From Rebecca billardiae RCC1528 (lineage: Eukaryota > Protista > Haptophyta): a stretch of 64,000 nt of DNA. Positions 1-64,000 of the stretch are shown in pieces. A program made the position numbers and the translations under genes. Below the pieces are notes generated by a model. That model made no database searches. It saw only the letters and a program-made list of their open reading frames with translations, and was not told where the DNA came from. Location of the stretch: NCBI GenBank assembly GCA_965240325.2, contig OZ251251.1, forward strand, positions 248,001-312,000, read 5' to 3'. The stretch's first letter is position 1. Every line of letters begins with the position of its first letter.

Positions 1-474
1 AGAGGTGCTCGGGGACGACGGGGGTGGGCGCACGCGGCCGACCGCGAGGGGGCAGCCAGCCACGGGCCCGAGAGCGCGGCCCGCCGACGCCTGGCTGCGC
101 GCGGCGGCGCTGTCGCCACTTCCTGGTCTCGACCGGCGCAGCGCCGTGGCCTTTGACTTTCGTACTAGACTGCTCAGCGGCAGGCTTCCGAACGAGTTCA
201 GAAGCACAGCCCACACCTGTGCTCACCTGTGCCGTCATCACTCGTCATCCAGCGATGGCCGCTATCTGCACGGCCGCCCCGACTGTCCACCTCCTACGGA
301 CAACGACGGCCTGACTTGCTACTGAGGCGGGTACAAATCGCCAGGACAGCAAAGCTGCTATTGAGCCCGCCCTCCATCATCATCAACACACGTCTCACAA
401 GGCACGCACGGGCGCAGCGCCCGGCTGGCGGAGCCGCCCCCAACCCTCGCGCGCGCTCGGGCCCGCGGCGCCCG

Positions 475-1521
475 ATGTGGGGCCCCGAGCCGGAGGACGT
501 CGGGCTGCTCCCGCAGCCGCTCAACCCGCGCGCCGACACCGTCTACCCCGACGACGTCGTCTGCCGCCGCTCGCAGCCCACCGTGCTCGGGCGCGTGTGC
601 TGCGTGCCGCTGCCCGAGGGCGGCGGCGAGGGCGGCGGGCCGGGCGCCGAGGCGCACATCTACTGGCTCGGGCCCGACGCGAACGACTGCATGGAGCGCA
701 TCGACGAGCTCCGCGTCGTCGACCGCGCGCTCCTCCACGGCGACCTCGTCGCCGCCGCCGACGGTCGGATCGGCCTCGTCACCGCCTCGAGGCTCGAGCT
801 CGAGCTGCGGCTGCCGGACGGGCGCACGCTGCACGCAGTGGACAGCGCGGACGTGCGCGCACGCGCACGCGCGCACACAGCCGCGCCCCGCCGCGGGCCC
901 GTGACACTGCGCGCGCGCGATGCCTGCCTACGTCTGTACTCTGCCTGTCCGACGCGCGTCACGCGCCGCCGCGCGCCGCCTCGCCCCCGGCCCCGCGCGG
1001 CGCGCGCGCCGCGCGGCGTCGCAGGTGCAGCACCTGCAGCCATTCCGCTCGGGCACGTGGGTCGTCTCGACCGACGGCTGGCTCGGCAGGTCAGCTGCGC
1101 GCGCCGCCGAGCGCCGCGCCGCCGCGCCGCCGCGATCGCCTTTGCGCCTGTCGCAAGCGCGCGCGCGCGCCGAGCGCTGACGAGCGCGCCGCCGCGCCGG
1201 CGGCCGCCGCGCGCTCGCGCAGGGTGGAGTCGTGGGTCGAGGACGTCGAGCTCGAGCTGCCGCGCAACGCCTCGCCGCGCCTGCCGCCCGGCCTAAAATT
1301 GGGCGAGCGCGGCGCGCCTGCGGCCGCGGGCAGCGCGGCCGGACCAAGGCCGGGCGGCGGCGTGGCGGGCGGTGCTGGCGGCGGTGGGCAGGGCGACAGC
1401 GTGGGCGTGCCGCTCGGCGGTGCCGTGCTCGTCGCCCCGGCGGGGGCGGCGGACTCCCGCCCGTCGGGCTCGGCCGCGGCCGCAGCCGAGCCCGCGGCAG
1501 CCGGCGGCGGCGCCTTTGCTT

Positions 1522-1560
<39 letters not shown>

Positions 1561-4500
1561 CGGCGGGCGCGCTCGGCGGCGGCGGTGGGAGCGCGGAGGA
1601 CGAGCGCTCGGGCCTCGCGCCGCCCGTCACCTGCCTCTCCGCCACGCTCTCCCCCTCCGGCAAGGCCACCCTCGTCCTCCGCGGCGCCTCGAGCGCGCAC
1701 CTGCGTCCGACTGTGTGCATGTGCGCGCAGCCGCATAGCAGCCAGCATGGCGCCCTGTTCTATCCCTCCATGGTGCGCGCGGCCGGCGCGAGCGCGCATG
1801 CCCCCGGTGGGCGGGCGGCGCCACGCCGGCTGGAGCGGGCGCGGGAAGGGGGGTCGCGGCGCGCGGCCGGCACGAAAGTGCATGCGCGCGCGCGGGCCGC
1901 GCCCACGCCCCTAACCCTACCCCCTAACCCTAATCCGCCCTAACACCCCTCCGTGCGTCGCCCACGCCCCTCACCCTACCCCCTAACCCTAATCCGCCCT
2001 AACACTCCCCTCCGTGCGTGCACGCCGCTCAGACCGTACGCGCCGCCTCGCCCGAGCTCTCAAGGCTGCTCGGCGGCTCGCACGTCGTGGCCACGGTCAC
2101 GCGCGTGTCTCCGGCGGAGGTGGCGGTGGCGTGGGTGGCGCAGTGCGCGCAGGCAGCGGCGGAGGGGGGCGGGGGCGGTGGGCTCGGCGGCGGGGGCGCG
2201 GCTGGCTCGGCGGCCGGCGGCGCCGACGGCGCCGAGCCCGCCGCCACCGACCCCGCCGGCACACCCGCCGCCTCGGGCGCCGCGCCGCCCGCCGAGCGCG
2301 TGCGCGCGGCTACCCTCCGCCCACTCAGCTATTACTCACACACGTGGTGGTGCCTCGGGGACTTGGCGCTGCTGCCAGGTGCGCGCCCACGCCCCTAGCC
2401 TTAACCCTAGCCCCAGGCGTGCGTCTCGGCGCGCGCGCGGCGGGGGCGTGGACTAGCTCCGCGCGCGCGCTCCCGTGCGCGCGTGCGCACGCGCGCACGG
2501 CCCCGCTCACGCGCCCCGACCCTCCACCCTCCACCCCGCAACCCTACCACGCCTATCCCCCTATCCCTACCACCCTACCCTACCCATATTCACCCCTATT
2601 CACCCAGACGGCTCGGGCGAGCCGGTGGTAGGCGAGGTGTGCGGCATGGGCACGCGGCTGGCCGTGTGTTGGCAGGACGGCTCGACCGAGCCGGAAGTGC
2701 ATGCGGCGGACCTGTGCCTGCACAGCCCGGGGCCTCACAACTTCTTTCCGCACGAGGTGGTGCGGCGCCGCTCGCCCGGGCTGGCGGCGGCGGCGGCGGC
2801 GGCCGCGGCCGCCGCCGCCGCTGTGGGGCCCGCGGGCGCGGCCGCGGGCTCGGCGGCACCGGGCGGCGCGGCGGGCACGCACGCCGCCGCGGGCGCGGCC
2901 GCCGAGCCCGGCGCCGCGCCGCCGCCGCCGCCGCCGCACGCGTACGTGGTCCAATCGATGGACGTGGTGACGCGCATGGTGACGCTTCGGCCGTGGGTGC
3001 GGCCGCGCGCCACCCACGCCGCCGCCGTCGGCGGCGGCGTGAGCGGCGGCGGCGGCGGCTGGCTCGGCGCAGCGGCTGGCGGCGGCCCGAGCGCGCAGAC
3101 GCCGCCGCCGCCGTTCACGCCGCCGCCTTCTGGCGAAGCCTCGCCCCACGCAGCAGCAGCTGCAGCCGCGTCGAGCGGCGGTGGCGGCGCATCCGACGGC
3201 GCGCCGCCCTCCGATTCAGACGACGACGACGACGACGATGGCGCGGCGCTCCGTGCCCTTGCCGATGACTTTGGCCTGGCTGCGGCGGCGGAGGGCGGCG
3301 GCGGCGGCGCGGACTCGGCGGAGGCGGTGGAGGCGGCAATGGCGCGATACGCACGGCGCGTGGAGCGCAAGGCTGCGGCGTGGGCGCAGCAGCAGGCGCA
3401 GCGCGTGCCGCCGCCGGGCGCGTCCGCGGCGGCCGGCAGCCCGCCCGCCGCGCCCGCACCCGCCACCGCCGCCACGCACACCGGCACCGACGCCGCCGCC
3501 GCCGCCGCCGCCGCCGGCGCAGGGGCCGCCGGCTGGTCAGAGGGCTGGGTGCTGGCGCCGCCATCCTGCACGGTCGATGTGTCGGCGTACGAGCTCGCGC
3601 TCGACAGGGAGCTGAGCTACCGGCTGGGGGACATCGTGGTGCTGCTGCCGCCGATGGGCGCGGGGGCGGCGCCGCCGCTGCCGCTGCAGGGGCCGCAGCC
3701 GCCCGCGCCGGGCTCGGCGCGCGGCGTGGTGGGTGTGGGCGGCGGCGCCGGCAGCGCGGCCGCCGCCGACTCCGGCCCGCCCCTGGACCCCCCGCATGCC
3801 TCCGCGCCGCCCGCGACCGTCGGCGAAGTGATCGGGCTTGTCGACGGCTGCGTGCGCGTCGCGTGGGTCGACCGCTCGGTGTCGGTCGTCCACCCGGCGA
3901 GATTGTATCTCGTGCTCTCGGAGGAGGAGGAGTCCGGGCTCCCGGACTCGGCCGGCCCGGACTTTGAGGGCGGCCATGCGGATGGAGGGCCAAGCGGCGC
4001 GGGCGGCGCGGCGGGCGGCGGCGGCGCGCGCGGCGGCGGCGCCTCGGAGGAGGACGAGGACGACGACGACATTATCGACATTGACGATGACGACGGGCGC
4101 GGCGGCGGCGGCGCGGCCGGCTTTGCCGCCGCCGCCGCCGGCCCCAGCCTGCTGCTGCCGCCGCAGCTGAGCGCGCTGGCGGCGGCGGCGCGCGCCGAGT
4201 CCGCCGCTCTGGCGCGCGGCGGCGGCGGCGAGGAGGAGGAGGAGCGCGGTGACTTGGCTGGCGAGGGCGGCGGCGCGGGTGGCGGCGCGGCCCTGGTGTT
4301 TTTCGACGCGGCCGCGCCCGCGCTGCCCGCGCCGACCGGCGTGGCGGCGGCCGCGGGCGACTCGGCCGCCGCAGCCGGCGCCGACGGCGGCGGCGGCGGC
4401 GGTGGCGATGGCGGCAGCGGCGGCGGCAGCGCCGCGCTTTCGCCCGCCCGCCCGCCTGCGCTCGCGCGCTCCGAGTCGGCTCCCTCCTCCGCCGCAGCGG

Positions 4501-4647
4501 ACGACGAGGAGTTCGCCTCCGCGCCCGCAACGCCGCTTGGGTCGCCGCGGCGCGAGCCGGCGGCGGGCGGCGCCGCGGCCGCGGGCTCGGCGGCGGAGGC
4601 GGCGGGCGGCAGCGGCAGCGGCGGCGGCAGCGGCAGCGGCGGCGGCA

Positions 4648-4680
<33 letters not shown>

Positions 4681-5257
4681 GCGGCGGCGGCATGTTTGAG
4701 GTGCTCGAGACGCCGCCGCCCGCCTCGCACTTCTTCTATGGCGCAGCGCCCGCGCCGCAGCCGGAGCCGGCCGCCGCCGCCGCCGCCGACGGCGCCGCGC
4801 CCGCGCCGCCGCCGCCGGCCGCCGCAGCCGCAGCCGCAGCCACCGCGAGCGGCGGCGGCGCGTCCGCGGCGCCACCGCCCGCCGCCGCCGCCGCCGCCGG
4901 CGCGAGCGCGCCCACTGACCCGCGCTGGCGGCGCGCGGTGATGCGCGACTGGCGCAGCCTGCGCTCCTCGCTACCCGAGGGCGTGACCGTCCTTGCGTAC
5001 GCGCAGCGCATGGACCTACTGCGCGCTCTTGTCACGGTGTGTGCGCGCTCGGGCGCGCGCGCGACACCGCCGCCCGCCCGCGCGCGCGCGCGTCGCGCGT
5101 CGCGGCGCGGTGGCACGCGAGCGCGCGCCTGCGTCCGCGCGCGTCCGCGCGAGGGCTGCGTGGGGCGCGTGCGCGGCGCAGGCCCATGCGCCATGCGTGC
5201 CGCCACACACACCACGCACGCGCGCGCACACACACCACACGCACACACGCACACACG

Positions 5258-5290
<33 letters not shown>

Positions 5291-6732
5291 ACGCACACGC
5301 ACACACACACACACGCACACACACACGCACACACACACACGCACACACACACGCACACACACACGCACACACGCACACACACACGCACACACACACGCAC
5401 ACACACCACGCGCACACACACACCGCGCGCGCGCACACACACCGCACCGCACACACCGCGCACACCGCACACCGCGCAGGGTCCGTCCGGCACGCCGTAC
5501 GCGCACACAGTCCTGCTCTTCGACGTGGGGCTGCCCCCGAACTATCCGGCCTCGCCGCCGCGGCTGCACTTCCATTCGCACGGCGACCGGGTCAACCCGA
5601 ATCTGTACGAGTCCGGGCGGGTGTGCCTCTCGCTGCTGGGCACGTGGGCAGGGCAGGCCTCCGAGCGCTGGAGCGCCGCCTCCTCGCTCCTGCAGGTGCG
5701 CGCTGCTGCCCTGCTACGCGTGCGGCGCCTAGTACTCCTCCCCAATGCACGCGACTGCACGCATGCGTGCTGTCTCCTATTCTCCTTCTTTCCTGCGCGC
5801 GGGTTTCTTTTTCTTTTTCTTTTTTACGACTTGCTGCGCGAGTTGTCCATTTGTGCGCGGTCGCTTCGGCCGGCCGCGGCGCTCACGGCTGCCGGCGCCG
5901 CGCGTGCGCTGCGCGCGCGTGGCGTGCCGCCGCGCAGGTGTTCATCTCGGTGCAGGCGCTGATCCTCACGCCCGAGCCCTTCTACAACGAGCCCGGCTAT
6001 GAGGTCAGCGCTGCACCGCGCGCGCGCGGCGCCGCCGCCGCGCGCGCGGCGCGCACACGCGCGCGGCGCGCGGCGCGCACGCAGGCGGCATCGGCCCTGA
6101 ATTGTTTTTTTCATGGGATTGTTTCTGTTGACGCGTGCGTGGTCGCGCCCCGGCCCCGTGTGCCGGCGCGCGTCGCGCCGCAGGTGGAGCGCGGCACGGC
6201 GAAGGGCGCCGAGTCGTCGCGCCTCTACTCCGAGGGGGCACGCCTACTCACCCTTGGTCACGTGGTCGCGCAGATCCGCAGCCCCGCGCCCGACACCGCC
6301 GCGCACGTGCGCGCGCACTACGCGCGCGCGGGGCCGCGGCTGCTGGCGGAGGCGCGCGCGGTGCTCGAGGCGCGCGCGCGCGCGGACGCGCTGGCTGCGG
6401 CTCGCGCTGCTGCCGGAGGCGGCGGGGGCGCCGCTGGGGCCGGCGCCGCGCCCGGCGCCGCGCCCGGTGCCGCGCCAGCAGACGCCGCCGCGCCCGCCGC
6501 GGCGGTCGCGCCGGCCACAACCGCCGCGGCCGTTCCGCCGGCCGTTACCGCCAGCGCGCCGGCGCCGCCCTCGCGCGGCTTCTGCATCGCCCTGCGCAAG
6601 CTGCTGCCCGGACTGGAGGCGGCGGTGGCGCAGGCGGTGGCGGAGGCGGCGCTGGAGGACGAGGCGGCGGGTGGCGCGGCGGAGGCGGAGGCGGTGGCTT
6701 CAGCTCCCGCCGCGAATGCGCCGTTGACTTGA
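475..6732 (+). CDS. UBE2O: UBE2O/UBC23-24-like large E2/E3 hybrid ubiquitin-conjugating enzyme (spliced, about 8 exons)
   Basis: Approximate exons 475-852, 1025-1089, 1223-1772, 2033-2378, 2608-5036, 5480-5695, 5938-6003, 6184-6732, joined by GT-AG introns. UBC domain: 'RMDLLRALVT|GPSGTPYAHTVLLFDVGLPPNYPASPPRLHF...NPNLYESGRVCLSLLGTW...SSLLQ|VFISVQALILTPEPFYNEPGYE' with the catalytic Cys. N-terminal 'VVDRALLHGDLV' and 'VCWQDGSTE...HNFFPHEVV' blocks are typical of the UBE2O family. Confidence 0.9.
1910..2017. repeat. Intronic telomere-like (CCCTAA) repeats within a short duplication
   Basis: ccctaaccctaccccctaaccctaatccgccctaacac... occurs twice inside UBE2O intron 3. Confidence 0.8.
5205..5470. 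repeat. (CA)n/(CACG)n microsatellite inside a UBE2O intron
   Basis: Directly visible within intron 5037-5479. Confidence 0.95.
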
Positions 6733-7668
6733 ATGCCGGCAGCAGCGGCAGCAGCAGCGCGGAGCCATGCTGAAGCCTGGCGCTGCTTGCTGCGTGCTGA
6801 TATATATATATATATTGATGCCGCATGCCCGCCGCCGCCTCGTCGGGTAGCTCGTCAATCATTGCCATTCGGGTGGCTTTGAGTTTGAGTCGGACGTCGT
6901 CGCCGAGCCATGCAGATGCACGCGGCATCGTCATCGTCGTCAGCAGGGGGCGGCGCCTGAATTTAGGCTGCTCGCTGTCCGATCCGATCGAGAACGAATC
7001 ATCTATATCTATTATATACCATCCGATCATGACGATGGCGCGCGCGCGCGCCATCGTCATCATGATGCTATACTACGATGACTGCGCTATACGCGACGAC
7101 GATATACTGATGAGCAGTATGCATGCTGCTGAGTCCTGCTGACGACGATGACGAATGATGGGCGGGGCGCGCGCTACTCTTGCGGCATGGGCATGGCACT
7201 GTCTGATACCGCGGAATGACGGCCGCGCACGGCGTGGCAGCATACGGATTACGGAGTCGTGAGCGACGCGAGTCCGAGAGTTACTGAGTAGCCAGCTGAT
7301 ACTCTAGCCCGAACACTACGGCCGCGGGCGGACGGGCTCAACCGCGCCAATGACGATGATGAACTCGCTACTGGCCTACTGCTTACGCGGCGGCGGCGCC
7401 GTCGCCCGAGCACACGTCGGACGCGGGCCGCGGCAGGCCTCAAGCGCCGCCGCCCGGTCGGTCACCGCCCGCCGTACTTGCAACAGCAGGGAGTAGTCGG
7501 GAAGCTTCGCGCTCGGCCGCGCGGCCGCCGCGGCCGCGCGCTCCGCCGCCGCCGCATGCAGGGCCCACGCCCGGGTAACGGTTACCACTCGCCGCCGCCA
7601 CCCGCCACCCGAGCTCGCCGAGCTCGGCGACCAGCACGATGCCGCGCCGCCGCCCGGTGCGGGTGGCC

Positions 7669-10133
7669 TCAGTCCGAGCCCTTGGCCGCGCGCGTGCGCG
7701 CGGCGGAGCGCGTCACGCGCGCGGTCGCGCCGTGCCCGGCGCCCGGCGGCGCCTCGTTCGCCGCCGAGCCACGCCGGGGCTGCAGCGCCGCCGCGCCGCC
7801 GCGCGCGCCGCCCGTCGGCGGCGTGCGCTGCAGCGAGCGCCGTGGCCGGCCCGCGCTGCCACGCGCGCGCGCGCCGCCGCCGCCAGCCGCCGCCTCCTCC
7901 GCCTCGCCCGCGTCAGCCGCCCTCTCCAGCGCCTCCCGGATCGCGCCGACCGGACTTCGCGACACGGAGTGCGACTTGGTGTCAGGTGAGTCGCCCGCGC
8001 CCGCGCCCGCCGGCCCCGCCGCCGACGCGGGCGCGGCGCGCGGCGCGCGGCGCGCGCCGCCGTCCACGGCGTCATCGGAGCGCGCGCGCGCGAGCGAGCC
8101 GGCGGCCGAGCCGCCGCCGCCGGCCGCGACCCGGCCGGCGAGCAGCTCGGAGAGGTCGGAGGACTGGCGGCGGATCTCACGAACGTCCTTCTGGAGTGCC
8201 GCCATCGCCTCCGCCTGCGCCTCCGCAGGGTCCGACCAGCGCAGTAGCGCGCGCGCCGCGGCGAGGCACGCCGTGCACAGCGCGAGCCGCCGCAGGGCCC
8301 ACAGCCGCGCGTGCACCGCCTCCGGCCCCGCCGGGCTGCCGAGGTCGGAGATCGCGATCACGAGCCGCTCGAGCGTCCAGTTGGCGCCGAGCACCGCCAG
8401 CATGTGTGAGCGCGCGCCCGCCGTGCGCTTTGTCGAGGAGAGCAGTACCGCCGCAAACACGCACAGCTGGCGGTGGGGCGGTGCGGCGCGGCGAGAAGGG
8501 ATGGCGGCGGCGGCGGTGGGGGCGGGGATGGTGGGCGGTCGCCGCAGGGTCCGGCCAGTCAGGGGGCGGTCGCGGGCGCCAGCGCGCGCACGCGCGCCAA
8601 GCCGCGCTTGGCGGGCGTGATCGCCAGCCAAGGGGCGGCGCGGGTAGGGTGACGGTTACAGATGACGGTTACGGCCGTGCGGCCGCGCGCACACACCGCG
8701 TGTAGAAGGCCGCCGCCTTCTACGCGGGGCCACGGGTCGGGCGCGGGGGTAGGGCTGGCAAGGGTAGGGCTGGCGCGCGCGCACCGTGTAGAAGGCCGCT
8801 GCCTTGAGGTCGAAGAATTCCCCGAGAAAGGCCGCGTGCAGCTCAAGCAGCGCGCCCAGCTGGGTTAGAACTTCTGCCTGCCGCGTAGCGAACGCCTCCT
8901 GAGCCGCGTGCAGTCGCTCTGCGCGCGCGCGCGCCACCGCCGGGCCGCGCCGACGCCGCGCGGGGCCGGCGTGTGTGAGCCGGCGGCGGGTGTGCGGGCG
9001 GCGGGGCGCGGCGGCCGCGAGCGCTAACAGTCGATCCCGCACGCCAGGGTTTAGGGTTGGGTTAGGGTTCGCTCACTGTCGATCCCGCACGCCAGGGTTT
9101 AGGGTTGGGTTAGGGTTCGCTCACTGTCGATCCCACACGCCAGGGTTTAGGGTTGGGTTAGGGTTCGCTCACTGTCGATCCCGCACGCCAGGGTTTAGGG
9201 TTAGGGTTAGGGTTCGCTCACTGTCGATCCCACACGCCAGGGGTCTCCGCGCGCGCGCGCTCGGGCGCGCGCGCACCCATCGTCTCGGCGGAGGCGCTCG
9301 CCATCGCGCCGAGGCCGTGCAGCGACGTCGCCGTGCGCTCGAACCGCCCCGCCTCCTCCGCGCTCAGCTCCCGAATCTGCCCCGCGAGCGCGCCGGTCGC
9401 CGCCTGCGCTTCCGCCTGCCGGGCCGCAGCCGCGTCGAGCCCTTGGCTGATGCGCGCGGAGGCGGCGGCGAGCTCGTCGAGGCCGCTGAGCGCGGTGTCG
9501 ACGGCGCCGTGCAGCGAGGCCACGGCGTGCTCCGTGCGCGCCTGCGCACGCGCACGCGCACGCGCGCACGGGTCATGGGCGTGCCCACCCGCGAGCGCGC
9601 GCGCGCCGTGTGCACTGGGCGCACGCGCGCACGGCGCGCGCGGCGCGCGTGGCGGCGAGTCGCGCGCGCGCGCGCGCACGGCGCGGCGCGCGCGCCTGGA
9701 AGGCTTCGGACTGCACGTAGAAGCACATCGACTCGGCGTGCTGGTAGAACGTCGTGTACACCGTGTACGGCAGACCGTTGGGCGCGGCGGCCATTGGGCC
9801 GGTGCACTGCTCGATACTCATCTCGTACTCACATGGGTACGTGGGCAGGCCGGACTTGGCGAGGTGGCAGTTGGCGAAGCGCACGGCGAGGCGCGACTGC
9901 GCCACGTCGTCCAGCCCCTTGCAGCCCCCCTGCAGCGCGTCCACGGCCTCGCGCCAGCACGTCGTGCCGCCGCGCCCGGCGCTCATCAGCTCATCGAGCT
10001 GCGCCTTGCCCGCGCGCGCGCGCGCGTCGGCAGCGGCGTCGTGCTGGAAGACGGCGGGCGCGGCGCCAGGGGCGGCGGTGGACGTCGGGGCGAAGAGGCC
10101 CGCCCCCACGAGCAGCGGCGCGAGCGCGAGCAT
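7669..10133 (-). CDS. GEX1: GEX1/Brambleberry/Kar5-family nuclear envelope fusion (karyogamy) protein
   Basis: Approximate exons 10133-9696 (GC donor), 9541-9277, 8918-8785, 8466-7669. Signal peptide MLALAPLLVGAGLFA; Cys-rich domain 'CWREAVDALQGGCKGLDDVAQSRLAVRFANCHLAKSGLPTYPC...IEQCTGPM...YTTFYQHAESMCFYVQSEAFQ'; then coiled coil, 2-3 hydrophobic segments and a basic tail. This is the family architecture. Confidence 0.88.
9030..9242. repeat. 48-49 bp minisatellite (about 4.4 units) containing TTAGGG telomeric repeats, in GEX1 intron 2
   Basis: Unit gtcgatcccgcacgccagggtttagggttgggttagggttcgctcact starts at 9030, 9078, 9126, 9174 and 9223. Confidence 0.95.
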
Positions 10134-10349
10134 CTGCCTCGTGCCCGTGGCAGCCAGAAGGCAGGGACTCGGCGCCGGAGCGCGCGCACGCGGCTTGGTG
10201 ACCGATTTCAAACGGCCTGCCCAGGGCTGCCGGTCCGGCTTGTACAGCACCGCCGTGGTCCGGACCGTTGTCGGCGAGGCCCGCCGCGCGGGCGCGTCTC
10301 GGACCTCGGCGAGTCCGCGCCCGGCGGCGGCGGCGGTGCACAGGCAAAG

Positions 10350-11108
10350 ATGTCGATCGTGCAGTCGGCGCTGTGCGCGACGTCGTCGGTCGCGCGGCAG
10401 CGACCGACGCTCTTCTTCTTCCCCTCGCTCCGCGCCGCCCCCGTCTGGTCGCTCGCCGACCTCCGCCCCGCGCAGCGCGACGCCATCGCCGCGCTCGCGG
10501 ACGCGACGCCCGCCATCGCCGCCGAGTACGACGCGCTCGCGTCCGCCGGACTCCCGTCGGACTACTCGACGAAGGACGCGAGCCGGCAGGACGGCGAGCA
10601 CCGGCTGCACGACGGGCAGTGGGACTGGCACTCGTACGTCAAGAAGGGCGAGCGCCAGGCGCCCTTTGCCGCGCACTGCCCGCGCACGGCAGCCATGCTG
10701 GAGCGGGTGCCCGGGCTGATGACCGGCCTTCCATTTGGGTTCGCGTTCTTCTCGACGCTGCACGCGCGCTCGAGCATCGCGCCGCACACCGCGCCGTGCA
10801 ACCTGCGCGTGCGCTGCCACCTGCCCCTGCGCACGCCCGCCGCCGCCGCCGCCGCCGCCGAGCCGCCGGCGTGTGGGATCGAGATTGCGCGAGATACGTC
10901 CGCGTGGATCGTTGGCCAGCCCCTGCTCTTCGACGACAGCTACGAGCACCGCGTGTGGAACCACACGGACGAGCCGCGCGTGCTGCTGCTCTTCGACCTC
11001 TGGCACCCGGACCTCGCCGACTCCGAGCGTGCCGAGATCAGCGAGATGTTCGAGCGCGCGCAGCGAGAGCGAGCAGCAGCGGCCGCGGCGCGCACGGGGG
11101 GCGCGTGA
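10350..11108 (+). CDS. Aspartyl/asparaginyl beta-hydroxylase-domain 2OG-Fe(II) dioxygenase
   Basis: Single exon; 'FAFFSTLHARSSIAPHTAPCNLRVRCHLPL...LLFDDSYEHRVWNHTDEPRVLLLFDLWHPDL' matches the Asp_Arg_Hydrox signature. ATG at 10350. Confidence 0.92.
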   Translation: MSIVQSALCATSSVARQRPTLFFFPSLRAAPVWSLADLRPAQRDAIAALADATPAIAAEYDALASAGLPSDYSTKDASRQDGEHRLHDGQWDWHSYVKKGERQAPFAAHCPRTAAMLERVPGLMTGLPFGFAFFSTLHARSSIAPHTAPCNLRVRCHLPLRTPAAAAAAAEPPACGIEIARDTSAWIVGQPLLFDDSYEHRVWNHTDEPRVLLLFDLWHPDLADSERAEISEMFERAQRERAAAAAARTGGA

Positions 11109-11825
11109 GGGCTGCGCCGCCGCCTGCGCTCGCGGCCCGCCGCAACCGGTCGGGGAGCGGCGACGGAGTTAGCAGGCGCAGTCGTTTTGCCAGGCGGTGC
11201 ACCGCGAGTCTTCGGTGTGACACACGCGGCGCAGCAGCAGCTATCTATCGTCACTGGCTACCGCGAGCTGGAAGTGCTGATCGACCACCGCTGTCCGCTG
11301 GCGGCGGCGCCCGGCCGTGCCGGCGTGGGTCCGGCCCGGGGGGCCGCCTCATAATGCAAGTTAGGTGGAGCTCGCTCGCAGGATAGCTATATACTACGAC
11401 TGATTCCGCGAGCGCTATATAGCGCAGCTTCAGATTCATCGATCAGTCCCGGTCAATTCGTCCGGGTATCATTATATATATTAATATATATATATATATC
11501 AATATATAAGCAGTATCAAATATATATTTATATAGCTAGTCCGAAGGCAAGTAATCCGACGGACCGGATCCGGGATCGACCCCGTCACCCTCGGATGTCA
11601 GGCTTCGCAGAGTAACTGACAGACTACTGCTGAGTATTGAGTAAGCAGTTCGTGGCATCGACATCAGTCGCAGCAGCGTGCCCGCCCGGGCCCACTATCC
11701 GGGATGCGTCATGCGGAGAGTGGCGCCAGTCAGCGGGCCGCGGCGCGCCCATAGATGGCGAGGTGACGCGCCCCCGCCTCCCGCGCGCCTGACGCCGTCG
11801 CCAGCAGCGTGGCGCAGCGGGCTGC

Positions 11826-12220
11826 TCAGAGCGACCAGCCCGGCGCGGCCGCGTCCGCCGCCGCCTCCCCTTCCCTCGCGCCGCCGCCGCCGCGCAGCGC
11901 CAGCAGCTGACGGACGAACACGGAGAAGCGCAGCGTGCCGAGCGCGACCGCGGTGATGGCGGCGATGAGGTGCGCGTTGTCCTCGCCCCACTCGCGCCAC
12001 GAGTACGGCTCCCACTCCACCGCCTCCTCCCCCTCCTCCTGGGAGTCCGATTCTCCCGGGCTCCCCTCCGCCGCGCCGCCGCCGCCGCCGCGGCCCTTCT
12101 GCGTGGCGGGCGCGTCGTCGTCGTCGTCGTCGTCGTCGAGCTCGGTGAAGCGCGCGGTGGACGACGAGGCCGCGCCCACGTCCCCGTCCAGGGCGTCCAG
12201 CTCGCCCGACCCCGCGGGCG

Positions 12221-12252
<32 letters not shown>

Positions 12253-12806
12253 GCTTTCTTGCCTTTGCCGCCCTTGCCCTTCCTCTGCTTGCCGCCGCTG
12301 CGGCGCGGCGCGGCGTCGGCCTTCTCCTTCGCCGCCACCTCGGCCTTCTCCTTCGCCACTGCCTCCGCCCGCTCCTGCTTCTCCTTCTCGCGCAGCGCCT
12401 CCGCCGCCTCCTCCACCTCGGCAGATCGGATCTCGAGCTCCTCGGGTGTCAGGTAGCAGCGGAAGGTTCCGGGAAGCGACGCGAGGCGCGAGCCCCAGTA
12501 CTGGTCGGCGCGCGAGCCGTCGCGGGGCTGCTTGTGGAGCGTGATGTGCAGCATCTCGCCGTCGTTGTACCACGTGCTCTCGTCCGAGACCACGTGCCCC
12601 GCGAGCGGGCGCGCCTCGAGCAGCACGCCGCGCTCGCCGTGCCACACGCACAGCGCCTCGGCGGCGAGCTCGACGACGAGATCGCGCGTCTTGGTGCCCG
12701 GGGGGAGGGGGAGGGTGATGTCGACCGACTCGGGCAGCTCGCTCCAGCTGCGGAACGCGCCCGCCTTCGGCGCCACCACGCGCTGCAGCGCCGGGTCGTC
12801 GAACAT
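11826..12806 (-). CDS. CS (p23/NudC-like) domain protein with a C-terminal hydrophobic segment
   Basis: 'FRSWSELPESVDITLPLPPGTKTRDLVVEL...LLEARPLAGHVVSDESTWYNDGEMLHITLHKQ...YWGS' is a CS domain; followed by a charged coil and a putative TM (LIAAITAVALGTLRFSVFV). Confidence 0.8.
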
Positions 12807-13458
12807 GATGGCGGCCCTTGCCGCCCGCTGCTACAGTTTACTAAGAATAAGAGACGCACACAGCTCAGGCAGGCGAGATAAAAGAATGCGCCGCGATCGC
12901 CCGTCGGCGCCACTCGGCGGCGGCGGCCGGACGGCTCCGACTGTTTCGGTCCGGGGTATTTGCGATTGCGAAGAAGTCCGCATATTCATGTGATAACTCA
13001 TGGAGTACTCATTGTCAGCGGGCATCTTAAGAAGTTCAAAACTGCTGGGTAGAACAAGCTCATTTATCAGCTTATATATGAATTGTGGGTCGACGTAATC
13101 AGTCCTTCATATATAAGAATGTGATGACAGATGAGGGAGATTGCTTCCCCGACATATTAGGATCGCGAGAATATGACCGTACTCGCCCAGTTTCTACCCT
13201 TTTTCCCTGTCGTTCCCACACTACAAACCGTAGACTCAGTTTGTAGTATGGGAACGCACTCATCGGAGGGTCTACAGTACCCCCACTCATCAACCACAGC
13301 GCTCATCAACCACAGCACACCCACCTCCCCGCCTAGAGTGTACCTATCAGGGTAGACCGTAGTTCATTCTTGAACGGCCCCGGGCGTGGCAGCCCGCGCC
13401 CTTGCCCTCGACGCGAGGGGCTCCCTCGCTCCCGCGCGCGCGCGCGCGCGCACGGCCG

Positions 13459-16400
13459 ATGCGGGTACTCCGCACGCACCCGTTCTGGGTCCACGCCGTC
13501 CGCCGCCACCGCCGCGCCCGCGGCACGCCCGCCGCGCCGGACAAGCCGTCCGCGTACGACGAGCGTCACGACATCTCTCTGCTGAGCTCGCGCTTCCGCT
13601 CGGCGGCGGTGAACGCGCGGTACGAGGCGTCGCGCCCGCAGGAGGACTCGGCGATCTTCTTCGCGATGCACGCGCTCATCTTCGTCGCGATCACGCCCGC
13701 CACCGGCGCCGCGCTCTGGGACGGCTTTGGCGGCGAGCGGCTGAGCGCGCCGCTGCTGGCGCAGCTGCTTCTCTTCGTGACGGCGTGGCTGGTGCGGCTG
13801 GGCGCGGTGGTGCTGTACTGGCGCGACGCGGTGCCGCGCGGGGTGTGCGAGCTCGCCACCTTCGCGCAGGCCCTCGTGCGCATCGGCGTGCGCACCGCCG
13901 TCACCATCCCGCGCGCCGTCGCGTCCGAGGACGTGGGCTCCGAGTTTCTCGCGCGGCTCGAGGTGGCCGCGGCGACGCTGGAGGTGGCGGCGCTGGCGCG
14001 GTACGCGCTCGCGCTGCCCACGTGCGCGTGGGCGCTGCTCGCCCAGCCGCTCGCGCCCGCGCTCGCCAGCCTCGTCGGCTACGACGCCGCCGACGCCCAG
14101 CTCGGCGCGCGCGGCGAGGCCGGAGTCGCCGCGGCCGCGCTACTCAGTTTGCCCATTTACTTACATATCGAGGTGGCGCGCCGGCGCGCGTGGCTGCAGG
14201 GCGAGCGGCTCGCGGCGCTGCGGCAGGAGGTGCGCGCGGGGGCGCTGGCTGGTGCACGCCGCTCCGCGAGCTCTGCTGCCCGGCCGCGCCGCCGCCGCGG
14301 GCCGCCGCGCCGCGCCGCGCACCGCGCCGCGCCGCCGGCCGCAGCCGACGGCGCTCGCCCGCCATCCGCCCGCCCGCCCGCCGCCGCGCGCGCCCGCGCG
14401 CCGCACTGCGACGCAGGTGTCGCACTTTGGGCTGAACCACCTGTACCACGCCTCCTCCACCATCGACCAGGCCATCGAGCGCCTCGACGCCGCGCCGCTC
14501 CCCGCCGCGCTCTGGCTCGGCCCCGCGCTGGCGGCACTCGCCGAGTCGGTCACAGAAGTGACCCAGCTGCTGCGGTTGATTGTTGACGACGACGCGCCGC
14601 CGTCCGAAGCGGCGCTGAGCGACTTCAACCTGGTGCGCGCGCGCGCGCGTGCGCGGGCGCGGGCGTGCGCGGGCGTGCGCGGGCGTGTGTGCGCCGAGTG
14701 GGCGGACGAGGGGCGGTGGCCGCGCGCCGTGTGGGGCGGCCGCGGGGCGGCCGCGCGTGCGCAGCGCGCCGCCGCGCTCACGCGCGCCGCGCCGCCGCGC
14801 GCCGCGCCGCCGCGCGCCGCGCCGCCGCGCGCCACGCCGCACGCCGGCGGCACAGGACGACTTTGCGGCGCTCGCGTTCCGCGGCGTGGCGTACGACGTG
14901 GAGGGCGACGCGTCCGAGCTGCGCGCGCGCTTCGCCTCGTGGGCCGCGCGCTCGATCGCCGCCGACGCGATCGCGATCGCGCGGCGACACGCGCGCGGCG
15001 CGGTCTTGTGCACCCTAGCTGTCGACGGCGCGCGCGCGTGGCTGAGCGTGCGCGTGCGCGCGCAGACGGGCGGCGTGGCGCTGCCGCTCGGCGCGCTGCG
15101 CGGCGCGCCCGTGCCCCACGCGCCCGACGACGACGCGCTCACCGTGCGCTCGTCCGGACCGTCCGGGTCCGGGAGCATGTCCGGGCGAAATGCCCCAGGT
15201 GGGTATTTTGTGAGTATTGCCCGCGCCGCCGCCGGGCCGGCGGCGGGGCCGCTCGCGGGCGCGGCGGCGATGGCGGCGGCGGTGGGCGGGCGGCTGCTCG
15301 TGCGGCAGGACGTGGCGTGCGCGTGGCTCGTCATCGAGCTGCAGATCCCCATCGAGAACGTGCGGCTGCAGCAGAGCTGGGACGGCGACGCCGACGACGA
15401 CGCCGACGACCGTGGCGACGACGGCGGCGGCGGCCGCGGGGGCGGCCGCGGCGACGGCGATGGCGGCGGCGGTGCTGGCGAGGGCGACGACGAGGGCAGC
15501 TGGGGCGCGCACGCCGCGGGGCGCGCGAGCGCGCTCGTCGCCTCCGTCTCAGCTGCGGTCGGCGCGGTCGTCGGCGCCGCCGTCGGCTCAGCCTCGCAGC
15601 CGCGTGCCGCGCAGTCGCACCACGCGTCGCGCGCCGCGCAGCTGTCGCGCTGGTCCGCCGGTGGCGGCGGCGGCAGCCACAGCCCGGCGTGGTCCTACTC
15701 GCCGCCCGCGTCGCCGCACGCGAGCACCAGCGGTGCGGACGCGCGCGCCCTCGGGCGTGGGACCGAGCTCGCGCGCTCCGGCGCGAGCGGCGGTGTCAAG
15801 CGCCGACGCCGCACGTTTGCAGGTGCGCCGGCCGCGGCGGCCGCAGGCGCGGCCGCGCCGGGTGCGCCGCCGCCGCTGCGCCGCGCCGCCACGCTGCCTC
15901 TGCCGGCGGAGGCGACGGCGCTCGCGCGCGCGTGGGCTCGCAACGGCCGCGCCGTCGTCGGCAGCGGCGACGGCCGCGGCGGCGGCGGCGCGCGGCTCTC
16001 GCTCGAAGTGCCGGATGGCTGCGGCGGCGCGGCGCATGCGGCCGGCGGCGGCGGCAGCGGTCTGCTCGGTAGCAGCCGCGTGCACCCGGCGGCGGAGGCG
16101 CTCGGCGGGAGCGGCGCGGCGTGCCGGTCTTCGGACCCGCCGACGGAGAGGTCGACAGGTGGCGGCAGCGGCGGCGGCAGCGGCGCGCTCGCCCGCGCCC
16201 TTGGCAGCTTTAGAGGCCGCGCCGGATTGGCGGCGGCGGCGACGACGGCCTGTCGCGGCGGCGGCGGCGGCCATGCCACCGCCTCCGCCTCAACTTTGGA
16301 GGCGCGCTCCTCGGCGCTGCGGCCGCCGACGCCGCCGCCGACGGCGGCGCAGCAGGGCGCGCGCCCGCTGGAGACGCTGCTGGCAAGCCTCGTGCGCACG

Positions 16401-17378
16401 GCGCCGCCGCCGCACCCGGAGCCGCCGCCGCCCGCGCCGCCGCCGCCGCCGCCGGCGCTCGTCGCGGCTGCGGTGAGCGCCAGAGCTGCGGTGCCGCCCG
16501 CGGCCGGTGGCCCGCTCTCGCCCACTGGACGGCTGCCGCCGCTGCGCGCGACGCCGAGCGCGGCCGAGCCGCCCGGCGGTGGTGTCGCCGACGCCGACGC
16601 CGACGTAGCCGCGGTCGCCGCCGCGGCGGCGCTGCCTCTGCCGACGGAGCGCGGCGGCGTCACAGGCGCGGACGGCACCGCCGCGCCGGCTGCGCTGTTG
16701 CCGCTGCCACCCAAGCACGCGGGCGTGGACCGCGCCCGCTTCCGCGCGCCGGCGACGGCGGCGGAGCGGGCGCGCCGGATCCTCGTCGTGCTGGACAACC
16801 ACCTCGACCCGCCCGCGTGGAGCGGCGCGCTCTCCGGCCAGCTGATCGCGCGGCGGTTACGCGAGCTCGGCGCGGACGTAACGGTCGTTTTGCACACGGG
16901 CTGCTCGCCGGCGGAGGTGGCGGCGCTACTCGCCGCCGGCTGCGTGGACGCGGTGACGGTGAAGGACAAGCCGGGGCGCGAGCACGTGTGCAACCTGTGC
17001 GCGCAGCACGACCTGTGCCTCTTCGTCGACGACATGCCGATGATCCTCGCCGCGATGGACGCCGCCCTCGGCCGCGCGCTCTACGCCAAGGTGCGCTCGC
17101 CCGCGCACGCCGGCGGTTGGGCCGCCACCGCGAATACACACGTGAGGTACGCTATGTTCAGCCGCGAGGCGGAGCTCGACCTGGTGTACGCGGTGTGCAC
17201 GCGCGCGCTCGTGTTCGAGGACAACGTGCTCTGCTACCCCGGCGCGAAGCCGGGCAGGTCGCCCGCGCCGGGCGGCAGGGCGGAGCTCGCGGAGGCGCGC
17301 GCGGCCGCGGCGGCCGAGCCGCCGGCGCAGCACGGCGCCGTCGCCGTCCGCGCGGCGGGCGGCGGCGATGACGATTGA
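13459..17378 (+). CDS. Multi-pass membrane protein resembling a degenerate hybrid histidine kinase with atypical receiver motifs
   Basis: Approximate exons 13459-14229, 14417-14632, 14856-17378. Several TM helices, then 'QE|VSHFGLNHL' (H-box-like), 'AMAAAVGGRLLVRQD...WLVIELQIP' (like the HATPase C-terminus), then receiver-like 'ILVVLDNHL...SGQLIARRLR...VVLHTG...AGCVDAVTVK' and 'LCLFVDDMPMIL'. Confidence 0.6.
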
Positions 17379-17616
17379 CTCACGCCTTAGCAGCAGCCGT
17401 ATAGTCTTATCAGCAACTCCCAATGAGAGGTACTACGGCCTAGCTGGCTGACTGCTACCGTGCAGCACGCACGGCCTGCCGTAGCCATCCGTAGAGGTCC
17501 GCACGGGGCTCGGCCGGCGGGGGCGGCGCCTGCCGCACCGCAGTAGAGTGCCGCCTGCCGAGTGACCGCGGTCCGCACTGACACGGTCATCAGACCGGAT
17601 CACCCGCGTAGCATCA

Positions 17617-17861
<245 letters not shown>

Positions 17862-19517
17862 CTAGCCACTCCGCCATGCCCGGCTCGTACAAGGCGTCGG
17901 GTACGAATGGAGCGCGTATCTCAAACGATGAAGCGTGCGGGTTGACGCGACAGCGGCGAGAGCAAGAGACCATATTGCCAATAATATTGCATGAGGCGCC
18001 GACGCGGCGACGGACAGTAGATGATGTCGTCGCGCCGCCGAACGATCAGGCGGGGAGCCGGGCCACACAGACAGCCAGCGACCTTACCGAGCAGAGGGGC
18101 TGCGGCGACTGCGGTGCACCTCCTGCAGCGGAGAGTGCACCCGGCAGTGCTCGATGCAGGCGATTCCCTTGCCCAGGGCCAGCTCGGCGCCTTCGTTCGT
18201 CGTGAGCACGGCCCCATGGCGCCCCCGAGAGCGAAGCCTGATCGATCCGATGTGAGCGGTAACCAACCGAGTCCTGCAGGTGCGCCGCTGTGGGCCAGAT
18301 TGGCAGCGCACCAGGACTCCTGCGCGCGGCGGTGCGCGCGGGACAACGCAGGAATGCCGTGCGCGAGCCGGATTCTTGGCGTCGCTCATAGACACTCAGT
18401 TATAGGTTCCCTATAACGCCACATATATAGGCGGTAAGTCTCAGTAATGCTGTACGCGTACATTCGGTGCGCGTTACTCTGCGCGCGTTCGCATGCCAGA
18501 TCACCGATCACGCCGTGAACTCGCTCACCAGCCAGCCAGTCGCGCGTGACACGCTGGGCCGCCGTGGGCGGGTTGGGCTTCTTCTTCCCGTTGCGGCACG
18601 CCAAACGCCGCAGGCGCACCGCGTACGCGGCGTGTATGCCGGGTGCCGAAGTCAGGCAGGCGCTTTGCGAGAATGGTGGAATCATCGCTTCTTCGTCTGC
18701 ATTGGCGTGGATCGCATGCGCAACGCGCGCGTCCCGCGAAGGTACACCCACCTCGTGCTCAGTGTCAGTCACTCCGCGAGAAGCCCTGCGAGCGCAGGAC
18801 GCTTCGGATACAAGGCGTTGAGCCCGAGGTACCACATAACGAGCACCACGCCCACGGGCGCTGATCGTAGCAGCCTACCAACCAGCGCGCGGGTATTGAC
18901 CGTCGCTGATTGCCAGGTGACACCCCTCCTAGCACCACGCCGCAGCCAGACGATCGCCTCCGCAGCGGGTTGAGCACCGTACCGGGTAGGGTGGTGGCGG
19001 TCGGGCGGTGAAAACGTGCGTGATAATCATCACGCAACCACGGGGGTAAAAGTTGGCGGTCGATCGACTACTGTTGGTAGTGCTCAATCTCTAATGCTGT
19101 ACTGTATTGCTGTCCGGCATGATTGGCGTTACGACCCATGACGTGCTTTGAGTATAATTGGCGAATGATAGACTACAGTAGGGTGGTCAATGAATAACGA
19201 GCCGTTTGGGCACTACTCACATGCCATTTATACCGCTTGGGCAATATGGTACGTACCGAATACGTACGTGTATACATATATATATATATATATCATGGAC
19301 ATCATCAATCAGTGGGTTACAACCTACAACTTATTACAGATGACGACGCTACAACTTATTACAGATGACGACGTCGCTGGTCGCGGTCGCTCCCGCTCAT
19401 CTTTTGGTTTCTAGATATCATATTCGTATATTATTAATGAGCTCATCCGGCGCCACCGGCGCGATCGGGCTGAGCCTGCGCGGGCCGAGTCGCTCCCCCG
19501 CTAGTCTTGGGCCCGAC

Positions 19518-20802
19518 ATGCAGCGCCGCAGCTCCGCGTGCAGCGCGAGCGACCCATGGGCCATCGCTCTGCTTCTCTTCGGGTCCGCGCACAGTCTCTT
19601 TGGCGGCGTCAAGCTCGTCGACGCCGTACCGACGCCCGCACCGCCTCCGTCGCCGCCGCCGCCGTCCCCTCCACCGCCACCGTCGCCAAGCCCACCGCCG
19701 GGCGTGCCCGCACCGCCTCCGTCGCCGCCGCCGCCGTCCCCTCCACCGCCACCGTCGCCAAGCCCACCGCCGGGCGTGCCCGCACCGCCTCCGTCGCCGC
19801 CGCCGCCGTCCCCTCCACCCCCACCGTCGCCAAGCCCACCGCCGGGCGTGCCCGCACCGCCTCCGTCGCCGCCGCCGCCGTCCCCTCCACCGCCACCGTC
19901 GCCAAGCCCACCGCCGGGCGTGCCCGCACCGCCTCCGTCGCCGCCGCCGCCGGCCCCTCCACCGCCGCCGCCGCCGTCGCCGCCCCCAAGCCCACCGCCG
20001 AGCGCAGCGCCGTCGACGCCGACGCCACCCCCGAGCCCGCCGCCTCCACCGTCGCCAAGCCCGCCACCGCCTCCGTCACCCCCTCCACCGCCGAGCCCGC
20101 TACCGCCGCCGCCGCCGTCGCCGCCGCCGCCGTCGCCACCCCCACCGCCACCGCCGTCTCCACCGCCCAAGGCTGTGTGCGGTGCCATCTGCTTCTATTC
20201 GGTGCGCGCGAACGAATTCATTCAGCCTCGCGCCGTCAGTCATTGCCGGCATGAGCCGTGATGCAGCCAAGCGTCCATGGCAGCGCCGCCAGCGCGCGAA
20301 CGACGGCGCGCGCGTCACGCGCGTCACGCGCGCATGCCCCCTCTCCACGAGCGCACGCATAACGCCTCCACTGCGATTTCGCGCCCGCTGACCACCCTTG
20401 CGCGGCGGCGCGTGCGATACGCCGCTTTGCGCTCTCTTTGCACGCCGCGCGCAGGTCGTGGGGTCACTGCTGCGGCTGCGCGTGACTACGAAGCTGCCGT
20501 GCCGGCTGCTCGGCATCTGCCGCGGCGACGGCGCTGGGGCGACCGGGACGACCAGCGCGCACGGGATCCGCGCGCTCGCTGGCTACGACGACGATGCAGG
20601 CGCATTTATGATGAGCGATGCTGCTGCCGACTACTGGCTGCCGGCGATCGGTGTGACTGGGCGAGCAGTCAACGATGCCATCGACGTGATGGCAGGGCTT
20701 GCTGTTGGAGCCGCACTGGTTTCACTGGCGAGTGCTGCACTCCTTCTCCACCGCCGCCATCAGCAACGCCGGCGTCGGGCGGCGGCTGGCCTGCCGCAGT
20801 GA
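19518..20802 (+). CDS. Extensin-like Ser-Pro-rich putative cell-surface protein with a C-terminal TM
   Basis: Hydrophobic N-terminus (WAIALLLFGSAHS), repeated 24-aa unit [24 protein letters not shown], probable intron about 20175-20454, last exon ending with a TM (MAGLAVGAALVSLASAALLL) and basic stop-transfer HRRHQQRRRR. Alternative ATG at 19437. Confidence 0.6.
19635..19955 (+). repeat. 72-bp coding tandem repeat (about 4.5 units)
   Basis: Near-identical units encoding [24 protein letters not shown]. Confidence 0.9.
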
Positions 20803-22921
20803 AGTCTGTCTGTGCGGTGTGCCCCAATCGCGGCCGCGAAGGCGCGAACGGCCGTCCGCGAACCGGCCGAGCCACGGGCGACCATCCGCGGCCTCGGACT
20901 CGGACTCAGGCACGGTCCTCGCGACCCGCGCCTGCAAGTGTGACCTGACGAGACCGAGTCACAGACGAGTAGGCGGTAGAGTGATGTGGGTCGGTAGTTA
21001 GCCTTCATCGTCGGAATAATCGCGATCTGTCGTCGTTATATTAATATTATACTATGACGAGCAGGGCTCACAGCTCACTCCAGGCCGCCCGCGCGCCGGG
21101 ACCGGGGACGCGGCGGGACGGTCCGACCTGCTGACTCGTAACTGTATTATAACTAGCTGCTGATGATATGGCTCAGTACTACCGAGTCGTCCGAGTTCCA
21201 GTGAGACGGTACGCGGTTTCAAACCGCGAGAGTACTACATGCATCATATATATATAGTCGTATAGTGTCCATTAGACAGTCGGACGTTGGACTCAGATCG
21301 GAGTGATACCGTGATATAGTCCGGCGTGATGATCGTCGACTGCTAGTCCCAGCGCGGGCCCGCGCGCGGCAATTAAGTTTATTGATATATGATATAGGCG
21401 CTGCGGCCAGCCGTTACGGCGGAGCCGTGCCCCGAGCTCGGCCCGCGAGCCGCACGGACCGGACTAGTAGGCGGCGCAGCGGTCCGGCCCGCTCAGTGCG
21501 CGTCACGGCGTAGTCACGGTGCCCCCGCGGCGCAGATCGATCTCGGAATGTGCGGCCGGCGCCCGGCGGCCGCGGCGCGGAATAATTACGGGCCGCCGCC
21601 GCCGGGCGCCGCCGCCGCCATCAGGCTCAGCTGCCTCGCACTGCTCGTCGTCACTGAATTGGCTGAATCGTCGGACTGATGACAAGTAGTAGCGGTACCG
21701 CTAGGCTGCATGTGCTAGCTGCTACGCCTCGGACTGTCAGCCCGTCACACCGGCGCGGACGCGGCGGCTTAGACTCAGTGAACTCAGTCCGTCAGGCGAG
21801 CCTTCTCGGCTCGCCCGGACCCGCGGATGGATGGAGAGGGCTGAGTCTGAGCTAGTTTTGAAGGCTCAAGGCTACGGGTAATAACTTAGTAGTAGACTTG
21901 GCGCCGCCAGACCGGCGGCCGGCGGCGCCGCCGGGATCATGACCGGCGACTGACGCCCGCGAGTGAGTCGCCAGTCGGCGGCGCCACTGGCGACTCCTAC
22001 TGGCGGACTTACGGTTCACGTCACAGTGATATGTCGATCATCTCGATCACCAGATCAGACTGAGACATTGATAGTGGGGTCAGAGCTCCGACCGTTACAC
22101 TCCCGAGTGACACAATCTCCCGACGAAATCTCGAAATATTAAATATCTCCTTTATTTATAGCAGTAGCTGTTTGAGTCCGTTTTAATAAGACTAACGGTT
22201 CGTTTAGGCTTAATTCCAGGGCAGTGCAGAATCCGCCTGTGCCAATTAGTTAGTCAGACTGCCAAAATGTGATCTAGCCGCGGTGCGATTCTGGTGCAAA
22301 TAGCGAGATCACCTTGGAGATCGTGTACGCGTATCTCCCCTACTAATGTTCATGTTGCCGAGATCGCGTCGAGATTGAGCGAGGTCGTATATCTCCAGTA
22401 CGACATGTGACATTTTTTCGCAATGACGAAACTTATATATATCAGCGTGATGACCCCATCGTCAGGTCATTTCGGATTTTATCGGGCGAATATTGACATC
22501 CCGAATAAGTATATATATGATGAGAGCCTCGTCATCATCATCATCACTCAAGACCGACTCAGCAGACAGAAAGCTAGTACGGTAGTAGTATTGGATTTTG
22601 GGCCACACCGAGTCACACCCCGCCACAGTGCTGGGGCTCTGACCCGCCTCCGTGCTAGACGACAGTGAGACTCGGCCGCGCGGCGCCATCCTTACGGTGA
22701 CGAAGACTTAACACTGTATATGCTGAGGCTTTGACACCGTACTCCTGAGTCACTACTAGGATTCAGTTCAGACAGCTCCGGGCACACTCCCGGCGTACTG
22801 CCCTGATGCCGGACCACCTGGGGCTCCTCGGCTCCCGGGCGGGACACTGGTTAGTGGTTGCAGACGAGTGGGCGACTGGCATGCGCCCGCCTGTCGACTC
22901 AGCCGACCCGCCTGCATCTCA

Positions 22922-25856
22922 TCAGCCGCAGCTCTGGAGCAGCGGCGCCGCAGCCGCCGCCGCCGTCGCACGCGCCGCACCCGCCGGCCCGGCCGGCGAG
23001 TCGGCTGCTGCTGCTGCGGCGACAGCCGAAGACGCGGCGCCGCTGTCGCGGGAGGAGGATGCGGAGGACGGCGTGCGCGAGAGCGCGCGCGAGGCGGGCG
23101 CGGGCGGCGTGGACGTCTGGCTGTTCGAGCGCGAGCGCGGTCGGTGCCCCGGGTTGGCAGCCATGCTGATCGCGTCCGCCAGCGCCTGCCCGCTCGGCCG
23201 GCTGCCGCTCCCGCCGCCGAGATTGCAATCTCGGCCGCCGCTCCCGCCGCCGGCAGGCGACTCGCCGCGCGGCGCGCCGTGTGCGGCGGCGCCGCGCGCT
23301 CCGGCGGAGGGGGGCGTGCGCGGCTGCTCTGCGCCGCGGTGCGGCGGCGTGAGCGCGTGCAGCGCGCCGCGCAGCTCGGACATGCACGCGGCCGGCGGCA
23401 GCGCCGCGCCGCCGCCGCCCGCGCCCACGCCGCCGCCGCCGTCGTCCGCGCCGCCATCCTCGTCGTCAGCTGAGCGCAGCACGCTGCGCCCTGGCGGCGC
23501 GCGCGCACGCGCACGCGCGCCCGGCGGCGGCGCGGCCGAGAGCGGCGTCGCTGCCAGCGACACCGGCGGCGGCGGCGCGTGCGCGCCGCCGCGCGCGCCG
23601 CCGCACGCGCTCGCGGCGCTCGCGGGCGTGCGCGCCGGCGAGCCTCTGGCGGAGAGTGCCGCAGTGGGCGTGCCGGTCGCGTGGCCAGGGCCGCCCCCGC
23701 TGCCGCCGTTGCCGCCGCCGCCGCCGCCGTCGCCGCCGCCGGGCCCGCGCGTGCCGTCCCCGCCCTCCGCGCCGCCCGCCGCGCCGCCATCGTCGGCCAC
23801 CGCCTGCGCGCCGCGTCGCGAGCGCGCGGGTCGAGGGCGGCGCGGCCAGCGCGGGCTCGGTGAGGGCAGTGGGCGGCGCGGCAGCGCGCGCGCGCCCGCA
23901 CATCACAGCCAGCCGACCGAAGCTGCAGGCGCATGCGCGCGCCAGCGGCCGACGGTGCGAGGGTCCGAGTGCACACGCACACGCACGCACACACGCGCGC
24001 GCGCGCACACACACACTCACACACACACACACGCACACACACACGCACACACACACGCACGCACACACACACACACACGCACACACACACGCACGCACAC
24101 GCACGCACACGCACACACACACACACACGCACACACACACGCACGCACACGCACGCACACGCACACACGCACACACACGCACACACACACGCACACACAC
24201 ACACGCACACACACACACACACACACGCACGCACACGCACACACGCACACACACACACACACACACACGCACACACGCACACACACGCACACGCACCTGC
24301 CGCAGCGCCGCGAGCCACGCCTCGTACACGTTCCGCCCCTCCGCTGCGAGGACGTAGTTGCCCCTGCGGGAGCGAGTGGCGTACGCAAGGAGGCCGCGCA
24401 CGGAGGAGCCGCGCCTGCCGCCGGCGGCGGGGGCGGCGTGCTCCGCGGGCGGGTTGGCGCCGGGGCTGCCGCTCGCACCGCCGCCGCCAGCGCCAACCGC
24501 CGCGCCGGGCGTGAGCGTGAACGAAAACGGAACGTCGCCGCCACCGTGCACGCTGCCGCCGCGCACGGCCACGCTGCCGCGCGGCGCCGCGCCGTCGGCC
24601 CACGCCGCCTCGGACTCCCAGTAGGTGAGCGACGCGCGGGTGAGGACGAACCAGCGCAGCCGCATCGCGCTGTTCCCCGCGCCGCGCTTGAGCAGCGCGC
24701 CGCTCATCAGCACCAAGCCGCCGTCGCCGGCGGAGGCTGCGGCGGCCGCGGCGGCCGCGGCGGCGGCGGCCGCGCCGCCGCCTGGCGTGCCGGGCGCGGC
24801 GTGCGGCGGCGCGCTCGAGCTGGTGCTCGAGTCCGCGGCGGAGGAGGCGAGCGAGGCGGCCGAGACGGACGCGGGCACGCTGCTCGCCGCCGCCGCGCAG
24901 CCCGCGGCGGGCGCGGGTGCGGCGGCAGCGGGCGCCGCGCTCGCCGCCGCGGCCGCGGCCGCGGCGGCGGCCGCCGCGCTCGCGGCGGCGGCAGCGGCGA
25001 GCTGCGCGTCACGCTCGGCACGGTGCTCGCGCGCGCTCACCGCGTCGGCGCTCGCCGCCTTCGCCGCCGCGCGCGCCGCCGCCGCGCGCGCGTCCGCCGC
25101 CGCCGCGGCGGAGGCGGCGCCGTCGGCGCGCGCGGCCGCGCGCCGCGCCGCGTCAGAGGCCGCGTCTCGCTCGACGGCGGCGCGCGCGGCGGCGGCCTCG
25201 GCGGCGGCGCGAGCGGCGCGCTCGGCGTCGAGCGTCGCGTGCGCACTCGCCGCGGCGCGGCGCGCCTCGTCCAGCGCCGCGCCGAGCGCGGCGGTGCGCC
25301 ACGCGAGCAGCGCGCGCGCGCCCGCGGCGGCGCGGGCGCGGCCGGCGAGCGCGCGCGCCGCGGCCTCGCGCGCGCCGCCGAGCGCGTCGTCGCGCTGCGC
25401 GAGCGCGGCGTCGAAGGCGGCCTGCGCGACGCGGCGCTCCGCGATCACCAGCCCCACCTGCTCGCTCAGCTGCGCCGCCGCGTGCAGCTCGAGGAACGAC
25501 GCGAGCGCGTCCGCGGCTGCGCTCGCGCCATCGTCCAACAGCGCGTTTGCATAGCGCTCGAGGGCGAGGGCGCGCGTGCGGAGGAAGGCGGGGTCGCGCG
25601 CGGCGAAGGGGCGCTTTGGCGGCAGCGCCGGCAGCCGCCGGCCCTGCAGCTCGCGGCTCAGCGCCGCGTGCAGCCGCGCAAACTCCGAGTAGCGCCGGAG
25701 CAGTCCGTACGCGCACGTCGCGTGCGAGACGGTGATGGCGTAGCGGACGGGCGGCGGCGCGTCGGGGTCGGGGTCGGCGAGGTCGACGGTGACCGAGAGG
25801 TCCGAGAGCGGCGGCGGGGCCGGCTCGAGCGACGCCGCCGACGGCTGCGCCGCCAT
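22922..25856 (-). CDS. PX domain + Ala-rich coiled coil + PH domain protein
   Basis: Exons about 25856-24297 and 23803-22922. PX: 'LLRRYSEFARLHAAL...LPALPPKRPF...FLRTRALALERYANALL...LASFLEL'. PH: 'LMSGALLKRG...RLRWFVLTRASLTYWES...PRGSV...YVLAAE...YEAWLAALRQ'. Confidence 0.85.
23971..24296. repeat. (CA)n/(CACG)n microsatellite starting at the donor of the PX-PH intron
   Basis: Directly visible. Confidence 0.95.
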
Positions 25857-26041
25857 CCGAGCGGCGGGCACGCGCACGCGCAGGGCTGCGGGCGGCGGGC
25901 CGCCCGGTGGGTACCGCTCGGCGGCGTCGCTGGTCGGGACCTGCGCTGACCGCGCTGAGTGGAGCGCCGCTGCCGCTGGAGACGCCGGACCCGGCTATTG
26001 TACCGGTGCCGGACTGAGTCCGAAGGTAGGCTGTCCGACTC

Positions 26042-29000
26042 TACACTCAACACTTATATTATAAGATTAAACTTTTTTCAGGAATGCGCACCAGAAAAAG
26101 CCTTAAGAATCCGCTGGAGTTTCGCCGTCAAATCTCGAGCCGGCCCGCCACTGGCGGAAACGCCACGATGCGGGCCTTCTTCCTCGTCGACCGCACGTGC
26201 GCTCTCGCGATCGTGCGACGAGCTGCGGGCAGATCGACCCGCTCTTCCTGATCAGAGGCCGAGAGCACTCCCAGGTACGCTCGCTCGCGAGCGCGCACCC
26301 GTCTCCTCGCCGCCCTCGCCGAGCACGAGCCGATCTGCAGCAGATGTTGCACCTCGCGGCTTTGGCTGTGCTCGCGCGCGCGCGGCACGGGCGACACAAA
26401 ATATTTGTATCGGGACCTTTGCGCGCATTCCATTCTTTGATGGTTGTACCCTTGATCCCCGGACTAGGTCCCGATAAACGCTTTCGCTCTTCGCCGCTGC
26501 GCGCGCGCGCAAAGGAGCACTGCAAAGCGGCAGTGCACAGGCAGATGCAGTGAGCTTTTCTGCTCCTGGGCGGCCTCCATGACCTCGAGCGTGGTGACGA
26601 GCGCGTCGGTGACCACCGCGCGGTCAATCTTGGTGGCGCCGGACAGTCCGGCCGACCCTCGCTGGACTCCACCCTTGCCGCGCGCTGACTGTTTGCCGGT
26701 CGTGCAGCTGCGCCGCCAGCCGCTCGGCGCAAGCGGCGAGCGGCCACATGGTGACACAAGATGGTCGAAGGCGTGGCAGCGCGGTGGTGCTTGCGATCGG
26801 GGGACCCCATCTGAGCTACGACACGGGCGCGCGCGCTCATCCGTGCTCATCACGGTGGTGCACGCGCGCGGCGCGCGCTTGTCAGCTGTCCCACGATGAC
26901 CGTTGGGCAGCTTTTTGGTGGCGGCGGCGGCCACAGCTCGCTGGTACGGGCCCTATGGTGGCAGCGAGTGGTACGCGGCGTTGAACTAGGTCCATGTGCG
27001 TCACGCACGACGCTCGGGCGGCTCGCCCGCGTACCATTGGCTGAGCCCTACTCGACGCGCGCACCGCGCGCGGCAGCCGCTCCGCAGCTGCTCGAGGTGC
27101 GAAGCGCGCCCCGCGCGCTGCACGTGGGCGCGACGAGGTGGTGCGGCGAGCGTGCGCGAGTGTGTGCGCGTGATGGCAACCACCATTGCGCGACTTGCCA
27201 TGCACATCTGCCTCTCGTCAAGCCTTCGACACGATAGCTGCGACTGCTGCTCGGAGGTGCGCTTGCGGGCTCGCACACGCTTGAATCCGGGCTCGGCAGC
27301 GACCGCGCGGGCGAGGGACAGCGCGGTGCACGGTGGCGGAGCGCGCGCGGAGCGCAGCCTATACCTCCTACGTGCTCCATCCAGACACATCGCGCATGCT
27401 CGCGCGACCTCCTCGGTCCATCACGCGCGCGTGCGCGCGCGAGCAGGTGTGCATTCGCCGGGCGCGTGCACGGCGCGCCGCGTTGGCGCGCGCGCACCGA
27501 TACCCGTGCGCAGCTCGACGAGCGAGCGCGGTGTGTTTCGATGCGTATGGGGAGGCTCGAATTTACGCGCGCGCACGCGCCGGCCCTCGCCGCCCCTTCG
27601 CTCGCCCACGCCTCATCTGCGCGCTCGGCGTTTGCAGGCAGCTGCTCATTCTTTCCGACACGTGCGCAAACGAGCAGATGGCGCTGGGCGAGGTCGATTG
27701 GTGCGTCAGATATTCGGCAACGATCAGGCCCGCGCGTGTGCCGCCACTCGTGCTACTCTTGGCGACCACCTCTGGCTCGGTCGCGCGCACGAGGCTGCTC
27801 GCGGCCGAATCGTGCCGTGTATCGTAAAGCTGTACCGTGCGCGGCGAGGCGCACTCAGACGTCGGCGTGGGCTGGCATGCGATCGTCCAACGAACAGCGT
27901 CGACGAACGAGCATGTCGCGAGCATGGTTTGGCGCACTTCATGGCGCGCACGAGCCGCTCGAAGGCGCGCGAGGGCGCATAACCGCCGTCGTGGCCGCCG
28001 ACCCCATCTTGGGCCGCGCGGATTCTTAAGGCTTTTTCTGGTGCGCATTCCTGAAGAAAGTTTAATCATAAAACTCTGCCCTGGCGGGCGGGGGGGTCGG
28101 CGGGCGGGCCGTGCCAGTGCTGTCGCAATATTTCCCCAGCGGGTTCGCGCCTTTTATTTAGCGGTTTGACGGGCAGGATGACGAATAACAATGCGACACA
28201 CAGATGATGGTGAGCTACCTGACTCACTGACGAATAATAACGCGACAGATGTATCAGGAGCTGTCGGCGGTGCGCGCGCGCGCAGTGGCGAGAGCGTGTG
28301 CCACTCGCGATCCGGAGGGTGGGCACGCGCTGCTCGAGCAGGCACAGGAAGCGCAGCACATGTGCCACTGGCTTCACGACGAGTCGGCCTCGTCTCGCAG
28401 CGCTCGTGCCATGGTGGAGGATGGGGCGACGATGTTGCACGCTCGGCGTTTCATCTCGTGGCGGATGCGCCTCTGGGATTGGTCATAGCGCGCTGCGACG
28501 AGGGCCGCCGACTCGCCAAGACGCGGTTCCTTCCACGGCTGCAAACCCGGGAGGTGCGTGCGGTGCGCGTCGTACGCCGCTTTGCGCTGCTCCTCCGTCG
28601 CATTGGCCACCGTCGACGCCATGCAGGCCGGACGTGGGCCCTCGAGCGCCGAGCGATCTTTGGCCGCGAGCTCGCGAGCGCGAAAGATGATCGCTCGCTC
28701 TGGAACACCACCGACCGTAGCAAACGGATTTGCATGCGCCCGACCTTGCCAACCGGGGCACGCGACAGTCCGGTGTGTGGATTCCGGTTTTATGGTGTTC
28801 AGAAGGCCGCGCCAAATCTTGCGTCGCGTGCGATGGCGCTTCCCGCCCGCGAGACACCTCGTGAGGAGGGCCTTTCCGCACCGAACTCGACGCGCGGCGG
28901 TGGATCGCGCGAGGTGGTTGTCGAGCGCAGCGCTTGATGCTATGGCCCGTGCGAGCGCTCGACGTGCAAGTCGGGCGAGGACCGCCCCAGGTCGCACGAT

Positions 29001-29373
29001 CGTGTCGACGCGCCGAGCGTACCTCCAAACGCGTCGACTTTGGCCCTCGTTCGACCTGCACGCGAGACGACGAGGGCAGCAATCGCGAATCGGGCGAAAA
29101 CCCCCCTCGGGAGTCTTCTCACGATGTCCGCTCCGGCGTTGGATTTGGCGCGCGCCGCCCACGCGCTCCGCGCCATGGCCGGCACCTTTTTCGGCCGAGC
29201 GTCCCCAGTGGGAGCTGCGAGGGCGCCCGGTAGTGAGCGAAGCGACCCGGCAGTGAGCGAGGCGATTTTCTTTTCTTTGCGAGGCGATTTTCTTTTTTCC
29301 TTTTCTTTTTCTTATCTTTTTCCCGGGCACTACAAGGGGCGGACCTACGGCCCGCCATAATACACTCAACACT
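26042..29373. mobile_element. Outer 3.3-kb segment bounded by a 13-bp direct repeat (possible TSD)
   Basis: tacactcaacact at 26042-26054 and 29361-29373; T-rich tract and GC hairpin (ggcgg...ccgcc) near the right end. Confidence 0.5.
26065..28067. mobile_element. Putative non-autonomous TIR DNA transposon (2003 bp, 50-bp TIRs, 4-bp ATAA TSD)
   Basis: 26065-26114 gattaaacttttttcaggaatgcgcaccagaaaaagccttaagaatccgc is the reverse complement of 28018-28067 with one mismatch. ATAA flanks both ends (26061-26064 and 28068-28071). No transposase recognised inside. Confidence 0.8.
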
Positions 29374-29559
29374 GCTCACGGAGGGGGGGGACAGGCTAGA
29401 CTGAAGGCACTGCCGGTGCCAGACAGTCCTAAGCAGGCAGTCAATGACTCATCAGACAGTCGGCACTGGGGCCGACGGTGGCGCCGTGGCGGCGGCGCCT
29501 TTCGCAGCGCTTAAAGTTAAAGAAAGAGGGCTTACAGTACAAAGGCCCCAAGTCAGACA

Positions 29560-31506
29560 TCATTGTCGGCCCTGCCTCATGCCGTCGTCGGTCGTGGCAT
29601 CGGACCGCAGCGGCGGCAGCTGCGCGAGGTGCACGGGCGTGCCACGCGTCGCAGCGCTCGTCGAACTCGAAGGCTCGTCGCCCGCGCCCACGCCGATGCC
29701 GAGCGCGGCCGACTGCCTGCCGCTCGCGCGCACCGCGCCGTCCGCCGTCACGAACAGCGCGTGGGCGCCGCCTAGCGCACACTGGACCACGCGCTCGTGC
29801 GAGAGAGCACGCACGCGCTCCGGCCGCTGCACGCTAGCGGTCTCGTGCCCGAGACCGAGCTGGCCGCTGCTGTTGTCACCAAACGTGTGCACGCTGCCAT
29901 CGGCGCACACCACCGCGCTGCTGAAATGGCCAGCAACGCAGCGCACGGCGCGCACGCCCGCCAGTGCCTCGATGCGCGCTGGCAGAGGTTCCAGTGCCTC
30001 GATGTCCGGTGGCAGTGGTTCGTCCCCCAGGTCACCGAGCCCAAGGCAGCCACTACCCCCTGCTCCGAAGGAGTGCACGCCACCCTCCGCGTCCACCACC
30101 AGGTTGTGCTGACTGCCCGCGCTCACGTGCACAACGTGCACGCCCGCGAGCGCCTCGATGCGCCTCGGCGCATGCTCATCCTGCTCGTCGCCGTGGCCGA
30201 GCTGGCAATCGTGGCCACGACCACACGAGTACATGGCGCCATCGGTCGAAAGCATCAGCGTGTGCCAGTAGCCCGCGGCCACGCCGCCCACGTGCACGCC
30301 GTCCAGCGCCTCGATGCGCGTCGGCTCCAGCCGGTGCTCCGTGTCGCCGTGGCCGAGCTGGCCGTACTCGTTGTCGCCCCAGCTGTACGCACGGCCGTCG
30401 GCGGTGAGCACGAGGCTGTGGGCGGCACCGGCAGCGATGCCAACGACAAGCTCCTGGAGCAGCGCGTCCACCAGCACAAACGTCCCACGCGCATGGCGGT
30501 CCCCGAACCCCAGCTGCCCGCACTCGTTGTCGCCGCACGCGTACACGGCGCCGGCCTCGCTCAGCGCGAGCAGGTGGTACCAACCCGCAGCAACGGCACG
30601 CACGCGCACCGCTGAGAGCGAGGGCACTCGCGTGGGGACGAGCACGGGCGGCGTCTCATACCCCTCACCGTGCCCGACCGCGGCAGGCCGGCGGTACACG
30701 ACCTGCCGCCGTTCCTCCTCATCCTCCTCGTCCTCCGCCTCCGCCTCCTCCTCCTCCACCACCGCCTGCTCGCCGCACGTGTGCAGCCCGCCCTGCGCGT
30801 CCACAAACGCGCTGAACGGAAGGTGGGGCACGGGGCCGCACTCGGCGACGCTGACATGCCTGGCGCTCATCTCCAGCACGCGCTCACGCTCGAGCAGCTC
30901 AGTCGTCCACGTGGGCGGCAACGTCGGCAGCAGCCGCTCGTGCCCACGCGCGAGCGCGCGCTCGCGCAGCGCGTGCTCGACCGCCGAGCGGCCGCCCGGC
31001 GCGCCGCGGAAGAGTCGCGAGGCGGCGTTGGCGGACGCGAGGTCACGCGCGCTGCTGAGGTGGAACAGAATGCGCGCGAGCAGCTCGAACGGTAGCGCGG
31101 CCAGCTCGGGCCCCGACGCCTCGAGCGCGGCCGCGCTGCCGCGGTGCGCCCCGTCCCGCCCTCCGCCCGAGGGCGCCACAGCCGTGACGTGGCCCCTGCC
31201 CTCCGCGACCTTGACGTGACGCGGCGCGTCGAGCTGGCGCGTGCCCGCGTACATGGTAATCGCCGACGCCACGGGCGTGAGGCGCCCGCAGCCGGCGTGG
31301 CCGCAGCGCACGGCGCAGCACTCGGACGCGAGCGCGCGCTCGAAGAGGCACACGTTGTGCGCGACGTGCTCTGCGCCGCACGCGAGCTGCGCCCACGGCT
31401 GCGAGCCGATGCGCTCGGCGCAGATGGTGCAGATGGAGTCAACATGCATCGGCCTCGGCGCCTCGGCCGCCTCGCCATCGCGCGCAGCAGCCGCCGTGCG
31501 CTCCAT
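29560..31506 (-). CDS. RING-like + F-box + RCC1-repeat protein (copy 1)
   Basis: Single exon. 'CTICAE...LACGAEHVAHNVC...VRCGHAGC' (RING-H2-like), 'LAALPFELLARILFHLSSARDLASANAASRLFR' (F-box), multiple 'VAAG..H.L.L...G.VYS.G.N..GQLGHGD' RCC1 repeats. Confidence 0.9.
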   Translation of the reverse strand: MERTAAAARDGEAAEAPRPMHVDSICTICAERIGSQPWAQLACGAEHVAHNVCLFERALASECCAVRCGHAGCGRLTPVASAITMYAGTRQLDAPRHVKVAEGRGHVTAVAPSGGGRDGAHRGSAAALEASGPELAALPFELLARILFHLSSARDLASANAASRLFRGAPGGRSAVEHALRERALARGHERLLPTLPPTWTTELLERERVLEMSARHVSVAECGPVPHLPFSAFVDAQGGLHTCGEQAVVEEEEAEAEDEEDEEERRQVVYRRPAAVGHGEGYETPPVLVPTRVPSLSAVRVRAVAAGWYHLLALSEAGAVYACGDNECGQLGFGDRHARGTFVLVDALLQELVVGIAAGAAHSLVLTADGRAYSWGDNEYGQLGHGDTEHRLEPTRIEALDGVHVGGVAAGYWHTLMLSTDGAMYSCGRGHDCQLGHGDEQDEHAPRRIEALAGVHVVHVSAGSQHNLVVDAEGGVHSFGAGGSGCLGLGDLGDEPLPPDIEALEPLPARIEALAGVRAVRCVAGHFSSAVVCADGSVHTFGDNSSGQLGLGHETASVQRPERVRALSHERVVQCALGGAHALFVTADGAVRASGRQSAALGIGVGAGDEPSSSTSAATRGTPVHLAQLPPLRSDATTDDGMRQGRQ

Positions 31507-31694
31507 GCCGCGAGCTCCTCCGCTCTCGTTGAGCTTGAACGTTTGTGGCGGCGGGCGCGCTGCAGCCGCTGCTTGCCATATGCAAGAGCGACGACGACGG
31601 TTGGCCGTGCCGTGCGTCCGGCGTCCGGTTATGCTAGCATAGTAGTATAGTAGTAGCTTAGTCAGCACGGCTTGTTGCAATGCAGATTCAGATC

Positions 31695-32131
31695 GCTACA
31701 GTAGCGTCGGGAGCTGCGCGATCTTCACGGGCGTGGGCGTTGCAGCGCACGCAGACCCGTCGCCGCTACCGGCACGCTCCCATCCGGCAGATCCGGGCCC
31801 AATAAGCCGATGCCGAGCGCGGCCGAGTGGCGTGAGTTAGCTTGCCACACGAGTGTACCGCGCCGTGCGCCGTCACGAGTACTGTAGCGCGTGGGAGCTG
31901 CCTATCGAGCACTGGCTGACGCGCTCGTCCCGAGGAGAGTACCAACACGTACCGGCTCCAGCACCTGGTCGGACGGCTGGTCGGACCTCACTAATCACTA
32001 TGCCCAAGCCCCGCACGGCTGGCCGCTGCTGACACAGCATGCCAGCAGTAATGTCTGGCAGTATGGTTCGCCTGTCGCGACCCGAAACGTGAGTACACGC
32101 GGCCGTCAGCGCACACCACCGCGCTCGTGCT
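31695..32131 (-). pseudogene. Decayed 3' fragment of a third RCC1 paralogue
   Basis: Aligns by eye to 35140-35470 (gctacagtagc..cgggagctgc..ggcacgctcccatc..gccgagcgcggccga..cgccgtcacga..caccaccgcgctcgtgct) with many short frameshifting insertions. Confidence 0.85.
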
Positions 32132-32910
32132 AGGGACCGCCCCATATTGCGCGTACAATATGGGGGTTCGACTGAGTAGCTACCCATACGAGGCCCGGGG
32201 TGCTCATCCGCCACTTTCATGGACTCATGAAAGAACTGGCAGCAGAGTCAGCTAGTCGGCCGGGTACGAGTGCCGCCAATTTAGCTACTACGAAGACGTC
32301 GACAACTCACTGATGACTGATGAGTGATGAGTCGGATGGTATGTAATGAGTGAGTGCTGACCACTCACGGCATCATCATTCTTAACTAAGCACTGCTCCT
32401 ACTGCTGCTTGTCCATCAATGTCGTCCGTCGGGCGGGCGGACGATGGCGCTGGATGCTGGATCGGTCCGTACTCGGACTACTGACTACTCTGTAGTGGCT
32501 CTGCATGCATGCCGCTGGCGGGACTGTGTGACTCCATCCGGGACCATGTACTGTGCTGATCGATACTGTCATCCGCATCGGCGGCTGCGCTGACGACTAA
32601 TACTATACTAGCAGTGACTACGGCGGTCGGCCGACTGTACCGTCCGAGAGTTAGGGGGTCCATCAGATTAAATTGAGTTTTGATTTTCTTTTCTTTTCCA
32701 TTCAGAACTTGTTCGGCGGGTTTTCGCGATCGGCAGATTCCAAATCCGCGCTCGCGCTCGGCTGGCCCCGGCGCGGGAGCGGAGCTCTGAACGGGGTCGG
32801 CGAGGCTGATGGCCCTCATCGACGGCCGTCCGCTCGCCATTGGGCGCACCCACCTCGGTGCAGGCGCCTCGTCAAGCGGCTGGGCGGCTGCGGACGGGTA
32901 GCCATGACTC

Positions 32911-34413
32911 GTGCGGACCGGGCTCTCGCTGGGAGTCGTGGTCCAACCGAAGCTCGTGCTTCATAATTTGCATCTGCGTGCTCAACGTGTGCTGCTCGCG
33001 ACCAAGGAGCGAGTCCTAGCAGCACGTGCTGGCGACCTACGCGGAGACGAACATGACCTACGCGGTGGGGTGGACATCGACAACGACTCGACGCAGCCTC
33101 CTTGCCCACCCGACGCCGCGCTCTCGCGCTCTGACGCTCCCCGCGGGCCCCTGCCGCAAGGGCCGCTCGACGTCGATCAACTTGCTGACCGCCGTGCCGG
33201 GCATGACGAGGTCCAGGGCGTGGCGGATGATGATGTGCGCGTGTCCATGGACATGTGCGACCCGCCCGAGGTCCCCGCCAGCACCGCAGAGGGGCTCACC
33301 TCCTCCGCGGACGGCCACGATGGCGTGCAGCAGTCAAGGCTCGAGCTGCCGCCAGACATCAACGTCCGCGTGGAGCAGGTCGAGGAGACGGCGGCGGCGG
33401 CGCGCGCCATTCACGTGATGCACACTTTTGGCTGCCGCTTCGTGGCCGGCACGCACCCGCGGTACGCATCGGTGCTCAACTTCGTGCTCCTCGACCTCCT
33501 CCGCACGCTCGTGGACCTCATGCTCGAGAAGAACTTGAGAAAGCGCAAGCAGTTGGTCAGAGTGTTCACCGCGGCATACGCCCAGACCGCGGGCGACGGT
33601 GGGATGAGGAAGCCCAAGAAGGTCGCGCACGCCTGCGCGGACGTGCACGGCATCTCGGCGCGCCACGACTCGCCGCGGCTCGAGATGATCGGCAACTGGC
33701 TGATGACCGTGCACAGGTGGTCGAAGGGCAAGCGCCAGGACGTGGAGCGCATCCTGAGCCGGAAGCTGGGCGCGTCGGCGGCGGAGAGGTTGGCGGAGCT
33801 GGACACCGACGACCAGTTGCTGGGCGCCGCCCACGTCAGCTGCCCCTTCCGCGACCTCGACTCGCACCCCGACGCTGACGCGCCGCGCATTTCCGCATCA
33901 GGCCGCGTGCCGGTGCCGCTGCACGAGCAGCGCGTGACTCCTGCTGAGCACGCGATCATCTCGGAGCAGCAGGTGGAGCTGGACTCGTCGCGCAAGGCGA
34001 CCGCGCGCGCCGTCGCCGACGCTGCGCGCGCCAGCTTGCGCGCCGACGAAGCCGAGCGCAGCGCGTGCTGTGGCACAGATCGCGCTGCGGCCGAGCGGGC
34101 GGCCATGGCTGCCGACGGCGCCGAGCTCAAGCGCGAGAGGAGAGCGGCGGAGCTTCGGGGCGAGCGCGTGGCGAAGCGCGCGCAGTCCGTCGCAGTAGCG
34201 GTGAACCGGTGGCAGCCTCGCGTGGGCCGGGGTACGACGAACGGCGACGATGCCGGTGACACAGAGTACGGGCTTGGAAGTCGCCGAACGGACCGCGGCA
34301 AGCTTGGCGGCGGCAATCGACTGCCAGTCTGCGCACGCAAGCCTCGACGGCGGAGCCGGAGGGCTCTCCTGCCAGTGTTGGGATGGTGGCATGCTCAGAG
34401 GTGGTCTTGCTAG
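32911..34413 (+). CDS. Hypothetical orphan protein, possibly derived from a mobile element or virus; start uncertain
   Basis: 500-codon ORF with a non-low-complexity core (HVMHTFGCRFVAGTHPRYASVLNFVLLDLLRTLVDLMLEKN...MIGNWLMTVHRWSKGKR) and a coiled coil. No recognised domain; lower GC than host genes; AT-rich flanks. Confidence 0.45.
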   Translation: MRTGLSLGVVVQPKLVLHNLHLRAQRVLLATKERVLAARAGDLRGDEHDLRGGVDIDNDSTQPPCPPDAALSRSDAPRGPLPQGPLDVDQLADRRAGHDEVQGVADDDVRVSMDMCDPPEVPASTAEGLTSSADGHDGVQQSRLELPPDINVRVEQVEETAAAARAIHVMHTFGCRFVAGTHPRYASVLNFVLLDLLRTLVDLMLEKNLRKRKQLVRVFTAAYAQTAGDGGMRKPKKVAHACADVHGISARHDSPRLEMIGNWLMTVHRWSKGKRQDVERILSRKLGASAAERLAELDTDDQLLGAAHVSCPFRDLDSHPDADAPRISASGRVPVPLHEQRVTPAEHAIISEQQVELDSSRKATARAVADAARASLRADEAERSACCGTDRAAAERAAMAADGAELKRERRAAELRGERVAKRAQSVAVAVNRWQPRVGRGTTNGDDAGDTEYGLGSRRTDRGKLGGGNRLPVCARKPRRRSRRALLPVLGWWHAQRWSC

Positions 34414-35140
34414 TGTGCCTCGGCACGCAGCCCGCCGCCCGCATCAGGCCCGTCCGGGCCTGCTGCGGCACTGTTCGAGTGGCATGAGCAGCCGCAGTGA
34501 CTGCTCCGCCGAGTCCGCGGCGGCGGCCGCCTATTCGGATGACCCAGTCTCAATATTGAACACGGTACCCACATATAGGCACCAATATGAATATATATAG
34601 GAGAGTGCACCCGTATTATATATTAACGGGTAAGTCTGTGCGTATGTGCGGGTAGGGGGTCTCTAATTAAATGGGTAAAATGCTCGATCTTGGAGTAGTT
34701 TTTCACCGACCGCTACGCGCACTCATCATGCCTACTAAAATTTAGCAATTCCACCCTAATTTTGTTGGGGCGGGTTGCAACGGTTATGAATAAGTAAGTC
34801 CGACGACATATCGTCATTTAGCCGCCATCACAAGTCCTTGACGTTTGGCTGAATCTGTATGTGACACAGTGGCGCAGCTGGCGTGCGCGCACGACCGCGC
34901 GACGGCGCGCGGAGTCGGTTTTGAGTGCTTCCAACGGCTGGGCTGGGCTCTGGGACATATTTGTAAGCGACTCCGCAAGCGCCACGCTCGTCAGACACCT
35001 AAATCGCATGGTTGTCGAAAAGCACAAATCAATGGGCTGCTGTCATGGACCCCCTACGAGAGTGAGTAATAGTAGTTACTGTACTCGTCGATCGGCGCCC
35101 TCCGTTATAGCATATCATGGACATGCTGCTGCTCGGCACG

Positions 35141-36985
35141 CTACAGTAGCGGCGGGAGCTGCACGATCTGCACGGGCATGGGCACCGCAGCGCTCGCAAA
35201 CTCGTCGGCCAACGGCACGCTCCCATCTGCGCCCAGGCCGAGGCCGAGCGCGGCCGACTGCCTGCCGCACGAGTGCACCGCGCCATCCGCCGTCACGAAC
35301 AGCGCGTGGGCGCCGCCCAGCCAGCACTGGGTCACACGCTCGCGCGAGAGAGCGCGCACGCGCCCCTGCCCCAGTAGGGGGCTGGTCATGCGCCCGAGCC
35401 CCAGCATGCCGCTGCGGTTGAGCCCAAACGTGTGCACGCTGCCGTCCACACACACCACCGCGCTCGTGCTGTAGCTGGCAGCGCAGCGCACGGCGCGCAC
35501 GCCCGCCAGTGCCTCGATGCGCCTTGGCAGTGGTTGGACTGTCTGGTCGGCGTGCCCAAGGCAACCCGTCAACCCTCCTCCGAAGGAGTGCACGCCGCCC
35601 GCTGCGTCCACCACCAGGCTGTGCCCGTAGCCCGCGCTCACGTGCGCAGCGCGCACGCCCGCGAGCGCCTCGATGCGCGTCGGCGTGTGCTGGTCCTGCC
35701 TGTCGCCGTGGCCGAGCTGCCCCCAGTAACCATAGCCACATGAGAACACCGCGCCACCGGTCGACAGCAGCAGCGCGTGGCCGTAGCCCGAAGTCACGCC
35801 GCCCACGCGCACGCCACCCAGCGCCTTGATGCGCGTCGGTACCCATCGCTGCTCAGTGTCGCCGTGGCCGAGCTCGCCGCGGTAGTTGCTGCCCCAGCTG
35901 AACGCACGGCCGTCGGCGCTGAGCGCGAAGCTGTTCTTGCTGCCTGCACCGATGCCGACGACCACCTCGTGCAGCAGCGCGTCTAGCAGCACGAAATCCC
36001 CGGACTCCTTGCGGTCGCCCATGCCCAGCTGCCCGTGCCCGTTCTTGCCGCAGCTGTACACGGTGCCGGCCTCGCTCAGCGCGAGCAGGTGGGCACCACC
36101 CGCCGCAACCGCGCGCATGCGCACTGCTGACATCGAGAGCACGCGCGTCGGGACGAGCACGGGAGGCGCCTCGAGCGCTGCCCCATGGCCAATCGCGGCA
36201 GGTCCGTGGTACACGAACTGACGCCCTTCCGCCTCGTCCCGCACCGCCTCCTCGCCGCACGTGTGCAGCCCGCCCTCCGCGTCCACGAACGCGCTGAATG
36301 CTGGGTTCGGCTCGTAGCCGCACATGGCGACGCTGGCGTGCCGCGCGCTCGTCTCCTGCACACGCTCACGCTCGAGCAGCTTGGCCGTCCCCGCGGGCGG
36401 CAACGTCAGCAGCAGCCGCTCGTGCCCACGCGCGACCGCGCGCTCGCGCAGCGCGTGCTCGACCGCCGAGCGGCGGCCCGGCGCGCCGCGGAAGAGGCGC
36501 GACGCCGCGTTGGCGGACGCGAGGTCACGCGCGCTGCTGAGGTGGAACAGTACGCGCGCGAGCAGCTCAAACGGCAGCGCGGCGAGCGCAGGTCCCGACA
36601 ACTCCAGCGCAGCTGCGCTGCTGCGGTGCGCCCCGTCCGGCCCTCCGCCCGAGGGCGCCACAGCCGTGACGTGGTCTCTGCCCTCCGCGACCTTGACGTG
36701 ACGCGACGCGTCGAGCCGGCGCACGCCGGCGTACATCGTCGTCGCCGACGCCACGGGCGTGATGCGGCCGCAGCCAGCGTGGCCGCAGCGCACGGCGCAG
36801 CACTCGGACGCGAGCGCGCGCTCGAAGAGGCACACGTTGTGCGCGACGTGCTCCGCGCCGCACGCGAGCTGCGCCCACGGCTGCGAGCCGATGTGATCGC
36901 CGCAGAGGACGCAGATGGTGTCAACGGCCATCGGTTTCGACGCCTCGTGCGCCTCGCCGACGTGCGCAACCGACGTGCACTGCAT
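35141..36985 (-). CDS. RING-like + F-box + RCC1-repeat protein (copy 2)
   Basis: Single exon, clear paralogue of 29560-31506 (shared IGSQPWAQLACGAEHVAHNVCLFERALASECCAVRCGHAGCGR). ATG at 36985, alternative at 36931. Confidence 0.9.
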   Translation of the reverse strand: MQCTSVAHVGEAHEASKPMAVDTICVLCGDHIGSQPWAQLACGAEHVAHNVCLFERALASECCAVRCGHAGCGRITPVASATTMYAGVRRLDASRHVKVAEGRDHVTAVAPSGGGPDGAHRSSAAALELSGPALAALPFELLARVLFHLSSARDLASANAASRLFRGAPGRRSAVEHALRERAVARGHERLLLTLPPAGTAKLLERERVQETSARHASVAMCGYEPNPAFSAFVDAEGGLHTCGEEAVRDEAEGRQFVYHGPAAIGHGAALEAPPVLVPTRVLSMSAVRMRAVAAGGAHLLALSEAGTVYSCGKNGHGQLGMGDRKESGDFVLLDALLHEVVVGIGAGSKNSFALSADGRAFSWGSNYRGELGHGDTEQRWVPTRIKALGGVRVGGVTSGYGHALLLSTGGAVFSCGYGYWGQLGHGDRQDQHTPTRIEALAGVRAAHVSAGYGHSLVVDAAGGVHSFGGGLTGCLGHADQTVQPLPRRIEALAGVRAVRCAASYSTSAVVCVDGSVHTFGLNRSGMLGLGRMTSPLLGQGRVRALSRERVTQCWLGGAHALFVTADGAVHSCGRQSAALGLGLGADGSVPLADEFASAAVPMPVQIVQLPPLL

Positions 36986-37063
36986 GCCGTCGCCGACGTC
37001 ACGATGAGCTCTCGCACTCTTTCGGCGGCGCCGCAGCGCTCCCTCCGGCAAGGGTGCCTCCGG

Positions 37064-39347
37064 CCCCTTACGTATTTACAGACGGTCTCTGCTGGAGACC
37101 GTCTCTGGGGAGCCCGGCCCAGAGACGAACTCTGGCCGCCAGCCGCCAAAGACGGTCTCTGCTGGAGACCATTTTCTCGGTGGCGCCACTGGCGCGAGCG
37201 CTCCCGGGGCTGCGCCGCCGCGGGGCTCTCCGTTCGCCGCCAAGCGCCATGCCGGCTCCGCCCTGCCCGCATTGAACGGCGCTGGCACACGAGACCGCGT
37301 ACAGTACTGCGCGCCGTGGATGCACTACGCAGCAGCTACGCAGTGCAGCGACTCGCGCTCTCCAACTTGTGGTGCCACGCGCTCGCGCGCTCGCGCGAAC
37401 GCGTGTGTTCGAACGCACCTGTGCACGCTCGCACGCGAGAGGTCTGACTTGATGCTGACGAGCGTGGTGGCTCATGGCTCGCGAGAGGAGCCACATGCCA
37501 CACTCTTTCTCCCCGCCCCCGAGCCCTCTCTCGCGCGTGGCTGTGACAAGTACGCGCGCGCACGTTCTGAGCGCCGCAGCGCAACATGGCGCGCTCACTC
37601 ACACTTCTCGCGCACCATCTCCTGCCGCAGACGACCAGCCCGTGCGCATCGCGCGCCTTGCCCGAAAGGTGTGTGAGCAGCAGACCCGAGCAGATTGCCG
37701 GGCGCGCCGAGCAGTCTGCGCCCACGCCGCTGACCGGCGTGGGCGATGCAGGTTGGCGGATCACCTTACTGTGCGCTGGCCTCGGCGCAGCAGCCAAGTT
37801 TCCCGCGCGGCAGCCCTGGAGGTGCTTGGGGGCGCGCGCTCGGGCGTGGAGGCGCCCGCGCAGGCAAAGTGTATAGCTGAGCAGCCGCGAGAGAGCGCGC
37901 AGCGCCCTTCCATGTCAGGCGCCTCGCTCATACGCACGTTCAGCACGTCTCGGGGCAGTGCGCGCCCGTGACGCGACGCTGCCGCGGAGCGCAAGTGCCG
38001 CAAGTGCCAGGCGCGGGCAACGGTCAGCCATCCGTGATGCACTCCGTCGTCGGTACGGGTCGGACGAGCCGGCGAGACAATTTGCGATCTAACCTACGCT
38101 CAGTGTATGACCTCGCACCGTCGAGCAGGAGTTTGATCACGTCCCACATAGCCTGCGTATTTCTTGCCTCGGGCACTGTCCACTACTGAGCCACTACTAA
38201 TTCTAATAGCAGCCTACTCTATGAGTATGAGTATGACGATCACCGTCACGGCGGGGCCGACAGCGCGAGCGCGACGGTGCGAGATGCCGAAAGCAGTCGG
38301 CGCCTTTAAAGGATCACATGGTGACAATATCTCACGACCACTTGCCTGGCCAACACGATTCAAGACAAAAACACAGTGTCCCACTGACCGTTGCCCGCGC
38401 CTGGCACTTGCGGCACTTGCGCTCCGCGGCAGCGTCGCGTCACGGGCGCGCACTGCCCCGAGACGTGCTGAACGTGCGTATGAGCGAGGCGCCTGACATG
38501 GAAGGGCGCTGCGCGCTCTCTCGCGGCTGCTCAGCTATACACTTTGCCTGCGCGGGCGCCTCCACGCCCGAGCGCGCGCCCCCAAGCACCTCCAGGGCTG
38601 CCGCGCGGGAAACTTGGCTGCTGCGCCGAGGCCAGCGCACAGTAAGGTGATCCGCCAACCTGCATCGCCCACGCCGGTCAGCGGCGTGGGCGCAGACTGC
38701 TCGGCGCGCCCGGCAATCTGCTCGGGTCTGCTGCTCACACACCTTTCGGGCAAGGCGCGCGACGCGCACGGGCTGGTCGTCTGCGGCAGGAGATGGTGCG
38801 CGAGAAGTGTGAGTGAGCGCGCCATGTTGCGCTGCGGCGCTCAGAACGTGCGCGCGCGTACTTGTCACAGCCACGCGCGAGAGAGGGCTCGGGGGCGGGG
38901 AGAAAGAGTGTGGCATGTGGCTCCTCTCGCGAGCCATGAGCCACCACGCTCGTCAGCATCAAGTCAGACCTCTCGCGTGCGAGCATGCACAGGTGCGTTC
39001 GAACACACGCGTTCGCGCGAGCGCGCGAGCGCGTGGCACCACAAGTTGGAGAGCGCGAGTCGCTGCACTGCGTAGCTGCTGCGTAGTGCATCCACGGCGC
39101 GCAGTACTGTACGCGGTCTCGTGTGCCAGCGCCGTTCAATGCGGGCAGGGCGGAGCCGGCATGGCGCTTGGCGGCGAACGGAGAGCCCCGCGGCGGCGCA
39201 GCCCCGGGAGCGCTCGCGCCAGTGGCGCCACCGAGAAAATGGTCTCCAGCAGAGACCGTCTTTGGCGGCTGGCGGCCAGAGTTCGTCTCTGGGCCGGGCT
39301 CCCCAGAGACGGTCTCCAGCAGAGACCGTCTGTAAATACGTAAGGGG
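37064..39347. mobile_element. Foldback (Mutator-like) non-autonomous element: 964-bp inverted arms, 356-bp spacer, 9-bp TSD
   Basis: 37064-38027 is the reverse complement of 38384-39347, with two mismatches seen; the ORF track shows mirrored ORFs. TSD tgcctccgg at 37055-37063 and 39348-39356. Confidence 0.93.
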
Positions 39348-40615
39348 TGCCTCCGGCGACCTTCGCGAAGCGCATTCGAAGAGACGACGACGATGACGGT
39401 TGGCCGAAAATGGAAATGGCCGTCCGGCCAAAGGAATCCGGCGGCAATCTCGGAACGGCGGCTGGTGCAACCAAGGGGGTGTGCAACCCCCCGTCCGACC
39501 ATCCCCACCCACACGCGCTGCCGCGGGGCACTGTTGCGCCACCGCATGCGCGCACCGTGGCCGAACAAGCCTTCGCTCACGACCATGTCATGAGCGTAGT
39601 ACTCACTTGTCTGCATGCTATCACACATCGTGCGCGTTGTGCCTCACGCCGGGACTCGTCGGGTTGATCACCCGGAGGTGTTGCGACGGACATGAGAAAC
39701 CGAGACGAAGGCCTGGGCATGCGTGCGCCTTCTCAACACGACCAGGAGCGGGCGCTGTGGCTCCTCGTCGATGGTATCACCGCTCGCGCTGCTGTCTTTT
39801 CCAACATTGCGTCCGCCGTCAGAAGATGCGCAGGCGCATTCTCCGGACACGTGAGCGAATCTTCCCGTTACGAACGCGCTCACGCTCTCGCGCGGCAGCG
39901 GCGCACGTATGCGGCGGCGCAACCGCGCCCCGCGGCAGCGCGCGCATGCAGTCGACCAAGTCGTGTGCCAAGCGCGCGCGACCGTCGGAGCATGAGTTTG
40001 TGCTGTCTTCAGGCGGCACCGCGCACATCCGTGCTGCTCCGGCCTTGGAGTTTGCCTCAACGCCTAGGCAGCAGCGGGACGTGCGCGCGACCAAGGGTAG
40101 TAAAAGGGCGAGCAACTCCGCCGGCCGACAGCCGCGGAGGTCGTGACACCAAGGGCCGTAGTAACCCGCCTGTTACTACCGTTGTTCGTGCGCACGTCCT
40201 GCGACCTGCGCTGGAACTGTGCTTAAGGTGCGGCACGGCAGGAAACCGCCGGACTGCGACGTAACAGCCATGGCTGCCGGTTGCGCGCGCCGATTCGAGG
40301 CTCGTGCGCGCCGACCGCGTACGGCACGGTCCGGAGCGCATGCAGGGTGGTCAAAGCACGTGCGTCGGCCTCCTGGCCCGCCCCCAATGACCCGCCCAGC
40401 TGCAGGCTGCAGCAGGTAAATAAACGGTGGGAAGGCAACTTGCCCCTGGACTTTCCGGACCGGACCGGGGGCCGCGACCGTTGGTCAAAAGGGTGGTCGG
40501 TCGGTGGACCAGTGCCGCACAACCGTCTCCCGGAGCTTGCTGCGCGTCCGCCGGCACTGCGCGCGCTCTGCAGCCTCTGCTCCGCCCCTTCCGCCAGTCC
40601 CACCGAACGCACGCG

Positions 40616-40987
40616 ATGACACTCTCCGGCTGGGGCCCGAAAGACATCATCTCCGAGACCAAGGTGAAGAAGCTGTACCATCTCAACGACGCCGACCTCA
40701 ACACGCTGCCGTGCACGAACCGCAACGCGTTTGACGTCAGCTACGTCGCGTACCGCAAGGTCGACGTGTTGAAGCGGGTCCAGCAGAAGAAGCAGACCGA
40801 CCCGGCGTATGCGAGTACGATTGGCACCAAAGGCGCCTCGCTTGACGAGATGCAGGCCGTCCCCAAGGGAGGCGTGCACAAGAAGCGCAGCAAGAAGGCA
40901 CGCCGCACGTCGCAGTGGGTCTATCTTGATGAAGATATTGGATATGTCCATATCGACCAGCTGAAGGATTTCGACGGTCGTCTCTGA
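40616..40987 (+). CDS. Small basic protein with an XPA C-terminal-like domain
   Basis: 'IISETKVKKLYHLNDADLNTLPCTNRN...VAYRKVDVLKRVQQK' resembles the XPA_C pattern I..T.aK..Y.L.D.DL; basic NLS-like KKRSKKARR. Confidence 0.55.
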   Translation: MTLSGWGPKDIISETKVKKLYHLNDADLNTLPCTNRNAFDVSYVAYRKVDVLKRVQQKKQTDPAYASTIGTKGASLDEMQAVPKGGVHKKRSKKARRTSQWVYLDEDIGYVHIDQLKDFDGRL

Positions 40988-42945
40988 TCACAGGGCGTGC
41001 ACGAGCGCATGCCCCGAGCCAGCCTGCGTTGCGCCGCGCCAAGCAAAGGCACTCATCTACTCAGTGCTCGACGCAATTCCGCTGCCGCAACGACAATCGT
41101 CACGCCTGTAAACCGCCGGCCATTAGGTCAGAAACACTTCGACACTGCAAGACGTCGACGTCTTGAATGGCAGTGATCACCAGAGCTGTACGTGGAGGCA
41201 ATTCGTCCGTCTCTGACAGCTCGTCGCACGACGAGTGCGGCAGGCACGTGCAGTGCCCTGACGAGGGATTGGCAGCCGCTGAGCAAGCAGACGCCTCCCT
41301 TCTGGCCTTCTGTGACTCGTCACAGTACTCGCAGTACGTACAGCCTTTTATCTTGACACGAAAGATGCCCCCCTCGTAAGCTGGTCATCCCCAATGCAGT
41401 CGTGCTGTAATAACAGCCCTGCCTAAGACGCCTGCCCTGCACGGACGATACCGCAGCCGGACCCCGACAGGCAAGCCGCCCCTGGAATGATGACCACAGT
41501 AGCGACAAAGTCTACAGCGGACGCAGCAGCGAGGCAGTGCGTACAGGGACTATGTCACCTGGCATCTGCAGCGCTATATCACCTGGCATCTGCGCTCATC
41601 AGTGCATATCGACTATCGTCGTCACATCAGCTACGTATACTACTAGCTAGGTACCGTCGACGAGACCAGAGCTGTGGCGGGATCTCGATCCCGCTATATA
41701 TATATATATATATATATAGCGTGTAGTAGTGCTGACGATGTATACGACTTGCTTGTTCTGATAGCAGCATGCCGGTGGGTAGCGCAGTACAAATGCGCCC
41801 GCGCGATGACGACGATTATACCGGACGACGTACCGCGCCCTGGCAGTGACGCGCATCTGATACCACTGTCCTGCGGACGAGCACTTCCGGGCTGGTCCGG
41901 CGCCTAGCCGGCAGTAGCTACGGTCGTAGTCTATACTGTACTCGGCCGTACCGGCGACTATACTGATGGACGCGCACTGATATGATATGTAGCGCGCAGT
42001 AGCAAGCAGCGCCGATCCGATCAATGCTCGGATCAGTACGCGCGACGATGATGATCACTACCGGACTCGATCCTACAATCCCGTGCGACAGGCAGGTATT
42101 ATTGCCAGGCCGTACTGTAGTCGTAGACCGAGTACCGTCGTGACAGTCGATATCATCGTAGTAGTAGTCGGCTCGCCCGGCGGCACCAGCGCGGCTCGGC
42201 TTCAGCAGACGGACGAGCAGCCGACTGATGAGGCCTCCGCGCACGCCGCCCCGGCCGAGCGAGCGCGCGCTCGCGGGCCCGGAGTCGGATGCCGGCCCCG
42301 GCAGCACCGCTGAGTCGCCGGCCCGGGCCCGGCCGCCGGGCCGGTCGGTCGCCGCGGCCGCGGCGTCGCGCTACTGTTGAGACTGCCGCTACTCCGCGAC
42401 GCGATGCTGGCGACGAACTGGGCGACCGCGTCACTCACATCATCAGGAGTTATTATTATACGACGACAGACGACTGATGACGATATATGATATGATGAGC
42501 GCAGCTTCGATCATATATCAATAAGGCGCTGCATGCTTTTCAAGCTGCTGCTGAGTCAGCAGCCCAGCCGAGCTACTGCGCAGATCGAGTCGGTCCGAGT
42601 CGGCTGACGATCGGATCGATTCCGGACGACGATATGATATGTCAGCAGCAGTAAATGACTACGCGGTACGCCGCCTGCCACTGTACCGGCGACGACGACA
42701 TCGTCATCATCTAATCGCACGCAACTACTAGTGACATGCCAGGCGCGGCGCGTCGTCGTCGTACTCTAATCACTTACGGGCGGCCGGGCAGCCGCCCGAC
42801 GATGGCATGCAAGTTATTGGCACTCAGGTTGCAGTGGCATCGGCATCGTCACGGGCCGGCCTTGGCTGCGACCGGCACTTCCGTCCCGGCGCGGGTACCG
42901 TCCGCACCGCCGCCCGGTCCGAGCCGGCGGCTCGTCCGGTCGCGC

Positions 42946-45900
42946 TCAGGAGCCCTCGGCCGCGACCATCGCCGCAAACGAGAACGGGCGGAACGGCCTC
43001 CCGTCGCCCTTGTAGAACTTGCTCTGGAACTCGACCCAGTGCAGCCGCAGCGCGTGCAAAAAGGCGGAGAGGGACTCCATCCCCATCAGAACGACCACCG
43101 TCAGCGCAAACCTGCGCGCGTGCGCGCGCGCAAGCGCGCACGGGGCAAGGCGCGGAGGGCGGGGGGCAGGGCGGCGCGGCGCAGCGGGCACGCAGGCGGG
43201 GAGTCGGCGGGAGAGGGCGCGCGGCGTGGGGCCCCGCGCCCTCCCGCGCGCGCGCGCGTGGCCGCACGGCGGCAGCCGTCGCCGGCAGCGGCGCGTGCGG
43301 CGCGTGCGCGCGGCACGGTTGCGCGCGGCACGGTTGCGTGCGCAGCGCACCAGACGGTCGTGGCGAGCGTGATGCGCACGGCGCAGCCGACTGTGGACGC
43401 GTCCGGGTGCGCGCACGGCGCCAGGCCCATCTCGACGAGCACCTTCTGCCAGAACACGACCTACACACACACACACACACACACACAGAGGGGCACGGAG
43501 CGGGCGGGGGCGGCGCGCGTCTCGCGGCGCACCGGTGAGCCGCCCGCACGGCGCGCGCCGGCCGCCCGCCCCCCCTCAGCGACCAGCCAGCCGCGCTCCT
43601 CGCGTGCCGCCGCGCGCGCGCACCGAGAGCTGGTTGTGCGCGAGCGAGAGCGCCCAGAGCCGGAGGTACGACGCGGTGTTCGAGACGGTGCCGAGCACGA
43701 ACTCGATCGTGTGGATGGCCTGGTGGACCGCACCCTCCACCAACGCCTCCGCCTCCTCGTCGGCGGCGGCGGACGCGGCCGCGACAGCCGCGGCGGAGGC
43801 GCCGCCGGCCGCTGGCGGCGGCGGCTGCGCGTCCGAGGAGGCGTAGGCGCGGGCGGAGAAGGAGGGGCGGCGCACGGCGCAGCTGCTGCCGCCGCCCGCC
43901 GCCGCGCCGGACGCCGCAGCCGCCGCGGCGGCCGGCCGCGCGCGCACGCACGTGCCGCCCGCGTGCAGCAGACTCGGCCCGCCGCCGTCACCCTCGGCGA
44001 GCGCCGCCGCGCCGCCGGCGGCGGCGGCCGCGCCGAGCCCGCCCTCCTCGGCGACGCCGCTGAGCGGGCGCGCGCTCGGCGTGTCGTCGTCGCCCGAGTT
44101 GGACACGTCGTCGAGCAGCCGCCGCCCCTCCGCGCCGTGCAGCTGCGCGCGCCGCCGCTTCCGCGCATACGCCGCGTAGGCGGCGTATGGTTTCGCAAAC
44201 AGCATCCACGGGACGCACGCGAGCGCAAGCAGAAGCAGCAGCAGCTGCGCGCGCGGCTGCGCCTCGAAGAGGGTCTCCTCCGGCGGGACGGCGCCCGGCC
44301 GCATGAAGAAGTTGATCAGCATCGTGATCAGCGAGGGCGGGCGGCGCGCCTCGCCCACCCAGTCGACCGACCACTTGAAGAAAATCGCGCCGACCAAATA
44401 GCCAAACACCGACTGCATGAAGAGCAGTTGAGGCAGCCACTCCGCCCAGATGTCGAGGCGCGCGCGGCGGTGCAGCGCGTTGCCCAGCGAGCAGAGCAGG
44501 CCGAGCGTCATCTGCGCCACGCCGAACACGATCGACAGCTTCATCTTGTACGAGTTGACGAACGACAGCGCGTTCGGCTGCGCGGGCGGCGCGCGCGCGC
44601 GGGCGAGGCGCGCGCGCGCGGCGGCGGCGCGGGGCGGCGCGGCGCGGCGGGGCGCGGCGGCGGAGGCGGCGTGGGGGCGCGGGCGGTGGCGGGGCGTGCG
44701 CGCGGTGAGCGGCGCGATGCGGCGAGAGCGTCGGGCGCAGCCCAGCCCGGTGCAATCCGGTGCGCGCGCAGCAAGTACACCGCGCGCGCAGATGGCGAGG
44801 CCCGCGCCGGGCGTGCCGCCGCGCGCGCGCCCGCCCCGCCGCCGAGGCGGCGGGGGCGCGGCGCGTGCTGTGCCGCGGCCGGTTGGAAGGGGGCGGCCGC
44901 CCTCGGGCGCGCCGGCGGCCGTCCCGAGTACACGGCGCGGGTGTGTGCGCGCGCGCGCGCCCCCCCCGCACGGACGCGCCCGCCCGCCCTTCCCCCGGCC
45001 GCCGCCGCCGCCGCCGCGCCGCGCCGCGCCGCGCCGCGCCGCGAGCGCGCGCGCGCGCGCGGCCGCGGCCGCGCGGAGCGGCCGCGCCGCCAGCGCCGCA
45101 CCTTGCCGTGCCAGACCGGGTCGATGCCAAACGGGTACGTGCGGTGCGGCTGCTTGCGGTACCCGTGCGCCGTGCGCCGCCACGCCGAGCCGAACAGGTT
45201 CACCGAGCAGCCGAAGACGTCGTTGTACACCAGGCCGCAGTAGGTCGCGCACACGCCCATCGCCAGGAGCACGTAACGGCCGTGCCACGGGAAGGACTCG
45301 AGCTCGTCCATCTTGGCCTCGCGCTTCTTGAGCGAGGCCTCGCGCAGGATGTAGCTCAGCGCGAACGCGACGAGCAGCAGCCCGTGCCCCACGTCGCCAA
45401 ACATCAGCCCGAAGAAGAACGGGAACGTAACGGCCGTGAACGGCGCCGGGTTCAACTCATCGGCGCCCGGCGTGCCGTAACCGTCCACGATGGCCTGGTA
45501 GGGCGCGAGCAGCCAGCCGGCGGCGAAGTAGGAGGGCGGCCGCTCGTCCGGCGCGTGCGGGTACGGCGCGCCGTGCGCCGGCCGCTCGAGCGCGTGCAGC
45601 ACCGGCGGCGCGTGCGAGCCGCACCGCTCGGACGCGCGCGCGAGCGCGTCGCGCGTGCGCGCGAGCATCGACTGGGGGATCCACCCCTCGCAGAGTAACG
45701 TCTTTCGGGACGGGTCAAAGTCGCACTGGTTGAGGCAGTGCGCGACGCCCTTGGCGCGGAGGAGCGCGGCGCGCCAGAGCCCCGCGTGCGCCGCGGCGCG
45801 CTCCAGCGTCGCCGCGCGCCGCGCCTTCATCGCCGACAGCACGCGCTGCAAATCCGCCACGCGCACGTTCACGTCGTGAGTCAGCCCGTGCCGCTGCGTT

Positions 45901-46306
45901 TCGTCATGTGGGTACTCATACCGGTGGCAGCCGAGCGCGTCGGCGAGGGCGCAGACCTTGTCCCGCAGCGTGCCGCCGGAGCAGAGCACGACGAACGCGT
46001 CCTTCTCCACCCGCCCGCCGCCCACGTGCCCCGGGTCCACCAGCGCCACCTCGACCGGCGCCGCGCGATAAAACGCGTTGCCGCGCGTCGCCCTGAACAC
46101 GAGCCGCTCGAGCGCGGCCGCGCGGTGCCGCGGCACGAGTCCGGTGATGCAGCAGAGGCGCGGGGTGGCGGGGCCGCGCCCGCCGCCGCCGCCACCGCCC
46201 ACGCCGCCGCCGCCGAACGGGCCGCCGCCGCCGCCGCCCGCCGAGCCGAACGTGCCGCGCCGCGCGCCGAGGCCGCCGCGGCCCGCGCCGGCCGCAGGGA
46301 GAATCC

Positions 46307-46352
<46 letters not shown>

Positions 46353-47065
46353 CTCCTCCTCGTCGTCAAAGGAGATGAGCGTCTGCTCGGCGCGCCGCGC
46401 GCCGCCGAGCTCCATCCCGCCCGCGCCGCCGCCGCGCCCCGCCTCCACGTCGCGCCCGAACGCCGCCGACGCCGCGGGCCGCTCCTCCGCGCCTCCGAAC
46501 GGATGCGCGCCGGCGCCGGCGCCACCCGTCGGCGTCGCAGGCGCGGTCGAGAGAAGCCGCGCGGCCACGCGCAGCATGTGGCCCATCTCCTCGAGCTTGG
46601 CGGCGTCGGTGGCGAGCACCGCCTCGCGCGCGTCGCCCTCGCGCAGCTCCGCCTCCAGGTCGTGCAGCTCGTGCGCCAGCTCGGCGAGCGAGACGGGGAG
46701 TGCGCCTGCGGACGCGGCAGGCCGCAGCCTTGGCGCGCCGGCCACACCGCCCGGCGGCAGCGGCGGCGGCACCATGCCGGGCGGGAAGTGCTGCTCGACG
46801 AAGCGCAGCCGCGCCTGCAGGCTGTCGCACCGGCGCACCTGCGCGCGCACGCCCGCACGGCGCGGATGGGGCGGCGCGGCTCGAGTGAGCCGCCGCGCGC
46901 TGCGCATGCCCCGCGCCGCATTCTCTCGCGGCCGCGCGGCGCGGCGGTGCTTCCCGCCAGCGGCGGGTGGTCACGGCCGAGCGCGCAACGCGGCGGCGCG
47001 GCGCGCGGGCGTGCGCGCGCGACTGCGCCGCGCGCATGGACGGCGCGCCGGCCGCGCGCCGCCGA

Positions 47066-47104
<39 letters not shown>

Positions 47105-47316
47105 ACCTCTGCAACAAAGTGGCGCGAGATGGCGGGCACGCCTGCGTTGAGGTCGCGGAGCTCGATGGTGCCGAGCTCGCCGAGCTCCTCGAAGGTGGCG
47201 TGCGCCGCCTCCGACTGGATGAAGAGCTGCACGAGGAACACGGGCTCCGAGCGGAAGAGGCTGGCGCGCGGCGGCTCGTCGTCGCCGCGCGCCGCCGCGC
47301 CCGGCCGCGCGCGCAT
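42946..47316 (-). CDS. ATP6V0A: V-type H+-ATPase V0 subunit a
   Basis: Approximate exons 47316-47107, 46838-45102, 44577-43624, 43460-43351, 43111-42946. Motifs 'SLFRSEP', '[11 protein letters not shown]', '[17 protein letters not shown]', 'YPFGIDPVW', '[12 protein letters not shown]', '[27 protein letters not shown]', '[27 protein letters not shown]'. The start could be 47577. Confidence 0.96.
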
Positions 47317-48344
47317 CGGCCGCGGGCTCGGTGTCACCGGCTCGCGGAGAACCGCGTCGTCGTCCTTCTTGCGGTGGGCCACGCGTGACGACGCCAGGCT
47401 GTTTGCCCACCAGAGTCGCGTACCGCCCCTCGGCACGCCCGTCCGCGACGAGCGCGCGCGGGGGACGAGGCGCCGAACTGTCTGTCGCCTGCGCGCGAGG
47501 GAGGGTGGACGCGGTGCGGCCAGAGCTGCCGCCGCGGCTCTCCCCCCTCCAGCGCGCGGGGTCGGGTCCGCCGCCATCGTGAATGTGGCCGGCCAGCGTG
47601 CGTCGTCGACTCAGCAGCAGCGCACGGATGGCACGCGCGGTCGTGCGACAGTCCGTTCGGCCCGCGTAGTCGCGTGGACGGCCACCGAGGAGCGCCGAGG
47701 CAAGGCCTGCCACCGTCGAGACTGCAGCTGACCCACTTGTCGGCGAGCCCGACGTCAAGTATTCAGTAACTTTGCCGCGTCAGTCGCGCCGGCGTGCCGG
47801 GTGGCGGCGCCGGCGCCCCGGCGGGGGCTCCGCGCGGTGGCTGATGACGCCAGCTCTAAGAATCCGGCTCACAGGTGGATTCGGGCGTGCGACGCCCCGC
47901 CGCGTGGGCGCCGGTGGGCCAGGCTGGCCCTGGCGCGGGTCAGCGTTGTCCCGAGTACCGCGAGGCTTGACGGCTCCGCCGTAACGGAATCGGCCTGTCG
48001 ATGAGCCGTGATCCGCGCTCACGGCCCACCGGGCCGCCGAGACAAGTCCGATTTCCGAGTAGCCTTGCTATACACATATATAGGTATGTAGATGGCATAC
48101 GGCGATACATCCGTGCGTGCTATTGCTGCGTCGCGCAGCATATGGATCAGCATCAATAAGCAGTAGACCGGGACGGAGCCCCGAGCCGCACTTGATGAGT
48201 AATATATATATATAAGTGAGTAGTAGTGAGTAGTCAGATTGACTCAGAAAGCGACGCCGGCAGCTCCGCCGCCGCCCTGGCGCGCGCTTGCGGCGCGCGC
48301 ATCGCATATATGATCCGCGCGCGTGCGTCAGCAATCGATCATCA

Positions 48345-51300
48345 TCAGAGCTGCTGGTCGAAGCGGATGACCTCCTGCCCCGCGCCGTGCACGAAGAGCA
48401 CGCGCGTGAGCGAGGCGCTCAGCCCCTCCATGTACTCCATGTACCCCACCATCTCCTCGACCGAGCGCGCGCTCACCGCGCCGCTCGCGTCGCGCTCGGG
48501 CTCGGGCGGGTCTGGCAAGTTGAGGATGACAAGCTCTGACTGCGCGGAGCGGCGCGCGATGATCTCGTGGATCTCGCGCCACTCGTACGCGAGCGGCGGC
48601 TCGAGCGGCGCGGGCGGCTCGTCGCCCGACACCGCGGCGGCGGCGGCCTGCGCGGCGTGCGTCGCGTCGCGCGTGAGCAAGCCCTCGAGCTCAGCGGCCT
48701 GAGTGGCCGAGAGCTCGTGCCGCGCGGCGAACGCGCGCAGCTCGGCGAGCTCCTGCTCGGCGGCGGTGAGGCCGGCCGCGGCGGGCTCGGGCAGCGGCGG
48801 CTCGAGCGGTGGCGGCGGCTGCAGCGGCGGGCCCGTGCCGGGCGGCGAGGGCGGCGGCGACGCGTCTGGCCGGCGCAGCAGCGATGCCCGCGAACCACCG
48901 CTGCGGCCGAGCGCGCTGCGCGGCGAGAGGGACTCCGCCACCGAGCTGGCGCCCTCGGCGCTCGCGCCGCAGCCGAGCGGCGAGGCGCACGAGGCGGCGC
49001 GCGCGGCACCCGACGGGCCGCGCTCGACCGGCGGCGGCGCGAGCGCGGAGGACACCGAGCGGCGGCGCAGCGGCAGCGGCGGCGGCTCCTCGTCAGAATC
49101 CAAGTCATCGGCGGCATCGCCCCCCTCCGTGCTCACGCGAGGCGAGAGGAGGCGCGAGCCGCCCGGACCGCCGCCCGGACCGCCCGGCGTCGCGCCCGCG
49201 CCATAGCCGAGTAGCCGGCTCCCTCCGCCGTCGTCGCCGCCGCCGCCGGCCTCCAGGTCCGCGGCGGCCGCGGCGCGCACCATCGCCGGGTCGAGCACCG
49301 ACGGGCGCCGGCGCGCGGCCTGCACCGCCGCGCGCAACGCCTCCTCCTCCGCGCCCGCCTCGCGTGCGACGGGGGATAGCAGGAGGGCGTCTGTGCCCAC
49401 GCCGCTCAGCGGGTCCTCGTTCCTGGCAGCCGCGCGCACACGCACACACACGCACACACGCACGCACACACACGCACATAACCACATACGCACACGCACA
49501 CGCACACGCACACGCACACGCACACGCACACGCGCGCATGGGGGCGGGAGGAGGGTGGCGAGCGGCCGTCGGCGGGGATGGCGGCAGGACGGCGCGCGCG
49601 CGCACGCGGCGCGGCGCATGGGGCTGGCGCTCACCACGCGCGCGTGTCCCGCGCCTGCGTGTACGGCTGCACCGCGCCCGCCGTCACGCGCACCACCTCC
49701 TGTACCTCCGCGCCAATATTAATGATTTTCATCAGCCGCGTGAGCCGCTCGCGGATGAGGCCAGGGTCGGTGGGCGCGTCGGTGACCAGGTGCAGCCGCA
49801 GCGAGCAGCGCCGCCACAGCCGGTGCTTCCGCAGCAGGTTCGCCAGCAGCAGCAGCAGGCCGCCATCGTGCCGGATCCACCACACGTCGATGCAGCCGGC
49901 GCGAAACGGCGCCGACTCGTGCGTCGGAAAGTTCTGCGAAGTTTCCGGCGCGGTCGGTGGCGGTGGTGGCGGCGGGGGGCGTGAGCGCAGCCGCAGGGGG
50001 CGGGGGCGCGCGGCGCGCACGCCAGGCACGCCGCGTGGCACGCACGCACGCCCCGCGCAACGCGGACGCCACACGCACGCCGCCGACGCCGCTCACGCGC
50101 CGCGCGGCGTGCGCGCGCGCGCGCCACGCGCCACGCGCGCCGCGCACGGCACACGCGCGCCGCACGCGCCGCGCGCAGACCTGCAGGTGCTGGCCAAGCA
50201 GCACGGCCTTGGAGGTGCGCGTGCACTGGTGCACCGACTCGATGAAGGGCGGCACCAGCTTGCTCGGGCTGTTCCGCCACCACCACGGCCACCCCATCAG
50301 CACTGTGTTGGGCGTCAGCGGCCCGAGCCCCGCGCACTGAATCGCATAGCCCTTGCCCTCCTGCGCGTCTCGCGCGAGCACGGTCGCTGCGAAGCCGGGC
50401 AGCCCGATGCGCTGCGGGGGCGGGGCGGGGGCACGCGGCGCGGGCGCGGTGGCGCGCGCGGAGGGCGGAGGGGTGTGTGGGCGATGCCGCCCGCCGCGCG
50501 CGCGCGCCTCCAGGGCAGGAGCGCGGGTGGGGCTGAGCCTCGTGCGCGCAGCACACACACGCACACACAGCACACACACGTGCGCGCACGCACACTGCAC
50601 ACACGCTACGCACACACACACGGTACGCACACACGGTACGCACCTTGAAGAGGAAGGTCAGCACACACACACACACACGCACACACACACGGTACGCACC
50701 TTGAAGAGGAAGGTCAGCACACGCACACACACACGCACACACACACGGTACGCACCTTGAAGAGGAAGGTCAGCACACACACACACACACACGCACACAC
50801 ACACGGTACGCACCTTGAAGAGGAAGGTCAGCACACACACACACACGCACACACACACGGTACGCACCTTGAAGAGGAAGGTCAGCACACGCACACACAC
50901 ACTACACACACACACGGTACGCACCTTGAAGAGGAAGGTCAGCACACGCACACACACACTACACACACACACGGTACGCACCTTGAAGAGGAAGGTCAGC
51001 ACACGCACACACACACTACACACACACACGGTACGCACCTTGAAGAGGAAGGTCAGCACACGCACACACACACGCACACACACACGGTACGCACCTTGAA
51101 GAGGAAGGTCAGCACACGCACACACACACGCACACACACACGGTACGCACCTTGAAGAGGAAGGTCAGCACACGCACACACACGCGCACACACACACGGT
51201 ACGCACCTTGAAGAGGAAGGTCAGCACACGCACACACACACGCACACACACACGGTACGCACCTTGAAGAGGAAGGTCAGCACACGCACACACACACACG

Positions 51301-54300
51301 CACACACACACACGGTACGCACCTTGAAGAGGAAGGTCAGCACACACACACACACACACTACACACCCACACGGTACGCACCTTGAAGAGGAAGGTCAGC
51401 ACACACACACACACACACTACACACACACACGGTACGCACCTTGAAGAGGAAGGTCAGCACACACACACACACACACTACACACACACACGGTACGCACC
51501 TTGAAGAGGAAGGTCAGCACACACACACACACACGCACACACACACGGTACGCACCTTGAAGAGGAAGGTCAGCACACACACACACACACTACACGCACA
51601 CACGGTACGCACCTTGAAGAGGAAGGTCAGCACACACACACACACACTACACACACACGGTACGCACCTTGAAGAGGAAGGTCAGCACACACACACACAC
51701 ACGCACACACACACGGTACGCACCTTGAAGAGGAAGGTCAGCACACGCACACACACACTACACACACACACGGTACGCACCTTGAAGAGGAAGGTCAGCA
51801 CACGCACACACACACGCACACACACACGGTACGCACCTTGAAGAGGAAGGTCAGCACACGCACACACACACTACACACACACACGGTACGCACCTTGAAG
51901 AGGAAGGTCAGCACACGCACACACACACTACACACACACACGGTACGCACCTTGAAGAGGAAGGTCAGCACACGCACACACACACGCACACACACACGGT
52001 ACGCACCTTGAAGAGGAAGGTCAGCACACGCACACACACACACGCACACACACACACGGTACGCACCTTGAAGAGGAAGGTCAGCACACACACACACACA
52101 CACTACACACCCACACGGTACGCACCTTGAAGAGGAAGGTCAGCACACACACACACACACACTACACACACACACGGTACGCACCTTGAAGAGGAAGGTC
52201 AGCACACACACACACACACACTACACACACACACGGTACGCACCTTGAAGAGGAAGGTCAGCACACACACACACACACGCACACACACACGGTACGCACC
52301 TTGAAGAGGAAGGTCAGCACACACACACACACACTACACGCACACACGGTACGCACCTTGAAGAGGAAGGTCAGCACACACACACACACACTACACACAC
52401 ACGGTACGCACCTTGAAGAGGAAGGTCAGCACACACACACACACACGCACACACACACGGTACGCACCTTGAAGAGGAAGGTCAGCACACGCACACACAC
52501 ACTACACACACACACGGTACGCACCTTGAAGAGGAAGGTCAGCACACGCACACACACACGCACACACACACGGTACGCACCTTGAAGAGGAAGGTCAGCA
52601 CACGCACACACACACTACACACACACACGGTACGCACCTTGAAGAGGAAGGTCAGCACACACACACACACACACGCACACACACACGGTACGCACCTTGA
52701 AGAGGAAGGTCAGCACACACGCACACACACACTACACACACACACGGTACGCACCTTGAAGAGGAAGGTCAGCACACGCACACACACACTACACACACAC
52801 ACGGTACGCACCTTGAAGAGGAAGGTCATGTACCGCCGCTCCGAGGCCGCGTACGCAATGGCGTCCGGGTGGGACATGCCCTCGTCGTCGAGGAGCTGGA
52901 TGACCGCCGCGGCGATGACGAGGCCCTGCCCCTTGCGCAGCTGGTCCGCGAGCGCGAGCATCACCTTGTGCGTGTGCCCCTCGGGCCGCGCCGCGTCCGC
53001 GCCGCCGCCCGCGTCCGCGCCGCCGCCGCCGCCGTTGGCTGCGGCGGCGGGCGGCGGCGGCGCGTTGAGCGCGCGCGGGCCGAGGGGCGAGGCGGCGGCG
53101 GAGGCGCTGGGGCTGGGCCCGGGCACCTCGGACGGCGCCGCCTCGCCGCCCACCACCGCCGCGTCCTCCGCGTCCACCTGCAGCTGGTACAGCAGCAGCA
53201 CCTGAGGCCGCCATGCGATTTCGAGGTGGGCCTGCATGTCGATGGCGGCGAGCGCGCGCATCGCCAGCTTGAAGCGGAGGCCGTGGAGCGCGGAGCCCCA
53301 GTCGGTCTCGGCGGTGGTGCGCAGGATGTAGAGCACGATGCACACCGCCAGGCACCACGCCACCAGCGCGTACCGGAAGTCGATCGCGAACATCAGCCCG
53401 ACGCACAGCACAAACCCCGCCAGCCCCGACCCCCAGTGGAAGCGGCGCCATTTGGGCCGCCACGACGGGTCCTGGAGGAGGTCGAGGACGAAGCAGGTGA
53501 GGTTCATGCACGCGTAGCAGAGCAGGAAGCACATGGAGACGACCGGCGCGATCAGGTCGAGCGAGCCCGAGAGCACGCACACCGCCGCGATCGCGTACGT
53601 GAGCGCGAGCGCGCGGTGAGGCTCGCCCTTTGCCGAGCGCGCGCCGAGCGGCCGCATCGCTCGGAGTACGCCCTCTTGCGCGACGGACTGGAGGAGCAGC
53701 GGCGCGACGGCGAGGTTCTGGAGCGCCTGGCCGAGGGAGCAGCAGACGATCCCGATCCGCATCGCCGTGACCGACGGCCACGCCAGGTACTCCAGCTGCC
53801 CCGACGAGAGCTGCAGGAACGAGCGCTCGCCCACCGCCGCCCACAGCAGTAAGTAAGCGGAGTAGACGGCGCACGAGATTGTGATCCCGCCGAGCGTGCC
53901 CCAGGGGATGGCGGAGGCGGGCTCGGCGAGCGAGGCGGCGCGGTTGGCGCCGGAGAGGAAGCCGGTGAACGCGGGGAAGAGCAGCCCCAGCGCCGACGAC
54001 ACCGACTGTCCGGCCGAGAAGTCCGGGCCGAAGTTGGCACCCATCGAGGCGGCCGATAGCCCCAGGGCAAACGGCGGCGGCAGCGGCGGCGACGGCGGCG
54101 CGCCGAGCGCGCCACCGGCGGGCGCGGCGGCGGGCTCGGTGGGCTCGGCCGGCGCGGGCGCGAGGTGCGGCGCGCCGAGCAGCGAGACGTACAGCGCGAG
54201 CAGCGTCGCCACCGTCACCGCGAAGAAGCCGAGCCCGAGCCGAGACACAGTCTGCAGCCCCCCGAAGACGAGCGCGCTCAGAGCGAGCATGAACGCCGAG

Positions 54301-55923
54301 CCCCAGAGCTGCACGGCGTAGGCGAAGCGGCCGAGCGAGGCGTCGAGCGCGAGGAAGACCTCCACCGAGCCCAGCCCCTCGAGCACCGCGTTCAGCGTGA
54401 TCCCCAGAAAGTACATCAGCGCGATCGCCGTCGCGATCTCGCGGCCGAGCGCGCGGCGCAACAACGCGTACACGCCCTGTTGCGCGTGCGAGGCGGAGCA
54501 AGTGACGATGGCCGACATCGAGAGAGTGGTGAGCACGGCCGCGCCGTACGAGAGCCACGCGAAGAGCAGCGCGAGGCCCAGCCCGGCGTTCCCCACCACG
54601 AAGTTGAACCGCAGGAAGATCAGCACCCCCCACATGTTGGCGCACACCGGAACTATCACGCCGTCTAGGACGCCGCCCTTGCCGCGCGCCGCGCGCGCGG
54701 CCGGCGGCGGCTGCGCGCCCGCCGCGTGGGCTGGTGGCGGCGCGGCGCCGGCGGGCGCGGGCGCGGGCGCGCGGCGCGAGCCCTGCAAGCGCGACCCCGG
54801 CTCCGGCGAGCGCGGCGGCAGCGCCGACTGGTAGGCCGCCGCCGACGCTTGCGGCGGCGGCGCCGCGGCGCTTGCGGCGGCGGCGGCCGTGCTGGCGGCG
54901 GCACCGCCGCACGCCGCGCGCTTGGCGCAGCCCACGCCCAGCCCGACCGCGCCGGCGCAGCTCGCCGCGGCGGCGCCGCACCCCGCCGCCGCGCGCTTCG
55001 ACCACGAGCCACCGCCGCCGCCGCCGCCGCGCTCGGCCGGCGAGACCGGCTGCTGCTGCTGCGCCGCCGCCGCCGCCGCCGCGCGCTGCGGCTGCTGCCT
55101 CTCAGAGACGACAGCCAACGCGCCGCCGGCATCGCGCGCGGCGTCGGCGGCCTCCGGCTCGCTCTCGTCGCTCGAGCCGACGTGCAGCTGCATGTCCAGC
55201 GACAGCCGCTCCGACGCGTGGCGCGAGCCCGCGGCGGGCCCACAGCCGCCGCCGCCGCCGCCGCCGCCGCCGCGCGCGGCCGCCGCCGCGCCGCCGCCGC
55301 CGCCACTCCCATGTGGACTGGCGCCGCCGCCGCCGCCGCTCGGCGCGGCGGGCGAGGCGGCGCCGCCCGTCGCCGCCGACGCGACCGCGCCCACCGCCGC
55401 CATCGCCGCCGCCGCCGCGCTCGCCGACGCCGCGCCGATCGCCGCGCAGCCGCTCGACGGCGCGCGCGGACCGCCGTGCGCCGCCGCCGCCGCCGGCGTG
55501 GAGCCAGTGGCGGCGGTCGGCGCGGCGCCGAGCGGCGGCTGGAGCGGCGAGGCGCCGAGCTGCAGCCCCGCGGGGAGCGAGGGGAGCGAGAGCGTGCGCG
55601 GCACACGCCGCCCGCCCCCGCCGCCGCCGCCGCCGCGCGCCACGGGCTCCACCGGCGTCAGCGTCCGATCGGCGAGCGTCGGCGACGGGTCGAGAAGGCC
55701 GGGGATTCGCGGCAGCTCGCCCGTGCGGCGGCGCTGCACGCCGCCGGCGGTGGCGCCCGAGCTGCCCTGCCGCCGGCGCATCCGGCCGGGCTGCGCGCCC
55801 TCCGCCGACGTCGGCGTGTGCCCCTGCGCCGGCTCCGCGGGGCTCCGCGTGCCGCCGCCGCTGCCGCGGCGCGCGGCCGCGAGCGCGCTTGGCAGATCGT
55901 CGGAAGAACTGGCACGTGGGACC

Positions 55924-55962
<39 letters not shown>

Positions 55963-56066
55963 AGGGGCAGCTGGAGGCGCGGCGCGGTCGGGAGCCACTC
56001 GAGCGACATCGCGCCGGGCACGCCCATGCGCCCCGGCAGCCGCCCACCGCCCGGCACGTGCTGCGA

Positions 56067-56102
<36 letters not shown>

Positions 56103-56372
56103 GCCGCCGCCTTGCGCCGCCACCCACGAGGCAGGCGGCGCGCGCTGCGGCGGCGCGGGCGGCAGCTGGTCGAGCGCGGGGATCCGCGGCGTCTCGATCC
56201 CGCGCGGCGCCGTCGGCCGGCTGTCCGACCGGCGCCGCGAGCGCGGGCGCGGGATTCTCTGCGGATGTTCTGACACGGTCTCACGAATGCCGCTGCTGCG
56301 CGCGCGCGGGCGGCCGCGCGGCGGCGAGCCGGGCTCGGGCGGCAGCAGGCCGCGGACGGGGCGCTGCGCCAT
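48345..56372 (-). CDS. SLC12: Cation-chloride cotransporter (SLC12/KCC/CCC family)
   Basis: Approximate exons 56372-52812, 50411-50181, 49933-49635, 49422-48345. Motifs 'GVLDGVIVPVCANMWGVLIFLRF', 'LLFPAFTGFLSGANR', 'LDLIAPVVSMCFLLCYACMNLTCF...PSWRPKWRRFHW', 'WRPQVL', 'AGLGPLTPNTVLMGWP', 'IDVWWIRHDGGL', 'LVILNLP...YMEYMEGL...VLFVHGAGQEVI'. Confidence 0.95.
50617..52829 (-). repeat. Tandem array of about 39 copies of exon end + 5' splice site, separated by variable (GT)n spacers, filling SLC12 intron 1
   Basis: Invariant core (minus strand) TGACCTTCCTCTTCAAG|GTGCGTACCGTG every 54-60 bp. The copy at about 52812 is the true exon junction (…MTFLFK|). A 744-bp higher-order duplication is shown by identical ORFs at 51557/52301 and 51682/52426. 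Confidence 0.96.
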
Positions 56373-57858
56373 GCCGCGCGTGCGCGCCGGGCTCTCCCCG
56401 CCGCGGGTACGCGCGCAGCAGCCGCGCCGCGAGTGCGGGAGCGGGTGACGTCACCGCGACGTGCGCGCGGGGCTCCAAGGCTGGCGGCCGTCTGAGAGTG
56501 CTCCGGAGGAAGCGGCTGGGCGCGGCTCGGCTTTTGGCGGCCGGCGGTGGACAGGCTGCGTGTTTTGTGGTGGGCGATGGGCGATGGCGGCCGTGCGCAG
56601 CCCACTGTCAACTCCGGACGGGCGCGTGCGCCAAGGCTCTGGCCATGCTCACGGGCGGTCAGCGACGAAGCGCTCACCAGTCGCGTGTCCGCGCCCGCGC
56701 GCGGGCTCGTCGTCGCCGCGGGGTGCGCCTTGGCCGCGCCGCATGCCCCAACCGGCCCACCCGGCCACCGCTGAGCTTCGGGCCAACCCAGCCCAATGGC
56801 AAGCCCCCGCCGAGCGCGCGCGCGCGCGCGCACTCCCCGCGCTCGGCCGGCGACACACCACGGACGCCACCACGGCATGAGTTCTGGACGAGGCCGTTTA
56901 CTGGCCGCCTCCTCGCGAGCGCGGCACGGCCCGCCACCCGCTTCGACGATCGCGGCTGCGGGCTGCTCCAGCGGCGGCGGGATTCTGCTGCGCTGCACGC
57001 GCGCGTAGGCGCGCGCCCGTCGCGCCCCTTCCTGGCCTCGCGCGGGTCCCTGGCCAGGCGGGTACGCGCCTAGCCACCCTGGCGCCCCTACGCGTCCCCC
57101 CTCCGGCCGCCACAGCCCAGACGCCATGGCGCGCGTGCCTCCGGGAGTCAGGCTCGTGCGCCGCGGGGTGGCCCGATAGAAGGCCCACACGGATCGTCGA
57201 GACGTGCCGCCAAGAAGAGTGCAGGCGCCGACCCGGACGGGCCAGTCAGACGGGCCAGTCAGACGGGATCCCACCGCAACCGCTTCGCAGCGGCGCGCGG
57301 CCAACGGCTGCCAGTGCCGGCGTTCCACTACGAAGGGCGGTCGCCGGGCACTCAGGCGTGGCTGTAACGATTTGTAGCGGCGTAGGTGGGTCACATCGCT
57401 TCCGGGCCCGAGTCGCCCCTCGCCGAAGCGCTTGTCGACTCCGCGCGCGCGTCTCCGATCTGACATTGCCCATGCCACGCCTCGAGCTCCGCGCAGCGCG
57501 GCTCGGGATTCCGTGGTCGGTTACTGCAATATGTACCGTTCGTTGAATACGGGATCGTTAGCCCATACAACCTTCATCAGTTCATCTCCTGCATGAATTG
57601 ACGATATCTGAGCGGAGAGTCATCGGCCGGTGGCCATTTGACGATGAATATGAATGAGGAATTGTCAGGGACGATCGATCGATCGACGGCTGACGAGCTT
57701 GATGAAAACAATACCCGCACGGTATCAACGCGGCAAAGACACTTCACGGCAGCGTTCGTCAGCTCGCGGCGCGCGCCTGCGAACTTTGCTGTGGGAGTCG
57801 TTCATCGCGAGAAGGGCGCTGACGACTGCTGAGAGCCCACCACCCCAGCGGGCACGCC

Positions 57859-60800
57859 ATGCAGCGCGAGCCCAGGCGCAGCAGCGCCTCGGCCATTGGC
57901 ACGCTCCTCGGCCTCCCGCAGCTGCACGTCGAGTCGGCGCGCAAGTTGCGCCACCACAACCGCCCTCACGCCGGGCCCGCGTCATCGCGCGCGCGCGTGG
58001 GCAGCACGCAGCCGACGCCCGCGGCGGCGGGCGCGCGGCCGCCAGGTGCGGTGGGGAAGGGGATCGGCCCCACGCTGGTGAGCGGGCTCGCCCCGCCGGG
58101 CTTCGCCATCCCACCCCGCCCGCCCTCCACCGACGCGGACGACGACGTCACCTCCACCTCCGAGGCCTCGCACCGGTCGACCACCTTTGAGGCACCTGCG
58201 CCTGTTCTCACGTGGAGCGCGACGTTCGAGGACCGCGACGTGGAGGGCCTCTTCGTCGCCACCGACCTGAAGCCGGTGCGCGCGCGCGCGCGCGTCGTCG
58301 CCGCGCCGCTGCGCGCGCGGCGTCTCGCGAGCCCCCGGGAGGCGGCGCAACCGACGCCGCCCGGCCGCCCGCGCCGCCCGCCCCTCCTGCGCCGCCACCG
58401 CCATGCCCGGCGTGCGCGCCGCGCGCCGCCCGGCATCGGGCCCCTGCGGCGTGTGCAGGTGTACGCCGTCCGCACCGGCTTCGTCGGCCTGCTCTTCCTC
58501 GGCGCCTGGCTGCCGCTTGTCGGCATCGAGGCGAGCGCGCTGCCGCCGGGCGCGGGCGCGGCTGACTCGCCGGCGCTCTGGCTGTGTGTTGCTGGCGCGG
58601 CGGCGTGCGCGGGCAAAGTGGTGCTCGCGTGGCTGACGCAGGCGCTGCGGCTGCGGCTGCGCTGGCTCGAGGCGTACGTCACGAGCGCGATGCTCCTCGA
58701 GGTCTTCGCCCTCGCCCTCGTCTTCTCGCCGCGCCGCCTCGCCGCCGTCCTCGGCTCGCCGCCCGCCGCCGCGGGCTGGGATCATTCTGCCGCTGAGGTG
58801 CTGCTGCGAGTGGCGGTGGTGCCGCTGGTGAGCAGCACGCTCATACCGATACAGCCGGTGCGTGCGCGTGCGCGCGGCGCGGCGCGGGGCGCGCGCGGGG
58901 CGCACGGCTTGCCAGGCCGCTGCGCGCGCGCCACCGACGGCAGCAGCGCGCGCGCGCGCGCGCTCGGCCGCGCCGCGGGCCGCGCGCTGCTGCTGCGCCG
59001 CTCGTGCCCCCGCGCTCACGCCGCCCCCCGTCCCGCCCCCTCCGCCGCCGCGCGCGCGCGCGGCGCAGGTGGCGTGGTGCATCTTCACCGCGCTGCTGCT
59101 CGCGCTGCTCACGGCGCTGCAGCTCGCTGTGCCCCGCGGCGGCGGCGGCGGCGGCGGCGCGGGCGGCGGCGGCGCGGGCGGCGCGGGCGCGGAGGCAATT
59201 TCGGCCGATGCTTCGTTCGTCGAGGCGTCGAACACCGTGGCGTTCCTGCTGCTGCTGTTCGGCAGCGGGCTGGCCGGCCGCTTCTACCTCGTCCTCTCCC
59301 GCCGCATCCAGTTCCACTTCCGCCGCTCTGTCGTAACCGCCCTCGCAGACAAGTCCCGCGAGGCGCGCGAGCGACGCCGGTTGCAAGAGGAGCACCGCTC
59401 GGCGCGCGAGGAAGCGATTTCGGCCGACGCGGCGAAGACGGCGCGGAGCAGGCTGATCCGGATGGTGCGCGGGCGGCGCGGGCGCGGCTGCCGGCCGAGC
59501 GCGCCGCGCACGCGCCGCGCACGCGCCGCGCCGGCTCTGGCCGCGCGCGCCGCCGCCGCGCGCCGCCGCAGCGCCTGCCGACACGCGCGCTCGCGTCGCG
59601 GCCGTGGCGCCGCGCGCCCCCGCCCCCGCGCCCGTGCCCTCCTCGACGTCGTCGTCGTCCGCAGGTGATGCACGACCTGCGCAGCCCGCTGCTCTCCGTG
59701 ACCAACCTCGCCGCCTCGCTGCAGGCCCTCGCGCCCAACACGCGCCTCGACGCGCCGCCGGTGCGCACCTCGCTCGACGCGCTCGTCACGTGCGCCACTC
59801 TCATGGAGCACATCGTCGTCGACATGCTCGGTGCGCGCGGGGTGGAGGGTTGGGGGTAGGGTTGGGGCGTGGTGTGTGCCGTGGCTCGCGCCCCGGTGGG
59901 GAGGGGAGGGCTAGGCCCTGCCCGACCCGACCGTGCGCGCACGCACCCGAGGCGCGGCGCGCGGCGCGGTGCGGCTGTGGGTGTGCAGTCGGCAGGGCGC
60001 GGCGTGCGGCGTGCGGCGCGCACGCCACCGCCCACCGCGCCGCTGCCTGCCTCACCTGGCTGGCCCACGCCCCTCCGGCCACACGCCCTCCCCCCCCCCA
60101 ACCCACCAGACTTTGAGCGCATCGACGCGGGCCGGCTCGAGCTGCAGCGCTCGCCCTTCTACGTGACAGGGCTGCTGCGTGACGTGCTGGCCACCTTTGG
60201 CGGGATCGCCAAGGCCAAGGGTGCGCGCTGGCTGCCTGGTGAGGGTTGGGGTGGGTAGGGTGGGGGTGAACCGCCTAACCCTAACCAAGGGTGCGCGCTG
60301 GCTGCCTGGTGAGGGTTGGGGTGGGTAGGGTGGGGGTGAACCGCCTAACCCTAACCAAGGGTGCACGCTGGCTGCCTGGTGAGGGTTGGGGTGGGTAGGG
60401 TGGGGGTGAACCGCCTAACCCTAACCAAGGGTGCACGCTGGCTGGCTGGCTGGCTGCGCGGCGGGCGGGCGGGCGGGGGGAAGGGGGCGTGTGCACGGGA
60501 GCACGCGCGCAAGCCGCCGCGGCGGTGGGGAGGTGGCTTTGCTCGGTGCCGTCGGCCCCGCCACACCCCGCCGCCCCCGGCCCACCCGCCTCATCGCCCC
60601 CGTCTCCGCGCCCCCGTCTCCGCGCGCCGCAGGCGTGTCCCTCCTCGCCCTGCCGCCGCCCGAGCCGCTCCCGTCCCTGCGGCTGGTGGGCGACGCGCGC
60701 CGGCTGCAGCAGTGCCTCAACAACCTCGTCTCGAACGCGGTGCGTGTGCGTGTGTGCGTGTGCGCGTGTGCGCGTGTGCGTGCGTGTGCGTGCGTGTGCG

Positions 60801-63800
60801 TGCGCGTGTGCGCGTGTGCGTGCGTGTGAGCGTGTGCGTGCGTGTGTGTGTGTGCGTGTGTGTGCGTGTGTGTGCGTGTGTGCGTGTGCCGCCGCGCGCC
60901 GCCCTCCGACGGCCCCGCCCGCCCGCGCGCCGCCGCCCCGCCTGCCCACCGCGGCGCCGGCGCGCGCCGCGTCCCGCACGCAGATCAAATTTGCCGAGCG
61001 CGGCGGCACAGTGACGGTGCGCGCGGTGCTGGCGGGGTCGGAGCCGATGGCGCCGCCCGGCACCGCGCACCAGTCGTCGAGCGCCACCGACCCTGGAGGC
61101 GGCGGCGGCGGCGGCGGCGCGGGCGGGGCCGTGGGCGTGCCCGCGGCGGCGGCCACCGCCTCCTCGTCCGCGGCGGCGGCGGCGGCGGCGGGCCGCGGCG
61201 GCGGCGCGCGGCGCGCGGGCGGCACGCCGCCGCCGCCGCCGCTCGGCCGCGTCGCCTCCGAGCCCGGCGCGCGCGGCGAGGACGCGGGCGATCTGCTGAC
61301 CCTCGTGCGCGTCTCCGTCTCCGACGACGGCATCGGCCTCTCCGCCGAGGAGCTGCGCATGCTCTCGCAGGGGCTGTTGTTCCAGCAAGTGGGCAAAGGC
61401 CAGCTGCAGGGCAACGGGGGCACCGGACTCGGGCTTAGCATCACACGGCAGCTGCTTGCGCTGCACAACGGCTCGACGCTCGAGCTGGAGAGCGCGGGGC
61501 ACATGCGCGGCACGACGAGCACGCTGTGCGCGCCGCGTGCCGCGCGCCGCACCGCGCCGCGCTACGCCGGGCCGTGCGGTGCGCTCACGCGCCGCCCGCC
61601 GCGCGCGCGCCGCCTCCTCTCCGCGCGCCCCGCGCCGCTGTTGCGCGCGCAGCTGCCTCCGCCTGCCGCAGGACGCCGCGGCCTCGTCCCCCCGCGCCGA
61701 GCGGTGCGGCTCGGAGCAGCAGCTGTGCGTGTCGGCCGTGGGCTCGGGCACGCCGCTCTCCTCAGCGCCTTCGACCAACCCCGGCACGCCGGGCGGCGGC
61801 GGCGGCGGCGGGCGGTTCGGTCGAACGGACAGCGGCGGCGGCGGCAGCACCAGCAGCAGCTCCCCTATGCCTCGCAAGTTCACCACGGGCGCGACGGGCA
61901 AGGGCGGCTCCATGTCCGGCGGCTGGGGCGCGCGCGCCGACGCCGTCGACCTCGCGAGCATGGCCCAGATTAGCGGCGGTGGCCGGACGCGCGCGCAGCA
62001 CCCGTCGGCGCGCAACCGCGCGCACACGATGCACCAGGCTGCGCTCGAGAGGTGCGTAGCACTGCGCACACACGCACGCGCACGCACACTCACTCACACA
62101 CACACGCGTACACACACACACGCGCACACACGCACACACACGCCGCGCGTGCGTGCCGCGAGCCCTCGCCGAGCTCGCGGCCTGCGACCGCCGAGTCGCG
62201 CGCGCCCGCCGCCGCGCCGCGCGCCGCCGTGCGACTGCGCGCGCTCTGAGCCGGGGCCCCGCGCCGCCGCCGCCGCGCCGCGCCCGCGCGCGCGCAGCCA
62301 GCTGCCCAACTGCGGGGCCGGGAGCCCGCTCGCGCGCGCGCACTCGTATGCGCAGCGCGCGTGCGGCGCGCGGCCGCCGGGCGCGCGGCAGTTGGCGCCG
62401 CTGCCGCTCGACTCCACCGCGGAGGGCGACGGCTCGCCTGAGCAGCGCACAGGCCCGGGGCCGCAGCTGCCGGGCGCGCCGCCGCTTGCAGAGGAGGTTG
62501 CCAACGCCCTCGCCTCGGCCGAGGCCAATGGCGCCGTCGCCCGCCGGAGCGGCGGCAGTAGCGCGCCCGACGCCGCCGCCGCCGCCGCCGACGCCGACGA
62601 CGGCGGCGCCACGCTCGTCGAGCCGTTCACCGAGCTGCAGCAGCCTGGCGCGCGCTCGCCCGGCGCGCCCTCGGCGCCGCCGGCGCCGACCGCGCTGCCG
62701 CCGGCCGCGGGCCCGCGGCCGCACGGCCCGCTGCGCTGCCTCTACGTCGAGGACGACCAGGTGCGGGCTAGGGGTCAGGGCTAGGGTTAGGGTTCGTAGG
62801 CTAGGGGTAGGCGTGGGGGGTAGGGTGCGGGGCGAGCCGCGCGCGCGCGCGCAGGGCGTGCGCGGCGGGGCGCGAGCGCACGCGGCGCGCGCCTGACTCG
62901 CTCCGCGCACGCCCCCGCGCGCCGCGCCGCCGCCCCTTTGTGGCTCGCCCGCCGTCCCCGCCGCGGCGTTGTGCCGCCATCTCCCGTTCGTTGATTGCAT
63001 GTGCCGCCGCAGTTCCTGCAGCTGACCGTGCCCACGCGCATCTTCGATGCGGTGGGCGTGACGGAGTGGGCGTCTGCGGCGGACGGCGAGGCGGCGGTGG
63101 AGGCACTCTACGGGCCGGGCGGGACGCAGTACGACGTGATCGTGATGGACAAGTGCGCGCCGCCGCCGCACCCGCCGCCGTTCGCGTGTGCGGCCGCCGC
63201 CGCGTGTGCGCGTGGCGGGCGCGCCGCGCCGCGCGCCCGCGCCCCCGCCCGGCCGCTAAACCGCGCGCGCCTGGCCCGCCCTGCCGCGCGCGCCCCCCCC
63301 GCCCCTCTGCCGCGCAGCCAAATGCCGCGCATGAACGGCACGGAGGCGACGCGCGAGCTGCGCCGCCGCGGCTTTGGCGGGCTCGTCGTCGGCATGACGG
63401 GTGCGCGGCGCCCCGCGCGCCGGAGAGCCCCCGCCCCGCCCCGCGCCCGGCCGGCCGTCCGCGTCGCGCAGCGCGCGCACGTGTGCCCTTCCTTTTATTA
63501 TTAGTATTTGCACTACGATGTATGTTTGATTTGTTCTTTGGCTGATGATTCGCTGCGCTCCGTGGGTTGTGTGCTCGCGGTCGCCGTGCGCACGCGCGCC
63601 GCCCCCGCGCCGGCCGCAGGCGACCCCGCGGGCTGCGTCGAGCGCGACGACTTTGAGGGCTCCGGGCTGGACCTGTGCGTGGACAAAGATACCACCGGTA
63701 TCAACACGGTCGCGCAGCTCATCGAGGCCGAGGTGGCGAAGCGGGCGGGCGCCGCCGCTGGCGGCGGCGGTGGCGGCGAGGGTGGCGAGGCAGCGGGCGC

Positions 63801-63888
63801 CGAGCCCGGCCGCTCCACGCTCGCGCACGCCGCGCTGCACGCGGTGCGCAGCCAGGCGGAGCTGCTGCCAGTGCTGCCCGAGCAGTAG
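57859..63888 (+). CDS. Membrane-bound hybrid sensor histidine kinase (TM-HisKA-HATPase_c-receiver), about 12 exons
   Basis: Approximate exons 57859-58275, 58459-58857, 59069-59464, 59665-59830, 60110-60220, 60633-60739, 60984-61525, 61653-62051, 62298-62760, 63013-63152, 63318-63400, 63620-63888. H-box [10 protein letters not shown]-box [21 protein letters not shown]1 VSDDGIG, G2 GGTGLGLSI, receiver LYVEDD...[18 protein letters not shown]...VVGMTG...VDK. Confidence 0.95.
60215..60445 (+). repeat. 70-bp tandem repeat (about 3.3 units) that starts with the exon-end/donor and ends in telomeric CCTAACCCTAA
   Basis: ccaagg|gtgc.cgctggctg... at 60215, 60285, 60355 and 60425. Confidence 0.95.
60740..60888. 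repeat. (GT)n/(GTGC)n microsatellite starting at an intron donor of the histidine kinase gene
   Basis: Directly visible. Confidence 0.95.
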
Positions 63889-64000
63889 CGCGGCCGCGGC
63901 GGGCACAGCGCGCCGCGGTCAAGATGCCGGCAGCAACGCTGTCAGCCGTCCATGCCGCGGCGGGCCGCCGCACGCGGTCCACGCCGGACCCACACTGGGG

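Follow-up and report, generated by a model that had tools for sequence, protein, structure and literature searches.

The SLC12 gene and the boundaries of its first intron

The window, the 64,000-nt stretch of DNA analysed here, carries on its minus strand a gene for an SLC12 cation-chloride cotransporter. Pfam AA_permease was detected on exon 1 (PF00324 match, E 1e-25) and PF03522 on three downstream exons. Exon 1 had a GC3 of 0.96, and the best identities in the database protein searches were 48% and 54% for SLC12 and 64% for the V-ATPase gene. Diacronema lutheri is comparably GC-rich (73%, PMC8379373), but the searches gave no identical protein. The parts of the gene that flank the first intron are:

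52812..55076, minus strand: stretch of SLC12 exon 1 backed by homology, covering the AA_permease membrane domain and the beginning of the C-terminal domain and ending ...YMTFLFK; from Pfam and tblastn
52800..52811, minus strand: donor 1, GTGCGTACCGTG, the authentic and most upstream 5' splice site; gapless junction in 16 homologs
50412..50631, minus strand: array-free intron tail with no core copies, ending in the acceptor CAG (50414-50412)
50181..50411, minus strand: SLC12 exon 2 (RIGLPGF...), SLC12 C-terminal domain profile positions 51-115; from Pfam, homologs and tblastn

The tblastn HSP of homolog P0041 (q16-699) stopped exactly at 52812, the end of the exon, and splicing from donor 1 to the acceptor at 50412 gave a gapless alignment to 16 homologs across the junction (KRFMSYLYK|RLGLQGF in P0041). 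Homology thus fixed the first intron at exactly 2400 nt (52811-50412, GT...CAG), in agreement with the first-pass annotation, which had proposed a 2.4-kb first intron of an SLC12 gene with this acceptor. An SLC12 homolog from Perkinsus has an intron 12-13 residues upstream, which is a different position. Seven homology-guided introns in the window were about 150-560 nt long and the SLC12 intron is an outlier among the window's introns.

Structure and copy number of the array

Most of the intron was occupied by a tandem repeat, which the earlier reading had described as about 39 copies of the intron's own 5' splice site with a 744-bp, 13-unit higher-order duplication. Both features were recovered from the assembly:

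50632..52828, minus strand: minisatellite of 39 units, each with a 29-nt invariant core and a 25-31-nt GT-rich spacer; unit 1 lies across the exon-intron boundary
51931..52660, minus strand: higher-order repeat copy A, 13 units; 730-bp exact match at offset 744
51187..51916, minus strand: higher-order repeat copy B, same sequence as copy A; 730-bp exact match

The core (TGACCTTCCTCTTCAAG followed by GTGCGTACCGTG) straddles the exon-intron junction, with 17 nt on the exon side and 12 nt on the intron side. An exact search of the whole window found 39 copies on the minus strand, with start positions running from 52828 to 50660, which places the array between 52828 and 50632. No copy was present outside the array on either strand in the rest of the 64,000-nt window, where about 4e-13 copies were expected by chance. 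All 39 copies were identical from position -17 to position +12 relative to the donor, with the 39 x 29 nt free of substitutions, which bears out the claim that every unit offers the same donor as the real one. The monomers are arranged head to tail with a core-to-core spacing of 54-60 nt, a size inside the 10-100-bp range of minisatellites, and TRF called the array at 50608-52828. Beyond the last unit, the intron tail has a 40th GTGCGTACC at 50630 that lacks the exon part, followed by GT/GC-rich relics and a C-rich stretch. Alternating purine-pyrimidine runs of at least 12 nt covered 53% of the intron. A search of the window against Rfam gave no match.

The spacers existed in 12 variants, and their order was non-periodic outside the duplicated block. 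At least five point changes were found in the spacers and none in the cores (rough P of about 0.03 under equal rates); this difference could hint at constraint or conversion, and microsatellite hypermutability accounts for it equally well. Within the higher-order duplication, 52660-51931 was identical to 51916-51187. The absence of substitutions in the cores and the exact duplication of this 730-bp block indicate that the array is recent. The perfect identity of two 13-unit blocks over 730 bp is also what would be expected if the array were real and its length, especially the 744-bp block duplication, had been inflated by long-read assembly or polishing. We consider such inflation quite unlikely, since a 2.2-kb array fits well inside a single long read, the 12 spacer variants follow a non-periodic order outside the block and long simple repeats elsewhere in the window were assembled cleanly.

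Reading frame through the array

Two further features define the coding consequences of using a donor other than the first:

52743..52754, minus strand: donor 2, the only pseudo-donor with an open frame; +57 nt, or 19 aa
52710..52712, minus strand: TGA in the frame of exon 1 at the start of unit 3; terminates every product of donors 3-39

An ORF at 52710-56372 (minus strand) runs through the first two units, as had been reported, and stops at the TGA that opens unit 3, 33 codons beyond the end of the exon. Every donor from 3 to 39 meets this premature TGA because each of the resulting products retains unit 3. Sixteen donors have a cumulative length divisible by three. When the frame was followed from successive donors, as an in-frame isoform array would need it to be open, only donor 2 left it so.

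These results bear on the suggestion that downstream donors add Cys-rich modules (VRTVCVC...LTFLFK) to the cytosolic domain of the transporter. Donor 2 would add 57 nt in frame, and second and third donors of the human IFI6 and CBS arrays are in constitutive use (PMC1557585). With a TGA from donor 3 onward, however, the array could supply one extra isoform at most, and an insertion at the exon 1/2 junction was absent from all 16 aligned homologs. A role of the array as an isoform generator is therefore very improbable, and the tunable supply of in-frame Cys-rich inserts envisaged in the first-pass annotation is not supported beyond a single potential 19-aa insertion.

Relation to known junction-spanning minisatellites

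Intronic minisatellites whose first monomer spans the exon-intron boundary have been described in the human genes F7, IFI6, CBS, LMNB2 and PDGF (PMC1557585). By its structure the SLC12 array is of this type: it consists of tandem monomers, its first unit spans the boundary and its pseudo-donors are identical to the authentic donor. Like the VNTR of F7 intron 7 (Borensztajn et al. 2006, PMC1557585), it has strictly identical pseudo-donors downstream of the authentic donor and is wholly intronic once the first donor is used. The F7 monomer takes 4 exonic nt rather than 17 and is present in 5-9 copies rather than 39; its copy-number polymorphism is documented, whereas the SLC12 array is represented by one assembly, and upstream-only donor use in this mammalian gene was shown by experiment, whereas the SLC12 array is known from sequence alone (PMC1557585). 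Donors are likewise reiterated at the exon 2/intron 2 junction of IFI6 (6-16), with an authentic site and 25 pseudo-sites, and in the junction-spanning arrays of CBS intron 13 (15-20 monomers), LMNB2 (10-15) and PDGF intron 4 (16-18) (PMC1557585). The SLC12 array exceeds all four in copy number and differs from them in units that vary from 54 to 60 nt, in a second donor that alone among the pseudo-donors is predicted to be productive and in its algal host.

Donor choice differs among the human arrays. The most upstream donor of the 37-bp VNTR in F7 IVS7 was the only one used at every monomer number tested (1-12), and the first donor alone was used in LMNB2 and PDGF; IFI6 and CBS were spliced from their second and third donors as well (PMC1557585). 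Tandem donors of identical sequence amount to a natural experiment on how a 5' splice site is chosen. The studied cases are few, all human and of no more than 26 copies, and the SLC12 array offers 39 copies in an alga that otherwise has short introns. Transcripts from this gene would show whether the most upstream donor also wins outside mammals, and at what cost in unproductive splicing. No relevant report of such an array in haptophytes or other algae came up in literature searches. Metagenome matches to a degenerate junction pattern (genomic and spliced) came from two bacterial contigs and were dismissed as chance hits to a gene start encoding MTFLFK.

Splicing of the SLC12 array

By analogy with F7 and from protein homology, we infer that splicing of the productive mRNA uses the most upstream donor (52811) together with the acceptor at 50412 and so removes the entire array. 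The other 38 donors, identical to the first, would largely stay silent, with perhaps low-level use of donor 2, and the array would have no role in protein diversification. The donor-choice rule was worked out in mammalian cells, and a short-intron alga may not follow it. Overall, we judge it likely that the array is a young minisatellite, neutral or mildly harmful, that is productively removed from donor 1 to 50412; the most likely description is of a neutral minisatellite within a transporter gene that is otherwise intact.

The pseudo-donors could instead act as decoys. Use of downstream donors, or of cryptic mini-exons, would lead to the unit-3 TGA, the transcripts would be degraded or translated into a protein without the C-terminal domain, and copy number would set the dose of SLC12. 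Over positions -17 to +12 the 38 pseudo-donors cannot be told from the real donor, and a premature stop would follow from the use of any of donors 3-39. In addition, 20 units contain TGTAG|TG, which resembles a genuine acceptor in the adjacent V-ATPase gene, itself preceded by (GT)n; with CTGAC about 40 nt upstream of each, these sites look usable as 3' splice sites, and cryptic exons of 34-36 nt are therefore conceivable. Against such a rheostat, monomer number left donor choice unchanged in F7, where pseudo-sites did not compete (PMC1557585), and the exact 730-bp duplication and unordered spacer variants of the SLC12 array resemble neutral turnover rather than a tuned length. We regard a decoy function as unlikely.

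The units also have a layout that would permit stepwise removal. Recursive splice sites, in which 3' and 5' splice sites are juxtaposed, occur in long introns of Drosophila and vertebrates. In units 2-39 of the array, CTGAC, an 11-nt pyrimidine tract and AAG directly precede GTGCGT, giving 38 copies of CTGACCTTCCTCTTCAAG|GT. The branch-like CTGAC was made by the joint between units, because unit 1, in the true exon, reads ATGAC. As in a recursive site, a branch-like motif, pyrimidine tract and AG adjoin GT and the donor would be regenerated: splicing from any donor to a later AAG would restore the junction without trace, and a mis-spliced mRNA could be spliced again. Unlike recursive sites, the units are spaced by 54-60 nt rather than kilobases and have AAG in place of CAG or TAG; the AG was AAG in all 38 units, so that none had the canonical YAG. 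AAG is a poor acceptor, and the acceptors that could be read in the window's homology-guided introns were CAG or TAG and never AAG. Branch-like motifs in those introns were CTCAC, at least 45 nt from the AG, and mini-introns of 54-60 nt would be far shorter than the 150-560 nt of the window's introns. Stepwise traceless removal is thus highly unlikely, and removal of the whole array from donor 1 remains our preferred reading.

Origin and growth of the intron

As a description, enlargement of the SLC12 intron about tenfold by amplification of its own exon-intron junction is supported, and the intron growth postulated in the first-pass annotation stands in this sense: the copies match the donor from -17 to +12, and about 190 nt of non-repeated intron tail remain. 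The residues encoded by the 17 exonic nt have homologous counterparts in relatives (MTFLFK compared with MSYLYK and AALMK), which indicates that the repeats were derived from the exon and not the reverse. A transposon or introner-type origin was rejected on the grounds that these 17 nt are ancestral coding sequence and that the core is unique within the window.

Before the array arose, the intron probably measured about 250 nt and contained much GT microsatellite sequence. The founding step would have been the tandem duplication of a segment of about 56 nt, made up of 17 nt from the exon end and about 40 nt of the intron start. A TG microhomology is the probable site of the joint, with GTGTGC|TG, present twice in the intron tail, and |TGACC within the exon as candidates. 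Unequal exchange or replication slippage may then have expanded the array to 39 units, the latest step probably being the copying of the 13-unit block. Alternating purine-pyrimidine sequence is known to favour such exchange.

In the model of Rogers, introns are reportedly gained by tandem genomic duplication of an exon segment that contains AGGT. The SLC12 array resembles this model in that a tandem duplication involves a splice junction and is tolerated since splicing removes the extra copy. In the Rogers model a new intron is born inside an exon, whereas the SLC12 intron already existed and was enlarged, because the core includes 12 nt of pre-existing intron. The array documents tenfold growth of an intron by the copying of its own 5' end.

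Other arrays in the window

A further array that repeats a junction and its donor was found at 60215-60449, and the array at 9022-9242 is a probable junction-repeating array. A 20-nt x 2 repeat at 29226 was rejected as a junction; its surroundings are AT-rich and lack coding periodicity. Of the seven long-period arrays of high identity in the window, about 2-3 span a junction. By chance, a unit of about 56 nt would overlap the 5' boundary in about one case in five when introns measure about 300 nt, and exonic arrays are also selected against; no enrichment of junction-spanning arrays is claimed.

It is conceivable, though rather unlikely, that junction amplification is a recurrent, mechanism-driven mode of intron growth in this very GC-rich alga, with the arrays removed stepwise or re-spliced. 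Branch-like and acceptor-like signals adjoin the donor in the SLC12 units, which would make stepwise removal, or tolerance via re-splicing, possible. If junction amplification does recur, it would provide a test bed for the choice among identical 5' splice sites outside animals.

The intron of a histidine-kinase gene (60740-60983) contains 16 GTGCGT hexamers. Use of the first of them is shown by the conserved N-box (NLVSNA|IKFAERGG), and this intron lends local, sequence-based support to use of the most upstream donor.

Structure of the SLC12 intron array

Read on the minus strand (50200-53300), exon 1 of the SLC12 cation-chloride cotransporter gene ends in ...CGGTACATGACCTTCCTCTTCAAG and is followed by GTGCGTACCGTG. 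A script search of the window, whose G+C content is 71.6%, found 39 exact copies of the 29-nt core that spans this boundary (17 exonic and 12 intronic nt), their start positions running from 52828 to 50660, with a core-to-core spacing of 54-60 nt. No further copy was present outside the array on either strand of the window (chance expectation for extra copies, ~4e-13). The exact cores, together with a Tandem Repeats Finder call at 50608-52828, bear out the tandem junction array described in the first-pass annotation. A 40th GTGCGTACC, lacking the exon part, follows the last core at 50630.

The spacers resemble GT/GC microsatellites, and their 12 variants are arranged as AJEABACFGCDDHIBAABACFGCDDHIBKBBAAALEBC. 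The higher-order duplication of 13 units noticed earlier was confirmed by a 730-bp stretch that recurs unchanged 744 nt further on (52660-51931 = 51916-51187). A duplication this perfect could also be produced by an assembly artefact, an explanation that we regard as very unlikely.

Gene model and coding effect of alternative donors

Pfam domains located the coding sequence on both sides of the array:
52812-54650, minus strand: AA_permease, within these limits (Pfam on translation)
50181-50411, minus strand: SLC12 C-terminal domain PF03522 (Pfam, profile positions 51-115)
49634-49939, minus strand: SLC12 C-terminal domain PF03522 (Pfam)
48348-48701, minus strand: SLC12 C-terminal domain PF03522 (Pfam)

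The product joined at 52812/50411 aligned without gaps to 16 homologs (eight and a further eight). In the closest of these, P0041 (54% identity), KRFMSYLYK|RLGLQGF corresponds to RRYMTFLFK|RIGLPGF in the SLC12 product, and its tblastn HSP ended exactly at 52812 and restarted at 50414/50411. These alignments and HSP ends place intron 1 at 52811 to 50412 (2400 nt, with ends GTGCGT and CAG). As judged from the sequence, the copy that lies furthest upstream in the array is the authentic donor. The 17 exonic nt of the core are ancestral coding sequence, which makes the gene the source of the repeats; a mobile element as the source of the exon end was rejected on the same ground. Two homologs from related algae, P0002 and P0042, are identical up to ...AIQWAG, about 28 residues beyond the exon 1/2 junction, after which P0002 (an MMETSP transcript, marked complete) stops 12 unrelated residues later and P0042 continues with LGPLVPNT.... 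In P0002, an intron at another position has probably been left unspliced or alternatively spliced.

Use of donor 2 would add 57 nt (19 residues) with the frame open into exon 2. Splicing from any of donors 3-39 would leave unit 3 in the transcript; the first codon of that unit in the exon frame is TGA (52712-52710), 33 codons beyond the exon end. The cumulative length is divisible by three for 16 donors, to no use because this TGA is met earlier, and no insert at the exon 1/2 junction was present in any of the aligned SLC12 proteins. The earlier proposal that the repeats derive from the gene's own exon-intron junction stands, and the alternative proposal of a graded series of Cys-rich inserts fails, since only donor 2 is open; at most one extra isoform could result. 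The first-pass interpretation is thus supported in part.

Donor choice

The layout is a known one. Five human genes carry minisatellites whose first monomer lies across an exon-intron boundary: F7 (37 bp, 5-9 copies), IFI6 (25 pseudo-sites plus the authentic donor), CBS (15-20 copies), LMNB2 (100 bp, 10-15 copies) and PDGF (81 bp, 16-18 copies) (Borensztajn et al., 2006; PMC1557585). F7, LMNB2 and PDGF splice from the first donor alone, IFI6 and CBS from the first and the next two, and F7 minigenes select the most upstream functional site independent of monomer number (PMC1557585). By analogy, the SLC12 array is probably a minisatellite of neutral or mildly harmful effect, which would be removed from donor 1. 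It stands out among arrays of this kind by its copy number and its host.

A histidine-kinase intron in the window (60740-60983, plus strand, 244 nt) consists for the most part of (GTGCGT)n-like sequence and contains 16 GTGCGT hexamers, the first of which is the donor used according to HATPase N-box homology (NLVSNA|IKFAERGG); pseudo-donor-rich introns are therefore normal in this window. In the V-ATPase subunit a intron (~43460-43490, minus strand) a (GT)n run lies directly 5' of the TAG acceptor, and the TGTGTAG motif of this intron end occurs 20 times inside the SLC12 array.

Two other fates of the array were weighed. Downstream pseudo-donors or cryptic exons of 34-36 nt might be used, making the array a decoy. 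Such exons are conceivable because TGTAG|TG, found in 20 units with CTGAC about 40 nt upstream of each, resembles the genuine V-ATPase acceptor nearby, a TAG after (GT)n; we consider this outcome unlikely. Stepwise, traceless removal by recursive splicing would suit the unit joint, which places CTGAC, a pyrimidine tract and AAG immediately 5' of GT. As an acceptor, however, AAG is poor, and none was present among those read in local introns, so we give this route hardly any credence.

Origin and growth of the array

The unit joint is GTGTGC|TGACC. GTGTGC|TG occurs twice in the non-repeated intron tail (50575 and 50556) and the exon has ACA|TGACC, and an initial duplication across a TG microhomology would fit. 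No substitution was found in the 39 x 29 nt of core, and the spacers showed at least five point changes in addition to length changes. The substitution-free cores, the spacer changes and the perfect block duplication argue for recent expansion, which may have proceeded by unequal exchange or slippage. Alternating purine-pyrimidine sequence is prone to both, and runs of at least 12 nt cover 53% of intron 1. Judging by the remaining tail and the seven homology-guided introns of the window (150-560 nt), the ancestral intron would have been about 250 nt long.

Other arrays in the window

Two further arrays were associated with actual or putative exon ends:
60215-60449, plus strand: 70-nt unit x 3.4, at the 5' end of a histidine-kinase gene intron
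9022-9242, minus strand: 48-nt unit x 4.6, 96% identity

In each unit of the first, ~20-24 nt of exon end (CCAAGGGTGCRCGCTGGCTG...) are accompanied by the donor-like motifs GTGCGC and GTGAGG and by a telomere-like insert of 46 nt that has G-rich and CCCTAA arms. The exon part recurs as a partial copy at the end of the array, and HATPase_c is encoded downstream, likewise on the plus strand. Unlike the SLC12 array, its build is (duplication + insert)n + duplication. The second array shares the combination of duplication and telomere-like insert, its minus-strand unit being CCTGGCGTGYGGGATCGAC + AGTGAGCG + CCCTAA-type telomere-like repeats; the 19-nt part occurs a fifth time at the end of the array. 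The minus-strand stretch before it has coding periodicity (GC3 0.9-1.0) and is a putative exon end; Pfam gave no match in this region. An excess of junction-spanning arrays over the number predicted from unit and intron lengths was not demonstrable within the 64-kb window.

Other repeats were a 59-nt unit x 2 at 1900-2019, rich in CCCTAA-like motifs and ending in GTGCGT; a near-perfect (AT)120 tract at 17619-17858 (240 nt, 99% matches), in this window of 72% G+C; and a 72-nt unit x 4.8 at 19634-19975 (98% identity), which is a multiple of three, would be Pro/Ala-rich if coding and adjoins a longer degenerate CCG-rich array.
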